In this document: piece after piece, positions 1 to 64,000 of the stretch | Layout: every line of letters begins with the position of its first letter | Position numbering within the stretch: position 1 is the stretch's first letter | Notes under the pieces: generated by a model | Told to the model about the DNA's origin: nothing | Database searches by the model: none | Seen by the model: the letters and a program-made list of their open reading frames with translations, nothing else | Assembly: GCA_046758505.1 (NCBI GenBank) | Contig: JBHIAH010000001.1 | Location: forward strand, 1 to 64,000 | Direction of reading: 5' to 3' | DNA length: 64,000 nucleotides | DNA from: Candidatus Methylomirabilales bacterium | GTDB lineage: Bacteria > Methylomirabilota > Methylomirabilia > Methylomirabilales > CSP1-5 | Made by a program: the position numbers and the translations under genes

Positions 1-1
1 C

Positions 2-91
2 AAGCCGTCCAAGTGTCCGGTGTGCAGGAGTCAGCGCTTGGACCCACCGCGCTTCGTCATCCTCACAGAAGGACCACACGACCGTCGCTGA
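2..91 (+). CDS. C-terminal fragment of a probable HTH/Zn-ribbon transcriptional regulator (COG3357-like), truncated by the window edge
   Basis: Frame 2 reads KPSKCPVCRSQRLDPPRFVILTEGPHDRR*, which resembles the KPSRCPxCKSExIExPRF C-terminus of that family. Confidence 0.55.
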   Translation, partial: KPSKCPVCRSQRLDPPRFVILTEGPHDRR

Positions 92-122
92 TGGAAATTG
101 GGGAAAGGAAGGGTGACGGAGT

Positions 123-145
123 GTCAAGATTCAAGACGCGACCCC
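123..145. repeat. REP-like repeat TGTCAAGATTCAAGAC...ACCCC, copy 1
   Basis: The 16-mer tgtcaagattcaagac recurs at 363-378. Confidence 0.6.
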
Positions 146-157
146 CAACTCTCTCTC

Positions 158-274
158 TTAGTGATGCTTCTTCTTTCTGGTGGACTTTGTCTTGTCCCGC
201 TGTACCGGCTTGCCAGGTGCTCGGGGCAACCGCACTCGCCAAATCTTCTTTCGTGGCTTCTGTAGCTTCCCCAC
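158..274 (-). CDS. Possible 38-aa very basic peptide
   Basis: GTG start after GAGAGG; reads MGKLQKPRKKIWRVRLPRAPGKPVQRDKTKSTRKKKHH. Confidence 0.35.
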   Translation of the reverse strand: MGKLQKPRKKIWRVRLPRAPGKPVQRDKTKSTRKKKHH

Positions 275-362
275 GAGAACTGTACGCCTCTCTCTGCCGG
301 CCCTAGGAGGACGAGCCAACCCAGCATCAGGCCCCCTGCCGTTCAACGCATTCCAATGGCGA

Positions 363-429
363 TGTCAAGATTCAAGACCTGACATTACGTCCTGTTCCCT
401 CTAAATAGCAAATCGCAAGCCTGACCCCC
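363..429. repeat. REP-like repeats: copy 2 (363-383) and a related element (403-429)
   Basis: 363-378 is identical to 123-138; the reverse complement of 403-429 matches 9747-9773 at 25 of 27 positions. Confidence 0.6.
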
Positions 430-495
430 ACCCCACCCTCGAGGGTTGAGTGATTGCATCCGCCCAAGTCGGCCCTTGATTCACCTCTCCTCCAC

Positions 496-726
496 TCAGG
501 AGACTTGATAGACGTTCCCGACCGAGGGTGGCGCGATGGCCTTCTGCGCGAATTCCTCCCGCACCCGTTCCAAGTGTCGCACCACCTCGGAGGAATAGTA
601 CTCCTCCCCACACTGTTGACAGACCTCTGCCTCGACCGGAACCAGGAGACGATCGCTTCCCACCTTAATTTCTGCCTGGACGGAAGCCGGCTTCACTTCG
701 CCGGTCTTGCAAATCACACATTTCAT
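496..726 (-). CDS. YgiT-type zinc-finger protein (MqsA N-terminal-like antitoxin)
   Basis: MKCVIC...VCQQCGEEYY two CxxC pairs; start overlaps the upstream stop (TAATG); RBS GGAGGG. Confidence 0.85.
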   Translation of the reverse strand: MKCVICKTGEVKPASVQAEIKVGSDRLLVPVEAEVCQQCGEEYYSSEVVRHLERVREEFAQKAIAPPSVGNVYQVS

Positions 727-1043
727 TACACCCTCCGTTGTCTGAATTCCGCGTTCCATCGGGCGGGATCCGGCTGATACGTGGTGATGATTATCAGCCG
801 CCCCTCGGCTGAAACCGGGGCGCAGACGATATGAAGTGGCCTCCCATCGGCAGTCCGTCCCAAGACCAGAGAACTCGGGTATGGTTGGTCCTGCGGGTAT
901 TCCTCAATGATCTCTCCTGTCTCCAAAGCTTGTAAGACATCATCCACCCTAATGATCCCGAGCGGTTCCGCCTCCATCTCTCGCCTGGCGTGCTCGCTAA
1001 AGCGGCAATCCGCCAGGCATCGGCGGATCTCCCGGTACTCCAC
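726..1043 (-). CDS. DUF4258 family protein (putative RNase toxin)
   Basis: FSEHARREM, GEIIEEYPQDQPYPSSLVLG, RPLHIVCA, IITTYQPDP motifs; paired with the YgiT finger. Confidence 0.85.
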   Translation of the reverse strand: MEYREIRRCLADCRFSEHARREMEAEPLGIIRVDDVLQALETGEIIEEYPQDQPYPSSLVLGRTADGRPLHIVCAPVSAEGRLIIITTYQPDPARWNAEFRQRRV

Positions 1044-1110
1044 TATTTCTCCAAGTCAAAAGCGCTAAGCAAACCGCAACTCCGAAAAGAGAAATGCAGC
1101 AGGGGCTTCA

Positions 1111-1398
1111 CTAGGGCACTGCCTCCCTGAGCACGCGGTCACGGATGCGCTCTCGCAGGCCCTTCTCCGTTACAACCTCCACCCTGCGCCCGAGGAGCTC
1201 ATTGAGCTCCGACCACAGGCCCCCAAGATCCAGCAAACTCCGGCCTGGTTCCAAATCAACCAGAAGGTCAATATCGCTTGCCTCGTCCGCCTCGCCGCGT
1301 GCAACTGAGCCAAAGACCCGCACGTTCCGCGCACCGTGCTTGCTGGCTATCCGGAGGATTTCCTCCCGCTTGGCCTTCAGTAGCCCGTCAACCGCCAC
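1111..1398 (-). CDS. Minimal nucleotidyltransferase (MntA-type antitoxin)
   Basis: [23 protein letters not shown], the GS...DxD motif; 95 aa. Confidence 0.9.
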
Positions 1399-1472
1399 CG
1401 TCCAACCCCCTATATTCTTTGCGCCATCGTACAGTCCTTTAACGACATTATAGGTACTCGGTGCTGATCAGC

Positions 1473-1512
1473 AAAAACAAAAAACGCCGGGGAGCGTCAC
1501 AAGCCCTCCCGG
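1473..1512 (-). terminator. Intrinsic terminator downstream of hicAB
   Basis: Minus strand CCGGGAG...CTCCCCGG hairpin followed by CGTTTTTTGTTTTT. Confidence 0.55.
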
Positions 1513-1590
1513 TGCCCCCACCCTAGCGGCTCAGAGGATACTAGTAACTTCTCAAATAATCTAGCCTTTTTCGTCCCCCTGTGTCAATGC

Positions 1591-1654
1591 CGAGCGGAGA
1601 GTCGAGAGTCCGTAGGTAGTCGAGAGCCGAGTGGTGAGAGTTGAGGGTCCAGGG
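1591..1654. repeat. Degenerate heptamer tandem repeat, left of hicAB
   Basis: GAGAGTC-like units; the 17-mer ggtgagagttgagggtc (1633-1649) is identical to 2660-2676. Confidence 0.6.
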
Positions 1655-1704
1655 ATAGCCTACCTACCGGAAGGCGGTAAAGCCGCTCCCCCCCATGGCA
1701 ACCT

Positions 1705-2052
1705 CTACGTTTTTGCCCTGGAGAGCTTGTACACAATGTGCTGATTGAGTGATCTCCCCTGTACCTTTGCCTCGAATACAAGCTCCTTATGCAGTTCGGG
1801 CGGCATGCGCAACGCAAATTTCCCGCTGACGCGCTTCTCATCAAGGGGCGTGGGGATTTCGATCTTGTTTGCCTTGGCGGCCGCCAGCCAGGCCGCAGCC
1901 GCCTCCTTGACAGCCTTGATAGCCGCGGACTCTGACTTTCCCCAGGCAGAACATCCGCGCAGCTCTGGAACGACGGCGATACACCCCCCGTCCTCCTTGC
2001 TATAGCGGACGACGATCCGATAGGTAAACGGCTCTCGCACCTTGGTACGCAT
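1705..2052 (-). CDS. hicB: HicB family antitoxin with C-terminal ribbon-helix-helix
   Basis: VPELRGCSAWGKS..AI..VKEA and SGKFALRMPPELH...RSLNQ. Confidence 0.9.
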   Translation of the reverse strand: MRTKVREPFTYRIVVRYSKEDGGCIAVVPELRGCSAWGKSESAAIKAVKEAAAAWLAAAKANKIEIPTPLDEKRVSGKFALRMPPELHKELVFEAKVQGRSLNQHIVYKLSRAKT

Positions 2053-2106
2053 TCAGTTTCACCCCTTTCACAAATATCGAGCATGTGGTCCGACCAGCAC
2101 CACGTC

Positions 2107-2360
2107 TCACGGCAAAAGCTGGAACTCTTCGATACACCGTAATAGCTGCCTCACCTGGTACGCTTTTTCCTCTCCTTTCACCTTCTGAAGATTCATCAGG
2201 GGCTTGTGGCGGTCATGGATAAAGATGTGATGGCTCCCCTCCACTCGATCCAAGCGGAATCCCACCCCCTCTGCCAATGCGCATGCTTCACTGAACCTCA
2301 AGCCAGCAGGTTTTCTGCGAGCTTTCTCGTAGAGGTCCTTGATGCGCTCTTTTTCCCCAT
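2107..2360 (-). pseudogene. hicA: HicA family toxin, apparently frameshifted in an A5 run right after the ATG
   Basis: GSHHIF and KAYQVRQLL motifs; the HicA-like frame extends upstream of the TTG at 2301, but the ATG at 2360 is out of frame by one base. Confidence 0.65.
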
Positions 2361-2393
2361 TCCGTCATTCTTCGCTCTGTTAACCCTGCAGGG

Positions 2394-2415
2394 ATGATAT
2401 CGCATATGATATCAT
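2394..2415. promoter_or_regulatory. Inverted repeat, likely HicB operator
   Basis: ATGATATC-N6-GATATCAT perfect inverted repeat just upstream of hicA. Confidence 0.65.
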
Positions 2416-2585
2416 TTCTGCCAAGCAAAAAAATAGAGGCAGCAGGGCTGCCCTAATCTCTTTCTTCGATCCTCCAGCCGACCCGGGCTCTCAAGAGCGC
2501 GAAATGACAGAGCTAGGAGTCACGTCTGCTCTTGACTCATCTTTCGTCGCCACGCTCTCAGCCCCTCCCGGAGGGAAGCGGAGAG

Positions 2586-2710
2586 CCATTCGACTGTCCC
2601 TTTGATAGACTCAGGACTAGGCTCAGGGCGAGCGGAGAGTGGAGGGCTGAGTGTCAAGGGGTGAGAGTTGAGGGTCTAGAGTTCACCGTCCGAAGTCCGA
2701 TGTCCGAAAT
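2586..2710. repeat. CCCTTCGAC-AGGCTCAGGGCGAGCGG-type repeat remnant plus heptamer repeat tract
   Basis: ccctttgatagactcaggactaggctcagggcgagcgga, followed by GAGAGT/GAGGGTC and GTCCGA units. Confidence 0.5.
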
Positions 2711-2888
2711 CAAAGAGCGACGAGCCACATGTTACGTACAGTATGCGAATTCAGTGGCCGAAGGGACGGATCTGCTCTTGACTCATCTCGCGTCGGAGTC
2801 TGGACACTCGGCCCGCATCAGGCAAGGATGGCGTGGAGCGCCGCCTTCAGTTCGGGATCGCCTAGAAGACGACGATCGCGTACCCAGC

Positions 2889-3380
2889 CTAGCGGGAACG
2901 CCGTGGGAGGGAGCGGCGGAAGGCGCGGAGGTAGGTGAGGTAGCTCACGGCGAGGACGAGGGGCGAGGCGCCATCTTCGAGGGCCCGGAGATTGGCCTTG
3001 CCCTCGAGGTAGAGATAGAAGAGATAGAGGAGGACCCGCGCCCGGGGGACCTGGGAGGCCCCGATCCGCCCCAGGACGAGCGGGAGGAGCTGCCACGGGT
3101 GGGCTGCGAAATCCTGGAGGTGCGCGACCTCGTGCAGGAGGATAGAGGTCGCCCACCGCCGACCCCGCACATGCTGCCGCCAGACAAAGGTGTTACACAA
3201 GAGGAAGGACTCGATCCCAAGGCCGAGCGGTCCAGTGGGGACCGCACCCACATTGGGATAGATGGGGGCATACAGCACCGGGTAGCCGCGAAAGGTCCCC
3301 CTCCCGAATCGCGCCAGGACCTTGCCGCAGATCCCCCCCACTCGCCTGGCCACCGGAAACTTCTCTTCCCTCACCCCCAT
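2889..3380 (-). CDS. Hypothetical protein with zincin-like HExxH motif
   Basis: ILLHEVAHL with downstream LEGKAN; GGGAGG/GAGG upstream of the ATG. Confidence 0.55.
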   Translation of the reverse strand: MGVREEKFPVARRVGGICGKVLARFGRGTFRGYPVLYAPIYPNVGAVPTGPLGLGIESFLLCNTFVWRQHVRGRRWATSILLHEVAHLQDFAAHPWQLLPLVLGRIGASQVPRARVLLYLFYLYLEGKANLRALEDGASPLVLAVSYLTYLRAFRRSLPRRSR

Positions 3381-3560
3381 CCTCGTGACCTCCCTGCCGT
3401 CTTAGGTCCATGCTAGCAGACAGGCCCCCTGAAGACAACCGTTCCCCCGGCCCGGCCTCGCCTTTTTCGGGCCTGGATCACACGGGCGCCCCACGCGGGG
3501 CAAGCCTTGACGGTCCCGGGACGATTTGATACTGTCCCCCCTGCCTTACGCTCCAGGGGG

Positions 3561-3971
3561 ATGGGGATGCCGATGGTGGTGACCGCCGGGATCATTACGC
3601 GCGAGGGATGCATCCTCATCTGCCAGCGTCGGAAGGGGAGCTGGGGGGAATACAAGTGGGAGTTCCCCGGCGGGAAGGTGGAGGAGGGGGAGGAGCCAGC
3701 AGCGTCGCTATACAGGGAACTCATGGAGGAGCTCGCCATCGAGCCAGAGGTTGGACCGCTCCTCTACCGCCTGGAGCACCGCTATCCCGACCGCCAGGTG
3801 GAGCTCTACGTTTTTCACATTCCCCGCTGCATGGGGGAGCCCCGCAATCGGCAGTTCGAGAGCATCCGGTGGGTGCGGCGGGAGGAGCTTTTGCAATTCG
3901 ACTTTTTAGAGGCGGACCGCACCGTGATCGAGGCGTTAGCCGGCAGACGCCTCTTAGAGGAGGAACCGTGA
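3561..3971 (+). CDS. MutT-like Nudix hydrolase
   Basis: WEFPGGKVEEGE...RELMEEL Nudix box. Confidence 0.9.
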   Translation: MGMPMVVTAGIITREGCILICQRRKGSWGEYKWEFPGGKVEEGEEPAASLYRELMEELAIEPEVGPLLYRLEHRYPDRQVELYVFHIPRCMGEPRNRQFESIRWVRREELLQFDFLEADRTVIEALAGRRLLEEEP

Positions 3972-4660
3972 GGCGAGCGGGAATCGACCCGGCGCTCGAG
4001 CGGACCTTTCAGCGCCGCCTCCTCAGGTGGTTTCGATTCCGGGGACGGGATCTGCCCTGGCGGAAGACCCAGGACCCGTACCGCATTCTCGTGTCCGAGG
4101 TCATGCTCCAGCAAACCCAGGTGGAGCGGGTTCTGGGGTATTACGACAGGTTTCTCAAGCGGTACCCGACGGTAGAGGAGCTGGCGCAGGCGAAGCCGAG
4201 CCAGGTGCGCGAGGCGTGGGACGGGCTCGGCTATTATACCCGGGCGAGGAACCTTCACAAGACGGCCCGACAGGTGACCCGGCGCCACAGGGGCCGATTT
4301 CCCAGAACCTACGAGGAGGCACACGCCCTCCCGGGGGTCGGTCGCTCCACGGCGGGGGCCCTTTTGAGCTTCGCCTTCAACACCAAAACCCCCATCCTGG
4401 ATACCAACGTCAAGCGTCTCCTCTCCCGGGTCTTTCTCCAGCGGTCCTCCCCGACACCGGCCCAGACCGAGCGGCGCCTCTGGCGGCTCAGCGCCAGCCT
4501 GATCCCAAGCGGGAAGGCCTGGACATTCAACCAGGCGCTCATGGATTTTGGAGCGCTGGTCTGCACCGCGAAAAACCCCCGATGCGCGACCTGCTGCTTC
4601 ACCGACATCTGTCGGGCATACCCCAAATTCAGACGCCAAGGAGCGGGGCGGCGACCGTGA
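3968..4660 (+). CDS. mutY: A/G-specific adenine glycosylase, short form (230 aa)
   Basis: RDLPWR, SEVMLQQTQV, WDGLGYY, HhH LPGVGRSTA, DTNVKR, C-x6-C-x2-C-x5-C cluster; GTGA overlap with the Nudix gene. Confidence 0.9.
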   Translation: MRRAGIDPALERTFQRRLLRWFRFRGRDLPWRKTQDPYRILVSEVMLQQTQVERVLGYYDRFLKRYPTVEELAQAKPSQVREAWDGLGYYTRARNLHKTARQVTRRHRGRFPRTYEEAHALPGVGRSTAGALLSFAFNTKTPILDTNVKRLLSRVFLQRSSPTPAQTERRLWRLSASLIPSGKAWTFNQALMDFGALVCTAKNPRCATCCFTDICRAYPKFRRQGAGRRP

Positions 4661-5202
4661 AGATCTACACCAAGACCGGCGACAAGGGCAAAACCGGCCT
4701 CTCCGACGGCACGCGGGTCCCCAAACACGATCTCCGGGTCGAGGCCTACGGAGAGGTGGACGAGCTGAACGCGCTCCTGGGCACCGCCCGGGCCTTCCTC
4801 GACGATCGTGAGATCGGAGAGCTTCTCGCCTCCATCCAGCGGGATCTCTTCGCCATCGGGGCCCAGTTGGCCGATCCCAAATTCGGGGCGCGAGCACGAA
4901 AAGAGAAAGCCACACTGACCGAGGCCCGGGTGAAAGTGCTGGAAGAGACCATCGACCGATGCGAGACGGAACTCTCCCCCCTCAAGCATTTCATCCTGCC
5001 CGGCGGGAGTAAGACTGGGGCCCTCCTCCACCTGGGCCGTACCGTCTGTCGGCGGGCCGAGCGGCGGATCGTCGCCTTGCAAGAGGGGGGGGGAACGATC
5101 CCGCCCATCCTTGTCGTTTATATGAACCGCCTGTCCGACCTCCTCTTCGTCCTGGCGAGGCTCGTCAACCACCGCCAGGGGACGCAGGAGGTGCCCTGGT
5201 GA
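4657..5202 (+). CDS. PduO-type cob(I)alamin adenosyltransferase
   Basis: KIYTKTGDKGKTGL, YGEVDELN, FILPGG, RTVCRRAER, NRLSDLLF. Confidence 0.95.
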   Translation: MKIYTKTGDKGKTGLSDGTRVPKHDLRVEAYGEVDELNALLGTARAFLDDREIGELLASIQRDLFAIGAQLADPKFGARARKEKATLTEARVKVLEETIDRCETELSPLKHFILPGGSKTGALLHLGRTVCRRAERRIVALQEGGGTIPPILVVYMNRLSDLLFVLARLVNHRQGTQEVPW

Positions 5203-5885
5203 CCATGCTGCGGGCGATCATCTTCGACTTCGACGGCGTCATCGCCGATACCGAGCGATTCCACTTCCAGGCCCTGCAGCGCGTCCTCGAAGAGGTACGC
5301 ATCCCTCTCAGCTGGGAGGAGTACACCCAGACCTACCTGGCAATGGATGATAAGGATTGCTTTCACACCGCGCTCGCCCAGCACGGACGACCGGTGACGC
5401 CCGAGGTCATCGAGGAGCTCAGTGAACGAAAGGCAACGTATTTTTTCAGTGTCGCGGCCAGCTCCGTCGCCCTCTTCCCCGGGGTTGAAGGGATCATCCG
5501 CCAGGCCGCACAGAAGTATCCGCTGGCCATCGCGTCGGGGGCCCTCCGAGCGGAGATCGAATTTATCGCCGGAAAGGTCGGACTCCGGGAATGCTTCCAA
5601 GTGGTGGTCGCGGCCGAGGACGTGGTGAAGGGCAAGCCCGATCCCGAAGCCTACATCACCGCCCTGGCCAGGCTGAACAGATTGACCTCTGCCACACCCG
5701 TGAAACCGTCGGAGTGCCTGGTCATCGAGGATTCCCGCCATGGGGTGGCCGCCGCAACCTCCGCAGGGATGCGCTGCCTCGCTGTCGCGAACTCGTACCC
5801 GCCGGAGGCGCTCACCGCCGCCCATCTCGTGGTGAGGAGCCTTGAGCAGATCGACCTTCCACGGATCGAGGCCCTCTTTTGCTAG
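5199..5885 (+). CDS. HAD family phosphatase (subfamily IA)
   Basis: FDFDGVIADT, KPDPEAY, IEDS motifs. Confidence 0.9.
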   Translation: MTMLRAIIFDFDGVIADTERFHFQALQRVLEEVRIPLSWEEYTQTYLAMDDKDCFHTALAQHGRPVTPEVIEELSERKATYFFSVAASSVALFPGVEGIIRQAAQKYPLAIASGALRAEIEFIAGKVGLRECFQVVVAAEDVVKGKPDPEAYITALARLNRLTSATPVKPSECLVIEDSRHGVAAATSAGMRCLAVANSYPPEALTAAHLVVRSLEQIDLPRIEALFC

Positions 5886-5977
5886 CTCCCACCAGGCCAC
5901 CACCAGATGCGTCGGGCTTCGCCAAACCGATTTCGACGACCGGCCACCGGTGACAGACGATCGATGACCGCCTGTCG

Positions 5978-6063
5978 GGTTCATGGTTCACAGTTCATGG
6001 TTCATGGCAAAGCAGGAACCTTGGCCTCTGGACTCTGAACCATTAACCCTGAACCGCGAACGA
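5978..6063. repeat. Heptamer tandem repeats in inverted arrangement
   Basis: Four GGTTCAT-like units facing TGAACC-like units; could form a hairpin. Confidence 0.5.
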
Positions 6064-6217
6064 GGCTGTGAGCCTGGGTCGGGGGGAATTTTCTTGACCC
6101 TTCGGTAGATCTTCACTAGCATAGGGTCCCGTTTCCCCACGAACCCATGGTACTCTCGATCTCCACACAGTTGAGCACAGGCCACTTCACGACATTCCGA
6201 TCTTAGGAGGCCGGAGC

Positions 6218-9200
6218 ATGCACGAACGAGCCTTAACCGAGGTGGTGGCGGCCTTTGGGGGTGATACGTCCCAGGCCGAGGCAGCGATAGCCGAACGGTG
6301 GGAGGCAATGAAGCGGATCGATGCCGATGCCACCCGCGAGGCGGCGGCCGAACAGCTCGCCTGGGAATATGCTCCCCGGACGATCCAGCACGTCTTCCCG
6401 GGAGACAACTGGTACTTCATGATCAAGGCGGCCCAGTCCCAAGCCCACATCCTCCTCCTCGACCTCGAAGATGCAGTGGCCACGACCCGCAAGCACGTCG
6501 CCCGCACCGTCCTGACCCTCCTGATCCGGGCCCTCCGCGGCCAGGTCCTGATGAGTGACGAGGTGGAATTCCTCAAGGCCCACGCCCTGCCGGCGGGAAA
6601 GGCGGACCAGCTCGAGCAGCAATTTATCCGGGATGGGGCGCGTTTCCACATCAAGCCCGAGTGCCGTTTCCCCGAAGAGCAAATGGTGCTGGTCCGGCCC
6701 AACAATCTCCGCACCAAGTGGGCGGCCGGAGATTACTTCGAGGTGATCCGGAGGGTCGGGGATCTTATCGCGGGGATTTATCTGCCCAAGGTGGAGGAGC
6801 CCGAGGACGTGCGGACGGCTGTCCAGATCCTCCGGGCCCTGCAGCAGGCGCAAGGCTGGGTTACGGCAAGACACAAGGTCTTCGTCCTCACCGAGCTGCC
6901 CGGGGCCGTGCTCACCGCCCAAGAGATCCTGGCCGTGGCCCCCGACGTGGAGGAGGCCAACCTGGGCGTCGTCGACTACACCGCCGCCACCGGCGGCCGC
7001 AGCGTGGTCCAGCAGGAGCAGTACACCTACATGCGGTACCCGCTCCTGAGACTGGTCGAGGCTGCCCGAGCCACGGGCAAGGCGGCCGGGACAGGAATCA
7101 CCGTGAAGTTAAATGCAGACGACACCGAGATAGACACCGTCCGGGCCATCGCGCTCGGGATCCATCGGAAGTGGAGTGTCCATCCTGCGCACATCGAGGG
7201 AATCCTCCGCCACGCCGCGGAGTTTCCTCCCGTGCTCCGCAAGCGCATCCCCTTCCCCGAAATTCCTCCCTTCGACCTCGCGAAACTCGAACGACTGGCG
7301 CGGGAGGAAAAGCCGATCCTCCCCCCCCTCGTCTTCATCCCCCGTCCGGTGACCCTCTGTCGATCAGTGGTCGGGGTCGCGGGCCAGGATCTCGACGGAC
7401 TCCGGGCCGCCCTCACCTCGCCGGCCGACATGCTCATCGTGGATGTCACAGGAATGCTGGGCCCTGATGGACAGGAGTCCCGGCACAAGCTGGCTCAGCT
7501 CGTGAAACAGGCGGACCGCCCCCCTCAGGTGTTGGCGATTCGCATGGACCCCGAAAAGCTCGAAGCGGCCCAGGAACTTCAGGATCTGCTCCGGCTCCTG
7601 AACGGTTGTGTCCAGGCCCTCGTCCTGCCTGCCGTCGATCACCCCCGCGCTGTCCGACATGCGGCCGGCCTCCTCAGCGGGCTCGAGCGGGAGGTCGGCC
7701 TCCCCATCGGCTCCCTTGCCCTGGGGGCCCGGATCACCAAGCCGGAGGCTGTCGAACGGGAAGCCTACGCCATTGCCACCGCCAGCCGGCGGATGATGTG
7801 GATCTTCCTCGATCTGGAAGGGGAGCAGCCGAAGGAAGAATTATCCGACCCCAAGACCAAAGGATTTTATTACTATCGGTCGGCCCTCGTGGCCGCCACT
7901 GCGGCGGCAGATATCGACGCCGTAGATCGGATGAGCGACGCCCCGCACCTGGAACAGGAGTCCCTCTTCGCCGCCAATTTGGGGTTCCACGGGAAAGTCG
8001 TGACGCCGGATCAGGCGGAGCGCGTCAACGCCATCATGAATCCCCCGCGTGCCGGCGAGAGGCCCACCCAACCCAAAGGGCCGGCGGCCGAGGCGTTCAA
8101 CGCACGCTGGATCAACTCCGTGGAGCGAGCCCTCGAGATCCTGGAGCTGTACGCGACTGCCGATCAAGAGCGGAATCTGGGCGCGGTCGCGTACAACGAC
8201 CCGGTCACCGGCCAGGCCGAGCTCGTGGATGCGGCAACCGCACGCATCTACTACCGGCAACTGGAGCGCGCGCTCAAGGCTGCGCACCTCACCGAGAACG
8301 AGGCAGAGCGGTATGTGGGTGCCCGGGAACGCCTTCTGCTGGCGCTGAGGCCGGGGGGGATGGAACAGGTCGGCGAGGCGGCCTTCCCGGGAGAAAAACT
8401 GCAGGGGAATGCTATCATCGTGCGTCCCTGGATGGTGCAGGCATTTGCCAAGGCCTCGGGCGACCGGAACCGCTACCATCTGGACCGGGCGTATGCGGAG
8501 CAGTCCAGGTTTCGCGGGCTGGTGGCCCACGGATTGTTCACGCTCTGCCACACCCTGGCGAGCCTGGGCCGCAGGCTACCCGCCTATGCCGTAAAGTCCC
8601 TCGAGGTCCACTTCCGGGCGCCGGTCTATTTCGGAGATAGCATCACCCCGCTGGCGCAAGTGCAGGACGTTCTGGATGGGGGAAGGACGGTGCTCCGGCT
8701 GAGCACCGTCAACCAGGAGGGGAAGGTCGTCTGCGAGGGGAACGCCACCCTGAAGCGCGAGAAGGCGGCAGAACTTCAGGCCGCGCCTCCCGATGAGCTC
8801 ACCTGGGTCCGGAAGTGGGCCCAGGATGTGACCCCCTCGGTCCCCGACGCTGTGTACGATTTCACCGACCCGTCGACTCCGCGCCAGCAGGCGTTCGCCA
8901 AAACGATCACCCCCGACCTGGTGCGGGCGACCCACGCCCTGTTCGGCCCCCTGTATCCGCACCAGGTGAGTCCGCTCCTGGGCCTGGGAGCGATGGCGAT
9001 GACTTCGGCCGAGAGCTCACCGGGCCACCTGCTGCTCACGGTAAGGGTCTCTCAGTTCGGTGGACCGATCGAGGCCACAGAACAGCTCAGGCTGTCGGCC
9101 ACGGCCCCGCCACCCGAGACGATCCGGCGCTCTCAGAAGGGGAAAGGGGCTCCGATCGTCCCACTCGAGATCATGGTGAATAATCAGCGTGGAGGAGCTG

Positions 9201-9250
9201 TTCTCCAGGGAGAGGTGGTCAAGCTCATGGAAGAGCAGCCACCATCCTAA
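6218..9250 (+). CDS. Multidomain fusion: two CitE/malyl-CoA lyase-like barrels, a MaoC hydratase and a second hot-dog-like domain
   Basis: LDLEDAVA, VRPN, YLPKVE, GVVDY, KWSVHPAHI; second barrel ending GFHGKVV; MaoC SGDRNRYHLD...AHG; RBS AGGAGG. Confidence 0.85.
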   Translation: MHERALTEVVAAFGGDTSQAEAAIAERWEAMKRIDADATREAAAEQLAWEYAPRTIQHVFPGDNWYFMIKAAQSQAHILLLDLEDAVATTRKHVARTVLTLLIRALRGQVLMSDEVEFLKAHALPAGKADQLEQQFIRDGARFHIKPECRFPEEQMVLVRPNNLRTKWAAGDYFEVIRRVGDLIAGIYLPKVEEPEDVRTAVQILRALQQAQGWVTARHKVFVLTELPGAVLTAQEILAVAPDVEEANLGVVDYTAATGGRSVVQQEQYTYMRYPLLRLVEAARATGKAAGTGITVKLNADDTEIDTVRAIALGIHRKWSVHPAHIEGILRHAAEFPPVLRKRIPFPEIPPFDLAKLERLAREEKPILPPLVFIPRPVTLCRSVVGVAGQDLDGLRAALTSPADMLIVDVTGMLGPDGQESRHKLAQLVKQADRPPQVLAIRMDPEKLEAAQELQDLLRLLNGCVQALVLPAVDHPRAVRHAAGLLSGLEREVGLPIGSLALGARITKPEAVEREAYAIATASRRMMWIFLDLEGEQPKEELSDPKTKGFYYYRSALVAATAAADIDAVDRMSDAPHLEQESLFAANLGFHGKVVTPDQAERVNAIMNPPRAGERPTQPKGPAAEAFNARWINSVERALEILELYATADQERNLGAVAYNDPVTGQAELVDAATARIYYRQLERALKAAHLTENEAERYVGARERLLLALRPGGMEQVGEAAFPGEKLQGNAIIVRPWMVQAFAKASGDRNRYHLDRAYAEQSRFRGLVAHGLFTLCHTLASLGRRLPAYAVKSLEVHFRAPVYFGDSITPLAQVQDVLDGGRTVLRLSTVNQEGKVVCEGNATLKREKAAELQAAPPDELTWVRKWAQDVTPSVPDAVYDFTDPSTPRQQAFAKTITPDLVRATHALFGPLYPHQVSPLLGLGAMAMTSAESSPGHLLLTVRVSQFGGPIEATEQLRLSATAPPPETIRRSQKGKGAPIVPLEIMVNNQRGGAVLQGEVVKLMEEQPPS

Positions 9251-9291
9251 GAGGGTGCAAAGCCTCAGTTCCATTGTCGGGAAACGGGAGA

Positions 9292-9654
9292 ATGAGAAAG
9301 CAACGTACGAGAACCGGTCTCCGGCGAGGCATCTCCATGGCACTGGCCAGTTTCCTCCTCGTCTTAGGCTTGTCCGCCGTCGCCACCGCCCAGTGCGCCT
9401 ACCCGGCCCTCGAGCTCCTCGAATTCGACTACGTGAACAGTTCTCGGCCTTCCCGAACCGGCTCGGGCGATCGTGCGCCGCGCAATGTCTGTCTCACCAA
9501 ACCAATCCGGCAGACCCAGGATCAGGAGGTAAGGACCTCGGGGATCGAGTACGAGTTCGAGGGACGCCTGCTCGTCTTCCACACCTTTCTCCGCTGGCTC
9601 CATCTGGACGCCGTCGCCGAGGCCTGGACCCCCCTCCCCCCCTCTTCCCGTTAG
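9292..9654 (+). CDS. Small secreted hypothetical protein
   Basis: Basic N-terminus, hydrophobic core and ATA cleavage site; two Cys. Confidence 0.5.
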   Translation: MRKQRTRTGLRRGISMALASFLLVLGLSAVATAQCAYPALELLEFDYVNSSRPSRTGSGDRAPRNVCLTKPIRQTQDQEVRTSGIEYEFEGRLLVFHTFLRWLHLDAVAEAWTPLPPSSR

Positions 9655-9746
9655 CCCCTCCCCTCTCCCGCCTTTTCTCGATCGACACGCAGGGTATGCC
9701 AGTCAGGCCCGCGAATCGCCATTTGGCAAAGCATGAGGGGGGACAC

Positions 9747-9773
9747 GGGGGTCAGGCTTGCTAATTGCTATTT
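9747..9773. repeat. REP-like repeat GGGGGTCAGGCTTGC...TGCTATTT
   Basis: 25/27 match to the reverse complement of 403-429. Confidence 0.6.
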
Positions 9774-9832
9774 GCCAGGGCGTCAGGAATTCCTCTCGGC
9801 CCGGCGTCAGCTAAGCGAGGTCCGGTCCGGAC

Positions 9833-10336
9833 CTATCGGCGCACACGCTCGGTGAGCAATTGCGGCTCAACACTCACGACATCGGGCAGCGCCTCAAGGT
9901 GGGCAATCCCCGTCAGCGCCTCGGCGATCCCGCCGAAGCGCGCCTGCACCCAGGCGGCGTGAGGGGCATACGAAAGGATGTGCCGCACGGTATATCCGGC
10001 TTCCTCGAGCGCGCCACGTCGCTCCTCGATCCGCACCTCTTCCCTGAAGCGAACAAAGACGAGGCCGGTCGGAACGGCCGGCGGGCCGTTCGGTCCAAGA
10101 CCATACACGGGACTGACCCTGACCGATTCCGAACCCTTCCGTCGACGCCCCGGCTTCCCACGGCACACCGCGATCCTCCCGCCGTCGAGTAGCACGACGA
10201 CCGACCCCGCCCCGGAGGCCGGGACAGGACCGTGGACGGCGTAGTAGCCGGACAGCCGAACGTACCACACCTCGGTCTGCTCCGTGCTTGCCCGCACGCG
10301 ATGCGGGTATTTGGAAAAGAGATTTTCCTTCGGCAT
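9833..10336 (-). CDS. Stand-alone subtilase prodomain-like protein
   Basis: The C-terminal 90 aa align by eye with the propeptide of the adjacent S8 protease. Confidence 0.7.
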   Translation of the reverse strand: MPKENLFSKYPHRVRASTEQTEVWYVRLSGYYAVHGPVPASGAGSVVVLLDGGRIAVCRGKPGRRRKGSESVRVSPVYGLGPNGPPAVPTGLVFVRFREEVRIEERRGALEEAGYTVRHILSYAPHAAWVQARFGGIAEALTGIAHLEALPDVVSVEPQLLTERVRR

Positions 10337-10406
10337 ACCATCCGCTATTGTAGGCAAGAGAGAGCGGTCACTTCAAGCACAGCCTGCTACCAGGAAGGAG
10401 GGTGCG

Positions 10407-12377
10407 ATGGTCATCTTTCGGTACGGCGGAAAGAAGGGGAAACACCACTCGCTCGCGGAGAGCGACCAATGTGTGGTCGTCCGCACGCGCGACCGCGGAC
10501 CCCTGGAGGCCAGCGTCCTGTCCAGGGAGGCGCGGCGCATGTTGGCCCACTTTGAGCCGGTGCTGCGCTTTCCCGTGGCCGGCGTGGAGGTTCTCCGGAC
10601 GCGCTCGCGGCGTGACCGCCGGGCCCTGCGCGATAAAACGAGGGCCCTCCTGAAGCGTGAGCGCACCCTCCAATTTGCCGGTCGCGTCCTGTGTGACCCG
10701 AAATCCGGCGCTCCCGTCGTTTACACCGAAAACTTCTTTGTCAAGTTCCATGATGATTGCCCCACGCGGACCTGCACAAAGATCCTGAAGGCGTACGGCA
10801 TGGCCATCAAGCGCAAACTCGACTACGCGCGCAACGCCTACTTTGTCGCGGCGCGGGCAGACACCGGCCGCCGGATCTTTTCGATGGCAGCCAGGCTCCT
10901 GCGCGACGCGCAGGTGGAGTTATGCCACCCCGAGTTCGTCCGGGAGGTCCGACACCGCACTGCATTTCCCCCGCAGTGGCATTTGAAGAAGACCACGATT
11001 GACGGTCAACAGATCAACGCCCACGCCCACGTCGAGGAGGCATGGGCGCTCAGCAAAGGGGAGGGGACAGTCATCGCGATCATTGATGACGGCGTGGACA
11101 TCGATCACGAGGAATTCCGTAGTCCCGGGAAGATTACCACGCCTCGCGACGTGACCCTCGGCACGAACGACCCGCGCCCGGGGCCCGGTGACAACCACGG
11201 CACGGCCTGCGCCGGTGTGGCCGGCGCCGATGGACGGGCTGGCGCCTCGGGCGTGGCGCCCAAGGTCCGACTCCTTCCGATCCGTCTGGCCTCGGGCCTG
11301 GGCTCCCAGGCCGAAGCAGACGCGTTCGTCTGGGCGGCACAAAACGGCGCCGATGTCATCTCATGTAGCTGGGGTCCCGCCGACGGCAACTGGTGGGATC
11401 CCAACGATCCCCTTCACCGACAGGTCGTCCCCCTACCCGACGCGACCCGGCTCGCCATCGACTGGGCCGTCAACAACGGGAGGAACGGCAAGGGCTGTGT
11501 CATCACCTGGGCGGCCGGCAACGGCAACGAGAGTGTCGACAACGACGGGTACGCCAGCTACGAAAAGGTCATTGCCGTGGCCGCCTGTAACGACCGCAGC
11601 AAGAAGAGTGCGTACAGCGATTTCGGTCGCGCCGTCTGGTGTGCCTTTCCCAGCAACGACCTCGAGGCGCCCCGGACACCGGGGATTTGGACCACCGACC
11701 GCTCCGGGACCGAAGGGTACAACCCGGGCCAGACAGCCAAAGGGGACGCCACAGGCAACTACACCAACAGCTTCGGCGGCACGTCGAGCGCGTGTCCCGG
11801 TGCAGCGGGCGTGGCAGCCCTGGTGATTGCGCGCAATCCCTCACTCCGCTGGGACGAGGTCAAGGATGTGCTTAAACGCTCGTGCGACAAGATCGATCGC
11901 GCGGGAGGGAACTACGACGCCGATGGTCATAGCCCGAAGTACGGCTACGGCCGCCTGAACGCCAAGGCGGCCATGAACCTCGCGGTCCCCCCCCAGCCAC
12001 GCTACCGGGCGATCCACACGGCGGTGCAGGACGTGCCGATCGAGGATCTCAAAACTTCCACGATCGCCGTGGCCGTGGGGGACACGAAGGTTGCTAAGGC
12101 GGCCACGGTTACGGTGGACATCGAACACACCTACATCGGAGATCTCATCGTCCGTGTTCTCCCCCCAGCAAATACCGGCGTGGGTCCGATCACGCTCCAT
12201 GATCGGGCCGGTGGCGGGACCAACAACCTCAAGAAGACCTTTGATGCGGTCAGCACCCCGGCCCTCGCCGCCCTCGCGGGCAAGAACCCGCAAGGAACCT
12301 GGAAGCTCGAGGTCCAGGACCGGGAAAAACAGGATACCGGCACGATCCTGAATTTCTCGGTTACGCTGACCTTCTGA
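10407..12377 (+). CDS. S8 family serine peptidase with C-terminal P-domain (kexin/furin-like)
   Basis: IIDDG, NHGTACAG, AAGNG, GGTSSACP; P-domain HTYIGDL...GTWKLEVQD; no obvious signal peptide. Confidence 0.95.
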   Translation: MVIFRYGGKKGKHHSLAESDQCVVVRTRDRGPLEASVLSREARRMLAHFEPVLRFPVAGVEVLRTRSRRDRRALRDKTRALLKRERTLQFAGRVLCDPKSGAPVVYTENFFVKFHDDCPTRTCTKILKAYGMAIKRKLDYARNAYFVAARADTGRRIFSMAARLLRDAQVELCHPEFVREVRHRTAFPPQWHLKKTTIDGQQINAHAHVEEAWALSKGEGTVIAIIDDGVDIDHEEFRSPGKITTPRDVTLGTNDPRPGPGDNHGTACAGVAGADGRAGASGVAPKVRLLPIRLASGLGSQAEADAFVWAAQNGADVISCSWGPADGNWWDPNDPLHRQVVPLPDATRLAIDWAVNNGRNGKGCVITWAAGNGNESVDNDGYASYEKVIAVAACNDRSKKSAYSDFGRAVWCAFPSNDLEAPRTPGIWTTDRSGTEGYNPGQTAKGDATGNYTNSFGGTSSACPGAAGVAALVIARNPSLRWDEVKDVLKRSCDKIDRAGGNYDADGHSPKYGYGRLNAKAAMNLAVPPQPRYRAIHTAVQDVPIEDLKTSTIAVAVGDTKVAKAATVTVDIEHTYIGDLIVRVLPPANTGVGPITLHDRAGGGTNNLKKTFDAVSTPALAALAGKNPQGTWKLEVQDREKQDTGTILNFSVTLTF

Positions 12378-12500
12378 CGATCGGCAAGTGGCCATCGGCG
12401 TGGCAGCATTCCCGTGCCGCGATTGACGGCAATGGTGATTCGTCGGGCCACGGGGACGGTGGCCGTCGGCAGCGACCACTCCGGGACCAGGCCGCTTCAA

Positions 12501-12531
12501 TACAAAGGGGGGAGCGCACAGGCTCCCCCCT
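12501..12531 (-). terminator. Intrinsic terminator of the gcl operon
   Basis: GGGGGGAGC/GCTCCCCCC stem with a T-rich tail on the minus strand. Confidence 0.75.
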
Positions 12532-12554
12532 CCTCCTTCCGACCACGCTCCGAG

Positions 12555-14297
12555 TCAGGCGGCGGCTGCCTTCTTTGAGACCTTCTCGGGCAGGTCGATG
12601 ACCGGGTCAAATTCCCGGACCTTATCAATGGACGGCCCCATGGAGCAATCGGTCTCCCGGTCGACACGGATCTCGACCAGGGCCGGCACCTCATGGCGAT
12701 TGGACTCCTTCACCGCCCAGTCCAGGGCCGGCTTGATCTCATCAGGCCGGATCACCCTGCGACCCAGGGCCCCGAACCCCTCCATGATCTTCACAAAATC
12801 GGGGCCATAGCCGTCGCCGTAGCCGATGTCCACGGCATACTGCATGTCGTACATGTACTTCTCGGGTTGCCGGATCAACGAGAGATAGCCGTTATTGAGC
12901 ATCACCAGGACGTAGGGGACCCGATTCTGCACCGCCGTGGCGACATCGCCCAGGAGGAACTGGATGCTGTAGTCCCCCACGATTCCCACCACCTGCTGCG
13001 CCGGTGCGGCCAGCTTGACCCCGATACAGGCCGGCACCTCCCAGCCCAGGGGTCCTGCCTGGCCACAGCAGAAGTAGTGCCTGGGCCTGTGGATCTCCTG
13101 GAACTGCCCCGACCAGATCTGGTAGAGCCCGATGGCGGTGACGAAGAGGGTGTTGGGATCGAAGAACTCATTGACCTCCTTGAAGACCCGTTGCGGTTTC
13201 ACCGGGACCTGGTCGAAGTCCATCTTGCGCTGAAATCGGATGCGGTAGTCCTCCGCCTTCTGCGACCAGGGATTGGGGGCACGCTTGGAGGTCATCTCCT
13301 TGGCCTCTTCGAGGAGCATCTGGGTGGCCAGCTTGGCGTCCCCCACGATCCCGAGATCGGGGGGAAAGACCTTGCCCAACTGCGTGGGCTCGATATCGAT
13401 GTGGATAAACTTCCGCCCCGCGGTATAGACATCGAGGGTACCGGTGTGGCGATCGGCGAACCGATTGCCGATGGAGAGGATCACATCCGACTCCAGGAAG
13501 AGCTTGTTCCCCCCTCGGTGGGAGGTTTGAATACCCACCATTCCCCCGTAGAGGGGATGGTCGGCCGGGATGCCGCCCATGGCCATGTAGGTGGGAACGA
13601 CCGGGATCTGGAGATGCTCGGCCAATTTGACAAACTCTTCGGCGGCATCGGCCAGGATCACGCCCCCCCCCATCATGAGGATCGGCCGCTCCCCGGCGAG
13701 GAGCATCTTCAACGCCTGGCGAACCGCGTTGCGATGCGGTGCGGGTTTGAAAACAGGCAGCGGCCCGTCCACCTCGGGATCATACTCCACCTCTCCCCGC
13801 CCCACATCCAGGGGGATGTCAATGAGCACCGGCCCCGGCCGTCCCTCCCGGGCGATCTTGAAGGCCTCCCGGACGACGAAGGGGAGCTGGGCCGTCTCCA
13901 GGACCAGGTAACTCCGCTTGGTCACCGGCTTGGCGATCTCGGCAATGTTCACCGCCTGGAAGGCCTCCTTGTGGAGGGCCGCGCGGACAGCCTGCCCGGT
14001 GAAGCAGACGATGGGGATCGAGTCCCCCATGCAGGTGTAGAGCCCGGTGATCATGTTGGTCCCCGCCGGACCCGACGTCCCGATTGCCACACCCACCTTG
14101 CCGCTCATCCGGGACCAGCCGTCGGCCATGTGGCAGGCCGCCTCCTCGTGCCGGACGGTGAGATGTCGAATTGCCTTTGACTTGGACAGCGCCTTGTAGA
14201 GGGGGAGGATCGCCGCTCCGGGGATCCCGAACGCCACATCCACCCCCTCATCCTCAAGAATGTGAACCACCGCATCCATCACCGGCATCTTCGGCAT
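12555..14297 (-). CDS. gcl: Glyoxylate carboligase
   Basis: RHEEAACHMADG, GTSGPAGTNMITGLY, HKEAFQAV, CGQAGPLGW, GDYS, NNGYLSLIRQ. Confidence 0.93.
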   Translation of the reverse strand: MPKMPVMDAVVHILEDEGVDVAFGIPGAAILPLYKALSKSKAIRHLTVRHEEAACHMADGWSRMSGKVGVAIGTSGPAGTNMITGLYTCMGDSIPIVCFTGQAVRAALHKEAFQAVNIAEIAKPVTKRSYLVLETAQLPFVVREAFKIAREGRPGPVLIDIPLDVGRGEVEYDPEVDGPLPVFKPAPHRNAVRQALKMLLAGERPILMMGGGVILADAAEEFVKLAEHLQIPVVPTYMAMGGIPADHPLYGGMVGIQTSHRGGNKLFLESDVILSIGNRFADRHTGTLDVYTAGRKFIHIDIEPTQLGKVFPPDLGIVGDAKLATQMLLEEAKEMTSKRAPNPWSQKAEDYRIRFQRKMDFDQVPVKPQRVFKEVNEFFDPNTLFVTAIGLYQIWSGQFQEIHRPRHYFCCGQAGPLGWEVPACIGVKLAAPAQQVVGIVGDYSIQFLLGDVATAVQNRVPYVLVMLNNGYLSLIRQPEKYMYDMQYAVDIGYGDGYGPDFVKIMEGFGALGRRVIRPDEIKPALDWAVKESNRHEVPALVEIRVDRETDCSMGPSIDKVREFDPVIDLPEKVSKKAAAA

Positions 14298-14352
14298 GTC
14301 TCTCCCCTCCATTCATTTCATGAAGACCTCGACTCCACTGCGCGCACGACAC

Positions 14353-15261
14353 CTATAACTGCGACCACGCCTCGATCAGCGTCCGTTTGGCTCCCGTGAT
14401 GACCATCTCTGAAGACTCCCCGGAGAGGGGTTTTACCTCGAAGGCGACGATGGGTCGCTTTCCCTCCCCGAGATAGCCGATATGAAACAATTCCCGCAGA
14501 AACTCCACCACCTGGGGAACATCATTCTCTCCCCCCTCGATGCCGAAGCGGGGATGTTGGTCGCCGTACGCCGGGTGCCCCTCCTTCTTGACGCAGTTGC
14601 CGATGTGAATGTGGGCTATGTGGTCCTTCGCCACCTGAAGCGCCTCCTTGGAAGTCTCTCCCTGGAGCGGAAGGTGGCTCAGATCGAGCATCAGACCGAA
14701 GTCGGGATCGGTCTTGCGGACCTCGGCCGAGACCTTGACCGCATCCGTATGGGGACCGATGAGGCAGCGCTTATCGATCTTTTGATCGAACGTCTCGAGA
14801 ACGACCCGTAGGTTCCCCTTCGACCTCGCATGGGCGCAGATCTCGTCGAGCGACTGGACGAGCAGCCGCATCGCCTCCTCCCTCCGTTCTCCTGGATCGG
14901 GCCCACTCAGCACGGCCAGGGCTCCCGCTCCCAGTTTGGACGCTTCGTCCGCAGCCCCTTTGACCGCCTGAACCGCCTTGGCCCGCTCGGAGGGTTCAAA
15001 GGCGTTCAAGTTCAGCTTCTGGGTGAGGAGAATCGGTTGCGCCCCATAGCCGACTACCAGATGGCTCTCCTCGAGGATGCGGGTGACCGCTTCCCGAGCC
15101 TTGGGATCCTTGATCGTGGTAACCTCGACAGCCGAGAAAAAGTCATCCTCGGCGATGCGGCGGATGGTCTCAACGACCGGCCCCTCCCCCTTGAGCGTCT
15201 CCGGGTAGGCCATGAAATGGACAATGCCCACCTTCATGTAATTCTGGAGGCTCTCTTTCAC
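14353..15261 (-). CDS. Sugar phosphate isomerase/epimerase (xylose isomerase-like TIM barrel)
   Basis: VVLETFD, LDLSHL, HIHIGNC, FEVKP metal-ligand pattern. Confidence 0.85.
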   Translation of the reverse strand: MKESLQNYMKVGIVHFMAYPETLKGEGPVVETIRRIAEDDFFSAVEVTTIKDPKAREAVTRILEESHLVVGYGAQPILLTQKLNLNAFEPSERAKAVQAVKGAADEASKLGAGALAVLSGPDPGERREEAMRLLVQSLDEICAHARSKGNLRVVLETFDQKIDKRCLIGPHTDAVKVSAEVRKTDPDFGLMLDLSHLPLQGETSKEALQVAKDHIAHIHIGNCVKKEGHPAYGDQHPRFGIEGGENDVPQVVEFLRELFHIGYLGEGKRPIVAFEVKPLSGESSEMVITGAKRTLIEAWSQL

Positions 15262-16085
15262 CTGCGACCTCCTTTCCGAGTGCTGGACGGTGCCGGTGAC
15301 GTGACTCCTACGTGGTAGCCAAGCTCAGCCGATGCCCGCTGTCCCTCCTCTAACACGAAGGGCACAAATTCCGCAATCCGCCGATCGGTCATCCGGACCG
15401 TGGGTCCGGAAATCCCCAGGGCCGCTACGACCCGGGCCGTAAAGTCCCGAACCGGAACGGCCAGGCACGAGGCCCCCTTCTCACATTCCTCCCGATCGAT
15501 CGCAAACCCCTGGCTTGCCACCTTCTTGAGCTCCCGTCGAAGCTGGGGAAGGGAGGCAATGGTATTTCGGGTGTGCGGAATAAGGGTGGCGCGGCCCAAG
15601 AATTCTTCCACTTCCTCCTCCGGAAGATGGGCCAGAAGGACCTTCCCGACCGCGGTACAATACAGGGGGGCTCGATGGCCGATCTTGGTCAGAAACTTCA
15701 GGCTCTGTGGACTCTCCACCTTGTCCAGGTAGCACGCCTCATCCACCTCGAGCACGACCAGGTTTGCCGTCTCGCCGGAGGCCTTGGCGAGCCGCTCGAG
15801 ATGCGGTCGACTCAGCCGGCGAAGGTCCATCCAGCCCAGGGAGGCCTGGGCGAGCTGGTGAATCTTCCCGCTCAGAGCATACCGGCCCCTCTCGGGATCC
15901 TGCTGAACATACTCACCGACCATCAGCGTCCCCAGGAGCCGGTGGACGGTGCTCACGTGGAGGTGCACCCGCCGACTCAGCTCAACGACCCCCATCTCCC
16001 GGCCCTCCTGGGCCAAGACATCCAGGAGCGTCAATGCCCGCAGGACCGAGTGGACCCGAGCGGTCTTGCCCTTTCGCGGCCGCAT
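15258..16085 (-). CDS. IclR family transcriptional regulator
   Basis: SVLRAL..L, STVHRLL HTH; GETANL, CTAVGKVLLA, GFAIDREE. Confidence 0.95.
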   Translation of the reverse strand: MRPRKGKTARVHSVLRALTLLDVLAQEGREMGVVELSRRVHLHVSTVHRLLGTLMVGEYVQQDPERGRYALSGKIHQLAQASLGWMDLRRLSRPHLERLAKASGETANLVVLEVDEACYLDKVESPQSLKFLTKIGHRAPLYCTAVGKVLLAHLPEEEVEEFLGRATLIPHTRNTIASLPQLRRELKKVASQGFAIDREECEKGASCLAVPVRDFTARVVAALGISGPTVRMTDRRIAEFVPFVLEEGQRASAELGYHVGVTSPAPSSTRKGGRR

Positions 16086-16110
16086 TTCCACCCCGCCTCG
16101 TCGGAATACT

Positions 16111-16183
16111 TTTTCGGGATGTGAAAATTCTTTTCTTTTTGCGATAGGCCCCACAATCTAGTAAAGCCCGCGGTCTGCGTCAA
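16111..16183 (-). promoter_or_regulatory. Sigma-70 promoter and candidate IclR operator
   Basis: TTGACG-N17-TAGATT (16183-16155); TTTTC-N7-GAAAA palindrome at 16111-16127. Confidence 0.6.
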
Positions 16184-16270
16184 GCAAAATCTTCCCCCTC
16201 ACGAACCCGGTACCCCTGAGAACCCTTCGGTTACCCTTCCCATCTCTGCCCACGCGTGTGACCCGAAAAG

Positions 16271-16830
16271 ATGGAATGGACATGGTATAGAGGGCGGAAC
16301 GCGATTCTCGAGGCGGCCCGCAGTCCCTCGGCCCTCCACCGGTCTCCGGCCTTGCTCCGACGTGCCCGCCGCAGCAGAGGGGAAACCCTGATGGCCCGCC
16401 GTATCGCCCTCGTGGAAGGGATCGGGGTGAACCTCGCAGGGGGGAGCCACCACGCCTCTGCCGATCAGAGAGAGGGATTTTGTGGGGCCAATAGCTTTCC
16501 GTATCACGTGATCCCGCGTACCGTGGACATTGCCTGACCGGATGACATCCAGGACGACGTTGACCTGAAAGCGCCTGAGGTGCACCTTCCCGGTTTTCTC
16601 CAAACGTTTCAGCCGGAACTGGTGCTTTACGTGGCAGGGGTGGATCCGTTTCGGGAGGACCGCCGCGGACGGCTGAAGTTCAGCATGAAGGCGGTGGAGC
16701 GGCGAGACCCATATCCTGGGCCTGTGCCCGGAGTCGAGCATTCCGGTGGTCGTCACCCTCGCCGGCGGCTGTGCCGCAAACGTCGATGACACGATGGGGG
16801 CCCGCTGTCAGACCGTACGCAGTGCCCGCC
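16271..16830 (+). pseudogene. Degraded histone deacetylase family gene
   Basis: Fragments NLAGGSHHASADQREGFC, PELVLYVAGVDPFREDRRGRL and IPVVVTLAGG separated by a stop and a frameshift; the central DxH region is missing. Confidence 0.75.
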
Positions 16831-16886
16831 CCCTCCTGTAGTGTTTCCCGTGCGGGGCTGTGGTGGGGGAGGATTGTCGAAAGACC

Positions 16887-17828
16887 TTATTGGAGCCGCT
16901 CGAGGCGGTCTCGGGCCAGCCGCGCCTCACGGGACCTGGGAAACTTCGCCACCAGCTCCCGGAGGACCCCCTGTCCCTCGGCGTTCTCCCGAAGCTCAAG
17001 GTAGGCATAGCCCTGTTTCAGCATCGCACTCGGAACCTTGGAGCTGTCGGGATAGTCCTTGATCAGCTTGTCAAATTCCCGAATCGCCTTCAGGTAATCC
17101 CGCTTGCTGTAGTATGACTCCGCAAGCCAGTATTGCGCATTCGGGACAAGGCTGGTCTTCGGGTAGAAGGTCAGATAGGTGTTGAAGCTGCTGATGGCCA
17201 GATCATAATTCCCCTTGGTGTAATCACTCAAGCCCGCCCTGTACACCTCCTCCGGTGAGGGGAGCGATCCCCGCGACGCCCGCTGTCCCGGACCGATTAC
17301 GGCAGGGGCCTGGGGTGGAGATACCCCGCCGCCGGGCGGGGGTGGGAGCTGGCCAGGACCCGAAGGGGACGAGGGAGCGGTACCGGGCCGAGCCGTCCCG
17401 GCGGGCAATGAGGGCTGCGGCGTTATCCCGGGGACGGCAGCAGGTGGAACGGGGGCCTGACCTGGTGAAGCGGTCCCACCCGGCTCCCCCAGGAGGCGGG
17501 CCATTTTCAGGTCGGTCTCGTCCATCCGCTGGCTGAGCTCCGAGAGACGGTAACTGTTCTCCTCGAGCTGGCCCTGGAGCATCCGGGTCTCGGTCGCCAG
17601 TTCCTCCAGGCGAGACACCAGATCGGTCTGTCGAATGGCCCCCCCGTCGGCGAGCCCCTCGGAACCCTCTCCGCTGACGCCTCCCTCTTTTGCCAGGACA
17701 TTGACGTCCGCCCGAAGGCTTCGCACGTCTTGCTGAAGGGCCTGGAGTTGTTCCGAAGTCGCCACGCAGGCATTGCCGAGCAGCGCGACGCCCAAGAGGA
17801 GGGGCCACGTGAAATACCGCACCATCAT
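16887..17828 (-). CDS. cpoB: Tol-Pal associated TPR protein CpoB/YbgF
   Basis: Lipobox-like LGNAC, coiled coil, Pro-rich linker, NAQYWLAE and KVPSAMLKQG; follows pal. Confidence 0.9.
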   Translation of the reverse strand: MMVRYFTWPLLLGVALLGNACVATSEQLQALQQDVRSLRADVNVLAKEGGVSGEGSEGLADGGAIRQTDLVSRLEELATETRMLQGQLEENSYRLSELSQRMDETDLKMARLLGEPGGTASPGQAPVPPAAVPGITPQPSLPAGTARPGTAPSSPSGPGQLPPPPGGGVSPPQAPAVIGPGQRASRGSLPSPEEVYRAGLSDYTKGNYDLAISSFNTYLTFYPKTSLVPNAQYWLAESYYSKRDYLKAIREFDKLIKDYPDSSKVPSAMLKQGYAYLELRENAEGQGVLRELVAKFPRSREARLARDRLERLQ

Positions 17829-17942
17829 CTTCCCCCTCATGATGCCACCCACAAGACGGGCGCATCCACGCCTGCGCGAGGGAGGGAGCGCAGGACGCTC
17901 CCCCCTCGCGTTTCTCCGAGACTGACCAGGGATTGCAATTGG

Positions 17943-18530
17943 TTACTTAACCGTGACAAAGTGGCCCCGGCGGTTCCACTTCCAGGCAGATTCGTCATGC
18001 CCAAGGACAAAGGGCCGCTCCTCGCCGTAGCTGATCGTCGACATCCGCTTGGCATCAACCCCCCCGGCCACCAGGAAGTTGCGGACTGCCTTGGCCCGGC
18101 GGTCCCCCAGCCCCAGATTGTACTCGTTGGTCCCCCGCTCATCGCAGTGCCCCTCGACCACGATGCGAACCTCAGGATTGGCCTTGAGCCACTCGATGTT
18201 GTTGTTCAGGGTCCTCTTGGCGTCGTCCCGGAGGATGGCCTTGTCAAAATCGAAGAAGACATCCTTCAATTGTGCCTCCGCCGACGGCTTCACGCCGGGC
18301 TGTGCAGGAGCCTCCACCATCGGCCCCGGCTTGGTGACCTGTTCCTGTCCCGTTGCGCCAGGGCCAGCCGCCGCCCCTGGGGCCCCTGTCTGCACTTCCG
18401 GCTTCTTGGGACAACCGGCCAAGAGCAGGGCCGCGGTGAGGAAAAGGACCGCACTCCACACGGTCCCCCGCCACCTGGCCATCGAAGAACCCACCCCTTG
18501 TCGCTGCACTTCTCTCTTTTCGCTCGGCAT
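17943..18530 (-). CDS. pal: Peptidoglycan-associated lipoprotein
   Basis: LAGC lipobox; FFDFDK, EGHCDERGTNEYNLGLGDRRA, SYGEERP. Confidence 0.95.
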   Translation of the reverse strand: MPSEKREVQRQGVGSSMARWRGTVWSAVLFLTAALLLAGCPKKPEVQTGAPGAAAGPGATGQEQVTKPGPMVEAPAQPGVKPSAEAQLKDVFFDFDKAILRDDAKRTLNNNIEWLKANPEVRIVVEGHCDERGTNEYNLGLGDRRAKAVRNFLVAGGVDAKRMSTISYGEERPFVLGHDESAWKWNRRGHFVTVK

Positions 18531-18591
18531 CCCATCCTCCTTTCTCTCTTTCTGTGGTGTGATCTCCCCTGTCCACAGCATCGACCGACCC

Positions 18592-19896
18592 TCAGGGCGA
18601 CCAGTCCGGTCCGAAGTTGTTGAAGGCATTTCGCGTAATGTGCCTCTGTCCCGATCCATCGGCGTGCATCACATAGACATCTTTGGTCCCGCGCCGGTTC
18701 GAGGTGAAGACCAGATGTCGCCCGTCACGCGACCAGGCGGGATCCTCGTTGGAGCCCAAAGTGGTCATCTGCTGAACCCCGGACCCATCCGGGTTCATCA
18801 GGTAGATTTGGAACCTGCCACCTCCCCGGTTGGACATGAACGCAATCTTATCGCCTCGCGGCGACCACCGGGGGGACGCGTTGTAATCCCCCGCAAAGGT
18901 CAGGCGCCGCAGATTGGTCCCCTCGACATCCATCACATAGATCTGGGGGGAGCCCCCGCGATCGGAGGTGAAGACAATCTGCCGACCGTTGGGAGAGAAG
19001 GAGGGAGAGACCGAAATCCCGAGGCCATTCGTGATGCGCCGAAGCCCCCGTCCCGTGGGCCGCATCAGGTACAGGTTCGTTCCCCCATCCTTGCTCAGGG
19101 AGAGCGCCAGCCACTTGCCGTCCGGGCCCCAGGCGGGGGAGATGTTCAACCCCGGCAAGGCCGAGACCTTATCCCGTCGTCCCGTCGCAAGGTTGAGGAG
19201 GTAGAGATCGGGATTCCCATCCCGATAGGAGGTATAGGCCAGCAGCCTCCCGTCGGGAGAGAAGCGCGGCGAGAGATTGATGGATCGGTTTCCCGTGGCC
19301 AGGACCGCGTTGTATCCGTCGTAGTCCATCAGATACAGTTCCGTCGCCCCCCGCTCGGCGCTGGCATAGGCGATCCGGGTCGAGGCAACGCCTGGCTCGC
19401 CGGTCAGGCGAAGGACCACCTCGTCGGCCAGCCTATGAACCATGGACCGCAGGGCCTTCACATCCCCGAAATAGCGCTTCCCCCCGAGAAAAGTCCCCCG
19501 GTTCACACTATAGACACGTCCCTCGAGAACCAGATCCTTCCCGCGCTTCGCCAGCTCCACCGCCACCAAGGCCTGAACCTGCAGCTGATTCAAAGACGGT
19601 AGAACCTTCTCCTCTTCCCCCAAGCGAATCTCTCTGCCATCAAACGGAAGAAAGGCGGGCGGCAGCACCTCGAAAATGGTTGAGAACTCCAAATCACCCG
19701 TGAGGATGGAGTGCGCCTGAGCCGCCAGATCCGGTCCCCTCGATATCAATCGGAAGGGAGGGAGTCCCACCACGGCGATGGGGATGCTTTGGACAATCGT
19801 CCGCGTCACCGTGATGTCCACTTCGGCCGACCCGATGACAGGGCGCAACCCGCCCCAGACGAGCAGGAGGACACAGGCCCGCCCGAGCCATCTCAT
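18592..19896 (-). CDS. tolB: TolB beta-propeller protein
   Basis: Signal peptide, IPIAVV N-domain, PD40 repeats (SPRFSPDG, SPAWGPDG). Confidence 0.95.
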   Translation of the reverse strand: MRWLGRACVLLLVWGGLRPVIGSAEVDITVTRTIVQSIPIAVVGLPPFRLISRGPDLAAQAHSILTGDLEFSTIFEVLPPAFLPFDGREIRLGEEEKVLPSLNQLQVQALVAVELAKRGKDLVLEGRVYSVNRGTFLGGKRYFGDVKALRSMVHRLADEVVLRLTGEPGVASTRIAYASAERGATELYLMDYDGYNAVLATGNRSINLSPRFSPDGRLLAYTSYRDGNPDLYLLNLATGRRDKVSALPGLNISPAWGPDGKWLALSLSKDGGTNLYLMRPTGRGLRRITNGLGISVSPSFSPNGRQIVFTSDRGGSPQIYVMDVEGTNLRRLTFAGDYNASPRWSPRGDKIAFMSNRGGGRFQIYLMNPDGSGVQQMTTLGSNEDPAWSRDGRHLVFTSNRRGTKDVYVMHADGSGQRHITRNAFNNFGPDWSP

Positions 19897-19900
19897 CCGA

Positions 19901-20704
19901 TTACTCACCGCGCAACTCAAAATGGAACCGCACCCGGAGCGTCTCCTCCGCAAAGAGGGGAGGGAACGGGGGAAGGGGAACCGACTCCTGGACCGCCCGC
20001 AAGGCGGATTGATCCAAAAAGATACTCTGCGAAGCGGTCAAGACCTGGATATCGCGAACGAGGCCCGATCGCAACACGGTAAATCCTACCGTCACCCGCT
20101 TCGCCTGACCCGGCGTGAGGACCACGGAGGGTTCAACCCACCGGCTGCTCACCTTGGCCTGAACCGCAGCCAGATAGTAACTCAAGGAGGGATCCGCCTT
20201 CTCGGTAGAGACGCTACTCTCCGCGACGACTCCCGGGGGGCCACTTTCCGGGCCGGCCGGCAGGGCCGCCGGAAGCGGCGCCTGGGCGACCGTCGGCGGC
20301 GCAGCCGACGATCGCGTCGCGGCAGGCTCGCGACCCCGAGGAGGCCGCCGGACCTTTCTCTGCTTCTTGGGAAGAGCGAGGGTCTCGGGGGAAGCCGGCG
20401 TGACCTCCGGCTTGGCCGGTGACCCCTTCACCTTCGGGGGTGGGGGGGACGGGGTGACCCGAGCCGACGCCTTCGGAGGTCGCGCCTGTATCGCCCGAGC
20501 CTTTTCGCGCGGCGCCGTCACCCTTCCACTCCGAGGAAGCTCCACCAGCGTCACTTTGTACGGCCCCGGCACCCGAAACGGCTGCGTATAGAGGGAGGGG
20601 GTGAGAAAGACCCCGGCGAAAACCAAAAAGTGCAGCACCAGGGAAAACGCCAGATTGACTGCAAACTCTCTCCCCTCCCCGCTCATCACCACGGGGTGTC
20701 CCAC
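19901..20704 (-). CDS. tolA: TolA/TonB family protein
   Basis: N-terminal TM with SxxxH, Pro-rich linker, TonB-like C-domain; lies between tolR and tolB. Confidence 0.8.
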   Translation of the reverse strand: MGHPVVMSGEGREFAVNLAFSLVLHFLVFAGVFLTPSLYTQPFRVPGPYKVTLVELPRSGRVTAPREKARAIQARPPKASARVTPSPPPPKVKGSPAKPEVTPASPETLALPKKQRKVRRPPRGREPAATRSSAAPPTVAQAPLPAALPAGPESGPPGVVAESSVSTEKADPSLSYYLAAVQAKVSSRWVEPSVVLTPGQAKRVTVGFTVLRSGLVRDIQVLTASQSIFLDQSALRAVQESVPLPPFPPLFAEETLRVRFHFELRGE

Positions 20705-20707
20705 CCC

Positions 20708-21142
20708 CTACCGCCTTCTCTCCCGAGGATGCACGGGTTCGGTCACCATGCCCAGCCGATCGATCCCAGCCTTCTTCACCACATCCATTACCTGAACGAC
20801 CACCCCGTAGGCAACCTTTTCGTCAGCCCTCAGGAAGACCGCCGCCCGGGGATTCCGCTTCTTGAGGCCGGTCAGGACCTTCTGGAGCCGGCCCAGCGTG
20901 ATCTGTTGATCATCCAAATAGATCGCCTTGTTCTTGGTGACCGTCAAGACCAGGCGCTCTTCCGGACGGACGTTCCTGGTCTCCGTCCGCGGAACCTGGA
21001 CATCGATCCCCCGGATCATCATGGGGGCGGTGATCATGAAGATAACGAGGAGCACCAACATGACATCCACTAATGGGGTGACGTTGATCTCTGAGAGGGC
21101 GCCCCCCAGTCGTTGCTCCGATGTGGGGAGGTGCGCACTCAT
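20708..21142 (-). CDS. tolR: TolR
   Basis: EINVTPLVDVMLVLLVIFMITAP. Confidence 0.95.
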   Translation of the reverse strand: MSAHLPTSEQRLGGALSEINVTPLVDVMLVLLVIFMITAPMMIRGIDVQVPRTETRNVRPEERLVLTVTKNKAIYLDDQQITLGRLQKVLTGLKKRNPRAAVFLRADEKVAYGVVVQVMDVVKKAGIDRLGMVTEPVHPRERRR

Positions 21143-21852
21143 CGTCCCACCGCGAGCCGTTCCGCCAAGCCCAGAAACTCCATGGCAAACAGATCCAACC
21201 GGGTCCCGATCCCGCGGATCCGATTTACAAAGTGGTTATAGGCGATGACCGCCGGAATCGCCGCAGCGAGGCCGGCGGCGGTGGCGATCAGGGCCTCGGC
21301 GATTCCCGGGGCAACCGCCCCGAGATTGGCGGAGCCCGCCGCCCCGATCCCCACGAAGGCATCGATAATCCCCCAGACTGTGCCGAACAGGCCGATGAAG
21401 GGGGTCACGCTTCCGGTCGTCGCCAGGAAGATGAGGCGGCGCTCCATGTGGGAGAGCTCCTTCAGGCTGGTATGCCTGAGCGTCCGGCCGATCCCCTCCA
21501 GAATCACCCCACTCCGTTCCGGCGGCAGGGCCAGCGCTGCCCCCCCCGGATTCCCACCGGCGTGCGGGTTTCCCTTGGCGTGATAACTGAGTTCCCGGAA
21601 TCCTTCGCGAAAGAGCGCCGCCACCGGGGAGTCGGGATACCGCCTGGTCTCCTCGTACATCGCATTCAGGTTCTTGGAGGCGCGAAAGATGCGGAGGAAT
21701 TCGTCCGATTCCCGCTCGGCCTTCCGAAGAGTCCTCAGCTTCACGAAAATGATAGCCCAGGAGGCGATGGAGAAAAAGAGGAGAACAACAAGGACCGCCT
21801 TGGCGACCGGCCCCGCCTCCAACACGAGCTGTAAGACACTAATGCCGCTCAT
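21139..21852 (-). CDS. tolQ: TolQ
   Basis: PFIGLFGTVWGI, APGIAEALIATAAGL. Confidence 0.95.
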   Translation of the reverse strand: MSGISVLQLVLEAGPVAKAVLVVLLFFSIASWAIIFVKLRTLRKAERESDEFLRIFRASKNLNAMYEETRRYPDSPVAALFREGFRELSYHAKGNPHAGGNPGGAALALPPERSGVILEGIGRTLRHTSLKELSHMERRLIFLATTGSVTPFIGLFGTVWGIIDAFVGIGAAGSANLGAVAPGIAEALIATAAGLAAAIPAVIAYNHFVNRIRGIGTRLDLFAMEFLGLAERLAVGR

Positions 21853-21861
21853 ACGGTCTCA

Positions 21862-21890
21862 TCTATAGCATGGTCCCCTGGGGGCGTCAA
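21862..21890 (-). promoter_or_regulatory. Sigma-70 promoter of tolQ with a very short leader
   Basis: TTGACG-N17-TATAGA with extended -10 TG, about 10 nt before the ATG. Confidence 0.55.
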
Positions 21891-22052
21891 GCAATAGTCC
21901 CGGCACATTCCTTTGCTGCGCGGGCACCTGGAGTGCCTGCGAGACCCCGGTGGCCCGGCAGAAGGCATTCGGACTGCAGGAATGTGAGACCGCCCCGTCG
22001 AGAGAGTGGCTTACTATGCGTGAAGGGGTGCGGGCCAGCCCCCTGGCGTGCG

Positions 22053-22220
22053 TTAGGCCGCCTCTTTGTGTTTGGCGCGGGCCGATGGATTCTTTTGCGT
22101 GGATGACTTTGCCGCCTCGGGAACCGAAGGCTCCCGGCGGGCCCGCCGCTTGAGGCTCGATTGGATCGTTCGGAGCTCCCTGTCCCCGAACCCTCCTTCA
22201 TTCCTGAACACCCTGTGCAT
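22053..22220 (-). CDS. 55-aa small protein (below the ORF-track cutoff)
   Basis: GGGGAGG 7 nt before the ATG; sigma-54 promoter directly upstream. Confidence 0.55.
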   Translation of the reverse strand: MHRVFRNEGGFGDRELRTIQSSLKRRARREPSVPEAAKSSTQKNPSARAKHKEAA

Positions 22221-22266
22221 TCGTCCGCCTCCCCTGAGAGATACTGCTAGCCCGAGTGCCGGTTAA

Positions 22267-22282
22267 AGCAACAATCGTGCCA
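22267..22282 (-). promoter_or_regulatory. Sigma-54 (-24/-12) promoter
   Basis: TGGCACGATTGTTGCT, GG-N10-GC. Confidence 0.8.
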
Positions 22283-22404
22283 GCGCTGGCCCTAGGCTCC
22301 CTCTTCATCAACAGTTAGACACCTCTCGTCCCCAAAAGTTCCGCCCCCCAGGAGGGCTGTCGCCCGTCGCCACCCTGATGCCCACGCCCGCCGGCCCCCC
22401 TCCG

Positions 22405-22433
22405 TTGACAACCCCCGACCCCTCTGTTACTCT
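22405..22433 (+). promoter_or_regulatory. Sigma-70 promoter of bshC
   Basis: TTGACA-N17-TACTCT with extended -10 TG. Confidence 0.7.
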
Positions 22434-22490
22434 CAAAAATCAAAATTTATCCGGCAACACAGCACCAGAGTCGCACACAGGGACGCCACA

Positions 22491-24152
22491 ATGCACGGAT
22501 TCCGCTTCGACACCATCGACGCCGCCTCGCTGCCGCGCGTTCATCCCATTTTTCGGGACTATCTGAAGGGGACGCCTGCCCTCCGCGAATTCTACCGATG
22601 GGACCCTCGCGAGCCGCAGGAGAAGCTTTTACACTGCCTGGCCCGGCGGAGCTATCCCCGGGACCAACTTGCCACCATCCTCCGGGACCAGAATCGGGCC
22701 TGGGGGGCAAGTGAGTCCCTCCTTGAAAGCATCGCACGCCTCCGCGACCCCCGCGCGATAACGGTAATAACGGGCCAGCAGGTCGGATTATTCGGAGGTC
22801 CCCTCTACACCCTGTACAAGGCTCTGACGGCGGTGACGGTCGCCCGCCAAGTGGAGTCCCAGTGGCAGATTCCCTGCCTCCCTCTCTTCTCCATGGCCTC
22901 GGAGGACACCGATTTTGCCGAGATCGACCACCTTGCCATGCCCGACCACCAGGACCAGGCCGCACTCATCCGCTACGCCCCGGACCAAGGCTTCGGAACC
23001 GACCTTCCGGTGACCCACACGCTCACCCCAAAGATCAAGCAGGCCGTCGCCGCCCTGGAGCAGGCGGCCGGGCCAGGCCGGCTTCAGGAGAGGGTGCTGA
23101 CGCTGCTTCGCGACTGTTACCAGCCCGGGGCAACGCTGGTCTCGGCCTTTGGCCGGCTGTTGAGCGCTCTCCTCGGGGAGCGAGGTCTCATCGTGGTAGA
23201 TCCTTCCGATCCGCGACTCAAGGCCTTGGCCCGCCCCCTCTTCCTCCGGGAGGTCGGCACGGCTCCCACCTCGGCGGGGCAGGTTCAGAGCGCCTGGGAC
23301 AAGCTCCGGGGACTCGGATACCCCCCTCGGGTCCGTCTCCGGGGGGAAGGTCCGAACCTTTTCTACGTCCACGAGGGGCGGTGGCCCCTCAAAAAAGCCG
23401 GCGACCGCGGGCAGCTTGTTGCCGGCGCAAAGCGATGGCGAGACGGGCAAGAACTCCAGCATCTCGTGGAGGAGACACCGGAGCGCTTCAGCCCCAATGT
23501 GGTACTCCGCCCCCTGGTGCACAGCTTCCTCTTCCCGACGCTCGTCCAGGTGGGCGGGCCTCACGAGATTGCCTACTTCGCCCAGCTCCGAGGGGTCTTT
23601 GACCACTTCGATATTCCGATGCCCTTCCTCCTCCCGCGGGCGAGCCTCACCATCGTGGAGGGACGGATCGAGCGACTCCTCAAGAAGCACGATCTGACCT
23701 TCCTGGCCCTCCAGGAAGATCCCGAACGGGTCGTGACCCAGGTTCTTCACCGCTCTCTCCCCAGGAGCTTCGTGGGGAAACAACAGCGGATCCGGCGGAC
23801 GATCCTCAAGAATTTCGCGGAACTCAAAATGCTGGTCTCGTCCCTCGATTCCACCCTGACCCCCCGCGTGGGCGGCGTCGAGGGGGTGGTGAAGAAACAG
23901 ATGGACGAGATGGAGCGACTCCTCCTTCGGTCCTTCAAGCGGCGCAACCAGGAAGTCCGTACCCAGGTGCTCCGGGTCCTGGCCCACCTCATGCCCGGGG
24001 GAGAACTCCAGGAGCGCGCGTACGGCTTCATCCCGTACCTCTGCCATCACGGCCTCCCCCTCACAGACCTGATCGCCGCGGCCGTTGACGGGCCCGGATG
24101 GGAGCACCGGGTCCTCTATGTGGCCGCATCGCGCACGACCGATGACCAATGA
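22491..24152 (+). CDS. bshC: Bacillithiol biosynthesis cysteine-adding enzyme
   Basis: TGQQVGLFGGPLYTLYKA, SEDTDFAEIDH, FSPNVVLRPL, GGPHEIAYFAQ, LQER. Confidence 0.93.
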   Translation: MHGFRFDTIDAASLPRVHPIFRDYLKGTPALREFYRWDPREPQEKLLHCLARRSYPRDQLATILRDQNRAWGASESLLESIARLRDPRAITVITGQQVGLFGGPLYTLYKALTAVTVARQVESQWQIPCLPLFSMASEDTDFAEIDHLAMPDHQDQAALIRYAPDQGFGTDLPVTHTLTPKIKQAVAALEQAAGPGRLQERVLTLLRDCYQPGATLVSAFGRLLSALLGERGLIVVDPSDPRLKALARPLFLREVGTAPTSAGQVQSAWDKLRGLGYPPRVRLRGEGPNLFYVHEGRWPLKKAGDRGQLVAGAKRWRDGQELQHLVEETPERFSPNVVLRPLVHSFLFPTLVQVGGPHEIAYFAQLRGVFDHFDIPMPFLLPRASLTIVEGRIERLLKKHDLTFLALQEDPERVVTQVLHRSLPRSFVGKQQRIRRTILKNFAELKMLVSSLDSTLTPRVGGVEGVVKKQMDEMERLLLRSFKRRNQEVRTQVLRVLAHLMPGGELQERAYGFIPYLCHHGLPLTDLIAAAVDGPGWEHRVLYVAASRTTDDQ

Positions 24153-24411
24153 CCGATGACCGAAGTGGCTAAGGGCGAGGAGGGGGTTCCTTCCGAGGCC
24201 GGCGACGTCTGGCTTGCGTCGGCCGGGGTCCCGCCGCCGGAGCGCAGCGCAGGTGGGGGTGGCCCGCATTGGCGAATGTCAACGCCTCGGCATGCGTAAC
24301 GCTGCCTCCGCGCATCACGCCCTCGGAGAATAATGGCGCCGCCGAGGAAGGTCCCTCCGAGCCATTAGTCGTCCGTCGAACATCGATCACCAGTCGCTGA
24401 TTGGACTTCCT

Positions 24412-25569
24412 ATGAGGATCGGTATCACCTGCTACCCCACGTACGGGGGAAGCGGCGCCATCGCCGCCGAGCTGGGGATCCAGCTCAGCCAACGGGGCCA
24501 CCAGGTCCACTTTGTCAGCTACGCCCTCCCCTTCCGCCTCCCGACGTTCCAGCAAGACATCTTCTTTCACCAGGTGGAGACGATGTCCTACCCCCTCTTC
24601 GAGCATGCCCCCTATACCATTACCTTGGCGGCCAAGATGGCGGATGTGGCGCAGGCAGAAGGGTTGGACCTGCTGCACGTCCACTATGCCATCCCGCATG
24701 CCGTCTCCGCCTTCCTGGCCCGAGAGGCGGTGGGGGGTCGACTGAAGGTCCTGACCACGCTCCACGGGACCGATATCACCCTCGTGGGGATCGATCCGTC
24801 CCTGCGCTCGATCACCCGGCTCGCCATCGACACGAGCGACCGGGTCACTGCCGTCTCGTCCTACCTGGAGCAGCGAACCCGCGAGACCCTCCAGCCCAGC
24901 CGCCCCATCCGGGTCATCCCGAACTTTGTAGACAGCTCCCGATTCCTTCCCGGACGGGAGGAACGGACCCGGAACCGTTTCGCCCACTCGGGCGAGCGAA
25001 TCCTCCTGCACCTGAGCAACTTCCGCCCCGTCAAGCGCGTCACCGACGTCATCCGGATATTTGCCAGGGTCCGCCAGGAGATTCCGGCGAAGCTTCTCAT
25101 GGTGGGGGACGGCGTGGAGCGCCCCACGGCCCAGCACCTGACCCGAGAGCTGAATATCGAGAAAGAGGTTGTCTTCCTGAGCCGTCAGGAAGACATCCCC
25201 GGACTCATGAAGGTCGCCGATCTCTTCCTGCTCCCGAGCGAACTGGAGTCTTTCGGGCTGGCGGCCCTCGAGGCCATGAGCTGCGGGGTCCCGGTCATCG
25301 CCAGTCGGGTGGGCGGTCTTCTCGAGCTGATCGAGGACGGGGTGAGCGGAATGTTGTATCACGTGGGAGACGTGGAGGGAATGGCCCAGGCAGCCCTCCG
25401 GGTGCTCACGGACGACGCCCACCACCATCGAGTGGCGCAGGCAGCCCGCCAACGGGTCCTCGACCACTTCGACGCCGCCCGCATCATCCCCGAGTACGAG
25501 GCCCTCTACCAAGAGGTTCTCGCGTGCGAGTCTCCCCCGCCCTTCCGACCAACGTCCGATGACCGATAA
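24412..25569 (+). CDS. bshA: N-acetyl-alpha-D-glucosaminyl L-malate synthase
   Basis: [53 protein letters not shown]. Confidence 0.95.
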
Positions 25570-25614
25570 GATGAGGCACCATCCCGCAAGACGCCCTCAC
25601 AAGAGGAGGTCCCA

Positions 25615-26028
25615 ATGATCGGCCAACCCCGGAGCGCGTATCAAAGCCTTGCCCTGACCCTCCTGCGGATGATGACCGGCTTTCTCTTCATACCGCACGG
25701 CGCGCAGAAACTGTTTGGCCTGTTTGGGGGATTCGGGGGGCATCCGGGTGAGACGGCACCGCTCTTCTCGCTGCTTGGGCTCGCGGGCACTCTGGAATTT
25801 TTCGGTGGGCTGGCCATCCTCCTCGGCCTCTTCACGCGGCCGGTAGCCTTCATCCTTTCGGGGCTTATGGCGGTCGCCTACTTTACGGCACATGCCCCCA
25901 AGGGATTCTTGCCCCTCCTGAATCGGGGCGAGCTTGCGGCCCTGTACACCTTTGTGTTTCTCTTCATGGCCACGGCCGGCGGAGGCAGCTTCAGCATCGA
26001 CGGACTACTCCACAGGCGAAAAAGGTGA
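25615..26028 (+). CDS. DoxX family membrane protein
   Basis: LR...HGAQKLFG, EFFGG...GLFTR, NRGELA. Confidence 0.9.
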   Translation: MIGQPRSAYQSLALTLLRMMTGFLFIPHGAQKLFGLFGGFGGHPGETAPLFSLLGLAGTLEFFGGLAILLGLFTRPVAFILSGLMAVAYFTAHAPKGFLPLLNRGELAALYTFVFLFMATAGGGSFSIDGLLHRRKR

Positions 26029-26331
26029 AAGCGCACACCGACCCGCGCGGCGAGTCGTCTCCATACTTCAGGTTTCCCCGGCAGAAGCAAAGTGGCTTTT
26101 CCCTAGACCACGGCAGCCCTCGAGCCGGGTGGTCTCTGGGGTACGCGCTGTTCGCAAGAGGAAACGCCTCTCCGGGGTGGGTCGAGCCCGACGTGGGCGA
26201 GTGCCTTTCACCGAGGGAACACAACCGCCGACGCTTTCGACCCTATTTCGCCTTGGCACACAGCTTGCACCAGTCGCGGCTTCGGGAAGGGACGGTCATT
26301 GAAGGCAAAGTCTCATTCCCACCGTATGCAC

Positions 26332-27771
26332 ATGAAACGCCGAACACAACGCATCTACTGCACTCTGTTGTTACTCTGCTCTCACGCCAGCATCGTCTAC
26401 GGCAACGAGTGGGCGGAGACGATTGAGCGGTTAAAGCCAACCGTCGTCAACCTTGAAGTCACCATCCAAGCGAACATAGGCTTAGATAAACCCGGGACAT
26501 GGCTTGGGACGGGTTTCATTGTCGACGCAACGCGTGGAATCATTGCGACCAACCGACACCTCACCTCGACGAGTCCCGCCCATATAAAAATCACCTTCAT
26601 TAATGGAAGCTCGACGGAAGGAAGACTCCTCTACTACGACTATTATCACGATTTTGCCTTTATCCGATTTGATCCATCGTCAGTCGCCCTTAGCCTGAAA
26701 GAGCCAACGCTCGGGTCTTCATTTGATTTGAAGCCGCAACAAACCGTTTTGCTCATAGGCAATAACGAACGAGAGGAATATTCAGTCAAAATAGGTATGG
26801 TTGTCAATTCGTGCGTGGACAAAGGCGACCGCCGTTCTTCCACCATCCACACAACGTTCGATAGAACAGGCGGTTCGAGTGGATCTCCCGTTTTTGATGA
26901 AAACGAACGGGTAATAGGCATTCATTTTGCCGGCACGAACACGTCAAGCTTTGAACTGCCCATCGAGTATCTCACGGATTCCCTCCGCAGAATCCAGAAT
27001 GGCGAACCACCCCAGCGGGGCGATATCGGGGTTCAACTTGGCTACGTGAATCTCGATGACGCCATAAAGTACGTCGGTATTAGCGATGACTACCGACACC
27101 TCTACAAGCGCAAGTTTCCCAACTCCACAAAAGTCATCCAGGTGCAAAGAACCATCCCCGCTTCTCCGGCGCAATATGCGCTCAAACCTGGTGACATTCT
27201 CTGGTCGGTTGGAGATCAGCTGATCGGTGACAACTTGTACCTCTTTGACAAGCTATTGAATCGCCACGTCGGTCGGACGGTGACGTTTACTGTCTTACGG
27301 CGGACGGATGCGGTCATTGTCGAGCTTCCCGTGCGGGACCTGGAACGGCAAAAAACTAAGAAATTTGTCCTCTTTGGTGGGGGAACGTTTCAAGATATTA
27401 CGACCGAATTCAGGAGAAAGCTTAATTATGGTAGCGACGGTGTGTTTATGAACAGCGTACAGATCGGAAGCGCGTTTTCCCCGCTCGGAGTCTACGACCA
27501 AAAGGATCCCACCACCAGACGAGTGATCATCAAAGAGCTGGACGGAAAACGCATTCGGGACTTGGATGATTTTATCAACGCAGCCCAGGGCATCACGACC
27601 GGAACATATACGACCGTGATATACCAGGATTTATTCGATGTGAATACCGCGCCCAAAGTCATGTATACTTCCTTCGATTTGATGATCAGCAAGCTGAGGG
27701 TTTTCGACTTAAACGATGATACGGGAAATTGGCAAGAGACGAAGTTAGGATTTACCGTGGCGCATCCCTGA
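26332..27771 (+). CDS. Trypsin-like serine protease with PDZ domains, Nma111/Deg7-like
   Basis: GTGFIVD...TNRH, HDFAF, GGSSGSPV catalytic triad; PDZ SPA...LKPGDIL; probable signal peptide. Confidence 0.85.
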   Translation: MKRRTQRIYCTLLLLCSHASIVYGNEWAETIERLKPTVVNLEVTIQANIGLDKPGTWLGTGFIVDATRGIIATNRHLTSTSPAHIKITFINGSSTEGRLLYYDYYHDFAFIRFDPSSVALSLKEPTLGSSFDLKPQQTVLLIGNNEREEYSVKIGMVVNSCVDKGDRRSSTIHTTFDRTGGSSGSPVFDENERVIGIHFAGTNTSSFELPIEYLTDSLRRIQNGEPPQRGDIGVQLGYVNLDDAIKYVGISDDYRHLYKRKFPNSTKVIQVQRTIPASPAQYALKPGDILWSVGDQLIGDNLYLFDKLLNRHVGRTVTFTVLRRTDAVIVELPVRDLERQKTKKFVLFGGGTFQDITTEFRRKLNYGSDGVFMNSVQIGSAFSPLGVYDQKDPTTRRVIIKELDGKRIRDLDDFINAAQGITTGTYTTVIYQDLFDVNTAPKVMYTSFDLMISKLRVFDLNDDTGNWQETKLGFTVAHP

Positions 27772-27814
27772 GCTCCACGTGACCGTCACGCAGATTGAGG
27801 AATCACCGAATGAG

Positions 27815-27841
27815 AAAGGGGAGGACCTTTGCCCTCCCCTT
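27815..27841. terminator. Hairpin terminator between convergent genes
   Basis: AAGGGGAGG/CCTCCCCTT stem. Confidence 0.65.
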
Positions 27842-27855
27842 CCGGGATGAGCCGA

Positions 27856-28125
27856 TTACATCCTCTTGTGCATCTCGACCTTCACCCCAAGCTTCTCCAG
27901 GCCCTGCGTCAGCTTGGAAACGGCCTCATCGTTCTTGCCCTGCTTGTGCAGCGTGATCCCCTCTTGACAAAGCTTTGCGGCTTCTTTGTTCGGAGTCCTG
28001 CTCAGTTGGTTCTGGCACTGTTGGGAAAGCTTCGCGGCCTGCTGGGCCTGCCCTGCCCAGGCGGCCGGGACTACCGCGAGGCCGAGGACGGTCGCTACAA
28101 TAATTGGAAGTGTAACCATCTTCAT
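27856..28125 (-). CDS. Small secreted helical protein (89 aa, two Cys)
   Basis: RBS AAGGAG; signal peptide ending AWA. Confidence 0.75.
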   Translation of the reverse strand: MKMVTLPIIVATVLGLAVVPAAWAGQAQQAAKLSQQCQNQLSRTPNKEAAKLCQEGITLHKQGKNDEAVSKLTQGLEKLGVKVEMHKRM

Positions 28126-28327
28126 CTCGATCTCCTTCCTGAGAAAAAAGTGAGCGCCTCTCTCCTTCCGTCTTGACATGTACCGTTTTTTCTTCGCCCC
28201 GTCACCCCCTTTCCACGTCGGGTCCCCGCGACCCTCCGCGGGCCCGCCGACGGCCGGCCACGCTGTCCGTCTCGTCGGCCGGCGCACCCTTCCGAAGCCT
28301 CCTCCCCTCCTCATGAAGTTGAGAAAA

Positions 28328-28343
28328 GGCAACCTCCATGCCA
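28328..28343 (-). promoter_or_regulatory. Sigma-54 promoter
   Basis: TGGCATGGAGGTTGCC, GG-N10-GC. Confidence 0.7.
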
Positions 28344-28457
28344 GGCCGGGAGAAGGCTCAACATGCGTGAGAGCGATTGCTCTGGTCTCTATGGTTTTCC
28401 TGCAAAAGCCTCAATGCGAGTCTGAGAGGTAGCGGGAGTTTTCTTATCAAGTGAAAG

Positions 28458-28493
28458 TGTAAGGTTTACATCGTGGGGATGGTAAGAGTTACC
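28458..28493. promoter_or_regulatory. Tandem palindromes, candidate enhancer sites for a sigma-54 activator
   Basis: TGTAAGGTTTACA (28458-28470) and GGTAAGAGTTACC (28481-28493). Confidence 0.55.
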
Positions 28494-28616
28494 GAGAGGG
28501 GATGATCGACGCGGACACCGACAGGAGAGATGTGGAGAGATGAGAGACCCAATTGCACAAGACGTACGGGTAACTTCGTTATCGGGATTTCTGCGAGAAC
28601 TCCTCCGCGAGAAAAA

Positions 28617-29117
28617 TCAGAAATCGGCGGGGACCACCCTGCGGATGTACGGGGAAAGCCATCGGCTGAGATCGTTCAACTTCACGAGGTCAAACGTGGA
28701 GAAGTTCGGCCCGGCGTCTTTCGAGGAACGCCCCTTTCTGCTTACCTGCATCACCCCGAGGGCCTGTCCCCAGGGAATGAGAAGGGGAGCGGAGACCATC
28801 TTCTGGATCTCCAGCGGCCTATCTTCCTTGATCCGGATCCGCTCGTAGACATCCAGGTGTTTGATCCGCGGGAGGTCGTTGTCGATGCGCCCCCTCCCCG
28901 CCTGGAGGACTTTCCCGGCGATACTGGTGGCGCTCACCGGAAATGTGTTTATTTTCTCCGCGTACAGGATGAAGGGGTAAGCGAACCTCAGCATCAACCG
29001 ATGCTGTCGCAAGAGGAGAATCGCGACCTCATCCTCCTGTACCGAGAAGGCCCGCGCGACCGCCAATGCGAGGTTGTCCGTGAGCCGCTCGAAGAGATCC
29101 GGCGGCGCCACGCCCAT
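28617..29117 (-). CDS. Stand-alone GAF domain protein (start uncertain)
   Basis: SIAGKV, MVSAPLL...LGVMQVSRK...FSTFDL GAF pattern. Confidence 0.75.
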   Translation of the reverse strand: MGVAPPDLFERLTDNLALAVARAFSVQEDEVAILLLRQHRLMLRFAYPFILYAEKINTFPVSATSIAGKVLQAGRGRIDNDLPRIKHLDVYERIRIKEDRPLEIQKMVSAPLLIPWGQALGVMQVSRKGRSSKDAGPNFSTFDLVKLNDLSRWLSPYIRRVVPADF

Positions 29118-29467
29118 CTTTTGGAAGATCTCGAGCTCCCACCTGATTCTCAGGGGGACTTGGCCAGCCACGCGCCTGAGCAGGAGTCGCCGCTGGACCG
29201 TCCGCCCCCCGAGAGAGACCTTCCCCGCCCGTCGAGGATCCACGTCGCGCTTCACCTCCTCCTGGGGCTCCCTCGCAGGCAACAGTTATGCCAAATACAA
29301 CTGACCATGCAAAATCAAATGGTTAGAGTGCCTAAGAGACCCTGCGGCAGGCGAGGTTGCAGCAATTCCGGACACACAGGAGCTATACGAATCCCGCTTG
29401 GCCCCCCTCGACCATAAAGACACAGGGGAAAGCGGCAAGCGCGGCAGGGGGACCTGGTTCCTGCGAA

Positions 29468-30877
29468 TCAGAACGGAGCAACCTGCTCCGCGGTCGGCTC
29501 CGCTCAGCAATACCACGGTTCGGTGAGGTACGGGATCGTGACGCGGGGGGGGGCCTCGGCCGTGGGGGGTAGGGGGCGGACGGACCGCTGGGACGCCCGC
29601 TCGGCGAGCAACCAGACCTGCGAAAAGATTTCGCGCCGGCCATCCCCGCGCGCCGCGGCCGCCTCGACGAGCGCCTGAATGTCCGCCTGCAGCTGATCGA
29701 CCCGGGGAACACAGTGCCGCCAGGGGTAGACGAGGGCACCCTCGTCAAACGGCCCCACCATCCGCCGAACCTCGGGGAGCTCCAAGAGCTTTGAACCGGC
29801 AGGGATCAACAGCCGCATCGCGAGCTGAATGGGGGCGACATGGTCGATGAGATCGAGCGCTGCCAAAATCGAGAGCAGCTCCTGGTAGCCCTCGATCGAG
29901 ATCCACGGCGTGAATGCCACGAAGGTCGGGTTCAGGATCAGTCCGGCCTCGCGACAGAGGCGGACGACCTGAATAAAATCCTCCCGGGTATGACCCTTGT
30001 CCAGCAGGGCAAGCGTGCGCTCATCGACGGATTCCACCGCACTGGTGACAAACAGGCACCCGGTCTCTTTGAGTGTTCTCAGGTGCTCCGCGTACTTCAG
30101 GAGGTGCTCAATTTTTGTGGTTACGTCATAGGTGAGGTGCGGGTGTTCCCCGTGCAGCCCCCGGACCAGGGCCAGGGAATGCCCAATCCCGTTGAAAAAG
30201 TCGGGGTCACCGAAGGTGATGTGCTCCGCGCCAGCCGCCACCTGGTGCCTGATATCTTCCAGGACCACATCCCGCTGCACGATCCGGAATTGCCCCTGAT
30301 AGACCGGAACGACCGGGCAGTGGCGACACCAGTGCTTGCAGCCCCGGCTTGCTTCTGTATAGCCCACGGTGCGAGACTGCCCATTCCCGAGTTCGAGCCG
30401 CGCATACTTCGACAGGGCCGCCAGCCCCGTCCGGTCCGGGACCAGAAACCGTTGCCTGGCCAACGAGACGGGGGGCTCAACCTGAGAGACTCTCCTCTCC
30501 GTCGCCGGCGCAGCACCGAGCCGCGCCACCAGACTCACCAGTCCTGCTTCGAACTCCCCCCCGAGGATAGAATCCGCACCCAGCTTTCGCAGGAAGGCCT
30601 CATTCATCGAGGCGTAGAGGCCGTAAAAGCAGAGATGAGCGTACGGATTGAGTCCCTGAACCCGCTCGACGACCCGTGTCGCGATGCGCGTCGCCGTGTG
30701 CATCGGCAGATAGAACGCCACGACGTCAGCGGCACGGATCGCCTCCTCGTTCAGGTGCTCCACGGCCAGGTCGAGACACGTCACCCGGGCACCGGCCCGC
30801 CGGAGCCAGGCGGCGGGTGAGGCAAGCCCAAAGGGCTGCCGACCCAATTCGTACGTGGAGATCAGCACGACGTGCAT
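29468..30877 (-). CDS. CUAEP-tail radical SAM selenoprotein (UGA at 29504-29506 read as Sec)
   Basis: SRGCKHWCRHC CxxxCxxC; the C-terminus continues EPWYC-U-AEPTAEQVAPF* past the UGA. Confidence 0.9.
29474..29490 (-). promoter_or_regulatory. Bacterial SECIS-like hairpin
   Basis: CGGAGCA-GGT-TGCTCCG perfect 7-bp stem 13 nt after the UGA, with a G-containing apical loop. Confidence 0.75.
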
Positions 30878-30980
30878 CGCAGACTCTTTACCACAAGCCA
30901 GGACACGCGGAAGAGAAGACACCTTCCCGGCGCCCCCTTGGGGGGCATCGGGGGCGCTTTTTCAGGAGCCTTCGCAGGCG

Positions 30981-31577
30981 TCAGGCGAGAGGAGAGTGCC
31001 CACCCTTGGATGGCTGATAGTACGGATTATTCCCGGCAGCGTGGTCGGTGGTGTCGATGATCTGGGTGATCCCGGGGACCGCCTCTTTGATCATCACCTC
31101 AATCCCCTGTTTCAGGGTCACGTCAGCCATCCCGCACCCCTGGCAACCCCCGCCGAGGGCGATGTAGGCGATGTCGTCCTTCACGTCGAGGAGCGCGACG
31201 TGTCCGCCGTGCGTTGCCACGCCCGGGTTGATCTGGGTATCGATCACCTCTTGCACGGCCTGCGCCTTCGGCTCGGTCCAGAGGGGGTTCGGGTTGTCAA
31301 TCTTGAAGCCGCTTTCGTACATCCCGTCGACGTAGTCGACCGTCGCACCCTTGAGGTTCGGCGCGCTCTCAGGATCGATGACCACCTGGAGACCCCCGAC
31401 GTCGGCCACGGTGTCTTCAGCCTCTTTCTCCTCTTCTCCCACAAACTGAAGCTCATACCGGAAACCGCCGGGACCGCGCCCCTTAATTGCCACGCGCAGC
31501 GCGAGACCCGTCTGCCCTTCGGCCTCCATGAGCGCCAGGATCTTCTTTGTCGCCGCCTCGGTGATTGTGAGCATCAT
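30981..31577 (-). CDS. nfuA: NfuA-type Fe-S carrier (degenerate A-type domain plus NifU-C)
   Basis: LTITEAA, GATVDY...GFKIDNPN, INPGVATHGG, GGGCQGCG. Confidence 0.9.
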   Translation of the reverse strand: MMLTITEAATKKILALMEAEGQTGLALRVAIKGRGPGGFRYELQFVGEEEKEAEDTVADVGGLQVVIDPESAPNLKGATVDYVDGMYESGFKIDNPNPLWTEPKAQAVQEVIDTQINPGVATHGGHVALLDVKDDIAYIALGGGCQGCGMADVTLKQGIEVMIKEAVPGITQIIDTTDHAAGNNPYYQPSKGGHSPLA

Positions 31578-31692
31578 CTCCTCCTTACAGGCTTACAGGG
31601 CTCAACACCCTGAGTGATTCCGTTCCACCTTTCATTCTCCGAGGATCAGACCCTCGGGTCAATGCCACCGCGTGAGGGCCTTCGCCCCATCA

Positions 31693-33015
31693 TCACTGTA
31701 ATCCTAGTCTCAACCGTTGGCGCCTGTCAACCCGAAGATTCGCGCCGGCAGCACCCTCCCCCTGCTCGGGCTTCTCGGCGGGAGGGGTAATGAGGAACGT
31801 GAGCCGACCATGCGCCTCACGCAGCGCCGCCTCGACGCCTTCCGCGGTCTCGCCGCGGGCGAAGATGAACCCCAGGTACCGCCCCCCTTCCGGCGGGGGG
31901 ACGACCTCGTGCCCCACGGGGATGGTCAGCCTGATCTCTTCAATCCCTGGCACACGGTGGGCCTCCTCCTGGCCCCGCACCTCGCGGAGGATCCCGGCCT
32001 GGGGGATCGGGATCATCATCACCCCCGCGGCCCGCCTCTCCCGCTCGAGCGACGCCACCCCGAGCCCCATCGTCTGCCGGAGGATCAGCTCCTCCAGGGA
32101 GATCCCCGCGCCGAAGCGCAGCGTGCGGGAACATAACCCCCCGATGGAGCGGGGGGCAATCTCGAGGATCCACGCCCCCTCGTCGTTCACCCGGAGCTCC
32201 GCATGGACCGGCCCGTGCTCGAGGCCGAGCGCCCTCACCGCCTCCGCCGTGCAGCCGACGATCGATTGCTGCACGGACGTCGGGAGGCGTGACGGCGTGA
32301 CGTAGATCGTCTCCTCAAAGAAGGGACCCTCCAGGGGATCCGGCTTATCGAAGAGGGCCAGCACCCGGAGCTCGCCCTTGACGAGGAGTCCCTCGAGCGC
32401 CACCTCCACCCCCGGAATGAAGGTTTCCACCAGGATCTGCCGCGCCAACGTACCCCCCTGGGCCGCCACCTCCGGCTGACGCAAGATACCAGCAACCCAC
32501 TGAAATCCCGCACCGAACTGCGCGGGCGTGTCGGCGCGGATGACCCCGCGGCTTGCGGAGAGAAACAGGGGCTTGATCACGCAGGGGAAACTCACCCGGC
32601 CGGCCACCTCGTCCGGATCCTCATCAATGGAGAAGCAGGCAAAGCGCGGTGAGGGGACGCCGGCCGCCGCCAGGACCTCCCGCATGCGGTGTTTGTTTCG
32701 GGCGGCGGCGACCGCATCCACAGGGTTGTGGGGCAGTCCCAGCGCTGCCGCCGCCATCGCCGCCAGGATCGCGCCGTCATCATCGGCGGCGACCACGGCC
32801 CGGATCGGGTACCGTTTGGCAAACTCAACGATGGCACACGTCGCCTCCTCCGGGGCCAGGAAGTCCAAAGTGAGACTTCCACCGGGATTCGCCGCCGACA
32901 AGACCTGCGGGCGGTCGGATCCGACCACCACGGGCACGGCAAGCCGCCGCGCCGCCTCGAGGAATGCCCTCGCCTTGTACGTCGTGGTCGTCATGAGAAG
33001 CAGAATACGCTGCAT
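31693..33015 (-). CDS. ATP-grasp domain protein
   Basis: RNKHRMR, FPCVIKP..LSASRGV, VETFIPGVE, HAELRV, LEIAPR. Confidence 0.9.
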   Translation of the reverse strand: MQRILLLMTTTTYKARAFLEAARRLAVPVVVGSDRPQVLSAANPGGSLTLDFLAPEEATCAIVEFAKRYPIRAVVAADDDGAILAAMAAAALGLPHNPVDAVAAARNKHRMREVLAAAGVPSPRFACFSIDEDPDEVAGRVSFPCVIKPLFLSASRGVIRADTPAQFGAGFQWVAGILRQPEVAAQGGTLARQILVETFIPGVEVALEGLLVKGELRVLALFDKPDPLEGPFFEETIYVTPSRLPTSVQQSIVGCTAEAVRALGLEHGPVHAELRVNDEGAWILEIAPRSIGGLCSRTLRFGAGISLEELILRQTMGLGVASLERERRAAGVMMIPIPQAGILREVRGQEEAHRVPGIEEIRLTIPVGHEVVPPPEGGRYLGFIFARGETAEGVEAALREAHGRLTFLITPPAEKPEQGEGAAGANLRVDRRQRLRLGLQ

Positions 33016-33117
33016 CGATCCCAGCCCCTTTCACATCGCCGGGGCTCGCCACCGGAGTCCCCAACAGACAGGGCACCGCTTCTGCGCACATCGAATCGGG
33101 GCGGCCGGCCTCCCGGA

Positions 33118-34512
33118 TCAGGCGTTCTTCACGGCGCTCGCCAGCTTGACCAGAGAGTCCCTGGCATCCCCAAAGAGCATCATGGTCTTCTCATGGTAGA
33201 AGAGTTCATTCTCGATCCCGGCGAACCCGGGATTCATGCTTCGCTTCAGGACGATCACGTGGCCGGCCTTATCCACATCGAGGATCGGCATCCCGTAGAT
33301 CGGACTGTTGGGGGAGTTGCGAGCGGCCGGATTCACCACGTCGTTCGCGCCGACGACCAAGACCACATCCGTCCGTTCAAATTCGGCGTTAATGTCGTCC
33401 ATATCGTAGAGCTGCGGATAGGGGACATTGGCCTCCGCCAACAGCACATTCATGTGTCCCGGCATCCTGCCGGCCACGGGGTGAATGGCGTACTTGACGG
33501 TCACGCCTCTCTTTTCGAGGAGGTCGGCGAGATCCCGCACCTGATGCTGGGCCTGGGCGACGGCCAATCCATACCCCGGAGCGACGATGACCGAGCGGGC
33601 GTAGGCGAGCAGCACCGCCGCGTCATCCGCCGACGTCTCGCGCACCCCCCGGGCCGCGAGGGCACCCCCGCCGTCGCCCGCCGCTGTGGCAACCTGAGCC
33701 CCGAACCCGCCGAATAGGACATTGGCGAAAGACCGGTTCATCGCCCGGCACATGATCTGGGTGAGGATGATGCCCGAGGCGCCGACCAGTGCCCCGCTGA
33801 TGATCAGGCCGTGGTTTGAGATCACAAACCCGGTCGTGGCGGCCGCCAATCCCGAGTAGGAGTTGAGGAGGCAGATGACGACCGGCATGTCGGCCCCACC
33901 GATCGGAATCACGACGAGCACACCCAGGGCCAGGGCGATCGCGTTCATCCCGATGAACACGCCGGCATGGCCGGGCGAGATCACCAGGTAGGTCCCCATG
34001 CCGAAGACGGACAGAAAGAGGACCAGGTTGAGCAGGTGCTGGAACCGAAAGAGCACCGGCCGCCCAGAGATGATCTCCTGGAGCTTCCCGGCGGCGATGA
34101 TGCTCCCGGAGAGCGTCACCCCCCCGATGAGCGTGCTCGCATAGATGCTGACGGCCGTGTCCATCGTGAGGAGGGACCCGGGCTGCATGAGCCGATGCCA
34201 CGCCGCCGCCGCCACGAGCTGCGAGGCCCCGCCGCCAAAGCCGTTCAAGATCCCCACCATTTGCGGCATGGCGGTCATCTTGACCGCGCGGGCCATCCAG
34301 AGGCCGAGGAGCGACCCGACCACGCCCCCGACGACGATCCACTGGAAGCTCAAGATCTGCCGGTCAAAGAGGGTCGCGACGATCGCGATGAGCATGCCGA
34401 TTGCGGAGAGGAAATTCCCCCCGCGCGCCGTCGCCGGCGAGGCGAGACGCTTGAGGCCGACGATGAACAGGACGACGGCAACAAGATAGGCGAGTTCGAT
34501 GAAAGCACTCAT
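33118..34512 (-). CDS. pntB: NAD(P) transhydrogenase beta subunit
   Basis: IGGADMPVVI, PGYGLAVAQAQH, HPVAGRMPGHMNVLLAEA. Confidence 0.97.
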   Translation of the reverse strand: MSAFIELAYLVAVVLFIVGLKRLASPATARGGNFLSAIGMLIAIVATLFDRQILSFQWIVVGGVVGSLLGLWMARAVKMTAMPQMVGILNGFGGGASQLVAAAAWHRLMQPGSLLTMDTAVSIYASTLIGGVTLSGSIIAAGKLQEIISGRPVLFRFQHLLNLVLFLSVFGMGTYLVISPGHAGVFIGMNAIALALGVLVVIPIGGADMPVVICLLNSYSGLAAATTGFVISNHGLIISGALVGASGIILTQIMCRAMNRSFANVLFGGFGAQVATAAGDGGGALAARGVRETSADDAAVLLAYARSVIVAPGYGLAVAQAQHQVRDLADLLEKRGVTVKYAIHPVAGRMPGHMNVLLAEANVPYPQLYDMDDINAEFERTDVVLVVGANDVVNPAARNSPNSPIYGMPILDVDKAGHVIVLKRSMNPGFAGIENELFYHEKTMMLFGDARDSLVKLASAVKNA

Positions 34513-34808
34513 TGCCGCTCGCCCTCCGGCTTCCGCTTGAACATCTGGAGCATCCGGTCAGTCACGACGTAGCCGCCGACCACGTTGATCATGGCGAACG
34601 CCACCGCAACGGTCCCGAAGACCGTGGCGAGCGTCGTCGCTCCCATCCCCGCCACGACCATCGAGCCGATGATCGTGATGCCGGAGACGGCGTTCGACCC
34701 AGACATGAGCGGCGTGTGCAGCGTGGCGGGGACCTTCGTAATGACCTCGAAGCCCACGAACATCGCGAGGACGAATATCACCAGGAGGATAACCAGGCCT
34801 TCGCTCAT
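34509..34808 (-). CDS. pntA: NAD(P) transhydrogenase alpha subunit, part 2
   Basis: LHTPLMSGSNAVSG, NVVGGYVVTDRML. Confidence 0.95.
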   Translation of the reverse strand: MSEGLVILLVIFVLAMFVGFEVITKVPATLHTPLMSGSNAVSGITIIGSMVVAGMGATTLATVFGTVAVAFAMINVVGGYVVTDRMLQMFKRKPEGERQ

Positions 34809-35932
34809 GGGTGTCTGACCCTCCCCTCGTGCGTGATACAGGTGTCATTCGTGATCGGGTCGTCGAAATCGAGTTGGAGCTTCGTGTCGCGCACCAGGTG
34901 GAGCAGGAAGCTCACGATATTCTTCGAATACATCTGACTGGCGTGCACGGGCATCGAGCTCGGGACATTAAGCGGCCCGTGGATGGTCACGCCGTGTGGG
35001 GTGGCCGTGCGGCCGGGCTCGGTCAGTTCGCAGTTGCCCCCCATCTCTGCCGCCAGGTCCACAATCACCGAACCCGCCTTCATATCCCGGACCATCTCCC
35101 GGGTGATGAGGATCGGGGCAGGTTTTCCCGGAATCAGCGCCGTGGTGATGACGATATCCGCCCCCTTCACATGCTGGTGAAGCAGCGCCTTCTCCCGGTC
35201 CTGCGACTCCCGGGAAAGCGCTCGTGCGTAACCGCCAGCATCTTCGGCCTCCTCGCCCGCAACATCCAGCTCAAGAAAGGTTGCCCCCAGGCTTTCCACT
35301 TGCTCCTTCACGGCAGGTCGGACGTCGTACGCCTGGACCATCGCCCCCAGCCGGCGCGTAGTGGCGATCGCCTGCAGGCCGGCCACACCCGCCCCCAGAA
35401 CGAGGACCTTGGCCGGTGGCACCGTGCCGGCGGCCGTGACCAGCATCGGGAAAAATTTCCCCAGCGAGCTGGCGGCGATCAGGGCGGCCTTGTACCCCGC
35501 GACCGTACCCTGCGATGACAGGACATCCATCTTCTGGGCCCGGGCGATGCGGGGAATGCAGTCCATGCTAAAGCTCGTGATCTTCCGCTCGGCCAACCGC
35601 TGTACCAGGTCGGGGTGGCTGGAAGGCTGGAGCATCGTAATCAGCGCCGCGCCTTCCTGCATCAGCTCCACCTCGTGCCGGCCCAGGGTCCCGTTCGCCA
35701 CGGGGGGTTGCACCTTGAGGACCACGTTCGCCTGACCCAGGAGGGCGCGCGCATCGGCAACGAGCGTGGCTCCGGCCTCTGCATAGCCGCGATCCGAAAA
35801 AGAGGCACTCGCGCCGGCCCCCGCCTCAACCAAGACCTCGGTCCCTTCTTTCACCAGCGGGCCCACGCCGTCGGGAACCAGGGCCACCCGGCTCTCGTTC
35901 GGCACGATTTCTTTGGGGACGCCGACCCTCAT
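34805..35932 (-). CDS. pntA: NAD(P) transhydrogenase alpha subunit, part 1
   Basis: GVPKE...ESRVAL, PRIARAQKMDVLSS, GAGVAGLQAI. Confidence 0.95.
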   Translation of the reverse strand: MRVGVPKEIVPNESRVALVPDGVGPLVKEGTEVLVEAGAGASASFSDRGYAEAGATLVADARALLGQANVVLKVQPPVANGTLGRHEVELMQEGAALITMLQPSSHPDLVQRLAERKITSFSMDCIPRIARAQKMDVLSSQGTVAGYKAALIAASSLGKFFPMLVTAAGTVPPAKVLVLGAGVAGLQAIATTRRLGAMVQAYDVRPAVKEQVESLGATFLELDVAGEEAEDAGGYARALSRESQDREKALLHQHVKGADIVITTALIPGKPAPILITREMVRDMKAGSVIVDLAAEMGGNCELTEPGRTATPHGVTIHGPLNVPSSMPVHASQMYSKNIVSFLLHLVRDTKLQLDFDDPITNDTCITHEGRVRHP

Positions 35933-36098
35933 GCTCTCCTCCTTCTGAAGCTTCTATAAACGTAACATCAGACGCTATACGGTGCAACGGCGCTCCGCCG
36001 GGACGGGCACGGGGCGAAGGCGCCTCAAACCCTCTCAGCTCCGAAAATACGGGTGCCGTGACGATGCCTCAGACTCAAACCCGTTGTTTTTCCCAAGA

Positions 36099-37310
36099 CT
36101 AGTTGATGGCACCGGATTCACGTAGGCGGGCGATCTCGGAGGGATCGAGGCCCAGCCAGACCAACACCTCGTCGGTATGTTGGCCCAACAGGGGGGCGGG
36201 CCGGCGGATCTGTCCCGGGGTGAGGGAGAGCTTCACCGGGATCCCAATGTTGTTGATCTTTCCGGCCACCGGATGCTCCAGCTCCACGAGCATGCCCCTG
36301 TCCCGGACATGGGGGTCTCCGTAGACGTCGGCCATATTATAAATCGGTCCGGCCGGCACCCCGGCAGTCTCCAAACGGGCGAGCCACTCCGCCGTCTTCC
36401 GCTCATGAAAGACGGGCTGGAGAAGGGCACCGAGCTCCTGGTAATGCCGGACCCGATCGGCGTTGGTCCGGAAGCGCGGGTCCTCGAGCAGATCCCGCCG
36501 TCCCAGGACTCCGCAGAGCTTCTCCCAGGTGGACTGATTCGCGGCACCGATGCTGATGGCGCCGTCGGCCGTCTCGAAGACCTGGTAGGGCGCATTCAGG
36601 CGATGGGCAGAGCCCATGGGCCGGGGGATCTCTCCCGAGGCAAAGTAGATGGCAGATTCCCAGAACGTGTACGCCAAGGCCCCCTCCAGGAGGGAGGTAT
36701 CCACGTACTGTCCCTCCCCCGTCTTCAAGCGGTGGACATAGGCCGCCAGGACGCCGTAGGCTGCGTACATCCCCGCGCTGAGATCGGAGATAGGGACCCC
36801 CACTTTCGTGGGGGGGCCATCCGGGTGTCCGGTCACACTGATGAGGCCGCTCATCCCCTGGGCGACGAGATCGAAGCCACCGCGACCCCGGTACGGGCCG
36901 GTCCCGCCGAACCCGGAGACGGAGCAATAGATGATCGTGGGATTGATCTGTCGGAGGGCCTCGTAGTGGAAATCCAGGCTTTCCATGGTCCCCGGGCGGA
37001 AGTTCTCCACGAGGATGTCACTCCGCCGGGCGAGGCGTCGAAAGACATCGCGCCCCTCCTCCGATTTGAGATTCAGCACCACACTCCGTTTGTTGCGATT
37101 GATGGCCAGGAAGGCGGCCGATTCCCCATGTATAAAAGGCGGGCCCATGCCCCGGGTATCGTCCCCCCCCTGCGGCTTCTCCACCTTGATCACGTCCGCC
37201 CCCATGTCGGCCAGGAGGAGGGTGCAGAAGGGCCCCGCCATGATCTGGGTCACATCGAGGACCACTACTCCTTCGAGTGGCGTGCGTGCCGTCATCCGAT
37301 TCTCCTGCAC
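36099..37310 (-). CDS. CaiB/BaiF family III CoA-transferase
   Basis: AGPFCT..LADMGADVIKVE, NRNKRS, ENFRPG. Confidence 0.95.
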   Translation of the reverse strand: MQENRMTARTPLEGVVVLDVTQIMAGPFCTLLLADMGADVIKVEKPQGGDDTRGMGPPFIHGESAAFLAINRNKRSVVLNLKSEEGRDVFRRLARRSDILVENFRPGTMESLDFHYEALRQINPTIIYCSVSGFGGTGPYRGRGGFDLVAQGMSGLISVTGHPDGPPTKVGVPISDLSAGMYAAYGVLAAYVHRLKTGEGQYVDTSLLEGALAYTFWESAIYFASGEIPRPMGSAHRLNAPYQVFETADGAISIGAANQSTWEKLCGVLGRRDLLEDPRFRTNADRVRHYQELGALLQPVFHERKTAEWLARLETAGVPAGPIYNMADVYGDPHVRDRGMLVELEHPVAGKINNIGIPVKLSLTPGQIRRPAPLLGQHTDEVLVWLGLDPSEIARLRESGAIN

Positions 37311-37324
37311 GCTCTGCGTGCGGG

Positions 37325-38113
37325 TTACCGCCCCCGAAACGCCGGCTTCCGTTTTTCCAGAAAGGCGCGGCGCCCCTCCTGGAAGTCCTCCGTGTCGAAG
37401 CAGGCAAAGGTAAGCTTAGCCTCTTCGGGGGTGAGGCGGTCGAGGCCGGGGTTCTGAAGAACCGTCTCCAGCATCTGCTTGTGCCAGCGATGGCTCAGCG
37501 GTGCGTAGCCTGCGATCTCAGCCGCCACCTTGTTGGTGTACTGTTCGATCTCGGCCAGCGGGACGAGGCGCGAGATCAACCCAATTCGGAGCGCCTCGTC
37601 GGCCTCGACCAGCCTCGCCGTAAAAAGGATATCCATGACCCGCCCGGAACCCACGAGCCGGACCAGCCGGGACATCTCTTGGTACCCCACCACGATGCCG
37701 AGCTTGGCGGTGGGAATCCCAAACCGGCTGTTGTCGGCGGCGATCCTGAGATCGGTCGCGGTGGCGAGCTCGAGCCCGCCCCCCACACAGAACCCGGCCA
37801 CCATGGCGATTGTCGGTTTGGGGAGATGGGCGATGGCCTCCAAGGCCTCTTCGACCGCCGCGTGATACTTCCTGGCCAGCGTCGAGTTCTTGCGTTGCTC
37901 CTCGAACTCGGCAATATCGGCCCCGGCGGAAAAGGCCTGCGTCCCGGCTCCCCGAAGGACCACCACCCGCACCTCGGGCTTGGCCCCAAGCTCTGCCATG
38001 AAAGCGCCGAGATGCTGCCACATCTCGTAGGTGACGGCATTGCGCTGCGCCGGTCGGTTAATGGTAATGGTGGCAATCCCGCTTTTGATGTCCAGCAAGA
38101 GCTCCTCACTCAT
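37325..38113 (-). CDS. Enoyl-CoA hydratase/isomerase family protein
   Basis: NRPAQRNA, FSAGADI, GGGLEL, DFQEGRRAF; the second catalytic Glu appears replaced (GIPTAKLG). Confidence 0.92.
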   Translation of the reverse strand: MSEELLLDIKSGIATITINRPAQRNAVTYEMWQHLGAFMAELGAKPEVRVVVLRGAGTQAFSAGADIAEFEEQRKNSTLARKYHAAVEEALEAIAHLPKPTIAMVAGFCVGGGLELATATDLRIAADNSRFGIPTAKLGIVVGYQEMSRLVRLVGSGRVMDILFTARLVEADEALRIGLISRLVPLAEIEQYTNKVAAEIAGYAPLSHRWHKQMLETVLQNPGLDRLTPEEAKLTFACFDTEDFQEGRRAFLEKRKPAFRGR

Positions 38114-38321
38114 GGTTTCCCCTCTTCCCGAAATGATTCATCCGATGCTGGTGCCCTTTCCAAATCGCCGACCAGGGCACGTCCCCTTGCCCTCGGGGCC
38201 CCCTCCCGCTGCCCCGACAAAACGCTCGATGTATCTACGCCTGATCGTCAACCTTACAAGATTGACAATACAATCGCAAGCCGGACGAGAGCGAGAAGAG
38301 GCACCGGCCCCCACGCGGAGC

Positions 38322-39227
38322 CTAGATACCTGACCCCTCTCCCAGCCGCCGGAGCAGCGCTTGGGCCCGCCTGCGCAAGACCGATTCGGGGCGGTCTCCC
38401 TCCAGCCTGAGAACCACATCCAAGGCCCCCGTGGCGGCCTTCCTCAACTCTGCCGCGCGAAGAATGTCCGCGACATTGGCGAGCCACAGGGCCGAGTAGA
38501 ATAACAACCGACTGCGCCTGACCATTCCATGAAGGCGTGCCTTCTCCAACGGGGGCAGGTACTCCCGATCGACGGCCAGAGCGAAGGCGGCGAGGACCGC
38601 TCCATACTCCTCGGCCTCCTCGATATTCGCCGCCTGACTGGGAACGGGGACAATGCCGCCGCGCACGACTTCCAGACGGTCAACACCCCGCTGGACATAG
38701 CGCGGCAGATCGCGGACCCCCGCGTACAGAATGGCAACCGGGACCTCGCGTGAGAGCTTCGCGATGGTGTCGGTCTCCTGAGCCAGCCGTCCGGCCCACC
38801 GTCCGACCTTCTTGCGATAGACCCGGACATAGCTTCGCAGCGTCTCCCGCACCCCCTCGTCCGGTTCGGGTGCCTGCCGCAGCGGGAAGCCGAGAGAGGC
38901 CAGTTGGCTTCCGTAGGCGTCAAGAAGCCGGAGATGGGCCACGGTCTCGCCCAGGGCAATGATGCCGCGGAGGACCTTCGCCCTCTCCGACTGGTCCGCC
39001 GCCTCCCCGTTCCGATCGATCCCCCGAAGGGCGCGATACGCCCCCTCGAAATCCAGGGCCGTAAGCTTTGCGAGCCCCTCCTGAAGCCCCGGTCGGTTCG
39101 CAACCGCCGCCGGCCCACACCGGGCCCACGCCAGTTGCCATGCCACGACGACAATCATCGAGAAATAAATCGGCCGTGTCACGTGCCCCGTGACCTCCCC
39201 TGCCCACTTCTTCACGTTCACGACCAC
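38322..39227 (-). CDS. Hypothetical helical protein with N-terminal hydrophobic segment
   Basis: Long ORF packed directly after dctM on the same strand. Confidence 0.55.
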   Translation of the reverse strand: MVVNVKKWAGEVTGHVTRPIYFSMIVVVAWQLAWARCGPAAVANRPGLQEGLAKLTALDFEGAYRALRGIDRNGEAADQSERAKVLRGIIALGETVAHLRLLDAYGSQLASLGFPLRQAPEPDEGVRETLRSYVRVYRKKVGRWAGRLAQETDTIAKLSREVPVAILYAGVRDLPRYVQRGVDRLEVVRGGIVPVPSQAANIEEAEEYGAVLAAFALAVDREYLPPLEKARLHGMVRRSRLLFYSALWLANVADILRAAELRKAATGALDVVLRLEGDRPESVLRRRAQALLRRLGEGSGI

Positions 39228-39238
39228 ACGCGAGGCCC

Positions 39239-40516
39239 CTACGAACCCATCAGGAGTCGCGGGAGAAATAGGCTCACCGCTGGCACATAGGTCACCAGGA
39301 TAAGCACCGCGAGGGCGAGGAAGATAAAGTAAATGGTCATCTTCATGATCTCCGCCACCGAAATCCCCGCAATGGAGCAGGTCGTGAGCAGGACCGAAGC
39401 CACCGGAGGCGTCTGCTGGCCGATTCCCAGGTTGATCGTGACGATCAGGCCAAAGTGCACCGGATCGATGCCGACCTGCCGCACCAGGGGCATGACGATC
39501 GGCACAATCATGATGATGGCGGCCGCGCTGTGCAAGAACATCCCCGCGAAGAGGAAAAAGATATTCATGAACATGAGGATGAGCAGCTTGTTATGGGTAA
39601 ACGCCAGGATCCCGGCGGCGATGCGCTGCGGAACCATCTCGGTGGTGAGATACCAGCCCAGGAGGGCCGAGCCGGCGACGATGAGCATCACGATTGCCGT
39701 CTGGACCGCTGCCTCGAGAAAGATCTCGGGTAGATCCCGGAGGCGGAGCTGCCGGTGGATGACGAAGCCAATGAACAGCGAGGTGACCACCGCCACCCCG
39801 GCAGACTCGGTGGCGGTAAACACGCCGCCGAAGATGCCTCCAATAATGACGACGGGGATTAACAGAGTCCAGACCGCTGCCTTGAAGGTCTTCCAGACTT
39901 TGGCGAGTGCAAAGGCCTCCTCCACGGGCCAGTTTCGCTTGCGAGCGAAATAATAGGAGAGCCCCATCATGGAAAACCCGGCAATCACCCCCGGAATGAC
40001 CCCAGCCATGAACATTCGGGCGATCGAAGTCTCGGCCATGACCGCATAAATGATCATGGGAATGCTGGGGGGAATGATGATGGCGATCGTGGCCGCGGCC
40101 GAGGTGAGTGCGGCCGCGAAATTCAACGGATAGCCCTTCTTCCGCATTGCGGGGATCAGGATCGAGCCCAACGCCGCCACATCGGCCACAGCCGAACCGG
40201 AGATCTCGGCGAAGAACATGGACGTGACGACGGTGACCATGGCGAGCCCCCCCCGGATAAAGCCAACCAGGGCGCTCGCAAGGTTGATGAGGCGCTCCGA
40301 AATTCCCGCAGAGTTCATGAGATTGCCGGTGAGGACGAAGAGGGGAATGGCGACCAGGGGAAAGTTATCTGCCCCGTTAAACATCCGCAAGGGGACCGTG
40401 AGCAGATCGAATCCGCGGAACACCATCGCGGCCATGGCCGTGAGGACCAGGGCAAAGCCAATGGGGACATTGAGGATGACGAAGAGAACGATGAGAATGA
40501 GAACTACATATTCCAT
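39239..40516 (-). CDS. dctM: TRAP transporter large permease
   Basis: AIPLFVL, SGSAVAD, IIPPSIP, FTATE, TPPV. Confidence 0.95.
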   Translation of the reverse strand: MEYVVLILIVLFVILNVPIGFALVLTAMAAMVFRGFDLLTVPLRMFNGADNFPLVAIPLFVLTGNLMNSAGISERLINLASALVGFIRGGLAMVTVVTSMFFAEISGSAVADVAALGSILIPAMRKKGYPLNFAAALTSAAATIAIIIPPSIPMIIYAVMAETSIARMFMAGVIPGVIAGFSMMGLSYYFARKRNWPVEEAFALAKVWKTFKAAVWTLLIPVVIIGGIFGGVFTATESAGVAVVTSLFIGFVIHRQLRLRDLPEIFLEAAVQTAIVMLIVAGSALLGWYLTTEMVPQRIAAGILAFTHNKLLILMFMNIFFLFAGMFLHSAAAIIMIVPIVMPLVRQVGIDPVHFGLIVTINLGIGQQTPPVASVLLTTCSIAGISVAEIMKMTIYFIFLALAVLILVTYVPAVSLFLPRLLMGS

Positions 40517-41001
40517 GGGCCTACCCCGGACACCTCCCCCCCTTTCAGCACATCCCTGATGTGGACCAGACAGATCACCAGCATCAGCACGCCACTGACT
40601 GGAAGGACGACATGGACGAATCCGATGGGAATCGGGAGGGTAATGGCCATCTCCCCCGCCAGCTCGAAGGTCAGTTCCCAGCCGTAATAGATCAGGACCA
40701 CCTGGAAAACAATGATGAGCAAGTAGACCAGAATGGTTACTGCCCGTTGCCAGATGAGCGGCAGGGCCTCGACGACGGTTTCAAATCCGATGTGGCGACG
40801 CCGGTGCAGCGCAACCACGCTCCCCAGGAAGGTGACCCAGACCAGCATGTACCCGACAAATTCATCGTACCAGGTGATCGGGGACAGGAAGACGTAACGG
40901 AGGACAACCTCGGCAAAAACCATGAGGGTCATCGCAGCCATCAGGATGATCAACAGGATCTCGGTCCCGCGAATGGCCCAGGCGTAGAGCCTTCCCGTCA
41001 T
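40504..41001 (-). CDS. dctQ: TRAP transporter small permease
   Basis: Four TM segments, VVLRY...W.DE, HI. Confidence 0.9.
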   Translation of the reverse strand: MTGRLYAWAIRGTEILLIILMAAMTLMVFAEVVLRYVFLSPITWYDEFVGYMLVWVTFLGSVVALHRRRHIGFETVVEALPLIWQRAVTILVYLLIIVFQVVLIYYGWELTFELAGEMAITLPIPIGFVHVVLPVSGVLMLVICLVHIRDVLKGGEVSGVGPWNM

Positions 41002-41083
41002 GTGCGGACCCCCCAGATGAAATGGGGAGCGGGAGTATACTCCTTCCTCCCGCCCCCCGTGCCGTCAAGCGGTCACTACCCTG

Positions 41084-42100
41084 CTACCTTTTTGCCTTCA
41101 TGATCTGATCCAAGATCCACTTGCCCTCCGCCCCAAACTTCTTGGGATATTTATCGTACAGCGGCTGCGAGGCCTTTTCGAACGCCGCGCGATCGATCTT
41201 GTTCACTTTCATTCTCGCCTTCAGGCCCTTGAACAGCTCCCGATCCAGCTTGGCCCCTTTCCTCCGGGCATAGCGACCGGCCTCATGTGCGGCATTCCGG
41301 AGCACATACTGGATGTCCTCAGGCAGCCCCTCGAACCACTTCTTGTTCCCGATCAGGTACGCGGGGGTATACACGTGGTTCGAGATGGAGAGATACTTTT
41401 GGACCTCAGCAAATTTCGCCGACGAGATCTGGGCATAGGGGTTCTCCTGGCCGTCGATCACCCCCTGCTGCAGGGCCGAGTAGACCTCCTTGAAGCTCAT
41501 CGAGGTGGGGCTGGCGCCCAGGGTGCGGAACAGCTCCATCCGCGCCGGGCTCTTGGGGGTGCGGAGCTTGATCCCCTTCAGATCGGCCGGGGTCCGAATG
41601 GGCCGCTTGTTGTTCGTAATCTTCCGAAACCCGTTCTCCCAGTACCCCAGGATCACGTATCCCTTCTTTTCCAGCCGCTTGGCCAGCCGGGCCCCGACCC
41701 GCCCCTCCAGTACCCGTGCGACGTGCGCGCGGTTCTTGAAGAGAAACGGCAATTCCTGAAAGCCGAAGATGGGATCGGTGGCCGGAAGGACCGTGGAGGG
41801 GAGCGTCAGATGGGGATTGCCGCTCCCCAGCCGGACCGCCTGCATCATCTCCTTATCTTTGCCCAGCTGGCTCGAGTGAAACTCCTGGACCTCGACCGCC
41901 CCGTTGGTGCGCTCCTCGACCAGTTTCTTGAAGTACTGGGCAGTGTAATTAAAGAGCGACTTGGGATATCCCACGTGCCCGAGCTTGACGACGATCTTCT
42001 TCTCTGCGGCACGTGCCGTCACTGGCGCCAGCGCCACCGAGATCAGAAACAACGTCCCAGTGCACAGCGCGATTACCGATGCGCGTCCGATCCGTCTCAT
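41084..42100 (-). CDS. dctP: TRAP substrate-binding protein
   Basis: ENGFR, DLKGIKLR, EVYSALQQGVIDGQEN; signal peptide. Confidence 0.95.
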   Translation of the reverse strand: MRRIGRASVIALCTGTLFLISVALAPVTARAAEKKIVVKLGHVGYPKSLFNYTAQYFKKLVEERTNGAVEVQEFHSSQLGKDKEMMQAVRLGSGNPHLTLPSTVLPATDPIFGFQELPFLFKNRAHVARVLEGRVGARLAKRLEKKGYVILGYWENGFRKITNNKRPIRTPADLKGIKLRTPKSPARMELFRTLGASPTSMSFKEVYSALQQGVIDGQENPYAQISSAKFAEVQKYLSISNHVYTPAYLIGNKKWFEGLPEDIQYVLRNAAHEAGRYARRKGAKLDRELFKGLKARMKVNKIDRAAFEKASQPLYDKYPKKFGAEGKWILDQIMKAKR

Positions 42101-42237
42101 GATCCTCTCTCCTTTCTACAACAACGCCACCCACACCTAGATGCCGCCCGAATCCATCAACCGAGATACCACCTCCCCTCATCAAAAGGCCGCACCCCCG
42201 CCAGGAATGCGCGGGGCGGTCCCCTCCCCTCGACACC

Positions 42238-45126
42238 CTACACGATTGCCTCCGCCAATACCTGAGCAGGATGTTTCGCCCAGCGGCCGGTCCCGTGCAG
42301 GATCTGCTGCCGGCAGGAGACCCCCGAGGCGACGATCTCCACCTGCGTCCCGGCCTTCTCAATTGCCGGAAACAGGCGCTGCCGGCCAATAGCAACCGAG
42401 AGGTCGTAGTGCTCTCTCTCAAAACCGAAGGAGCCTGCCATCCCGCAGCAGCCCGCATCCACCTCTTCCACACTGAGGCCGGGGATCAGGCGCAGAAGCT
42501 CGATGGTCGGTCGGGCCCCGACCAGGGCCTTCTGATGGCAGTGGGCATGCAGGAGCACGCGTCCTTCGATTGGCCGAAAGGCTTTGCGCAGCTCATCCTG
42601 GCCGTGACGCTCGAGGAGGAACTCCTCGAGGAGAAAGCCCTGCCGTCCGACCGCCTCCGCCACCGGAGCCTCGAGCAGGTCGCGGTACTCATCCCGCAGC
42701 GTCAGGAGGCAACTCGGCTCACATCCCACGATGGGGATTCTGGCCTCCACGAAGCGCGACAACCGATCCGCCGTCGCCCTGGCTTGCCCGACCGCCTCTC
42801 CGAGAAGTCCCTTGGAAATGAAGGTGCGCCCGCAGCAGCCCACATCCGCCAGGATTACCTGATAGCCCAACCCCTCCAGAAGCCTGGTTACCGCGATCCC
42901 GACCTCGGGGTAGTGATAGGTCATGAAGGTATCGGGAAACAGTGCCACTTGTCCTTTGGCGCCCGGCGGCGACCCGCCCCGCCTTTGAAACCATCCGGGG
43001 AAGCTCACGGAGGCGAAGGGGGGCAACGGACGTCGCTTTTCGATCCCCACCAGATGGTGGAGCAGCCACCGGGTCCCGGGGAGCGCCGTCGCCCAGTTCG
43101 AGAGGGGAGCCAGCCGGCTCCCCCACCGCCCCAGGGTCGCCGCGTGGGCGAAGAGCCGCACCCGCAACGGGACACCGTTTCTCTCGTAGTACCGGGCGAG
43201 GAACTCCGCTTTCAGCTTGGCCATATCGACGCCCGTGGGGCACTCCCGCTTACAGGCCTTGCAGTCGAGGCAGAGATCCAATGCCCCGTAAAGCCCGGGC
43301 CCGCTCAGGGCCTCGGGGGGAAGTTCCCCCGAGAGCGCCGCCCGTAAGAGATTGGCCCGCCCGCGCGTACAGTGTTCCTCCTCGCGGGTGACCATGTACG
43401 AGGGGCACATGGTCCCCTCCACCTTCCGGCAGTTCCCGACCCCGGTGCATCGCTCGACGGCCGCCGCGAACCCCCCTGCTTCCCGGAACGAATGATGCGT
43501 CCCCACGGCGGCCGTCCGATACCCCGACCCGTATCGGAGCTGGCCGTTGACCTGGGGCGGATCGTCGCTCACGATCTTGCCGGGATTGAGCATACCGTGC
43601 GGGTCCAGGAGGACCTTCACCTCGCGAAAGGCCTTTTCGAGCCCCCCGTACTGCCCTCCGATGTAGCAGGTCCGGGCCAGCCCATCCCCGTGTTCCGCGC
43701 TGATCGTCCCCTTGAGATCCCACACGATCCCGTGGGCCTCCTCGGCCATGGCCCGGATCATGGCGATGTCCCGCGCGTCCTTGGGATCGAGCAGGGGCAG
43801 GATGTGGAGATTGCCGTCGCCGGCGTGCCCGTAGACGCCGGCCGTGACGTCATATCTCTTCAGGAGCTGTCGCATCCTGCCGATGAAGTCGGGCAGCCGG
43901 GTGGGATGGACGGCAGCATCCTCGATGAAGGCCAGCGCCTTGCGGGGGCCTTTCATCTTGCCGATCACGCCGCCTGCCACCTTCCGGACCGCAACGATCT
44001 TGGCCTGATCGTCCGGGGACGTGGCAAGGAGCATCCCGGTGGCGAGGCGGCGTTCCTCCACAAGCTGCCTTCGCGTGGCGGCCATCCGAGTCTCAACCTC
44101 CTCGGGGTGTTCCCCCTCATGTTCGAGGATCAGGATCGCCTCGATCCCCTCCGGGAGGAACGGGCGCAGCTCGGGAGCTTCCCGGCGGCTGAGATCAAGA
44201 AGCTGCCGTTCCAGGATCTCGACCATGCTCGGCCGATGCTCACGGAGGACCACCACGGCCTCCCCCATCTTCTCGAGAGAGTCAAAGCTCAGCAGCGCGA
44301 TGGTCCAGTTTCGGGGATGATCCAGAACCCGGAAGGTCGCCTCGGTAAAGATCCCCAGCGTCCCCTCCGAGCCGGTGAAGAGCTGGCCGAGGTCCATGAT
44401 CCCGTTTTGGGCCAGACGCCACAGGTTGTACCCGCAGTTGTTGTTGGTCACCTCTGGGGCTTTCTCTTTCAACTGATCCCCGAAGCCTTCCAGGATGCTC
44501 AGGAGGCCTTGATAGATCGGGCCCTGCACCCGGTCCCGGAGAAGGGCCTGAAGTCGAGCGCTGTTCCGATCCACCGGCTCGGTCCGGATGAGGTCGCCGC
44601 TGGCAAGGACGACATCCAGGGAGGCGAGGTAGTCCCTCGTGGTCCCGTACTTGACCGAATGCGCCCCCTTGCTGTTCGTGGCCAGCATCCCCCCCAGGGC
44701 ACAGACATCCCCGCTCGAGGGATCGGGAGGAAAGTACTTGTCATGCGGCTTCAGCGCCCTCGTGAGAGACGTGAGTGTGCAGCCGGGTTCGACCCGAACT
44801 CGACTGTTGCCGGGATCGAGTTCAAGGATCCGGTGCATGTACCGGGTGAAATCGAGGACGATGCCTGCCCCCAGCTCTTGCCCACACCGGCTGGAACCGC
44901 CCCCCCGCGGAATCAGGGGAATGCCCCGATCCGCAGCGTACCGCACCGTGAGGATTACATCCTCGCGGTGCTTCGGAAAGACCACGCCGAGCGGCTTGAT
45001 CCGATACATACAGGCCCCGGTGCTGTACAGCACCCGGGTCACCTCGTCGAACCGCGCATCCCCCTCGACGAGGTTCCGCAGATCAGCAGCAATGGCCTGA
45101 AGTTGTGCCGGTCCTACATCCGGCAT
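42238..45126 (-). CDS. FAD-binding and (Fe-S)-binding oxidoreductase (GlcD/GlcF-like fusion, YdiJ-type)
   Basis: PRGGGSS, GSEGTLG, HAGDGNLH, EHGDG, CLDCKACKRECP, two CCG domains. Confidence 0.92.
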   Translation of the reverse strand: MPDVGPAQLQAIAADLRNLVEGDARFDEVTRVLYSTGACMYRIKPLGVVFPKHREDVILTVRYAADRGIPLIPRGGGSSRCGQELGAGIVLDFTRYMHRILELDPGNSRVRVEPGCTLTSLTRALKPHDKYFPPDPSSGDVCALGGMLATNSKGAHSVKYGTTRDYLASLDVVLASGDLIRTEPVDRNSARLQALLRDRVQGPIYQGLLSILEGFGDQLKEKAPEVTNNNCGYNLWRLAQNGIMDLGQLFTGSEGTLGIFTEATFRVLDHPRNWTIALLSFDSLEKMGEAVVVLREHRPSMVEILERQLLDLSRREAPELRPFLPEGIEAILILEHEGEHPEEVETRMAATRRQLVEERRLATGMLLATSPDDQAKIVAVRKVAGGVIGKMKGPRKALAFIEDAAVHPTRLPDFIGRMRQLLKRYDVTAGVYGHAGDGNLHILPLLDPKDARDIAMIRAMAEEAHGIVWDLKGTISAEHGDGLARTCYIGGQYGGLEKAFREVKVLLDPHGMLNPGKIVSDDPPQVNGQLRYGSGYRTAAVGTHHSFREAGGFAAAVERCTGVGNCRKVEGTMCPSYMVTREEEHCTRGRANLLRAALSGELPPEALSGPGLYGALDLCLDCKACKRECPTGVDMAKLKAEFLARYYERNGVPLRVRLFAHAATLGRWGSRLAPLSNWATALPGTRWLLHHLVGIEKRRPLPPFASVSFPGWFQRRGGSPPGAKGQVALFPDTFMTYHYPEVGIAVTRLLEGLGYQVILADVGCCGRTFISKGLLGEAVGQARATADRLSRFVEARIPIVGCEPSCLLTLRDEYRDLLEAPVAEAVGRQGFLLEEFLLERHGQDELRKAFRPIEGRVLLHAHCHQKALVGARPTIELLRLIPGLSVEEVDAGCCGMAGSFGFEREHYDLSVAIGRQRLFPAIEKAGTQVEIVASGVSCRQQILHGTGRWAKHPAQVLAEAIV

Positions 45127-45130
45127 GGAC

Positions 45131-45682
45131 CTACCTCACGGGGAGGCCGACCGCCTGCCCGGCTGCCCTGAGCGCCTGGAGGGCCCGGCGCCGGTCAGCC
45201 CCCTTGGTCTCCGCCTCGACGACTCCCTCGAGGGCTTCCCGGTCGACCGTCCCGGATAGAGCGGCAGCGGCGGCGGCGACCGGGAGGGCCGGGTCAATCC
45301 CGAACTGCTCCGCGACGCCTGTGAGGTCGGCGACCGCAACCCGGGCCCGGGTATTCAGATCCACCGCACCGGTGCTGTTGACCAGGAGGACTCCAGTGTC
45401 CTTGAGGCCCGCGGTGACATCGACCTCTTTCACGAGGCTGGCATCGGTCACCGCGACCAGGTCCAGGACGTATTCCTGCGAGTAGGTCTCGATCGGCTCC
45501 GTGGCCACCCGGAGGTGCGCCGCCTCGGGTGTGTAGCCCCGCAGGAAAAGCCAGGGGGGGCGCAACTGCGCCTGTTTCCCCTCGGCCAGGGCAGCCTGCG
45601 CTAAAAGCCGTGCGGCCTCGATGAAGGAAGCCAGATGGTCGTATCGGGGCAGCCGGCGCCCGTGGAAGCGAAGCTCTTTCAT
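45131..45682 (-). CDS. 2-oxoacid:ferredoxin oxidoreductase gamma subunit, divergent
   Basis: MKELRFHGR, GLKDTGVLLVNS; lacks GRGGQG. Confidence 0.75.
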   Translation of the reverse strand: MKELRFHGRRLPRYDHLASFIEAARLLAQAALAEGKQAQLRPPWLFLRGYTPEAAHLRVATEPIETYSQEYVLDLVAVTDASLVKEVDVTAGLKDTGVLLVNSTGAVDLNTRARVAVADLTGVAEQFGIDPALPVAAAAAALSGTVDREALEGVVEAETKGADRRRALQALRAAGQAVGLPVR

Positions 45683-46560
45683 CGGCCGGCCCCCCAGCTT
45701 TCATCCACCCGCCGCTGGAGGAGTTGGATCTCCCGGGGCGTAAGTCGTGTAAATCGCCGCTGGAGTCCCACGTACTCCGTGACCGGCCTGCGCCGCTTCG
45801 GCCGGTAGGTGAGCCTCATTCGGCCCTGTTCGACTTCGTACAACATCCACATCCCCGTCTCGACGGCCGCCCGGGCGACCTCCATCGTCTCCGCATGGGG
45901 ATAGCCCCACGAAATCGGACACGGGGTGAGGACATGCAGGTAGCGGAAGCCCCGGATCCGGGCTGCCCGGCGAAGCTTCGTGCGATAGTCCTCCAGGTGA
46001 GACACGGCGGCCGTGGCCACGTAGGGAACGCCATGCGCCGCCATGATGCGCGGCAAATCCTTTTTTAGCGTGGGGACACCGCCGGGAGTCGTCGGGGTCC
46101 GAGCCCCGGTCGGCGAGCTCGCGGTGCCCTGGCCCTGGGTGTTCATGGCCACTTCATTGTCGTAGCAGACATACAGGATGTTTTCGTTCCGGCTCGCCGC
46201 CCCGGAGAGGGCCTGAAATCCGATGTCGACGGTCCCGGAATCTCCGGCGAAGCAGACGACGTGCACGTCCCGCATCCCGCGGGCATCATAGGCATGTCGC
46301 AGGCCGGTCGCCGCCGCCGGCGCACTCTCGAAGATCCAGTGGACGAAGGGTACCTTCCACGACGCGCTGCTGTACGAGAGGCTGAAGGTGGCCGCACAGC
46401 TCGCCGGACTGATCACGGCCATCTTCGGCCCCAGGATCTCGGCCAGGAGGTCTGCCGTGGGGAGGGCCCCACACCCCTCGCAGGCCGTCCCCTTCATCAC
46501 CGGCGGCAGGCTGAAACGTCGCGAGCGGGGGATAGTCGGAAGCGGTCTGGTTGCTGGCAT
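45679..46560 (-). CDS. 2-oxoacid:ferredoxin oxidoreductase beta subunit (TPP-binding)
   Basis: ACEGCG, GDSGTVDIG...YDNE..MNT, PCPISW. Confidence 0.9.
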   Translation of the reverse strand: MPATRPLPTIPRSRRFSLPPVMKGTACEGCGALPTADLLAEILGPKMAVISPASCAATFSLSYSSASWKVPFVHWIFESAPAAATGLRHAYDARGMRDVHVVCFAGDSGTVDIGFQALSGAASRNENILYVCYDNEVAMNTQGQGTASSPTGARTPTTPGGVPTLKKDLPRIMAAHGVPYVATAAVSHLEDYRTKLRRAARIRGFRYLHVLTPCPISWGYPHAETMEVARAAVETGMWMLYEVEQGRMRLTYRPKRRRPVTEYVGLQRRFTRLTPREIQLLQRRVDESWGAGR

Positions 46561-46572
46561 GCGGATCCCTCC

Positions 46573-47802
46573 CTATCCGGCCCGGGCGAGGGGCCGGGCC
46601 TGGGGCGATTCGTCGCGTACGCGCGCCCGGTCAAGGCCGAGCCAGTCGATGGCGTCTTCCTCTCTGTCAAACGGGGGCTCTCGCTTGAGCACCCTGCGGG
46701 TGACTTCCATTACCTGGCGGACCGTCACATCCCGCCCCCCGAGGCCGGCGATGACCCCGACGATCCGCGGCGGCTCGGGGGCGCCGTACAGGGCCGACCG
46801 GATCTCCTCGTACAGAACTCCATGGCTCCCGGTAGCACAATTCCGATCGACGGCGATGACCACCTCCGCCCCCCGAATCGCCTCCCGAATCGCCTCCGTT
46901 GGGAAGGGCCGGTAGGCGCGGATCTTGAGGAGGCTCGCGGACACCCCCTCGGCCTGGAGCTCCCGCACCGCCCGGCGCGCCATCTTGGCGATCGATCCCA
47001 TGCAGGCCAGCACGGTGCGCCCGGCAGGTTCGGTCGTCTCGATGAGTCCGCGGGACTCGCCTCCGACAGCCTCGGCATATGCCCCGCCGACCTCGGGGAT
47101 GACGTCGAGGGCCGCCTCCATGGCCTGATGCTCGGCGAACTTGAATTCGGTGTACCACTCCGGAGGTGTCGGGGGGTTCAGGGAACGTGGCTTTGAGGGA
47201 TCGAGCAATGCCTCGACGTGAGGGCGTCCGAGAAATCGGTCCACCGCCCTGGCGTCGGGCACCATGACCCCCTCGGCAGTGTTCGAGTGGATAAAGGACT
47301 CGTAACAGAACATACCGGGCAGCCGCACCCGCGAGTCTTCGCAGATCTTGAAGAGCTGAATCCCCGTCTCGAGAACCTCCTGCGCGTCCTCGCAAAAGAG
47401 CTGGATCCACCCCGCCCGGTTCACCGCCAGGGCATCGTTGTGATCCGCGTACCGGCTGTGCGGGACCGAGATGGCCCGATTGACTACCGCCATCACGACG
47501 GGGCACCGGCCGCCCGAGGCGGTGTAGAGGTGCTCGGCCATGAAGAGGAGACCCTGAGAGTTCGTCGCGGTAAAAACCCGGCTTCCGCCCAGCGAGGCCC
47601 CCACGGCGGCGGCCATGGCGGCGTAATCTGATTCCATGTTGATGAATTCAGACTCGAGCAATCCCGACTCGACATCTCCGGCGATGACCCCGAGCATGGG
47701 GGATTGGGGGGTAATGGGATAGATCGGAATCACCTGGGGCTTCGAGAAACGTACCGCCCGGGCCGCCGTCTCGTTGCCGGTGAGAAGCTCTACCCTTCCC
47801 AT
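46573..47802 (-). CDS. 2-oxoacid:ferredoxin oxidoreductase alpha subunit
   Basis: GNETAA, YPITPQ, TATNSQGL, RPFP, GLGGRD. Confidence 0.92.
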   Translation of the reverse strand: MGRVELLTGNETAARAVRFSKPQVIPIYPITPQSPMLGVIAGDVESGLLESEFINMESDYAAMAAAVGASLGGSRVFTATNSQGLLFMAEHLYTASGGRCPVVMAVVNRAISVPHSRYADHNDALAVNRAGWIQLFCEDAQEVLETGIQLFKICEDSRVRLPGMFCYESFIHSNTAEGVMVPDARAVDRFLGRPHVEALLDPSKPRSLNPPTPPEWYTEFKFAEHQAMEAALDVIPEVGGAYAEAVGGESRGLIETTEPAGRTVLACMGSIAKMARRAVRELQAEGVSASLLKIRAYRPFPTEAIREAIRGAEVVIAVDRNCATGSHGVLYEEIRSALYGAPEPPRIVGVIAGLGGRDVTVRQVMEVTRRVLKREPPFDREEDAIDWLGLDRARVRDESPQARPLARAG

Positions 47803-48479
47803 CTCTTCTCCTCCATCTCCTCGTCCTCCCTCGCCTTGAGGTGGGCGAGGAGTGTCTCCTTCTTGCGGTGCACATGTTCCGCCACCAACCGTTCGGCCTG
47901 CTCCGGGTCCCGGTCCTTGATCGCCTGGAGGATCGCCCAGTGCTCCTGTAACCATTGCTTCCGGGCCCGGCCGACCTCCAGGGTGATCCGCCGGTAGCGT
48001 AGAATCTTGTCGTGGATCACCTGGAGGAGCTGCTGCAGCTGCGCGCTGCCGCTCAGGGCGTTGAGGCCGTCGTGAAACCGGGTGTTCCAACTCAAGAGTC
48101 GCTCGGGAGCTTCTGTGCCCACCAAGGCCTCGGATCGCCTCAGGACCTCCTCGACCTTCGCGATCCCCTCGGGCGTCGCCCGCTCGGCCGCCAGGCGGGC
48201 CGCGAAGCCCTCGAGCACCGCTCGGATGCGAAAGGTCTCCTCCACCTCCTCGAGCGACATCTCGCTCACGACCAGGCTGCTTCCCGGTCCCTTGGAGAGA
48301 AAGCCCTCCGCCTCGAGCCGTCGCATCGCCTCGCGGATCGGCGTCCGGCTGATTCCGAGGCGGCCGGCCAGCTCGGTCTCCACAATTCGAATCCCGGGGG
48401 CGAGTTCTCCACGGACGATGGCCTGACGGAGGGTGTCGTACACTTCTTCGCGCAGTGGACGGGGGACCTGGATTTTCAC
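47790..48479 (-). CDS. GntR family regulator (FCD domain)
   Basis: LGISRTPIREA HTH; FH...EH..I..AI FCD. Confidence 0.95.
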   Translation of the reverse strand: MKIQVPRPLREEVYDTLRQAIVRGELAPGIRIVETELAGRLGISRTPIREAMRRLEAEGFLSKGPGSSLVVSEMSLEEVEETFRIRAVLEGFAARLAAERATPEGIAKVEEVLRRSEALVGTEAPERLLSWNTRFHDGLNALSGSAQLQQLLQVIHDKILRYRRITLEVGRARKQWLQEHWAILQAIKDRDPEQAERLVAEHVHRKKETLLAHLKAREDEEMEEKRWEG

Positions 48480-48512
48480 GGTGGGCCCCTGAGTGGAGGT
48501 ATTCGAAGATAA

Positions 48513-48536
48513 CTGTATACTGGATACAGTATACAG
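48513..48536. promoter_or_regulatory. Perfect palindrome, likely GntR operator
   Basis: CTGTATACTG-N4-CAGTATACAG just downstream of a minus-strand TTGACA (48549-48544). Confidence 0.75.
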
Positions 48537-48553
48537 ACGTGGCTGTCAATAGG

Positions 48554-48593
48554 AAAAAAGAAGTGGACCGGAGGTTCGAGTGGCCTCCGGTCC
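48554..48593 (-). terminator. Intrinsic terminator
   Basis: GGACCGGAGG/CCTCCGGTCC 10-bp stem followed by ACTTCTTTTTT. Confidence 0.8.
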
Positions 48594-48692
48594 GAGACGC
48601 GACGGCATGCCAGGTTGCTTCAGGCAGAACGCAGACGAATGTCCTAACAAATCCTCTGGCGGGTCAAGGTTGCGGAGCGGTGGCTCGCTTCC

Positions 48693-49037
48693 TCACTTGG
48701 TCATACCATGCAAGACGATGATCTTCTCGGCAACATCCCCCTGCTCGCCGCGGCTCCATTCGATGCGTACACGGTCCCCAATCTTGATTTCCGAGAGACC
48801 GATCACCCGTCCATCCGCCTTCAGGACGGCGTCGGGCGACACCCTGGCTCCCACCGTCATGCTGTCACTTCCCCTGGGGATCTCGACCACGATCGTCCGG
48901 CTCGATGCCGTGACGGCGGCCACTGTTCCGGTATCCCCCCACTGCGCAGCCCCGGCCCAGGCCGCCCCCCCGATGAAGACCAGGCTTGCCATCATCGTAG
49001 CGAGACCCGTGCGACAACTCCTCCGTACCACTGCCAT
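48693..49037 (-). CDS. Small secreted OB-fold-like protein
   Basis: Signal peptide ending AWA; GTVAAV...LSEIKIGDRVRI pattern; RBS GAGGGG. Confidence 0.75.
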   Translation of the reverse strand: MAVVRRSCRTGLATMMASLVFIGGAAWAGAAQWGDTGTVAAVTASSRTIVVEIPRGSDSMTVGARVSPDAVLKADGRVIGLSEIKIGDRVRIEWSRGEQGDVAEKIIVLHGMTK

Positions 49038-49313
49038 CACCCCCTCATTGCCTTTCCCACATTTCCCTCGACGCACGCGGGAGCCTGCCACCGCGACCCC
49101 CAAAATAGAAACTGTGTCAGGCTCCTCTCGTTGTCAATAGCTCTGAACCACACAAGTCTCTCTGACCTGCAGTGTCCTCATACTCGTCGGGTGATGCGTA
49201 TGGAGGGTTGCCGGTCACCAGGGGGGAGGGTGCACGATTCCAGGTCACCGATGCGGCTTCGACCGACACCTCGAATTGCAGGCAGGATCGCGACAGGGAC
49301 TGGACCAGTTCGA

Positions 49314-49357
49314 AATCAGATAGTTACGCCCGGAGGACACCTGGCACGCTGATTGCT
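49314..49357 (+). promoter_or_regulatory. IHF-like site plus sigma-54 promoter
   Basis: AATCAGATAGTTA (WATCAR-N4-TTR) at 49314-49326; TGGCACGCTGATTGCT at 49342-49357. Confidence 0.75.
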
Positions 49358-49367
49358 ACGGTTAATA

Positions 49368-49456
49368 ATCGAAGGGGATCTCGATAGCCTCTCTCCTTCA
49401 AGATAGGGCCTCGGGGGCGGGCCTCTGACCCAAAGGGGAGCCCCCATTTTCTTTTT
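49368..49456 (+). ncRNA. Candidate sigma-54-dependent small RNA
   Basis: 5' hairpin GAAGGGGA/TCTCCTTC, 3' GGGGGC/GCCCCC stem with T-tract, no ORF. Confidence 0.55.
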
Positions 49457-49694
49457 GTCTCACCCGCCGACTTTCCCCCCCCTCCTGAATAAAAAAGGAA
49501 ACAGACTACTTTAATCTACAACATCATCTTGAGAGTAAAAGTCATATTCATACCTTATTCACCATGCATGCGTCGGGAAAGCACGAATAGCCCACGTAAC
49601 ATGAATGCCTGCTCACCCGTGCCAAGCCTTGGTGCAACCCCCAGGAACCTCTCCCTTGTTTCTGCCTAGCAAAGTCCCAGAAAGCCTCCTCCCC

Positions 49695-50029
49695 GAAAAA
49701 AAGAAAGCCCCGATGAAGCCTGCGGTCGGTGCCGAAGCTGCCGGACCGCCCCGCCGGTGAAAGCGGGACCATCGGGGCCGGTGGTGCCTGGGCCTTCCCA
49801 GGCAGCCACCCTGAGTTGTTACGGGTGCGCTGGCCTAGGAGGCCACCACCTCACAGATCACCATACATATTTCCACGACTGGATCACCTCCTCTCTCGGC
49901 GCACCCCACATCACGGGCCCAGTTCCCGTCAGCCCGAAACCGACCGCCGAAGTCGGCCTCGGACCTGGTCCGCCCTTGCCTGCCCCATTACAGGCGAGAA
50001 CGCGAAGGGGCCTGTGTCCACCCCAACCG
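49695..50029 (-). ncRNA. Candidate highly structured RNA containing a micro-ORF
   Basis: Bounded by a sigma-70 promoter and a GCCCCGATG/CATCGGGGC stem with T-tract; several internal hairpins. Confidence 0.6.
49835..49876 (-). CDS. 13-aa micro-ORF MEICMVICEVVAS
   Basis: Preceded by AGGAGGTGATCC at appropriate spacing; GTG start, TAG stop. Confidence 0.5.
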   Translation of the reverse strand: MEICMVICEVVAS

Positions 50030-50035
50030 CGCCGC

Positions 50036-50064
50036 ATCATAGTGCACTTGATCCAACCTGTCCA
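50036..50064 (-). promoter_or_regulatory. Sigma-70 promoter
   Basis: TGGACA-N17-TATGAT. Confidence 0.65.
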
Positions 50065-50412
50065 GCATTTCTTGCATCCCCACCCCAAATTTTTTTCCTT
50101 CCGACCACGTCCCTGACCTAGCGGATCGTGCACCTCTCCACTGGCTCCCCGAACTCTCGCCCCCGTCCGCACCGAAAGGTACATCGCACGCCTGACCCCC
50201 CGGCTTCATGGCGAGTCGCTGATGCGTCTTGGAATGAATCCCGAGCGCTTTATGGTAAGATGACGAACGAAGCATACGATATGGACGGCCTCCAAATTTG
50301 TTTCCGAAAATTACCCACGCGCTCCGGGACGAACCTGGGTTAGCTCTGGTGTGAAAGATGCACGACCGTTCAGGATCGCCGTCCATTACGCAATTCAAGA
50401 GGATCGGAGCGG

Positions 50413-51432
50413 ATGGACGTCACAACGGATACGGTGGCGCGTCAGGAAGTTGTCACGGCGCTCTGCCGCCTGGGTCTCCTGGACTCGGGCGAGACGCCGC
50501 CCATGACCGCGCTCCGGGGCGGCGTGTCGTCGGACATCTGGCGTGTGGAACTCCCCCGAGGCCCCGTGTGCGTCAAGCGCGCGCTGCCGCGGCTCAAGGT
50601 CGAGGCGGTGTGGGAGGCGCCGGTAGAGCGTAACGCCTCGGAGTGCGCCTGGATCGAAACAGTCGCCGCGCTCTATCCGGATGCGGTCCCCCAGGTCATC
50701 GCCCACGACGCGGAGGCTGGCTTGTTCGTCATGAGCTATCTCGACCCCGTCGATTATCCGCTGTGGAAACGACGGCTCAGCGAGGGGGATGCCGATACGA
50801 CGTTCGCCCGCCGCGTGGGCGCGACCCTGGCCGGCATCCACCGCGCCACGGCGGGCGATACCGGCCTGGCGGCGCGTTTTTCGACCGACGAGTTCTTTTA
50901 CGCCCTCCGGCTCGAGCCCTACCTTGTCGCCACCGGCCGGCGCCATCCGGATCTTTCGGCGGACCTCCAGACCCTGGTTACCGCCACGGCCGGGGTGAAA
51001 CGTGCCCTGGTGCACGGAGACATCAGCCCCAAGAACATCCTGATCGGGCCCCGCGGGCCGGTGTTTCTCGACGCAGAATGCGCCTGGTACGGCGACCCCG
51101 CCTTCGACCTCGCCTTCTGCCTCAACCACTTTCTTTTGAAATGCCTGTGGACGCCCCACGCCGCACAGCGTTTCCTGGCGTGTTTTACCGCTATGGCCGA
51201 AGTCTATCTTTCCGCCGCCGACTGGGAGCCAACGGCCGAACTCGAGGCGCGAGTCGCCCGGCTCCTCCCCGCCCTCTTCCTCGCCCGCGTTGACGGCAAG
51301 TCGCCGGTCGAGTACCTCACCGGCGAGTGCGACAAGGATCGGGTCCGCCGCGTGGCGCGGCCCCTGATTGCGGCGGCGCCCGGACGGCTTGAATCGGTGC
51401 GTGCCGCCTGGGCGAAGGAAATCGGGCCGTGA
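50413..51432 (+). CDS. APH/methylthioribose-kinase-like phosphotransferase
   Basis: GGVSSD, CVKRA, LVHGDISPKNIL, LDAECA.YGDPAFD. Confidence 0.9.
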   Translation: MDVTTDTVARQEVVTALCRLGLLDSGETPPMTALRGGVSSDIWRVELPRGPVCVKRALPRLKVEAVWEAPVERNASECAWIETVAALYPDAVPQVIAHDAEAGLFVMSYLDPVDYPLWKRRLSEGDADTTFARRVGATLAGIHRATAGDTGLAARFSTDEFFYALRLEPYLVATGRRHPDLSADLQTLVTATAGVKRALVHGDISPKNILIGPRGPVFLDAECAWYGDPAFDLAFCLNHFLLKCLWTPHAAQRFLACFTAMAEVYLSAADWEPTAELEARVARLLPALFLARVDGKSPVEYLTGECDKDRVRRVARPLIAAAPGRLESVRAAWAKEIGP

Positions 51433-52721
51433 CGCAGACCGAGATCGTCGCCCTGACTGGCCGTCGGGTCTGGGATTCGCGGGGCCGACCAACGGTCGAA
51501 GCCGAGGTGCGGCTCGCCGGTGGTGCGACGGGCCGCGCGATTGCCCCTGCCGGTGCATCGACCGGGTCGGGTGAGGCGGTGGACCTGCGGGATGGCGGTC
51601 CGCGCCTCGGCGGCACCGACGTCCGCCGCGCGGTCTCTCACGTGAGCGGCGAGATCGCGACTGCACTCACAGGCCTGGATGCCGCCGACCAGGCGGGCAT
51701 TGACCGCGCCCTTATCGATCTCGACGGCACGCCGAACAAGGGCCGGCTTGGGGGCAACGCCCTCGTCGCCACGTCCATGGCGGTCGCCAACGGCGCGGCG
51801 GCGGCGGCAGGCCAGCCGCTCTGGCGGTACCTCGTGGGCGAGCGTAAGGCGGTCCTGCCCCTCCCGGAAATCCAGATCTTCGGCGGCGGGGCCCATGCCG
51901 GCCGGTCCATGGACATCCAGGACTTCATGGTCGTCGCTCCAGGCGCCGGCAGCTTCGACGAGGCGCTCGCGTGGACCGCCGAGGTCTATCACACGGCGGG
52001 GGCACTCATGGCCGAGGCTGGCCGCTTTTACGGAGTCGCCGACGAGGGCGGCTTTTGGCCCGCCTTTTCCACGAACGGGGAGCCGCTCGAGATGCTCGTC
52101 CGTGCCATCGAGGGCGCCGGCTTTACGCCTGGCGAGGAGGTTGCAATTTCCCTCGACGTTGCCGCCTCAGAGCTCGGCAAGGGCCGACGCTACCGGCTCG
52201 GCCTCGAGAGCCGCGAGCTCGACAGTGACGGCCTCGCGGAGCTCCTCATCGGCTGGCTCCACCGGTATCCCATCGTGTCGATCGAAGACCCGCTGGCCGA
52301 GGACGACGAAGAGGGCTGGGTGCACTTCACCCGGGCGGTCGGCGACCGCGTCCAGATCGTCGGCGACGACCTGCTGGTCACCAGTGCCGGCCGCGTGCGC
52401 CGGGCGGCAGAGCGAGGCGCGGGCAATGCGGCCTTACTCAAGCCCAACCAGGCTGGGACCTTGACCGAGACCCGGATGGCCCACGCCGCGGCCTGCGAGG
52501 CCGGGTGGGGCACCATCCTCTCGGCCCGCTCGGGCGAGAGCGAGGACGTTACCATCGTGCACCTCGCCGTGGGCTGGGGCGTCCGCCAGCTCAAGGTGGG
52601 GGCATTTGCCCGCTCCGAGCGTATGGCCAAGTGGAACGAAGCCCTCCGCATCGAGGAGGCGCTGGGCCCCGCAGCCCGCTTCGCCGGCGGCGACGTCTTT
52701 CGCAGTACGGGTCGAGGCTGA
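51429..52721 (+). CDS. Enolase family protein, divergent paralog
   Basis: DSRGRPTVE, GASTG, DEGG, DVAASE, EDP, GDDL, KPNQ; SARSGE instead of SHRSGE. Confidence 0.9.
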   Translation: MTQTEIVALTGRRVWDSRGRPTVEAEVRLAGGATGRAIAPAGASTGSGEAVDLRDGGPRLGGTDVRRAVSHVSGEIATALTGLDAADQAGIDRALIDLDGTPNKGRLGGNALVATSMAVANGAAAAAGQPLWRYLVGERKAVLPLPEIQIFGGGAHAGRSMDIQDFMVVAPGAGSFDEALAWTAEVYHTAGALMAEAGRFYGVADEGGFWPAFSTNGEPLEMLVRAIEGAGFTPGEEVAISLDVAASELGKGRRYRLGLESRELDSDGLAELLIGWLHRYPIVSIEDPLAEDDEEGWVHFTRAVGDRVQIVGDDLLVTSAGRVRRAAERGAGNAALLKPNQAGTLTETRMAHAAACEAGWGTILSARSGESEDVTIVHLAVGWGVRQLKVGAFARSERMAKWNEALRIEEALGPAARFAGGDVFRSTGRG

Positions 52722-52814
52722 AGAACGGCACCCCTATCCGACCCGCGCCACGGCAGGGCCCGAATCAGGGAGAACGGAGGTGGGCACGGGACGAGGGGAG
52801 CAGAAAGAGAAACG

Positions 52815-53243
52815 ATGAGTGAGTCGAGATTCTATCCGGCATCCGCACATCGCATGGGGGAGCTGGCCGAGCATCTCCGGGAGAAGTACGCGCTGGCCGG
52901 CTACGAAGTACAGGTCCTCCACGTCACGGAACGCGACAGAGGCCTGATCTTTCAGATGAGGCAGAAGTACAATGCGGACTGGAAAAAGGCTGCATCGCAA
53001 CTGACCGGCCTGGATACCGCCGCGACCGTCACGATAAGGAGCGATGGGGAGGGTCTCAGTGTCGAGGTGGGAGGCGGAAAGTGGCTGGACAAGGCCGCCG
53101 TGGCCGGATTTGCAACCTTCGTGACCCTCGGGGTGTTGATTATCCCGGCGGGCATCGGTGCCTGGAAACAGCGCCGGCTCCTGAGCGATCTTGTGGTCGA
53201 GATCGACAACTTTATCAAGCGAAAGACACAGACGGAAGGGTGA
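52815..53243 (+). CDS. Hypothetical membrane protein
   Basis: 142-aa ORF with a C-terminal Gly-rich hydrophobic hairpin. Confidence 0.7.
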   Translation: MSESRFYPASAHRMGELAEHLREKYALAGYEVQVLHVTERDRGLIFQMRQKYNADWKKAASQLTGLDTAATVTIRSDGEGLSVEVGGGKWLDKAAVAGFATFVTLGVLIIPAGIGAWKQRRLLSDLVVEIDNFIKRKTQTEG

Positions 53244-53332
53244 TCCGTGCCCGCACCCGCAGCTCCTGCGCGCCCGCCCCGGTTGGTCCACGCAGGGCTC
53301 TCGCGTCGCCCGGATCGATGGCGGGCCGCACC

Positions 53333-53836
53333 TCACTCGCCCAGTTCGCGGTCCAGGATCTCGTGCAGGAACCGATCAATAGAGACGGGATAAAACTTCA
53401 CGTCTGGTGAGAGGATCAGGCCGGTGTCCAGGATCTCGCCCCGCGCCAATTCGTCGAGGATTCGCTCGATGCGGGCCTCGGGGTCCCCCTCGGCGGGGCG
53501 GATGGTGAGTTCCTCGCTCTCGAGGACCGCGTGCCGGCGGGCGGCATAGCGAAAGGCGAAGAGACGCCCGACGAGCGTCCGATCCATGATCTCGGACTCG
53601 CCGAACACTTCGCCGTAGGTCTGGCCGCCGCTCTCCGGTCGGATCACCAGGCGGGGGGAAACCCGGATCTTCCCCCGGACCTCGACGGCCCGGCGTTCCA
53701 TTTCGACGTCCGGCCCCACCAGGATGTACGGGAGCACGTGATAGCCGACCACGATGTTGCTAATGGGCCTCCGCAGGACCCGTGTCTGCTCGAAGATGCC
53801 GCGGAGGAACATCGGGTCATATCGGCGATCGAACAT
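53333..53836 (-). CDS. Hypothetical protein
   Basis: Protein-like 167-aa ORF (MFDRRYDPMF...) with high GC3 codon bias. Confidence 0.7.
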   Translation of the reverse strand: MFDRRYDPMFLRGIFEQTRVLRRPISNIVVGYHVLPYILVGPDVEMERRAVEVRGKIRVSPRLVIRPESGGQTYGEVFGESEIMDRTLVGRLFAFRYAARRHAVLESEELTIRPAEGDPEARIERILDELARGEILDTGLILSPDVKFYPVSIDRFLHEILDRELGE

Positions 53837-54243
53837 AGGAATCCCCGATCCAAGGCCGGGAGCCCACAGCTTACGGGCCCCGAGCGGGATGTTTCTCCGG
53901 CGCAGCATGGAAACCTGCACCCTTGTGGTGACCAACTGCTCGAGCAGAGAGCAATTCCAACCCATTATCCACATCTTGTAGAAGCACGTCAAGGCGGACG
54001 GGGGTCCGAATGACTTTGCCTGCCGCCAAGCCACCCACACCTGAAGCCATCGCCCCACCGGACTATATACCCCCGTTGGCAAGATACCACGCGAGGGTGC
54101 ACACTCCGCCCATCCGGGATCATTGATCAGACGGAGGAATCGAGGGTGGGCACCCTTTCGAGCGGTCCAATTTAGGCCCAAGAATTGCAAAGTTTGCCAC
54201 TGGTATGGAGATCTTTCCTTTTAGATAGGCAGCATGCCCGAGA

Positions 54244-54501
54244 ATGGACCGGTTTACGTCCAACGAAGAGTTCTTTTCGCTCGTCGGCCAAGTCGCTGAT
54301 CGCTTGCGAGCCGAAGGCCTCACAGCGGAAGCAAACTCTCTTCACCGAATCCTTCACGAAACAGCACGGACGACCTCCTCCGAACTGTTCGGTGAGCTCG
54401 GCCTTGCCATTCTTGGTGCCCAACGGAGGGCCGGAGCCTCGGTCTCGCCACAATCAGCCAAAGACATCGAGCAATGCGTTGTCGTATTCCGAGAGGTATA
54501 G
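54244..54501 (+). CDS. Small helical hypothetical protein
   Basis: 85 aa; TTSSELFGELG motif. Confidence 0.55.
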   Translation: MDRFTSNEEFFSLVGQVADRLRAEGLTAEANSLHRILHETARTTSSELFGELGLAILGAQRRAGASVSPQSAKDIEQCVVVFREV

Positions 54502-54518
54502 CCCACACTCGAAGGGTG

Positions 54519-54995
54519 ATGGGGATGCAACGGAGGGTGCCGAGCCTGTCGCTTGTCGCATTGGTCGGAGCGCTCCTGGTGGCCTCTAATCCGACGGGGC
54601 CACCGAAGCTTTCTCCCTACACGAGGTCCGTGTTTCAGCCCGGCCAGGTCTGGACCTATAAGACCCGGCCCGGTGAAGAGGGGTCTCGGATCATCATCGG
54701 GCGGGTCGAGTCCGCACCAATCATCGGAACGATCGTCCACATCAAGGTTGTCGGGGTAGCGGTCAAGAACCCACGATCCCCAAAGGGTGTGAGCACCGAA
54801 ATCTCCCACATTCCCATGACGGAGGAGGCACTGGCGGATTCCGTGCGAGAGCGCGTACAGGAGGAACTCAGCCTGGAGGGGTTCGAGGAGGGATATGCGG
54901 CCTGGCGAGAGTCGTGGGATCAAGGAAGGGGGGCTGCATTCTCTGACCCGGTTGCAGACGTCATCGGACTCGTCGAACAGACCTTGAACCGATAG
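54519..54995 (+). CDS. Hypothetical exported protein
   Basis: Hydrophobic N-terminus; GQVWTYKTRPGEE...FEEGY..W. Confidence 0.7.
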   Translation: MGMQRRVPSLSLVALVGALLVASNPTGPPKLSPYTRSVFQPGQVWTYKTRPGEEGSRIIIGRVESAPIIGTIVHIKVVGVAVKNPRSPKGVSTEISHIPMTEEALADSVRERVQEELSLEGFEEGYAAWRESWDQGRGAAFSDPVADVIGLVEQTLNR

Positions 54996-55028
54996 GTACC
55001 CTTCGACCGCACATGAGAGGAGGTAGCC

Positions 55029-55457
55029 ATGAAGATAAGAGGTATTACACTCGTCACTCTATGTGTATTGTTTAGTTTTGTCCTGTGCCAGGCAGCGGTG
55101 GCAGACCAGGCCGCCGAGAAGGCGGCCTTTCGCGCTGCCAATGCATGGTTAGCCTTGGTCGACAGCGGTAACTATTCGAAGAGCTGGGAGGCTGCCGCCG
55201 CGTATTTCAAGGCGGCGGTGACGAAGGAGCAGTGGCAGGCCTCCATGATGGCTGCGCGAAAGCCACTAGGAAAGGCCCACTATCGGACGCTCAAGTATAA
55301 GAAATACACCACCACTCTCGCCGGTGCGCCGGATGGGGAATACGTCGTGATTCAGTTCGCGACATCCTTCCAAAACAAGAAATCCGCCATAGAAACCATC
55401 ACACCGATGCGCGACAAGGATGGGAAATGGCGAGTCGCCGGCTACTATATAAGATGA
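55029..55457 (+). CDS. DUF4019 domain protein
   Basis: WLALVDSG.Y..SW, PDGEYVVIQF.TSF, WRVAGYYI; RBS GGAGG. Confidence 0.9.
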   Translation: MKIRGITLVTLCVLFSFVLCQAAVADQAAEKAAFRAANAWLALVDSGNYSKSWEAAAAYFKAAVTKEQWQASMMAARKPLGKAHYRTLKYKKYTTTLAGAPDGEYVVIQFATSFQNKKSAIETITPMRDKDGKWRVAGYYIR

Positions 55458-56008
55458 CCATGCATCAAAACTTAAGGATCGTATTCGCAATATGCGTCCT
55501 CGGTGCGTCTGGCTGTGCAGGTGAGCCCGGCTGGACCAAGGTGCCTCAGGGTGCCGAGATGCTCTTTTGGGAATGGCAGTCGTGGGAAACCGGTGGAGGC
55601 CGACACAGATTAACCCTGTGGAAAGATGGCCGCTCGCAGATCATGGTGGTGCCAGATGCCTACACTCGTGGCCAGCCCGAGAGGTACCAGCCCCGTCAGG
55701 GATGGAAAATGGTCGAAGGGACTGGCGGGGTATTCTTTGTCCGGGAACCGGCATTTCCAGAAGATGCCGCGAGGGACAAGTTTCTGAAGGCCTTCGAGGC
55801 AGGGATTCATCTTCTCGAGACGTTCCGACCCGATTATGTGGATGGCAGCGGGACTCTGGTAGGGATACAGATCGATGGCAAGCTCAAGGAAACCGTCATT
55901 CCCATGTTTAGTGACAAGAATAAGGGGACGCGGAACCACAAGCGATTCCTCGCCGTCTCCACTATCCTCGCTAATTTCGACGCCGCCGCCTACGATTTGT
56001 CAAAGTAG
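55454..56008 (+). CDS. Hypothetical lipoprotein
   Basis: ASGC lipobox-like; ATGA overlap with the upstream gene. Confidence 0.65.
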   Translation: MTMHQNLRIVFAICVLGASGCAGEPGWTKVPQGAEMLFWEWQSWETGGGRHRLTLWKDGRSQIMVVPDAYTRGQPERYQPRQGWKMVEGTGGVFFVREPAFPEDAARDKFLKAFEAGIHLLETFRPDYVDGSGTLVGIQIDGKLKETVIPMFSDKNKGTRNHKRFLAVSTILANFDAAAYDLSK

Positions 56009-56231
56009 GGACTTCGGGTAGCGCATTATGTCCTGGTACGGTATTCTATGGTCATGCATCCTTGAAATGAGTAATGTGAGAAGGTCGCTTTAGCTCTCCC
56101 TACTGAACGCCACCACCGAATCACCCACTCTCTACCAAGGCGCTTTGCAATATTGGGCAACGATGGTAGCCTAGTTTTCACGAGTGGGTTCCTGCCTTCC
56201 CCGGTACTAGATTGGTAGAAGAGAGAGTGAT

Positions 56232-57095
56232 ATGGCAAGCACAGCCAAAACCATGGCGGGCAAGACCTGTATGGTGACCGGGGCCAATGCCGGGATTGGG
56301 AAAGCGACTGCCCTGGGGCTGGCGCAGATGGGCGCGACTGTAGTCATGGTCTGCCGGAGCCGCGAGCGGGGCGAGGCGGCCCTGGCCGAGATCACGCGCG
56401 AGAGCGGGAACGACGCGGTCTCGTTGCTGCTCGCCGATCTCTCTTCGCTAGCCGCAATTCGCCATCTCGCCGAAGCGTTTAAGGCCAAATACCCCACCCT
56501 GCACGTCCTGATCAACAACGCAGGGATCATCCCAAGGAAACGCACCGTCACCGTGGATGGTCTCGAGACCCAGTTCGCCGTCAATCACCTTGCCTATTTC
56601 CTCCTGACGAATCTGCTCCTTGACCGGCTCAAGGCCAGCGCCCCAGCCCGGATTGTCAACGTCAGCTCCCAAGTCCACAACGGCGCTTCCATCGACTTTG
56701 GGGACCTGCAATCCGAGCAATCCTACCGCCCCACCCGTGTCTATGCGTGGACGAAGCTCGCCAATGTGCTGTTCACCTACGAACTGGCCCGCAAGCTCGA
56801 AGGAACCGGGCTGACCGCCAACTGCCTGCACCCCGGCTCTGTCGCGACCAACCTGCTGGCTGATTATCTGCCGGGTCCGCTTGGATTCATAACAAAGATC
56901 GTCGGTGTGAGCCCCGAAAAAGGCGCGCGAACGTCCCTCTACCTGGCGACTTCGGCAGAGGTGGAAGGAGTCACCGGAAAGTATTTCGTGAACCAACAAG
57001 AAGCTCAGTCCTCGAATCTGTCATATGATAAGAGTCTTGCCAGCCGACTGTGGCAGGTGAGCGCCGAGCTGACCGGATTGCCCGTATCCGCCTAG
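56232..57095 (+). CDS. SDR oxidoreductase (retinol dehydrogenase-like)
   Basis: TGANAGIG, NNAG, YAWTK, HPG. Confidence 0.95.
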   Translation: MASTAKTMAGKTCMVTGANAGIGKATALGLAQMGATVVMVCRSRERGEAALAEITRESGNDAVSLLLADLSSLAAIRHLAEAFKAKYPTLHVLINNAGIIPRKRTVTVDGLETQFAVNHLAYFLLTNLLLDRLKASAPARIVNVSSQVHNGASIDFGDLQSEQSYRPTRVYAWTKLANVLFTYELARKLEGTGLTANCLHPGSVATNLLADYLPGPLGFITKIVGVSPEKGARTSLYLATSAEVEGVTGKYFVNQQEAQSSNLSYDKSLASRLWQVSAELTGLPVSA

Positions 57096-57269
57096 CCAAA
57101 GATGTCCGTTCCTCAGATCCAAGTGCGCAAGGATGGGATGCTCTCCGCTTTAATTGATTCCTCGTGAAGGTCCTTGACACGGTCAGCAGACATAAAGGAT
57201 GATCCTCAGTGGGGCCCGGCGTGTCTGGTTCGGCCCCCGAGAGACACACCTTTTCGTGGAGGGAAAGAG

Positions 57270-57758
57270 ATGGCGAAATCGGCCAAGCCGATTCCCGATG
57301 GTTTTCGTTCGGTGACGCCGCACCTGATCGTCCGGAACGCGGGTGAGGCGATCGCGTTCTACAAGCAGGCCTTCGGAGCCCAGGACATTTCCCGCATGCC
57401 CAGCCCGGATGGAAAATTGCTACACGCCGAAATCAGGATCGGCGACTCTATCCTCATGCTCTGCGACGAGTTTCCCGCGTGGAACTGTCTGGGGCCCCAA
57501 TCGCTCGGGGGTTCCCCCGTGGGCATTCACATATACGTCCGGGATGCCGATGCTTTTTTTACACAGGCCGTGGCGGCCGGGCCTGCTGTCAAGATGCCCC
57601 TCGAGGAGGCGTTCTGGGGAGACCGGTTCGGAAAGGTCACAGATCCCTTCGGCCACGAGTGGTCCATAGCCACCCGCACGCGGGACCTCACCCCCGAGGA
57701 GATTGAGAAAGGCGCTGAAGCCTATTTTTCCTCGCCCCCGGGCGGCCAGACACAGTAA
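57270..57758 (+). CDS. VOC/PhnB-like glyoxalase family protein
   Basis: VTPHL, AIAFYKQAFGA, FWGDRFG..DPFGH.W. Confidence 0.92.
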   Translation: MAKSAKPIPDGFRSVTPHLIVRNAGEAIAFYKQAFGAQDISRMPSPDGKLLHAEIRIGDSILMLCDEFPAWNCLGPQSLGGSPVGIHIYVRDADAFFTQAVAAGPAVKMPLEEAFWGDRFGKVTDPFGHEWSIATRTRDLTPEEIEKGAEAYFSSPPGGQTQ

Positions 57759-57868
57759 TGTCCCCACCCCGCCTTCCACCCGACCGACCTCGCCGGCTCC
57801 TGAACGCCAAAGCTTGGTGGCAGACACAAGCATTCCGTGACCTCTTCTAGCAGTGAAGTGGGGATGTA

Positions 57869-58726
57869 ATGAAACTGAAGAGAAGCGCCAACGCGGCGAG
57901 AGAGCACATCAACGAAATGATCGTCTCGGGTACCATCCTGCTCGATACAGTCACCAGTGAGTACCTCGCCGCAAAGGACTCCGGGGCGTTCGCTGAAAAA
58001 GAGCATATACCGCGATGGCAAGACCAATATATCGATTGGTTCCACAAGTGTTTGGCTGTTCTGCAAGAGGTTTTTCCCACCCCCGTCGAAGCCATCCGCG
58101 TCAAGAACGCCCAACCAGCCTCATCGTTTAAAAGCGGTGCCAACATCAAATGGAGCGGTTTGACCAATGACATAAAAGCCAAGCTGGCTGCGCTGGAGTC
58201 CGTCATCAACGCCGTCAAGGACTACTCGGTGGAAATGACAGAAGAGTTGTTCATTGAAGATATTGATTCCTTTGCAAAAGCACGGGATATCAATTCACGA
58301 CAGGCAAAGCGATTCCTGCCGCTGGACCTCTCGAGAGACCAAATACGAACCTTCCTCGAGGAAATAACCGGAGAGCCTTTCGACCAACCGGACGGAGATG
58401 CCGAGACGAAAGATGCAATTACCTCACACGTGAATGTGGGGGTAGAACGGCTGCGAGCCGCTTTCCTGCTGAAAGGCCGGGGAACGAAGGGAAAGCTGAC
58501 CGTCAAGAAATGCGGGAAGACTGGCGATCAGATCGCGAGGCTCGTCGAGGCCGCTGCCGACCTCTACACGATCGTCCACGTGAATGACATTGATGAAGGA
58601 GTCATACAGAATTTAAAGGGCAAGGTCCGCTCACTGAACGATCAAGGAAAGACCTGCCGGATGTGCATCATCGACGGCACGGACATCGCCCGGATCCTGC
58701 TGGCATACGGCAAGATCCCGCAGTAG
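57869..58726 (+). CDS. Hypothetical protein with possible restriction-endonuclease-like C-terminal domain
   Basis: IEDIDSF, AAFLLKG, GDQIARL, IIDGTDIARILLAYG; more AT-rich than its neighbours. Confidence 0.65.
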   Translation: MKLKRSANAAREHINEMIVSGTILLDTVTSEYLAAKDSGAFAEKEHIPRWQDQYIDWFHKCLAVLQEVFPTPVEAIRVKNAQPASSFKSGANIKWSGLTNDIKAKLAALESVINAVKDYSVEMTEELFIEDIDSFAKARDINSRQAKRFLPLDLSRDQIRTFLEEITGEPFDQPDGDAETKDAITSHVNVGVERLRAAFLLKGRGTKGKLTVKKCGKTGDQIARLVEAAADLYTIVHVNDIDEGVIQNLKGKVRSLNDQGKTCRMCIIDGTDIARILLAYGKIPQ

Positions 58727-59140
58727 TACGTCACTTTGAAATGCCTCATCGCGCGCAAGCCATCTTTGCTTCCGACAATTCCGAGGTGGGTACAAAGGCG
58801 CTTCACCCTCTGTTTACGACGGCGTACTGCGTATGCCGCCGTGCGCCGCCGTTCGACACCTGCGATGAGACGTTTCATAGCACGTACATCGGCCAGCTAC
58901 GCGAGCCTCGCACTCGTCGTATCGGTTCCCCTCCCCGGATCTGGGAGGACACGAGGCTGCGGGAGCAACATGAAGAGTGGATCAGCCGATATTCGTGAAA
59001 GCCCGCTCACCTCGGGTTCGAGCTCACGGCCTCGAATCCGCTGAAAGGAGGGGGGATTGGCCGGCACGGAGAGACGATCGGCCAGGTTGAGATCGTCGAA
59101 GGGATACATAGCGGACGCCGCCACAAGGACGGAAGCCAAA

Positions 59141-60394
59141 ATGTCCCAACCCCGCGGGAAGCGAGAATTTTCTTACGGCTGGGTGGTCGTGTTTGCAGGC
59201 ATGATCATCACGCTGGTCATTTACGGCATCATCGCCTCCCTCGCCGTCTTCTTCAAGCCGTTGGTCCAGAGCTTTCAGTGGAGCCGAGCCCAGACCTCAC
59301 TCATCTGGGCGGGCAACTGGGTGACGTTTGGCGTGCTCAGTTTGGTCATCGGGCCGCTCACCGATCGTTTTGGCGCCCGGAGAACGATGCTGGCCGGGGG
59401 ATGCATCTTTAGTCTGGGAATCCTTCTCAGCAGCCAGGCAACCTCTCTCTGGCACCTCTTCTTTCTCTTCGGCATGCTCGGGAGTGCGGGTCGAGCAGCC
59501 ACGTGGACCCCGCTGGTGGCCACCGTCACGCGGTGGTTCGAGCGGCGGCGAGGCCTGGCCCTGGGACTCGCCCAGTCCTACCAGCTCGGAGCGCTCGCCC
59601 TTGCTCCGTTGACTGCCTGGCTGGTAACCGCCTATGGGTGGCAGCGGGCCTTCACCCTGCTGGGTATGCTGGCGCTGGTGACGATCGTGCCCCTCACGTT
59701 TTTCATTCGCGAACCCCCAGGAAGTGCTGCGTCTCTGCTCCAGGGAAACGTGGCAGCCGGTCAATCCGACGACTTCTCTCTCCGCCAGGCTTTGGGCACC
59801 CGAGCCTTCTGGTCGATGAAACTCATGGTGCTGGGCTGCTGCGTCTGCCACTCCTTCCTTCTCCTCCACCTCGTGAACCACCTGACCGATCAGGGAATCG
59901 CAATCACCCGCGCGGCGGCCATCTTTGGGACGATGGCCGCCGCCGGCGCGCTCGGCAAGATCGCAAACGGCATCTGTGCCGACCGCTTCGGCGCCAAGCC
60001 CGCCATCGCCGCTTTTCTCTTCGTCCAGGGCTTGGGAGTCTTGCTGTTCCTGCACCCCGATCAGGCCTGGCTCCTGTACCCCGGGGCAGTCGTCTGGGGC
60101 ATGGCCCAGGGGGGACCAATGACCTGCTACCCGATGCTCTACCGGGAATATTTCGGGAAGCGCCACCTGGCGACCCTGATGAGCGGTTTCTATGCCATGG
60201 CGGGCCTGGGCATGGCGTTGGGGGGCTTGCTCGGCGGGATACTTTTCGATGCCACGAACGGCTACCATGTCTCCTTCCTCATCAGCCTGATCGGGGGTCT
60301 CGGAGCGGCCCTCATCGCCACGACTCTGCAGCCGCCCGATGGGCTCCTGGCGGCAGAGGCGAGGGGGATCGAGGAGAGCCCCGCGCCAGCGTAG
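59141..60394 (+). CDS. MFS transporter (OFA/monocarboxylate-like)
   Basis: YGWVVV, GPLTDRFGAR, WFERRRGLALG; about 12 TM segments. Confidence 0.92.
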   Translation: MSQPRGKREFSYGWVVVFAGMIITLVIYGIIASLAVFFKPLVQSFQWSRAQTSLIWAGNWVTFGVLSLVIGPLTDRFGARRTMLAGGCIFSLGILLSSQATSLWHLFFLFGMLGSAGRAATWTPLVATVTRWFERRRGLALGLAQSYQLGALALAPLTAWLVTAYGWQRAFTLLGMLALVTIVPLTFFIREPPGSAASLLQGNVAAGQSDDFSLRQALGTRAFWSMKLMVLGCCVCHSFLLLHLVNHLTDQGIAITRAAAIFGTMAAAGALGKIANGICADRFGAKPAIAAFLFVQGLGVLLFLHPDQAWLLYPGAVVWGMAQGGPMTCYPMLYREYFGKRHLATLMSGFYAMAGLGMALGGLLGGILFDATNGYHVSFLISLIGGLGAALIATTLQPPDGLLAAEARGIEESPAPA

Positions 60395-60399
60395 TTGAA

Positions 60400-61332
60400 A
60401 TGAATCTCCACAGGTTCGGGATTTTGTTCCTCATTCTTGTCCTGTGGCCTTGTGCGAAGGCCGCGGCGGGGCAGGCGGTGGGGCACTGCCGGCCGCCCCC
60501 GGCGGACGTGGCGTTCCCATCAGACTTCCCGGTCTTACGGGACCAGGAATGGGGATACCGGCTCGGCGGATGGGGGGGCCTCGCCAGGGGACATCCCCTA
60601 CACCACCACCCGGTCATCTTTGTCCACGGCAACACGCGTGATGCCGGCGATTGGGATGAGCCGGGGCGGAGCGTGAAGAAACGCTTCCTGGACGCGGGCT
60701 ATTCGCTGCAGGAGCTCTGGGCCCTTTCGTACAACGGCAAGGCAACCAAGGAGAACCCGCCCGCCTTCCGGTGTCGGACAGACAACCAAACCAACATCCC
60801 CGATCTGGCCGCGTTCGTGAAGGCGGTCCTAGCCTATACCGGCGCGGCAAAGGTGGACCTGATCGCCCACTCCCTGGGTGTCACCATCGCCCGGGGCATG
60901 CTATCGACCCATCCCGAGCTGTCTCAGGTCATCGAGGAATTTGTGGCCATCGCCGGTCCGAACCATGGGACGACTCTCTGCCGCCGTCTCTGGTTGATCT
61001 GGGTTGTCGGGTGGAACGATTTCATGGGATGCAACGAGTTGGCACCCGGTTCGGCCTGGCTCCGGAGTTTGAACGGTTCTCACGGTGAAAGGGAAGCACC
61101 TGCCCCGACGCGATACCTGACCATTTATGATGGGACAGGGAGCGACTTCTTCTACCTCTCCTGGTTGTTTCTGTTACCCGTGGGGGACCAGGACAGTCCC
61201 GCCCTGAAGGGGGCAGAGAACGTGAAGATGCCGGGACTGACCCACGACGAGCTGAGGACAGACGATCAGGCCGTCGCCACCTACCTCCGTTTTGTTCGGC
61301 AGGAAGAACCCCTCCACAGGGGTGATCGCTAA
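60400..61332 (+). CDS. Secreted alpha/beta hydrolase (lipase class 2-like)
   Basis: Signal peptide; PVIFVHGN, KVDLIAHSLG, PNHGT. Confidence 0.88.
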   Translation: MNLHRFGILFLILVLWPCAKAAAGQAVGHCRPPPADVAFPSDFPVLRDQEWGYRLGGWGGLARGHPLHHHPVIFVHGNTRDAGDWDEPGRSVKKRFLDAGYSLQELWALSYNGKATKENPPAFRCRTDNQTNIPDLAAFVKAVLAYTGAAKVDLIAHSLGVTIARGMLSTHPELSQVIEEFVAIAGPNHGTTLCRRLWLIWVVGWNDFMGCNELAPGSAWLRSLNGSHGEREAPAPTRYLTIYDGTGSDFFYLSWLFLLPVGDQDSPALKGAENVKMPGLTHDELRTDDQAVATYLRFVRQEEPLHRGDR

Positions 61333-61449
61333 AATCGCTTTGGGATCAGACAGCTATGATCTATAGTTGAGCATCACCCCCGCGGTGGGGAATCGGCGAG
61401 GTGTTCGACGGAGACGGCGAGGAGCCGATTGGCCGCCTGTCGCCCGTGC

Positions 61450-61465
61450 TGGCATAGCACCTGCA
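61450..61465 (+). promoter_or_regulatory. Sigma-54 promoter
   Basis: TGGCATAGCACCTGCA, GG-N10-GC, about 30 nt before the ATG. Confidence 0.6.
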
Positions 61466-61493
61466 AAATCCAGGACGAGCTATAGGGGGAGCT

Positions 61494-62234
61494 ATGCGGA
61501 ATCGCCCAATCTTGGTCGTTGACGACGATCCCCGGTCCTGCGAGCTGGTGGCTGCCATCCTCACGAACGCAGACTTCGATGTCCTCTCGGCCGCCGACGG
61601 CCCGGCAGCAATCGAACTGGCCCGCACCGCGTACCCTGCCGTCATCATCCTGGACATGATGATGCCCGAGATGGACGGCATCAGCACATTGCAGCGCCTG
61701 AAACGGGATCCCGCCCTCAAAGATATTCCCGTGATCGGCGTCACCGCCTCAATGGACTTGACGTACACCGAGAGGGCTTTTCGGGCGGGAGCCCAGTTCT
61801 TTCTCCCGAAGCCTTTTCGTGCGACGAGCCTGCTCCGCGTGGTGGAGTTGGCCGCCGACTCGGCTCACCGCGACACCCCGATGCATCGCCGCCGCCGCCA
61901 TCCCCGTCACCCGGCGGAGGTCCCCGTCTGCTGCTTTGTCCACGGGGACAAAGACACGACCTGGGAAGTCATGGGGAAGACAGGCAACGTAAGTCTCGGC
62001 GGCATGCTGCTCTTGCTGCCCCAAACATTGGTACCCGGGACCGCCCTTCAACTCGGGCTGGGGCTTCCCGAAGGCCCCATTACTGCCAAGGGCTCAATAA
62101 TGTGGCAGCACCCCGAACCCATGAGCGAGGGGAATTTTCATCACGGGGTCCGGCTTCTCGGCTTTATGGAAGACGCCGGCCTCTTACGGTACCGACGCTA
62201 CCTCAGCAAGATAGGTACGGCGGCTACTTCGTAA
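61494..62234 (+). CDS. Response regulator receiver fused to a PilZ domain
   Basis: ILVVDDD, LDMMMPEMDG, KPF; RRHPR and NVSLGG PilZ motifs. Confidence 0.9.
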   Translation: MRNRPILVVDDDPRSCELVAAILTNADFDVLSAADGPAAIELARTAYPAVIILDMMMPEMDGISTLQRLKRDPALKDIPVIGVTASMDLTYTERAFRAGAQFFLPKPFRATSLLRVVELAADSAHRDTPMHRRRRHPRHPAEVPVCCFVHGDKDTTWEVMGKTGNVSLGGMLLLLPQTLVPGTALQLGLGLPEGPITAKGSIMWQHPEPMSEGNFHHGVRLLGFMEDAGLLRYRRYLSKIGTAATS

Positions 62235-62407
62235 ATGTGCCGCCAGCCTCCCAGCCGCATCCCCTCCCCCTCCGGCCACCGCGAAAGTCTCATCCCACCA
62301 GAAGGCCCCTCCGGGCGAGACACTTCAATGCTTGCGGATCAGGACTGACCAAATTGTGACGGGGATGAACGTAAGGGGAACCGTGTGAACCCCGCAGGGG
62401 AAAATAG

Positions 62408-63409
62408 CTAGGGGATGGTGAGGGCAACCTTGCAGGCGGTGGGATCCTTGACGGCGGCCTCGAAGGCGTGGGAGACCTGGTCCAGCGGAAAGCGGTGGGT
62501 GATGAGCGGCTCAACGCGGACCATCCCCTGGGCGACCGGCACCAGCGAGCGCTGCAGCCACCAGCGCCGGTCCGGCCCCACCCGGTGCATCAGGGCGAGC
62601 GTCCGGATATCGAACCCATCGTCGTGCCAGCGCGAGACATTTAGTCGGACGGGATCCACGATCCACGAATAAATACCCAGGATTCCCCCGCTCCGGAGAA
62701 TGGCGCTCGCCGTGTTCACCGCCTGTTCGCTCCCCGCCGCCTCGATCACAACATCCACACCCCGCTTGTCCGTCCACCGCATGATCTGCTCAACCGGGTC
62801 CTCCTCGCCCGAGTGGATGCACCGGTCCGCCCCGAGCGATTCGGCCAATGCGAGCTTCTCCGGGACGACGTCGACGGCGATCACCCGGTGGGCCCCCTTG
62901 CCCTTGGCCACCTGGGCGATCACCTGCCCGGCGAACCCCATCCCGACAACGGCGACCCAATCGCCCAGCTCGACCCCAGACTGAAGCCCGGCATACATGG
63001 CGCAGGAAAGCGGCTCGCCGAGGGCGCCAACCTCGGGGGAGATCCCGTCGGGAATCTTGAGGACCCCTGCGTCGGGCGCCACCCAGTAGTCGCCCATCAC
63101 ATTATGCCAGCCGAGGACCATCACCCAGTCGCCGGGGGCGAATTCCCTCACCTCTCCCCCGACCTCAATCACCTCGCCGCCCCCCTCGTGACCGAGGGGC
63201 AACGGAAAGCCCGTGTGCCGCTCGGCAAATCCCTTGCCTTTGGCGACCGGGTTCGGGGGTGGTCGCTGGCCCTGAAAGAACATCTTGTCGGTCCCACAGA
63301 TCGAAGCCTGAAATCCCCTGACCAGGACATCGCGGGGGCCGACGCTGATCTCACGCTCCCGGAGCTCTACGCGACCCGGCTCGATCAGATACACGCTGCG
63401 GATCTTCAT
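62408..63409 (-). CDS. Zinc-binding (MDR) dehydrogenase
   Basis: ICGTD, GHEGGG, EPLSC, GMGFAG, LITHRFPL. Confidence 0.92.
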   Translation of the reverse strand: MKIRSVYLIEPGRVELREREISVGPRDVLVRGFQASICGTDKMFFQGQRPPPNPVAKGKGFAERHTGFPLPLGHEGGGEVIEVGGEVREFAPGDWVMVLGWHNVMGDYWVAPDAGVLKIPDGISPEVGALGEPLSCAMYAGLQSGVELGDWVAVVGMGFAGQVIAQVAKGKGAHRVIAVDVVPEKLALAESLGADRCIHSGEEDPVEQIMRWTDKRGVDVVIEAAGSEQAVNTASAILRSGGILGIYSWIVDPVRLNVSRWHDDGFDIRTLALMHRVGPDRRWWLQRSLVPVAQGMVRVEPLITHRFPLDQVSHAFEAAVKDPTACKVALTIP

Positions 63410-63416
63410 CGCGCCC

Positions 63417-64000
63417 TTACTTCTTGACCAGCTTTTTCGCCTCGGCGACGATATTCTCTTTCGACAGGCCGAACTTCTGATAGAGGGCTGCCGGGTCTCC
63501 CGACTCTCCGAAATCCCGAACGGCGATCCGCCGGACGATCCCTTCGCCTCGCTCGGCCACCACCTCGCAGACCGCGCCTCCCAGTCCTCCCCTGAGGCCG
63601 TGATCCTCGACGGTCAGGATCCGCCCCGAGCGCTGGATGCAATCGCGAATCAGCTCCTCGTCGATGGGTTTGAGGGTGTGGATGTTGACGGCCCGCACAT
63701 CGAGGCCCTGCCCTCTCAACTCCCGCGCAGCCTCACGGGCGTTATAGACGGTGCCGCCCGTGGCCATGATCGTGAGGTCCCGCCCCTCCCCTTCGCCGGC
63801 ATCCAGGATCACGCCCTTCCCGAACTCGAACCGATAGTCGGGGGGATTGACGTCCTCCACCTTTTGGCGGGTAAGACGGAGAAACACCGGACCTTGGTGC
63901 TCTGTGATGTACTCCACCACCCCTTCGGTCTCGACGGCGTCACCGGGTTGGATGACCGTCATATTGGGAAGAGAGCGCATGAGGGCGATGTCCTCAAGCG
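63417..64000 (-). CDS. Transketolase C-terminal subunit, truncated by the window edge
   Basis: EDIALMRSLPNM, GPVFLRL, TLKPID, EDH...GGLG, FGESG. Confidence 0.92.
   Translation of the reverse strand, partial: LEDIALMRSLPNMTVIQPGDAVETEGVVEYITEHQGPVFLRLTRQKVEDVNPPDYRFEFGKGVILDAGEGEGRDLTIMATGGTVYNAREAARELRGQGLDVRAVNIHTLKPIDEELIRDCIQRSGRILTVEDHGLRGGLGGAVCEVVAERGEGIVRRIAVRDFGESGDPAALYQKFGLSKENIVAEAKKLVKK

Follow-up and report, generated by a model that had tools for sequence, protein, structure and literature searches.

The question raised by this locus is whether a UGA codon close to the 3' end of a radical SAM gene ends the protein or is read as selenocysteine (Sec) and, if the latter, what chemistry a Cys-Sec tail might serve. 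The window (the whole stretch of DNA analysed, 64,000 nucleotides from a Candidatus Methylomirabilales bacterium) carries the gene on its minus strand, where positions 29520-29468 translate as W-Y-C-TGA-A-E-P-T-A-E-Q-V-A-P-F-TGA. The program-made list of open reading frames closes the gene at the first of these TGA codons (29504..30922), so that it truncates the gene, as a preliminary description of this DNA had pointed out. Read through, the protein carries a C457-U458-A-E-P tail with 11 residues between the predicted Sec458 and the terminal stop (Table 1). The start codon is likely ATG 30877 rather than GTG 30922, because the hidden Markov model (HMM) match begins at residue 18 of the longer reading frame and close relatives align from that methionine. 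Across 41 loci of the TGA type, the triplet corresponding to 29468-29470 is TGA in 17, TAA in 10 and TAG in 2; in the other 12 the tail is longer and a sense codon stands there. The second TGA is therefore a real stop, since TAA or TAG stands in its place in 12/41 loci, and read-through at this position is ruled out.

Table 1 Features of the locus, in window coordinates
Feature	Position	Strand	Basis or remark
CUAEP-tail radical SAM gene	29468..30877	minus	469 aa with predicted Sec458; NF040546 match, PF04055, model
In-frame TGA, predicted selenocysteine 458	29504..29506	minus	TGA/Cys alternation in homologues
Cys457 codon, partner in the predicted Cys-Sec pair	29507..29509	minus	Invariant, 76/76 aligned proteins
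True stop codon, TGA here	29468..29470	minus	TAA/TAG at the same place in other loci
CxxxCxxC [4Fe-4S] motif, C180-C184-C187	30317..30340	minus	Invariant in the alignment
SECIS hairpin, +13 to +31 after the UGA	29473..29491	minus	Core +14..19 with +25..30; invariant G at +21
3' arm of lower stem GCGGA/TTCGC	29463..29467	minus	Not conserved, 4/29 TGA tails
NfuA-type Fe-S carrier gene (IscA-like + NifU domain)	30981..31577	minus	103 bp upstream of the radical SAM gene
L-amino-acid-ligase-type ATP-grasp gene, 440 aa	31693..33015	minus	ATPgrasp_N, ATP-grasp_4, LAL_C2; Cys295 in RxIGGLC

The protein matches NF040546, the CUAEP/CCAEP-tail radical SAM (seleno)protein family, with 615.2 bits when truncated and 631.1 bits when read through, against a cut-off of 500; the same profile passes in 0/14 control genomes. 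ArsL (NF040542) is the next NCBIfam family, at 293.3 bits without reaching its cut-off of 450, and the third family gives 50 bits. The preliminary description was correct that a family with this tail had already been described, and the gene passes its cut-off. Judged from its sequence, the gene is one more member of this named family with no family-level difference, and the recoding itself is not a discovery because NCBI names the family for its Cys-Sec tail. The family is mentioned once, as uncharacterized, in the portion of Haft and Gwadz drawn on here (10.1101/2022.07.06.499078). A literature search on the motif names CUAEP and CCAEP found nothing beyond that paper; most subscription journals and supplements lay outside the search, so that absence from print is not established. 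Neither 'NF040546' nor 'CUAEP' appears in the main text of a 2026 selenoproteome review. The family is a broad sister group of ArsL, with relatives encoded in at least 570 of the first 600 candidate stretches of the genome collection. The nearest named relatives among the matches listed belong to NC10/Methylomirabilota (81-83% identity), and the gene falls within this group on the tree. Two family copies each are found in relatives G014 (C107, C196) and G013 (C76, C134), the G014 pair coming from different clades by score.

Conservation continues past the in-frame codon. An order-wide search returned 27 full-length family matches in 26/61 genomes, and 27/27 contain exactly one TGA. Across phyla, 80 loci comprise 14 with TGA, 65 with a Cys codon and 1 that is truncated, which is the Cys/UGA alternation that the preliminary description had proposed to look for by aligning homologues. 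The motif W[FY]C(U/C)[AS]EP is present in 106/107 loci, and C457, position 458, E460 and P461 are invariant in the 76 proteins aligned. A-E-P is kept in TGA and Cys forms alike; a lack of conservation downstream of the UGA, which had been named as a finding that would speak against recoding, is thus not what these loci display. The Sec/Cys label needs 7 changes on a quick unrooted tree of 99 proteins, at least 5 of them forced by strong branches. Proteins shorter than 430 aa (7/106) were excluded from this tree, and the alignment (A2) holds 76/100 proteins. Two Chloroflexota loci (L057 and L059) encode Cys forms with the tail AEPTEEQFAPL, and in L057 the hairpin described below is still partly paired; these two may be recent reversions from Sec to Cys, their genomes having kept selA.

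Downstream of the UGA lies a perfect 7-bp hairpin, CGGAGCA-GGU-UGCUCCG (29490-29474), which starts 14 nt after the TGA, leaving a 13-nt spacer, and has an energy of -9.8 kcal/mol, or -11.8 kcal/mol with an extra G-U pair. The hairpin is present as first described, but its conserved core is only 6 bp with a 5-nt loop AG(G/U)UN, and the seventh pair closes in only 12/29 distinct TGA tails. For the comparison of tails, one locus cut short before the tail (L050) was excluded and 16/106 tails with identical first 33 nt were dropped. Among the 90 distinct tails, all six pairs (+14..19/+25..30) are kept in 27/29 TGA tails and 0/61 Cys tails, with a mean of 5.9 versus 3.1 pairs kept, counts that overstate the contrast because kin are not independent. 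Changes on both sides of the stem (compensatory) occur at 4/6 pairs and arise in separate clades; the studied gene has its own, from A-U to C-G, with Glu replaced by Ala. The covariation score was reached by 0/500 shuffles, and slid registers were only 39-60% paired. Within the 3' arm, Ala is encoded by GCT in 24/24 TGA tails but in 5/30 Cys tails, and G stands at +21 in 29/29 TGA tails. Within the host genome, a looser hairpin rule is met after 33/2128 long open reading frames ending in TGA, 22/1094 ending in TAG and 9/855 ending in TAA, which puts the chance of such a hairpin after a TGA at about 2%.

The model of bacterial SECIS elements in PMC13188914, as given in the parts of that paper drawn on here, has a loop of 3-5 nt, a stem of 6-8 bp and an energy below -7.5 kcal/mol (legend of Fig. 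2A), with a G first or second in the loop at 19-20 nt from the UGA, and the hairpin satisfies all four of these constraints. SECIS prediction, another check suggested at the outset, thus yields an element that fits the bacterial model and covaries only in UGA-bearing genes. Compared with the bacterial consensus, the hairpin lies within the last ten codons, ending three bases before the stop, and is without a conserved lower stem. A possible lower stem, GCGGA/TTCGC, had been put forward; it exists here, but it does not hold up as a conserved part of the element, since it is found in 4/29 TGA tails, all from the genus of the studied genome, and a stem in any register is also found in 8/61 Cys tails.

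Folding of the naked RNA favours a different structure, with a SECIS pair probability of about 0.03; when pairing is forbidden at the UGA and over the 11 nt that follow it, the SECIS comes out as the best fold. The minimum-energy fold, which pairs +3..+12 with the 3' arm, was rejected as the selected structure: it is 78.9% paired, shows no two-sided change, and its covariation score was reached by 487/500 shuffles. We infer that the ribosome itself holds the UGA and these 11 nt unpaired and lets the SECIS form. A ribosome paused on the UGA would cover about the next 11 nt, so that the hairpin at +14..+30 could form; SelB-GTP-Sec-tRNA would then bind the G-containing loop, and Sec would be inserted and followed by 11 more residues.

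The means to decode the codon are encoded in the host genome (96.8% complete). The preliminary description had advised a search for selA, selB, selC and selD and regarded a genome without Sec machinery as an argument against recoding; all four were found, as tRNA-Sec and as sel genes above their cut-offs, and selD has an in-frame TGA of its own. The selB gene runs off a contig after 522 aa, and no SECIS-binding wing-3 domain for it turned up in the assembly. More widely, selA is present in 53/61 genomes of the order and in 25/25 high-quality genomes, and the four TGA-bearing genomes of the order without selA are 64-74% complete. Across phyla, where genome searches for selA and the partner ligase used 50/80 loci, selA occurs in 10/11 TGA-form genomes; its presence discriminates weakly because it also occurs in 23/39 Cys-form genomes.

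The in-frame UGA is thus predicted, with near certainty, to be decoded as selenocysteine: the frame, the family, the alternation, the hairpin and the Sec genes all agree with the earlier proposal that UGA recoding gives this radical SAM enzyme a Cys-Sec tail. We hold it very improbable that the UGA is a true stop, leaving a protein that ends in W-Y-C, or that it is read as Cys or Trp, whether by leaky read-through or by a changed code. In support of these readings, TGA is more frequent than any other stop in the genome (2128 long open reading frames), naked mRNA favours the fold that hides the hairpin, and a RefSeq member from Thermomicrobium roseum is listed in the plasmid table as ending at TGA, but A-E-P is conserved beyond the codon in both forms, the hairpin is retained only where the codon is TGA, the competing fold is without any two-sided change (0/9 pairs), and the genome has a tRNA-Sec(UCA) while the single tRNA-Trp found has a CCA anticodon. 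The Thermomicrobium roseum member (L129:4935-6371) has its annotated end at TGA, yet A-E-P continues in frame. Gene callers that cut the protein at Cys457 lose the Sec and the tail, the parts on which the chemistry probably depends, and this RefSeq-derived record is an example.

Further in-frame TGA codons were seen elsewhere in the host genome (G000). An ArsM-like methyltransferase gene beside heavy-metal genes (G000:C10:46496-47245, plus strand) has an in-frame TGA (W-S-E-U-V-G-G) with a 7-bp hairpin and a GUU loop at +12, and it likely encodes a selenoprotein; a 69% identical gene is found in L041, about 4.4 kb away from the radical SAM gene there. Near position 61472 of G000:C7 (plus strand), an in-frame TGA in T-P-A-U-G-L-C is accompanied by a 6-bp hairpin at +13, and the apparent product is a GrdB-like selenoprotein. 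A second ArsM-like gene (G000:C126:3076-3633, minus strand) ends at a contig edge and scores 229.6 bits over part of the model.

What the enzyme might do is constrained first by its neighbours. The radical SAM gene is preceded on its strand by genes for an NfuA-type Fe-S carrier and an ATP-grasp ligase, with intergenic gaps of 103 bp (NfuA/radical SAM) and 115 bp (ligase/NfuA). A ligase of this type flanks 46/81 loci, in most cases directly after the radical SAM gene, and Fe-S helper genes flank 42/81 (YggX at 32, Nfu at 10 others). Among the 61 genomes of the order, 23 have both the radical SAM and the ligase gene, 5 the radical SAM gene only, 6 the ligase only and 27 neither; in genomes at least 90% complete the ligase is present in 15/15 radical SAM-positive but 1/17 radical SAM-negative genomes, although co-occurrence counts too are inflated by kinship. 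Across phyla, the ligase is found in 43/50 genomes with the radical SAM gene. Four of the 7/50 genomes without a ligase match come from a clade flanked by a linalool-dehydratase-like gene, and in another a fragment of the ligase lies where a contig ends. In this proteobacterial clade (L040, L043, L062, L063, L065, L066, L069 and L070), the gene for the Cys-form enzyme comes after one for a 545-aa linalool-dehydratase-like protein, and an EthD gene is often present too; the ligase match is absent from the four genomes of the clade tested. A scan for promoters and terminators gave 3 promoter-like sites where 0.9 would be expected and 5 terminator-like sites where 3.6 would be, and is uninformative on whether the genes form an operon. 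Farther off in the window, 4-7 kb away, bshC and bshA of bacillithiol synthesis score above their cut-offs (22491-25569, plus strand), with linkage only in close relatives. The downstream reading frames at 28617-29282 and 27856-28332 (both minus strand) have no Pfam or NCBIfam match and are neighbours of the gene in no more than one or two relatives.

The best solved match of the partner ligase is 3VOT (BL00235), with an E value of 8.7e-38, and none of the curated NCBIfam cut-offs is passed. Its layout of ATPgrasp_N, ATP-grasp_4 and LAL_C2 is that of the L-amino acid ligases BL00235/3VOT, BacD and RizA, of which BL00235 makes Met-Gly and Met-Met (in the part of PMC6920838 drawn on here). Unlike BL00235, BacD and RizA, the partner ligase carries a Cys in the motif RxIGG[LY]C. 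This Cys is present in 64/64 motif matches, duplicates included, and is encoded by TGC or TGT in all of them, so that Sec is not seen at this position.

The second source of constraint is structure. The domain layout comprises an N-terminal B12-binding-like domain, a radical SAM barrel and C-terminal helices with the tail, and PF04055 (radical SAM) scores 48.1 bits against a cut-off of 29.5. The predicted model (pLDDT 93.4, about 80 over residues 451-469) shows a B12-binding-like domain on a partial barrel, and gives the fold, not the function. It matches AprD4, MgmA, OxsB, TsrM and CysS (VIA Z 24-27, rmsd 3.2-4.6 over 350-415 residues, <20% identity) and MiaB and RimO (VIA Z 22-23, rmsd 3.4-4.0 over 350-370 residues), and matches to the B12 enzymes and to AprD4 are about equal. 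No solved structure of ArsL or of a CUAEP protein was found by sequence search or among the fold matches listed.

ArsL offers the closest analogy for the chemistry. According to the ArsL preprints, this enzyme stands apart from other CxxxCxxC radical SAM enzymes in making an aminocarboxypropyl (ACP) species, and formation of its product depends on the CC motif at its C-terminus, which binds As(III) (10.1101/2024.02.01.577332; 10.64898/2026.04.29.721666). We suggest ArsL-like chemistry for the CUAEP enzyme because ArsL is its next-best family (293 bits), shares 35% identity and 33/55 core residues, and has a CC tail that binds As(III). On this analogy, NfuA, or elsewhere YggX or an IscA-type protein, would supply or repair the [4Fe-4S] cluster, which would cleave SAM to MTA and an ACP species. 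The C457-U458 pair would hold a soft acceptor atom that takes the ACP group, giving a methionine-like amino acid that the ligase would join to a second amino acid. The whole chain, in which the Cys-Sec pair holds an atom that receives the ACP group and the product is then ligated, has in our estimate a little less than an even chance of being right. More tentative still is the general form of the idea, which we would sooner expect to fail than to hold, that the CUAEP enzyme, ligase and Fe-S helper together make up an undescribed pathway of wide distribution, which builds an ACP-derived C-metalloid (arsenic) or C-chalcogen amino acid into a peptide.

As(III) is the leading acceptor candidate, but arsenic as the substrate is unproven because arsenic-resistance genes are nearly missing from CUAEP neighbourhoods. 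Queries for ArsN1, ArsR, ArsB and aquaporin matched at 0/80 CUAEP loci, and an ArsM-like gene lies near the CUAEP gene in 1/80, whereas ars genes are present at 5/5 of the ArsL-type plasmid loci opened. A search for ArsL itself in the phylum at E 1e-120 matched in 0/41 genomes; the control also matched nowhere, so the result does not show ArsL to be absent.

With Sec decoded, the enzyme might instead insert sulfur or selenium, its Cys-Sec tail binding a sacrificial second Fe-S cluster, or a persulfide or perselenide, that the NfuA, YggX or IscA-type neighbours rebuild, for which the rebuilding of the auxiliary cluster of LipA by NfuA is a precedent. The frequency of Fe-S helpers beside the gene, the near lack of arsenic genes and the resemblance of the model to MiaB and RimO would all fit, but only three invariant Cys/Sec residues lie outside the radical SAM motif (C274, C457 and U458), and MiaB-type families score about 20 bits against 293 for ArsL. 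Removal of the ArsL tail, moreover, leaves the iron and sulfur content of that enzyme unchanged (10.1101/2024.02.01.577332), and we regard insertion of sulfur or selenium as unlikely.

The B12-binding-like domain raises a further reading, in which Sec is again decoded and a class B cobalamin-dependent enzyme uses a 5'-deoxyadenosyl radical to methylate or rearrange an amino acid for the ligase. PF02310 (B12-binding) scores 31.3 bits on the CUAEP protein, just below its cut-off of 32.1, but ArsL falls in the same range (29.4 bits) and its in vitro reactions list no cobalamin (10.1101/2024.02.01.577332). Likewise, the fold matches to AprD4, MgmA, OxsB, TsrM and CysS are set against identities below 20% to all solved B12 enzymes. 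His60, which is invariant in the CUAEP family and Phe in ArsL, would suit a cobalamin enzyme, but the invariant Cys-Sec pair would be left unexplained, and we consider this reading improbable. What probability remains falls to chemistry outside ACP transfer, sulfur or selenium insertion and cobalamin dependence.

Returning to ArsL-like ACP transfer, the comparison with ArsL shows both what is shared and what differs. The two have the same domain layout, with 35% identity over about 400 residues, and an adjacent Cys-Cys or Cys-Sec pair at the C-terminus; 33/55 invariant residues of the CUAEP core are identical in 4/4 ArsL-type proteins, compared with 20/55 in the one HpnR tested. Unlike ArsL, in which the tail has three Cys (RCCLKC/CCxxC), the CUAEP tail WYCUAEP offers two thiol/selenol groups and follows an insertion of about 45 residues. 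Invariant CUAEP residues also differ from those of ArsL (H60/F, Y88/H or Y, H186/Y, P188/S, K255/R and C274/V or L), and Cys274, a further invariant cysteine, could serve as a third ligand.

An ATP-grasp gene is present at 4/5 of the ArsL-type loci opened. These genes (L128:1741-2964, L130:2436-3668, L131:2483-3706 and L132:7572-8777) are on plasmids of Priestia, Alicyclobacillus and Pantoea and are L-amino-acid-ligase-like where scanned, and two are accompanied by ArsM and an MFS transporter gene. The ArsL-linked ligases form a separate group, 21-28% identical to the CUAEP partner ligase and without the RxIGGLC Cys, so the pairing with ATP-grasp genes is parallel rather than a product of recent shared descent. 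Their presence in ArsL-type clusters suggests a peptide form of arsinothricin. No literature linking ATP-grasp genes to ArsL arsenic clusters was found in a search that left most subscription journals and supplements outside. These parallel genes are new here, together with the quantified contrast in SECIS between Sec and Cys forms; if the proposed chemistry is true, they would mark a parallel, undescribed peptide form of arsinothricin, and if the CUAEP enzyme yields an amino acid or peptide of a new carbon-heteroatom type, its locus would encode a new natural-product pathway. Unlike ArsL, the CUAEP family uses Sec in many lineages, which, if the ArsL-like reading holds, would make it a rare example of radical chemistry in which Sec serves as the ligand that holds the substrate.

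What the first reader, a model, noticed from the sequence alone, without database searches (positions are those of the whole stretch)
29468..33015. Uncharacterised ATP-grasp / NfuA / seleno-radical-SAM cluster
Seen: three co-oriented genes with gaps of about 100-115 nt, directly downstream of pntAAB. Known: NfuA delivers 4Fe-4S clusters to radical SAM enzymes, and ATP-grasp enzymes form amide bonds. From memory, the related radical SAM ArsL uses a Cys-rich tail in arsinothricin biosynthesis. Inference: a compact pathway in which the Cys-Sec tail holds a metalloid or redox-active substrate and the ligase couples the product to an amino acid, possibly supplied with NADPH by the transhydrogenase. 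This is my best candidate for an undescribed biosynthetic system.
Basis: partly seen in the sequence, partly recalled or inferred. Interest (0 to 1): 0.85.

Follow-up and report, generated by a model that had tools for sequence, protein, structure and literature searches.

The report
Selenium-linked radical SAM–ligase–NfuA module
Three neighbouring genes form a widespread, unstudied bacterial module: a radical enzyme with a predicted selenocysteine tail, related to the arsenic-carbon bond-maker ArsL; an amino-acid ligase whose invariant cysteine is predicted to be selenocysteine in one lineage; and an iron-sulfur helper, which together likely build an unknown sulfur-, selenium- or arsenic-containing dipeptide.

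Summary
The radical SAM gene belongs to the catalogued but uncharacterised CUAEP family (NF040546). Its TGA is very likely selenocysteine (SECIS hairpin; SelA, SelB, SelD and tRNA-Sec present). ArsL is its closest characterised relative (32–35% identity).

The ligase is a true partner: 78 of 121 loci, and 34 of 36 Chloroflexota and 18 of 19 Acidobacteriota genomes that carry the radical SAM gene. The third gene is NfuA or YggX, never both in one locus. pntAB is a local neighbour only (5 of 121). No arsenic operon accompanies the module.

This scan noted the module before on other DNA. New here: the ligase's invariant active-site Cys is an in-frame TGA with its own hairpin in all 9 radical-SAM-adjacent Tectomicrobia copies, so it is a predicted selenoprotein ATP-grasp enzyme; and ligase plus NfuA persist in genomes where the radical SAM gene was not found.

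Most likely mechanism (inferred): aminocarboxypropyl transfer from SAM to a heteroatom held on the Cys-Sec arm, then ligation into a dipeptide serving Fe-S upkeep. Sulfur or selenium is slightly favoured over arsenic. No biochemistry exists.

The parts
29468..30877 (-). CUAEP-tail radical SAM selenoprotein (NF040546), 469 aa: B12-binding-like N-domain, radical SAM core, C-terminal arm ending W-Y-C-U-A-E-P
   Evidence: AlphaFold model pLDDT 93, fold like B12-type radical SAM enzymes
30317..30340 (-). CX3CX2C motif (C180, C184, C187) for the SAM-binding [4Fe-4S] cluster
   Evidence: invariant in 45 aligned sequences
29504..29506 (-). in-frame TGA, predicted Sec458, next to Cys457
   Evidence: 99 TGA and 21 Cys codons in 120 homologous tails; Sec machinery in the genome
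29474..29491 (-). candidate SECIS hairpin (+16..+33 from the TGA)
   Evidence: fold z -2.4; pairing kept in TGA loci and relaxed in Cys loci
30981..31577 (-). NfuA-like Fe-S carrier (degenerate A-type domain plus NifU-C domain with CXXC); the only NifU-domain gene found in the genome
31693..33015 (-). ATP-grasp ligase of L-amino-acid-ligase architecture (ATPgrasp_N, ATP-grasp_4, LAL_C2), an unnamed orthologous family
32131..32133 (-). Cys295 of the ligase (R-x-I-G-G-L-C loop): invariant; TGT here, in-frame TGA (predicted Sec) in Tectomicrobia
31701..31730 (-). sigma70-like promoter match (10 of 12) upstream of nfuA; consensus match only
33118..35932 (-). pntAAB transhydrogenase: adjacent, but not a conserved part of the module

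Best explanation
The radical SAM gene, the ligase gene and an Fe-S helper gene (NfuA here, YggX elsewhere) form a conserved module, in which the radical SAM enzyme likely cleaves SAM as ArsL does and would transfer the aminocarboxypropyl (ACP) group to a sulfur or selenium atom held on its Cys-Sec arm, and the ligase would then join the resulting homocysteine-type amino acid to a second amino acid, giving a thiol or selenol dipeptide predicted to serve iron-sulfur cluster upkeep. Shown by sequence and genomes: the module, the helper swap, and the codon and hairpin evidence for Sec in the rSAM tail and at the ligase's active-site Cys. Inferred: ACP chemistry (about 65%); the ligase Cys/Sec gripping the heteroatom; the identity of the heteroatom; the physiological role. 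The general scheme, ACP-X followed by ligation whatever X is, I put at about 0.55; the S/Se version is the confidence given here.
For: ArsL is the only close characterised relative. It makes MTA and an ACP species, binds its substrate on a C-terminal Cys tail, and forms a C-S product with dithionite (10.1101/2024.02.01.577332). The rSAM and ligase co-occur: Chloroflexota both 34, rSAM only 2, ligase only 9, neither 106; Acidobacteriota 18/1/3/99; own phylum 139/10/16/36. Of 78 rSAM loci with the ligase, 74 also have NfuA or YggX, and none of 121 has both. Other neighbours are Fe-S genes: aconitase 23, CDGSH 11, LipA 4 of 121 within 3 kb, a SUF operon in 6. The ligase Cys is kept in 140 of 141 motif-bearing representatives (150 examined) and is TGA in 9 of 24 Tectomicrobia copies. 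It lies two residues after the position that aligns with BacD Trp332, a substrate-pocket residue. The closest solved ligase, BL00235, makes Met-Gly and Met-Met, and Met is an ACP-sulfur amino acid. Small thiols overlap in function with Nfu (PMC8593673). A ligase surviving without the rSAM fits a substrate that general metabolism can also supply.
Against: No biochemistry exists for either enzyme. No residue is known that marks ACP cleavage, so I could not test it, and no ArsL structure was found. The genome already has bacillithiol genes (bshA, bshC) and SAH hydrolase, so a second thiol or a SAM-to-homocysteine route is not obviously needed. No SelD or cysteine desulfurase is a regular neighbour (SufS-like only in the 6 SUF loci). 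The NfuA/YggX split is one branch of the ligase tree (1 change, support 94/95), so it is probably a single event. YggX is not obligatory: in Acidobacteriota only 6 of 18 strong YggX hits are in rSAM genomes and 5 of 19 rSAM genomes have none. 32 of 121 rSAM loci have neither ligase nor helper within 3 kb. One ligase family member is fused to an ArsM-like domain.
Confidence: 0.3

Rival explanations
1. Arsenic version. The Cys-Sec arm binds As(III) or methylarsenite, ACP transfer gives hydroxyarsinothricin or arsinothricin, the trivalent product passes to the ligase Cys/Sec and is capped as a dipeptide, protecting Fe-S and dithiol enzymes from arsenite.
For: Sister family to ArsL. A two-Cys ArsL variant is the best methylarsenic converter (review PMC13598754, passage). 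Bacillota ArsL clusters also carry a LAL-type ligase. P0336 is a family ligase (45% identity) fused to an ArsM-like domain (228 bits, cut-off 263). The genome has two ArsM-like genes, one with an in-frame TGA.
Against: No arsC, arsR, arsN, arsQ or arsH hit in 141 loci; only ArsM-like hits in 2 and a sub-cut-off ArsB-like hit in 4. ArsM is not enriched: 16 of 36 rSAM genomes against 77 of 115 others. No ArsN or ArsQ hit in this genome. The tail lacks ArsL's third Cys. The Bacillota ligases are only 23-27% identical and fall outside the family. The gene is present in 149 of 201 genomes of the phylum, mostly single copy.
Confidence: 0.25
2. The ligase is not a dipeptide synthetase. It uses its Cys/Sec and ATP (acyl-thioester or metal-binding chemistry) to modify, load or repair an Fe-S carrier or client protein, and the rSAM is an auxiliary step.
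For: The ligase sits beside nfuA in 10 of 10 loci from 9 Chloroflexota genomes where the rSAM was not found, and in 8 of 15 Cys-type Tectomicrobia copies. It sits beside yggX away from the rSAM in G291, G288 and G297. Cys/Sec exchange usually marks a catalytic residue (own knowledge).
Against: Full LAL domain set and best match to dipeptide ligases. Nearly every rSAM genome has the ligase, which fits a substrate chain.
Confidence: 0.2
3. The rSAM uses canonical 5'-deoxyadenosyl or B12-dependent chemistry on an unknown carbon substrate, and the Cys-Sec tail is a redox arm like that of thioredoxin reductase.
For: B12-binding-like domain (31.2 bits, cut-off 32.1). Fold neighbours are AprD4, TsrM and OxsB. 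The arm is about 45 aa longer than ArsL's.
Against: Much closer to ArsL than to any canonical family (293 against 50 bits or fewer), including the core and the N-domain.
Confidence: 0.15
4. The genes are merely co-regulated Fe-S stress genes, or part of a pnt operon, with no shared pathway.
For: Varied order and orientation; 32 of 121 loci lack partners; a promoter-like site lies upstream of nfuA.
Against: Tight genome-level co-occurrence in three phyla. The Sec form of the ligase occurs only beside the rSAM (9 of 9). pntB in 5 of 121 loci.
Confidence: 0.1

Closest known systems
NCBIfam NF040546, CUAEP/CCAEP-tail radical SAM (seleno)protein
   Same: Member: 637.7 bits (cut-off 500), CU tail. 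Called uncharacterised in 10.1101/2022.07.06.499078 (passage).
   Different: No partner genes or function are given in the passages read.
ArsL (NF040542, RCCLKC tail), arsinothricin C-As bond-forming radical SAM enzyme
   Same: 32-35% identity over about 400 aa, same domain order, vicinal Cys tail.
   Different: 293 bits against a cut-off of 450. CU dyad instead of CCxxC, longer arm, no ars operon, chromosomal single-copy spread.
L-amino acid ligases (BL00235 3VOT, BacD, DdaF)
   Same: Three-domain architecture and the R-x-x-G loop; 3VOT E 8e-68 with the family profile.
   Different: All curated models score far below cut-off. Invariant Cys/Sec in the loop, and Gly at the position of BacD Trp332.
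NfuA (TIGR03341) and YggX (NF003817, PF04362)
   Same: NfuA domain order and CXXC. YggX partners pass the cut-off (129 bits against 74).
   Different: This NfuA scores 124.7 against 269. Most Rokubacteria loci carry only the NifU-C domain (about 93 aa). The two helpers are alternatives within one module.
Bacillota RCCLKC clusters with an ATP-grasp gene (Priestia, Alicyclobacillus plasmids)
   Same: ArsL-type enzyme beside a LAL-type ligase.
   Different: Arsenic islands with arsN (and arsM in one); ligase not orthologous (23-27% identity).

Membership tests
NF040546 rSAM_CUAEP | HMM score above 500 bits | tested here: met
   637.7 bits
NF040546 rSAM_CUAEP | C-terminal CUAEP/CCAEP motif | tested here: met
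Bacterial selenoprotein (rSAM) | In-frame UGA aligned with Cys in homologues, SECIS hairpin, Sec machinery | tested here: met
   incorporation itself not measured
Bacterial selenoprotein (Tectomicrobia ligase) | In-frame UGA at a conserved Cys, open conserved frame beyond it, hairpin, SelA | tested here: met
   9 copies, 121-125 aa open after the TGA, 5-bp hairpin absent from same-peptide Cys paralogues; SelA over cut-off in 4 of 5 genomes. The window's own ligase has Cys (TGT).
ArsL (NF040542) | HMM score above 450 bits | tested here: not met
   293.3 bits
ArsL (NF040542) | RCCLKC three-Cys tail | tested here: not met
   C-U only
ArsL (NF040542) | Location in an ars cluster with arsM, arsQ or arsN | tested here: not met
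   141 loci; own genome
ArsL (NF040542) | SAM cleavage to MTA and ACP | not testable with these tools
   needs an enzyme assay
L-amino acid ligase type ATP-grasp | ATPgrasp_N + ATP-grasp_4 + LAL_C2 domains | tested here: met
   all three over Pfam cut-off
L-amino acid ligase type ATP-grasp | ATP-dependent dipeptide synthesis from free amino acids | not testable with these tools
   needs an assay
NfuA | Degenerate A-type domain plus NifU-C domain with CXXC | tested here: met
NfuA | Equivalog HMM cut-off (TIGR03341, 269 bits) | tested here: not met
   124.7 bits
B12-dependent radical SAM methylase | B12-binding domain above cut-off and cobalamin use | tested here: inconclusive
   31.2 against 32.1 bits; use not testable

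The most novel reading that the evidence does not exclude
The module makes an undescribed low-molecular-weight thiol or selenol peptide for Fe-S homeostasis in many uncultured soil, subsurface and marine bacteria. It does so by ArsL-type ACP transfer on a Cys-Sec arm and hand-over to an ATP-grasp ligase with a catalytic Cys/Sec, a selenoprotein class I found in no searched paper. YggX and NfuA do the same job in it.
Probability: 0.3. Interest if true: 0.9.

Novelty: new variant of a known kind. Interest (0 to 1): 0.74.

Why it matters
ArsL is described as the only CX3CX2C radical SAM enzyme known to make the ACP radical. This sister family is a near-core gene in its phylum (149 of 201 genomes), so it may be the ancestral, non-arsenic form of that chemistry (inference). 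A Cys/Sec site in an ATP-grasp ligase points to thiol chemistry that this fold is not known for (own knowledge; no paper) and gives a precise residue to mutate. The NfuA/YggX exchange gives a defined system in which to test what YggX does. Cys-only versions of both enzymes exist (for example L131, L132), so the whole system can be assayed without selenocysteine expression.

Tried and rejected
Transhydrogenase link: rejected.
rSAM-ligase fusion proteins (P0243, P0244, P0247, P0248): each has lost the Cys tail, and the junctions read like frameshifted tails, so I treat them as assembly artefacts and do not use them.
Long N-terminal extensions on four ligase representatives match the reading antisense to nfuA and are not fusions.
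Alternative homocysteine synthase: this genome has no PF01053 or PF01837 match, but the mostly rSAM-negative sister family also has none (0 of 18) and Rokubacteria have both kinds (109 of 126), so there is no complementarity.
ArsM co-occurrence: none.
Ligase-NfuA complex prediction: no verdict, score 0.07; not evidence either way.
Sequencing runs: no RNA holder was listed.
The ligase structure job had not finished when last polled, so no model of Cys295 was seen.
A synonymous-recoding folding test of the rSAM SECIS was weak (mean z -0.74 for TGA, -0.26 for Cys); the fixed-pair count is the stronger test.
ESM Atlas returned only unnamed ATP-grasp clusters.
Fisher P values overstate the case because kin are not independent, so only counts are quoted.
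Full report
Observation. The minus strand carries an ATP-grasp gene (33015-31693), an nfuA-like gene (31577-30981) and a radical SAM gene (30877-29468), with gaps of 115 and 103 nt, 102 nt after pntB. The nearest relatives are NC10/Methylomirabilales at 78-83% identity. The genome is 2.99 Mb and 96.8% complete.

The radical SAM protein. It passes NF040546 (637.7 bits, cut-off 500). ArsL's family scores 293 (cut-off 450) and all others 50 or less. It is 32-35% identical to three ArsL/RCCLKC proteins over about 400 residues, but ends in a Cys-Sec pair on an arm about 45 residues longer. Of 120 related tails, 99 have TGA and 21 a Cys codon. A hairpin at +16..+33 keeps 5.0 of 6 pairs in 58 distinct TGA sequences and 3.35 in 20 Cys sequences. 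SelA, SelB, SelD and tRNA-Sec are present. The AlphaFold model (pLDDT 93) resembles B12-type radical SAM folds, and no ArsL structure was among the matches.

Neighbourhood. I examined 121 loci: the window, the 80 best of 295 GTDB relatives, 20 Chloroflexota and 20 from the own phylum. They are not independent; L004 and L166 look like one genome. Within 3 kb of the rSAM, the ligase occurs in 78, NfuA or a NifU-C protein in 44, YggX in 41, aconitase in 23, a CDGSH protein in 11, DUF169 in 8 and pntB in 5. The combinations were ligase+NfuA 38, ligase+YggX 36, ligase alone 4, NfuA alone 6, YggX alone 5, none 32, both helpers 0. Among the 89 loci with full flanks, 18 had none. Order and orientation vary. 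In 80 metagenome loci found with a YggX-type ligase, both helpers were again never together and pntB was absent.

Genomes. The rSAM was found in 149 of 201 genomes of the own phylum, 36 of 151 Chloroflexota and 19 of 121 Acidobacteriota; the ligase in 155, 43 and 21; both in 139, 34 and 18. One of the three ligase-only Acidobacteriota genomes is G378, flagged unpublished; the counts 21 and 3 rest on it. All 22 strong YggX hits in Chloroflexota are in rSAM genomes (the 7 weak hits are not), but only 6 of 18 in Acidobacteriota. On a 38-row ligase tree, NfuA-linked and YggX-linked ligases are two sides of one branch (support 94/95; Tectomicrobia TGA copies and most loci were left out), so the swap probably happened once. 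In 9 Chloroflexota genomes the rSAM was not found by two searches, and all 10 ligase copies there lie beside nfuA.

The ligase. It has the full L-amino-acid-ligase domain set. The best solved relative is BL00235, which makes Met-Gly and Met-Met (PMC6920838, passages). Cys295 in the R-x-I-G-G-L-C loop is invariant in 27 aligned sequences and present in 140 of 141 motif-bearing representatives of 150. Gly293 aligns with the BacD position I read as Trp332, a pocket residue (the two-residue numbering offset and the reading of 3WO1 as the W332A variant are my inference). In Tectomicrobia, 16 of 17 genomes hold 24 copies. Nine have TGA at this Cys; all nine are beside the rSAM, stay open for 121-125 residues and share a 5-pair hairpin at about +22..+37. 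Fifteen have Cys; none has the rSAM within 1.5 kb and 8 lie beside nfuA. Four Cys copies encode the same downstream peptide with codons that break the hairpin. Two metagenome contigs show the same TGA and hairpin, and 134 distinct Cys sequences average 2.5 of 5 pairs, with 6 reaching 5. SelA passes cut-off in 4 of 5 of these genomes. The ligase there is therefore a predicted selenoprotein, which marks this residue as functional.

Arsenic or not. For: ArsL kinship; an ArsL variant with two vicinal Cys works best on methylarsenic (PMC13598754, passages); Bacillota ArsL clusters carry a ligase of the same architecture; one family ligase is fused to an ArsM-like domain; this genome has two ArsM-like genes. 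Against: no ars operon in 141 loci; ArsM in 16 of 36 rSAM genomes against 77 of 115 others; no ArsN or ArsQ hit here; the Bacillota ligases are not orthologues; neighbours are Fe-S genes.

Mechanism (inferred). The rSAM likely forms an ACP-iron species as proposed for ArsL (10.64898/2026.04.29.721666, first fifth and passages). A heteroatom held on the Cys-Sec arm would attack it. The ACP-X amino acid would be gripped through X by the ligase Cys/Sec, activated with ATP and joined to a second amino acid. NfuA or YggX would maintain the cluster, or be the beneficiary of the product. I give 0.30 to X = S or Se, 0.25 to arsenic, 0.20 to a ligase acting on Fe-S proteins, 0.15 to canonical radical chemistry and 0.10 to no shared pathway.

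Literature seen. 10.1101/2022.07.06.499078 (passages) names the family as uncharacterised. 10.1101/2024.02.01.577332 was read whole. PMC8552651, PMC8593673 and PMC13149037 were read as passages. Searches: CUAEP + radical SAM gave 1 paper; NF040546, CCAEP or rSAM_CUAEP gave 10 listings, of which only that one looked relevant; arsinothricin + ATP-grasp gave 1 unrelated paper; four of radical SAM, selenoprotein, ATP-grasp, Rokubacteria, Acidobacteria gave 0; ATP-grasp + selenoprotein + selenocysteine + UGA gave 0; DUF169 + iron-sulfur gave 0. Most subscription papers are not covered, including the journal versions of the ArsL studies, and I read no supplements. A similarity network or selenoprotein table there could already mention this family or the ligase.

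Earlier scan notes. Agents reported the rSAM-ligase pair with YggX or Nfu on other DNA. I looked after reaching the same reading and tested it here. A word search for the Sec ligase found nothing.

Verdict. A real, conserved, uncharacterised module and a new variant of known enzyme kinds. The transhydrogenase is incidental. The predicted Sec ligase and the helper exchange raise it above a plain family assignment. Interest 0.74.

Noticed in passing
G000:C10 (L173:1480-2202): ArsM-like methyltransferase with an in-frame TGA at a Cys-like site, best matching selenoprotein ArsM models below cut-off; it lies near a divergent MerR-type regulator and a Cys-rich small protein (my reading of the ORFs).
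   Followed up: partly
whole genome G000 and families f1, f2: No Cys/Met PLP-enzyme match in f1 (0 of 14) or f2 (0 of 18), and neither PF01053 nor PF01837 in G000, although a MetX-like gene lies right after selD (C6:8975-10045). How these bacteria make homocysteine is unexplained.
   Followed up: partly
L093 and L095: Bacillota ArsL-type clusters with a carboxymuconolactone-decarboxylase-family gene, a LAL-type ligase, a GTP-binding protein and arsN1: candidate arsinothricin-peptide pathways; no paper found.
   Followed up: partly
L009, L010, L144, L147, L149, L150, L162, L168, L191; 16 of 80 loci: DUF169 (COG2043) recurs as a fourth neighbour in several lineages, sometimes between the rSAM and the ligase.
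   Followed up: partly
P0336, P0315: A divergent ligase subclade fused to an ArsM-like methyltransferase or to a sulfotransferase domain; one protein each, no DNA context seen.
   Followed up: partly
L004, L005, L166 downstream of the rSAM: A co-oriented run of TusA-like, DsrE-like, OsmC-like and methionine-synthase-like genes (TusA and DsrE labels recalled from motifs; the other two are sub-cut-off hits). In these loci pntB is one 598-aa ORF, apparently fused with the small pntA part.
   Followed up: no
L033, L037, L038, L063, L067, L075: In these six loci (five named Latescibacterota, Gemmatimonadota or unnamed MAGs of like layout) nfuA and the rSAM close a SUF operon, with the ligase convergent.
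   Followed up: partly
window 22491-25569 (+): bshC and bshA bacillithiol genes, above cut-off; close to the module only in NC10 kin.
   Followed up: no
window 28617-29282 (-): 221-aa ORF downstream of the rSAM with no Pfam or NCBIfam match and not seen in the other loci.
   Followed up: no
L131-L141: A formyltransferase (Fmt-like, below cut-off) lies beside yggX in 11 Chloroflexota loci, divergent in 10.
   Followed up: no

What the first reader, a model, noticed from the sequence alone, without database searches (positions are those of the whole stretch)
49695..50064. Stand-alone structured RNA caging a 13-codon ORF behind a perfect 12-nt Shine-Dalgarno
Seen on the minus strand: promoter TGGACA-N17-TATGAT; several hairpins; an 8-bp long-range stem GGGTGCGC/GCGCACCC enclosing AGGAGGTGATCC and ORF MEICMVICEVVAS (CxxxC); a second GAGGTG inside the ORF; a stop codon within hairpin TGGCCT/AGGCCA; then GGTG.CTGCCTGGG/CCCAGGCA.CACC and a multibranch terminator. 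No downstream gene is there to be attenuated. Inference: a ribosome-engaging ncRNA, a micropeptide mRNA or a type I toxin-like transcript. I cannot assign it to a known family.
Basis: partly seen in the sequence, partly recalled or inferred. Interest (0 to 1): 0.8.

Follow-up and report, generated by a model that had tools for sequence, protein, structure and literature searches.

The report
Enlarged ribosome-docking small RNA with mini-gene
This is a real, separately transcribed RNA of about 330 bases that carries the genome's best match to the ribosome's mRNA-docking tail and a 13-codon mini-gene; it is an enlarged, uncatalogued form of a known small-RNA family (Ms_IGR-5 / rre type) whose function is still unknown.

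Summary
Window 50029-49697 (-) is a stand-alone, structured RNA of about 333 nt with a conserved promoter and terminator.

It is not family-less. Its 3' 200 nt match Rfam Ms_IGR-5 full-length but below cut-off (35 vs 45 bits). Sister families of the same order carry one cut-off-passing Ms_IGR-5 per genome. This family carries only the enlarged form.

Features of the core:
- An 18-nt complement of the 16S tail (14 Watson-Crick pairs in a row). It gives the best duplex of 27,268 SD-like sites in the genome.
- A mini-ORF of 12-14 codons. In 77 of 77 relatives it stops exactly three codons after GAGGUG.
- Helices that covary with the ORF's own nucleotides, so the "Cys" codon is an RNA pairing partner and not a conserved residue.

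This lineage adds a 135-nt 5' domain, a covarying "cage" stem and an internal CCUCCU that masks the SD.

The pattern occurs in 170 of 251 genomes of the phylum and in other phyla. Contigs from RNA libraries of four studies cover only the RNA.

The best reading is a ribosome-engaging mini-mRNA whose translation matters and whose peptide does not. Its function is unknown.

This scan has reported the same kind of RNA before on other DNA. I rate it a new variant of a known kind.

The parts
50036..50064 (-). Sigma-70-like promoter, TGGACA (50064-50059), 17 nt, TATGAT (50041-50036)
   Evidence: 10 of 12 consensus positions. Both boxes are conserved in the 12 relatives aligned, while sequence upstream diverges.
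49697..50029 (-). Predicted transcript of about 333 nt. The 5' end is inferred from the -10 box and the 3' end from the U-run.
   Evidence: Conservation starts just after the -10 box and stops at the U-run. RNA-library contigs of 4 studies cover 49708-50016 only.
49913..50024 (-). 5' domain found only in the enlarged form: hairpins P1 (50024-50007), P2 (50002-49971), P3 (49965-49931) and a small hairpin (49929-49913)
   Evidence: pairs with changes on both sides are 5 of 5 in P1, 7 of 12 in P2 and 10 of 15 in P3. No Rfam match.
50012..50016 (-). CACAG in the P1 loop, the proposed partner of CUGUG (49856-49852) in helix alpha'
   Evidence: RNAalifold predicts it on A2 (columns 35-38 with 217-220, 17-19 of 19 paired). 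There is a compensatory change in G136 (loop GCAG with ORF CUGC). The homologous helix covaries in the small forms.
49899..49906 (-). Element A, GGGUGCGC, the 5' strand of the long-range 'cage' stem. It can alternatively pair with the SD.
   Evidence: I1; centroid; swap test; A:SD pairing 129 of 152 cells.
49879..49896 (-). Extended Shine-Dalgarno AGAGAGGAGGUGAUCCAG, which pairs with all 18 nt of the 16S tail CUGGAUCACCUCCUUUCU (14 contiguous Watson-Crick pairs, one G.U)
   Evidence: -33.7 kcal/mol, rank 1 of 27,268 sites; the next is -30.5.
49835..49876 (-). Mini-ORF of 13 codons plus UAG, with a GUG start 10 nt after GGAGG
   Evidence: Frame, length and stop position are kept in 77 of 77 relatives.
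49844..49852 (-). Internal SD-like GAGGUG and strand B (GGUGGUG), ending 9 nt before the stop codon
   Evidence: Invariant. It pairs with CACCACC (I7, 113 of 114 cells; swap test p 0.00015).
49831..49845 (-). Hairpin UGGCCU-CCU-AGGCCA holding the last sense codons and UAG. It contains CCUCCU (49842-49837), a copy of the 16S anti-SD that can pair with the SD.
   Evidence: 99 of 114 cells paired; variants GACCU/AGGUC and UGCCU/AGGCA seen. The centroid pairs AGGAGGU with GCCUCCU.
49823..49830 (-). Element C, GCGCACCC, the 3' strand of the cage stem. It can alternatively pair with GGGUGGCUG (49811-49803).
   Evidence: (I1).
49780..49810 (-). Hairpin GGUGGCUGCCUGGG / CCCAGGCACCACC. Its 3' strand E (CACCACC, 49786-49780) is also the partner of strand B.
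   Evidence: I6, I7; helix 10. Compensatory changes in L096 and L113 were read.
49696..49779 (-). Multibranch intrinsic terminator: outer stem GGCCCCGAUGG/UCAUCGGGGC enclosing two hairpins, followed by a U-run (49706-49696)
   Evidence: helix 11 94% paired, helix 12 96%; 5 of 10, 3 of 5 and 8 of 8 pairs change on both sides.

Best explanation
**What it is.** An independently transcribed mini-mRNA of about 333 nt. It is the local, enlarged orthologue of the Ms_IGR-5 small RNA and works like the 'rre' small mRNAs of alpha-proteobacteria.

**Shown by computation here**
- It has its own promoter and terminator.
- It has the best 16S-tail complement in the genome.
- It has a 13-codon frame whose length and stop position are conserved, while its residues are not.
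- Three family-wide helices use the ORF's own nucleotides:
  - alpha: a 5' ACA(N) element pairs with the codon before GAGGUG;
  - beta: GAGGUG... pairs with ...CACC next to the terminator;
  - gamma: the stop-codon strand pairs with a downstream strand.

**Specific to this lineage**
- A 135-nt 5' domain of three hairpins. The ACA(N) element now sits in the loop of the first hairpin.
- A covarying cage stem (A:C) around the SD and ORF.
- An internal CCUCCU that pairs with the SD.
- The free RNA is predicted to switch between a closed fold and the family-wide fold. The two have equal predicted energy here.

**Inferred mechanism**
1. A 30S subunit docks through the single-stranded flanks of the SD.
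2. It displaces the RNA's own anti-SD mimic and opens the cage.
3. It translates the tiny frame.
4. In doing so it unwinds alpha, beta and gamma, up to a stop codon that lies 9 nt after an internal SD-like site.

On this reading the biological output is ribosome engagement itself, or the refolding or decay it triggers (as reported for rreB), and not the peptide. What the cell gains is unknown.
For: **Identity**
- cmscan gives a full-length match to RF02471: 35 bits, E 5e-6.
- In the same order, RF02471 scores 50-84 bits (over the cut-off) in f5 18 of 21, f7 18 of 20 and f3 1 of 1 genomes.
- f1 genomes have only this sub-threshold locus: 6 of 14 detected at E<=0.01, 25-33 bits.
- No cut-off-passing copy was found in 82 f9/f10 genomes that hold the large form.

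**Conservation**
- 12 of 14 other f1 genomes match by DNA.
- The two-box pattern occurs in 170 of 251 genomes of the phylum, and in 83 of 104 high-quality ones. The reversed control pattern gives 1 hit.
- The large form also occurs in records labelled Binatia, Nitrospiria, Thermodesulfobacteriota and delta-proteobacteria.

**SD**
-.

**Translation rather than peptide**
- 77 of 77 loci stop 3 codons after GTG (TAG 61, TGA 11, TAA 5).
- Start codons are TTG 39, ATG 25 and GTG 13.
- ORF lengths are 12, 13 or 14 codons.
- Codons 2-5 change non-synonymously within the genus, and one relative has an in-frame +3 insertion.
- The 'Cys' codon is GGU or GCU in f5, with matching changes in the 5' leader: CACA:UGUG 17, CACC:GGUG 15, CAGC:GCUG 2, one wobble and one mismatch among 34 sequences.
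- In the matches listed I saw one synonymous codon (TGC, G136), and its P1 loop carries the compensating G.

**Structure**
-.
- Swap test for A:C: cognate -23.1 vs non-cognate -20.3 kcal/mol, p about 0.001, 16 lineages.
- Swap test for beta: -17.05 vs -15.25 kcal/mol, p 0.00015, 19 lineages.

**SD masking**
- P(unpaired GGAGG) is 0.05 here and at most 0.05 in 8 of 13 large forms. It is 0.21-0.97 in 10 small forms.
- Forced folds are isoenergetic: -168.5 and -168.3 kcal/mol (-168.5 and -169.0 with the 5-bp constraints); MFE -169.0.

**Expression**
- Contigs from RNA libraries of 4 studies, 90-95% alike, lie only within 49708-50016. Three of them join the 5' domain to the SD/ORF.

**Literature**
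- rreB binds 30S, is weakly translated and is destabilised through its start codon (PMC5711450; abstract and sections 13, 18, 19 read).
- Ribosome footprints on MS_IGR-5 in two mycobacteria (PMC4974804, passage).
Against: - Nothing here shows that this RNA binds ribosomes or is translated. All structure and accessibility figures are predictions.
- The Rfam gathering score is not reached.
- The SD core is predicted to be paired, and the start codon is a GUG 10 nt from GGAGG. Translation may therefore be very weak.
- GAGGUG and the residues E-V never vary, so a peptide constraint on those two residues cannot be excluded.
- The RNA-library contigs come from relatives, not from this organism. They cannot show strand or ends, and RNA libraries can contain DNA.
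- The cage stem is missing in 4 same-genus genomes.
- In f9 the closed fold is favoured by roughly 5-15 kcal/mol (some partner sites were mis-picked there). Equal energy of the two folds is therefore not general.
- Counts across related genomes are not independent.
- The centroid tested was derived from the first row of that alignment.
Confidence: 0.6

Rival explanations
1. It is a true micro-protein gene. The 13-residue peptide (consensus ...V-I-C-E-V-V-A-S) is the functional product, and the RNA structure only tunes its synthesis.
For: - The frame, its length and its stop position are kept in 77 of 77 loci.
- E-V is invariant in every form seen.
- Hahn et al. report conserved RreB and RreR peptides within their clades (PMC5711450, sections 13 and 18).
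Against: - Residues 2-5 vary freely within one genus.
- The Cys position is Gly or Ala in f5, with compensating changes in a non-coding partner strand.
- Residues after E-V change together with the non-coding arm of the stop hairpin (V-A-S, V-T-S, V-P-S).
- Synonymous codons for C-E-V are almost never used: 1 seen in the list. This points to a nucleotide-level constraint.
- Synthetic RreB and RreR were unstructured, and overproduction had no phenotype (PMC5711450).
Confidence: 0.12
2. It is an untranslated regulatory RNA. Either it ties up the 16S tail of 30S subunits as a decoy or sensor, or it uses its CCUCC / CACC strands to pair with the Shine-Dalgarno sites of other mRNAs. On this reading the ORF is incidental.
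For: - The best 16S-tail duplex in the genome.
- The SD core is predicted to be masked, so initiation may rarely complete.
- The RNA carries C-rich strands (CCUCCU, CACCACC).
- rreB sits mostly on 30S and is barely translated (PMC5711450).
Against: - An incidental ORF would not keep an in-frame start, in-frame indels and a fixed stop position with three different stop codons in 77 of 77 loci.
- CCUCCU is absent from the small forms, so it cannot be the family's effector.
- Overexpressing rreB did not slow growth, which argues against simple titration (PMC5711450, section 19).
Confidence: 0.15
3. It is a cis-acting leader or attenuator for the genes downstream on the same strand (a 136-aa ORF, then the GntR regulator and the pyruvate:ferredoxin oxidoreductase genes).
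For: - A GntR homologue lies about 420-490 nt downstream in 5 of 11 related loci.
- The RNA has alternative folds of equal predicted energy.
Against: - A strong conserved terminator is followed by a 594-nt gap.
- The neighbourhood differs in the other 6 loci.
- The neighbourhood was not compared in other families or phyla. Hahn et al. report that the genomic context of rre genes is not conserved outside Bradyrhizobiaceae (PMC5711450, section 18).
- The two alternative folds both leave the terminator intact.
Confidence: 0.05
4. It is a type I toxin mRNA.
For: - A small ORF.
- A sequestered SD.
- A highly structured transcript.
Against: - The peptide has only 13 residues, is not a membrane helix and is variable.
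- There is one copy per genome in 170 of 251 genomes of a phylum, which looks like a housekeeping distribution.
- I saw no overlapping antisense unit, though this was not searched systematically.
Confidence: 0.01

Closest known systems
Rfam RF02471, Ms_IGR-5 ('Actinobacteria sRNA'; IGR-5 of M. smegmatis, between MSMEG_5794 and MSMEG_5795)
   Same: - A colinear, full-length match of window 49901-49701 to model positions 1-184.
- The same module order: extended SD, ORF of 12-14 codons, UGUGAGGUGG, a stop 3 codons later inside a helix, middle hairpin...CACC, then a branched terminator.
- One copy per genome.
- Sister families in the same order have cut-off-passing members.
   Different: - It scores 35 bits (32) against a cut-off of 45.
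- The SD lies about 138 nt from the 5' end instead of about 10 nt, behind a three-hairpin domain.
- It has extra elements: the A:C cage and the CCUCCU mimic.
- The ORF middle reads V-I rather than W-T.
- Rfam's consensus structure leaves the first 13 positions and the ...CACC strand unpaired. Helices alpha and beta found here are therefore not in the model.
- The family is filed as actinobacterial, but here it is found in other phyla.
rreB / rreR small mRNAs of alpha-proteobacteria (Hahn et al., RNA Biol 2016/17, PMC5711450)
   Same: - A stand-alone small mRNA with its own promoter and terminator.
- Complementarity to essentially the whole free 16S tail.
- A weak start codon (GUG).
- A tiny ORF.
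- Only the 5' flank of the SD is predicted to be single-stranded, as a possible toehold.
- Function unknown.
   Different: [quoted passage not shown] Here there are 14 perfect pairs (18 with one G.U), and the start codon lies one codon further on.
- The overlap of GTG with the complement is present in sister families f5 and f7.
- Sequence homology to rreB or rreR was not tested, because no rre sequence was in hand.
- 30S binding is shown for rreB and not shown here.
Type I toxin mRNAs with a sequestered SD and standby site (tisB, zorO). These were seen as search listings only; the details are recalled.
   Same: A small ORF whose SD is buried in long-range structure within a long, structured 5' region.
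   Different: - The peptide is far shorter and not hydrophobic.
- No antitoxin RNA was seen.
- It is conserved as a single-copy core gene across phyla.
prfB (RF2) programmed frameshift site: an internal SD-like element a few nucleotides before an in-frame stop codon (recalled, not tested)
   Same: An SD-like GAGGUG at a fixed 9-nt distance before the stop codon, so a terminating ribosome could re-pair its 16S tail.
   Different: - No conserved extended frame follows the stop codon.
- The spacing and the shift site differ.
- This is a resemblance only.

Membership tests
Ms_IGR-5 (RF02471) | Covariance-model score at or above Rfam's gathering cut-off (45 bits) | tested here: not met
   35.0 bits, E 5e-6; 32 bits. 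No hit at the gathering threshold.
Ms_IGR-5 (RF02471) | Colinear match over the whole model | tested here: met
   Model positions 1-184 of 184 are matched, not truncated.
Ms_IGR-5 (RF02471) | Extended SD followed by a 12-14-codon frame running through UGU GAG GUG and stopping 3 codons later | tested here: met
   for the window. 77 of 77 loci, including about 60 actinobacterial ones.
Ms_IGR-5 (RF02471) | Orthology: a single locus per genome, replaced by nothing else in related genomes | tested here: met
   - f5 18 of 21, f7 18 of 20 and f3 1 of 1 genomes hold members over the cut-off.
- f1 genomes hold only the enlarged locus.
- No tree was built.
Ms_IGR-5 (RF02471) | SD within about 10 nt of the transcript's 5' end | tested here: not met
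   The SD starts about 138 nt after the predicted start. The promoter position is conserved upstream of the 5' domain.
Ms_IGR-5 (RF02471) | Helices alpha (5' ACA(N) with the codon before GAGGUG) and beta (GGUG... with ...CACC). These were defined here, not by Rfam. | tested here: met
   - Window: CACAG/CUGUG and GGUGGUG/CACCACC.
- Small forms: alpha 99.3% and beta 100% paired, with double changes.
- swap test.
rre small mRNAs (rreB/rreR) | At least 16 nt of perfect complementarity to the 16S 3' end | tested here: inconclusive
   There are 14 contiguous Watson-Crick pairs, or 18 with one G.U. The tail was read in same-genus genomes because this genome's own 16S is cut at position 902.
rre small mRNAs (rreB/rreR) | The last base of the complement is the first base of a GTG start codon | tested here: not met
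   - Window: CCAG-UC-GUG, so the start codon lies one codon downstream.
- The feature is met in f5 and f7 (CCA-GUG).
rre small mRNAs (rreB/rreR) | Binding to 30S subunits and start-codon-dependent instability | not testable with these tools
   Experimental features (PMC5711450).
rre small mRNAs (rreB/rreR) | Sequence homology to rreB or rreR | not tested
   No rre sequence was fetched.
Type I toxin mRNA | A hydrophobic toxin peptide (typically over 20 residues) and a cognate antisense RNA | tested here: not met
   The peptide is 13 residues and variable. Antisense transcription was not examined.
Leader-peptide attenuator | A regulated gene directly downstream in the same transcription unit | tested here: not met
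   A terminator followed by a 594-nt gap. The downstream gene is conserved in only 5 of 11 loci.

The most novel reading that the evidence does not exclude
The enlarged form is a ribosome-gated, two-state RNA device.

It holds a copy of the 16S anti-SD (CCUCCU) on its own maximal SD. It also carries decoy duplicates of three strands: A/D, B/D and CCUAGGC/CCCAGGC. The whole RNA can therefore flip between a closed cage and the family-wide fold.

The 135-nt 5' domain, with conserved loop nucleotides, would bind a protein or small ligand, or would read the state of the 16S 3' tail (free, matured or occupied). The RNA would then report the availability or integrity of free 30S subunits.

If so, the whole Ms_IGR-5 / rre class would be a cross-phylum ribosome-monitoring system, and not a set of micro-protein genes.
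Probability: 0.12. Interest if true: 0.8.

Novelty: new variant of a known kind. Interest (0 to 1): 0.5.

Why it matters
RNAs of this kind combine the strongest possible ribosome-docking site with a tiny frame that appears indifferent to its residues. One of them sits in most genomes searched of this phylum, and they occur widely among actinobacteria and in several other phyla. Nobody knows what they do.

This locus adds three things:
1. The family is far wider than its Rfam label. The Rfam model misses a large, enlarged sub-family, present in at least 170 of the 251 genomes searched in this phylum.
2. The most conserved 'codons' are held by RNA pairings: alpha, beta and the stop helix. This argues for translation-coupled refolding rather than a peptide.
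3. The enlarged form masks its own SD with a 16S-tail mimic inside a covarying cage. That gives a natural test case for how a ribosome invades a closed docking site.

These predictions can be tested directly in tractable relatives that carry the small form, such as M. smegmatis or Streptomyces.

Tried and rejected
- ARAGORN found no tRNA or tmRNA.
- Rfam at gathering threshold gave nothing in the window. Other E<=10 hits (snoR160, TCV_Pr, CC2171) are chance.
- There was no Rfam match for the 5' domain or for the 100-170-nt insert of four relatives.
- The DNA hits in G020 and G031 were read. They lack the SD and ORF and lie in ordinary sequence, so I dropped them as chance.
- Of the 80 loci, I dropped L040, L044 and L060 before the ORF census. 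They have no frame or a different one.
- The second weak RF02471 hit in this genome (C7, 17.5 bits) has no SD or ORF.
- Pairing of CUGGGCC in the 5' domain with GGCCCAG (78% of cells) is broken in L096 and L113 and shows no compensation. Not adopted.
- The 9-nt perfect complement between P3 and the inner terminator hairpin (I5) is not kept in f9. Left unexplained.
- CxxxC as a motif is not conserved.
- One search used a mis-counted column for helix gamma. It was repeated correctly.
- In one search the partner site for beta was mis-picked in at least L065 and L087. The f9 energy gaps are rough.
- The look-up of sequencing runs found only small shares (0.04-0.11), so no run holds this organism's own RNA.
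- A look-up of earlier findings by sequence found nothing.
- Paper searches that found nothing on this family:
  - 'rreB' plus Shine-Dalgarno returned only Hahn et al..
  - Methylomirabilis small RNA returned 0 papers.
  - The peptide string of the mycobacterial form returned 0 papers.
  - 'Extended Shine-Dalgarno' plus small RNA plus 30S returned 15 papers. I saw the listing only, and none besides Hahn et al. appeared to concern this family.
- Supplementary tables of the mycobacterial Ribo-seq and sRNA papers were not opened and may list the ORF.
Full report
**1. What is there**

- The promoter-like site TGGACA-17-TATGAT (50064..50036) and a terminator-like hairpin with a U-run (49721..49705) were found by the scans.
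- The ORF at 49876-49835 translates to VEICMVICEVVAS*.
- The inverted repeats include:
  - the 8-bp GGGUGCGC/GCGCACCC stem joined to AGGAGG/CCUCCU (I1);
  - the hairpin UGCCUGGG/CCCAGGCA (I6);
  - GGUGGUG/CACCACC (I7);
  - the outer terminator stem (I3).
- The 332-nt RNA folds at -168.9 kcal/mol, z = -2.18; 4 of 100 shuffles fold as well.
- The unit lies in a 1.3-kb gap. On one side is a divergent kinase-like gene (50413, + strand). On the other is a same-strand 136-aa ORF that starts 594 nt past the terminator.

**2. It is conserved as a unit**

- A DNA search of 40 relatives found it in 12 of 14 other genomes of the same family, f1.
- Two further short hits, in G020 and G031, were read and dropped as chance.
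- In the alignment of 13 copies (it includes one unpublished genome, G007, and one copy cut by a contig end):
  - similarity begins at the -35 and -10 boxes;
  - it resumes right after the -10 box;
  - it ends at the U-run.
- Four genomes carry a 100-170-nt insert directly after the stop hairpin and lack GCGCACCC.

**3. Family assignment**

- Rfam at gathering thresholds finds nothing in the window.
- With E-value thresholds, window 49901-49701 matches RF02471 (Ms_IGR-5) over all 184 model positions. The score is 35 bits (cut-off 45), E 5e-6.
- The decisive result is the search of the window's own order. RF02471 scores 50-84 bits, over the cut-off, in:
  - 18 of 21 genomes of family f5;
  - 18 of 20 of f7;
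  - 1 of 1 of f3.
- In nearly every one of those genomes the hit is a single locus.
- f1 genomes show only the present locus, at 25-33 bits (6 of 14 plus the window's genome at E<=0.01).
- f4 (6 genomes), f6 (2) and f2 (1) gave no hit.
- In a class-wide sample of 151 genomes, no f9 or f10 genome (82 sampled) has a cut-off-passing hit. Nine have sub-threshold hits; the one I compared, in G071, lies at its large-form locus.
- So each genome has one gene of this kind, either 'small' (visible to Rfam) or 'large' (missed by Rfam).

Earlier notes of this scan pointed the same way and led me to Hahn et al. (PMC5711450). I read the abstract and sections 13, 18 and 19 of that paper. The Rfam hit itself came from my own, before I read those notes.

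**4. Distribution**

I read 80 loci and judged 3 to be chance.
- Most are Actinomycetota and have the small form.
- The large form (GCGCCGAGAAA-GGAGGUGRUCCAG ... GGUGAUCUGUGAGGUGGUGGCCUCCUAGGCC) is in records labelled:
  - Rokubacteria/Methylomirabilota (9 loci);
  - Binatia;
  - Thermodesulfobacteriota;
  - two 'delta-proteobacteria';
  - one unclassified bacterium;
  - Nitrospiria, in diverged form.

With the C-E-V codons left degenerate, the pattern is in 170 of 251 genomes of the window's phylum, and in 83 of 104 high-quality ones. By family:
- f1 12 of 14;
- f9 135 of 159;
- f10 18 of 21.

The reversed control pattern hit once. These tallies include four unpublished genomes (G007, G075, G216, G217).

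**5. The ribosome-docking site**

- This genome's own 16S gene is cut at position 902.
- Six same-genus genomes and six others in the order all end ...GCGGCUGGAUCACCUCCUUUCU.
- The RNA's AGGAGGUGAUCCAG is a 14-nt perfect complement. It ties for the longest among 31 sites of at least 12 nt in the genome.
- AGAGAGGAGGUGAUCCAG pairs all 18 tail nucleotides with one G.U.
- Its predicted duplex is -33.7 kcal/mol, the best of 27,268 SD-like sites. The next best is -30.5.
- The other long matches are ordinary gene SDs or lie in coding sequence.
- The A/G variation at GGUG(A/G)UCC keeps pairing with a U.

**6. The reading frame is selected; most residues are not**

In 77 of 77 loci:
- an in-frame ATG (25), GTG (13) or TTG (39) lies 7-13 nt after GGAGG;
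- the frame runs 12 (60 loci), 13 (11) or 14 (6) codons;
- it stops exactly three codons after the GUG of GAG GUG, with TAG (61), TGA (11) or TAA (5).

Other observations:
- Within the genus, codons 2-5 change non-synonymously, and one genome has an in-frame +3 insertion.
- The codons after E-V change together with the non-coding 3' arm of the stop hairpin: GGCCU/AGGCC, GACCU/AGGUC, UGCCU/AGGCA, CCGACU/AGUCGG.
- In the list (all matches but 21), read by eye, only one match uses a synonymous codon in C-E-V (TGC, G136).
- The neighbouring V-I codons vary: I becomes L, F, S or T.

**7. New helices that explain the conserved 'codons'**

The small forms of f3, f5 and f7 (34 sequences, alignment A3) begin about 10 nt before an 18-nt perfect tail complement. 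[quoted passage not shown]

*Helix alpha.* The leader tetranucleotide pairs with the codon before GAGGUG plus its first G:
- CACA:UGUG in 17 sequences;
- CACC:GGUG in 15;
- CAGC:GCUG in 2;
- one U.G wobble;
- one mismatch.

That is 99.3% of cells paired, with double changes at two of four pairs. The 'Cys' is therefore Gly or Ala in f5, so the nucleotides are what is kept.

*Helix beta.* GGUG plus the next 4-6 nt pairs with a ...CACC strand next to the terminator.
- It is 100% paired in A3.
- It has lineage-specific complements: GGUGAUUG:CAAUCGCC, GGUGGCUGC:GCAGCCACC, GGUGGUCGCG:CGCGACCACC, and GGUGGUG:CACCACC in the window.
- A swap test over 19 lineages gives cognate -17.05 vs non-cognate -15.25 kcal/mol, permutation p 0.00015.

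*Helix gamma.* It pairs the stop-codon strand with a downstream strand, 98.7% paired.

*Equivalents in the window RNA.*
- Alpha' is CACAG in the loop of the first 5' hairpin (50016-50012), pairing with CUGUG (49856-49852). RNAalifold predicted it on the cross-phylum alignment.
- G136, the one genome with CUGC, has GCAG in that loop. This is a compensatory change.
- G134 keeps the pair as G.U.
- G130 and G133 lose the outer pair.

Rfam's consensus structure line leaves both the leader and the ...CACC strand unpaired.

**8. What the enlarged form adds**

*(a) A 5' domain of three hairpins plus a small one.* It is supported by changes on both sides in 5 of 5, 7 of 12 and 10 of 15 pairs (19 sequences, no unpublished genome). 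For the whole structure:
- 80.4% of cells are paired, against 74.1% in shuffles (0 of 500 reach it);
- 52 pairs change on both sides, against 30.1 in shuffles;
- the covariation score is 0.254, against 0.155 shuffled and 0.07-0.11 for slid partners.
- Caveat: the structure was derived from the first row of that alignment.

*(b) The cage stem A:C.* MAFFT misaligns it (64% paired). Each lineage nevertheless has its own complement:
- GGGUGCGC/GCGCACCC;
- CUUGCC/GGCAAG plus GCGUGG/CCACGC;
- CCGGGCC/GGCCCGG.

The swap test over 16 lineages gives -23.1 vs -20.3 kcal/mol, p about 0.001.

*(c) CCUCCU at the end of the ORF.* This is a copy of the 16S anti-SD, and the centroid fold pairs it with AGGAGG.
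- P(unpaired) of GGAGG is 0.05 here.
- It is 0.00-0.37 in 13 large forms, and at most 0.05 in 8 of them.
- It is 0.21-0.97 in 10 small forms.

*(d) Near-duplicate strands.* A and D, B and D, and CCUAGGC and CCCAGGC are near-copies of each other, which allows two global folds.
- Forcing A:C plus SD:CCUCCU gives -168.5 kcal/mol.
- Forcing B:E gives -168.3 kcal/mol (-169.0 with a 5-bp constraint).
- The MFE is -169.0 kcal/mol.
- In the other four f1 genomes tested the two folds differ by 0.8-4.7 kcal/mol.
- In f9 the closed fold is favoured by roughly 5-15 kcal/mol. These values are rough because some partner sites were mis-picked.

**9. Expression**

- No public run holds this organism's RNA. 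The shares of sampled words were at most 0.11.
- I laid contigs of four RNA libraries from four studies.
- 12 pieces, mostly 90-95% alike, all fall within 49708-50016. None fall in 49300-49690 or 50041-50450.
- Three contigs (182, 178 and 151 nt) span the 5' domain and the SD/ORF, and end at 50009-50016.
- This is a weak hint that relatives are transcribed as one unit. Contigs show neither strand nor true ends, and DNA can be present in such libraries.
- From the literature:
  - MS_IGR-5 homologues carry ribosome footprints in M. abscessus and M. smegmatis (PMC4974804, passage).
  - IGR-5 is a validated, NAD-capped sRNA (bioRxiv 10.1101/2021.12.14.472595, passages).
  - The family is detected as an sRNA unit in two Streptomyces species (PMC8079986 and PMC8780764, passages).

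**10. Neighbourhood**

- A GntR homologue follows at about 420-490 nt in 5 of 11 related loci.
- The 136-aa ORF follows in 1 of 11.
- The upstream genes are found in 0 of 11, within the 1.5-kb flanks held.
- This fits shared ancestry among close relatives. It does not fit a cis-regulatory link.

**11. Verdict**

The 'unknown family' reading is not. This RNA is the enlarged, Rfam-invisible form of Ms_IGR-5, and it works like the rre small mRNAs.
- Most likely (0.6) it is a ribosome-engaging mini-mRNA in which translation matters and the peptide does not. In this lineage the docking site is masked by the RNA's own 16S-tail mimic inside a cage.
- What the cell uses it for remains unknown.
- The scan has already reported RNAs of this kind, including enlarged ones, in other phyla. 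I did not check those reports.
- New here are:
  - the orthology argument within one order;
  - helices alpha and beta;
  - the description of the cage and mimic.

Noticed in passing
window 48513-48536: A perfect 10-bp palindrome, CTGTATACTG-TATC-CAGTATACAG, just upstream of the GntR-family gene (48479-47790, minus strand). The scan flagged it as terminator-like. It looks more like the regulator's own operator.
   Followed up: no
window 49104-49690: A non-coding stretch of about 590 nt lies between the RNA's terminator and the next ORF. It includes an AT-rich patch (about 49500-49570), unusual for this GC-rich genome, and a G-run (about 49470-49480). No Rfam match above noise.
   Followed up: no
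L011, L012, L013, L014 (G001, G012, G003, G009) and public record L110: Four same-genus genomes carry a 100-170-nt insert right after the stop hairpin of the RNA. It replaces the 3' strand of the cage stem. No Rfam match in L011 or L012.
   Followed up: partly
L185 / L168 (G016, family f3): The best RF02471 score in the order (84 bits) belongs to a small form. Its peptide, MRIDLWTCEVAVT, is closer to the mycobacterial type (MIDLWTCEVAAR) than to its own order's forms. Transfer or a mis-binned contig is possible.
   Followed up: no
77 loci: The stop codon of the mini-ORF is UAG in 61 of 77 loci. That seems high for GC-rich genomes (recalled expectation). It may reflect the palindromic CUAG in the stop helix, or a link to release factor 1.
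   Followed up: no
window 49939-49947 and 49722-49730: A 9-nt perfect complement lies between the 3' arm of hairpin P3 and the inner terminator hairpin (I5). It is not kept in family f9, so it may be chance or specific to f1.
   Followed up: partly
G160:C9:872364-875000; G054 contigs C39 and C40: Two genomes show two copies. G160 has two on opposite strands 2.6 kb apart. G054 has two at contig ends, possibly an assembly duplicate.
   Followed up: no
L110 (public record labelled Desulfuromonadales bacterium): Over the 116 nt shown, its RNA reads the same as that of a same-genus genome of the window (L014). The public label therefore disagrees with the placement of the window's genus.
   Followed up: no
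whole genome G000: Long SDs are common in this genome. There are 31 sites with at least 12 contiguous complements to the 16S tail, including a 14-nt one before a secreted-protein gene on C5.
   Followed up: partly
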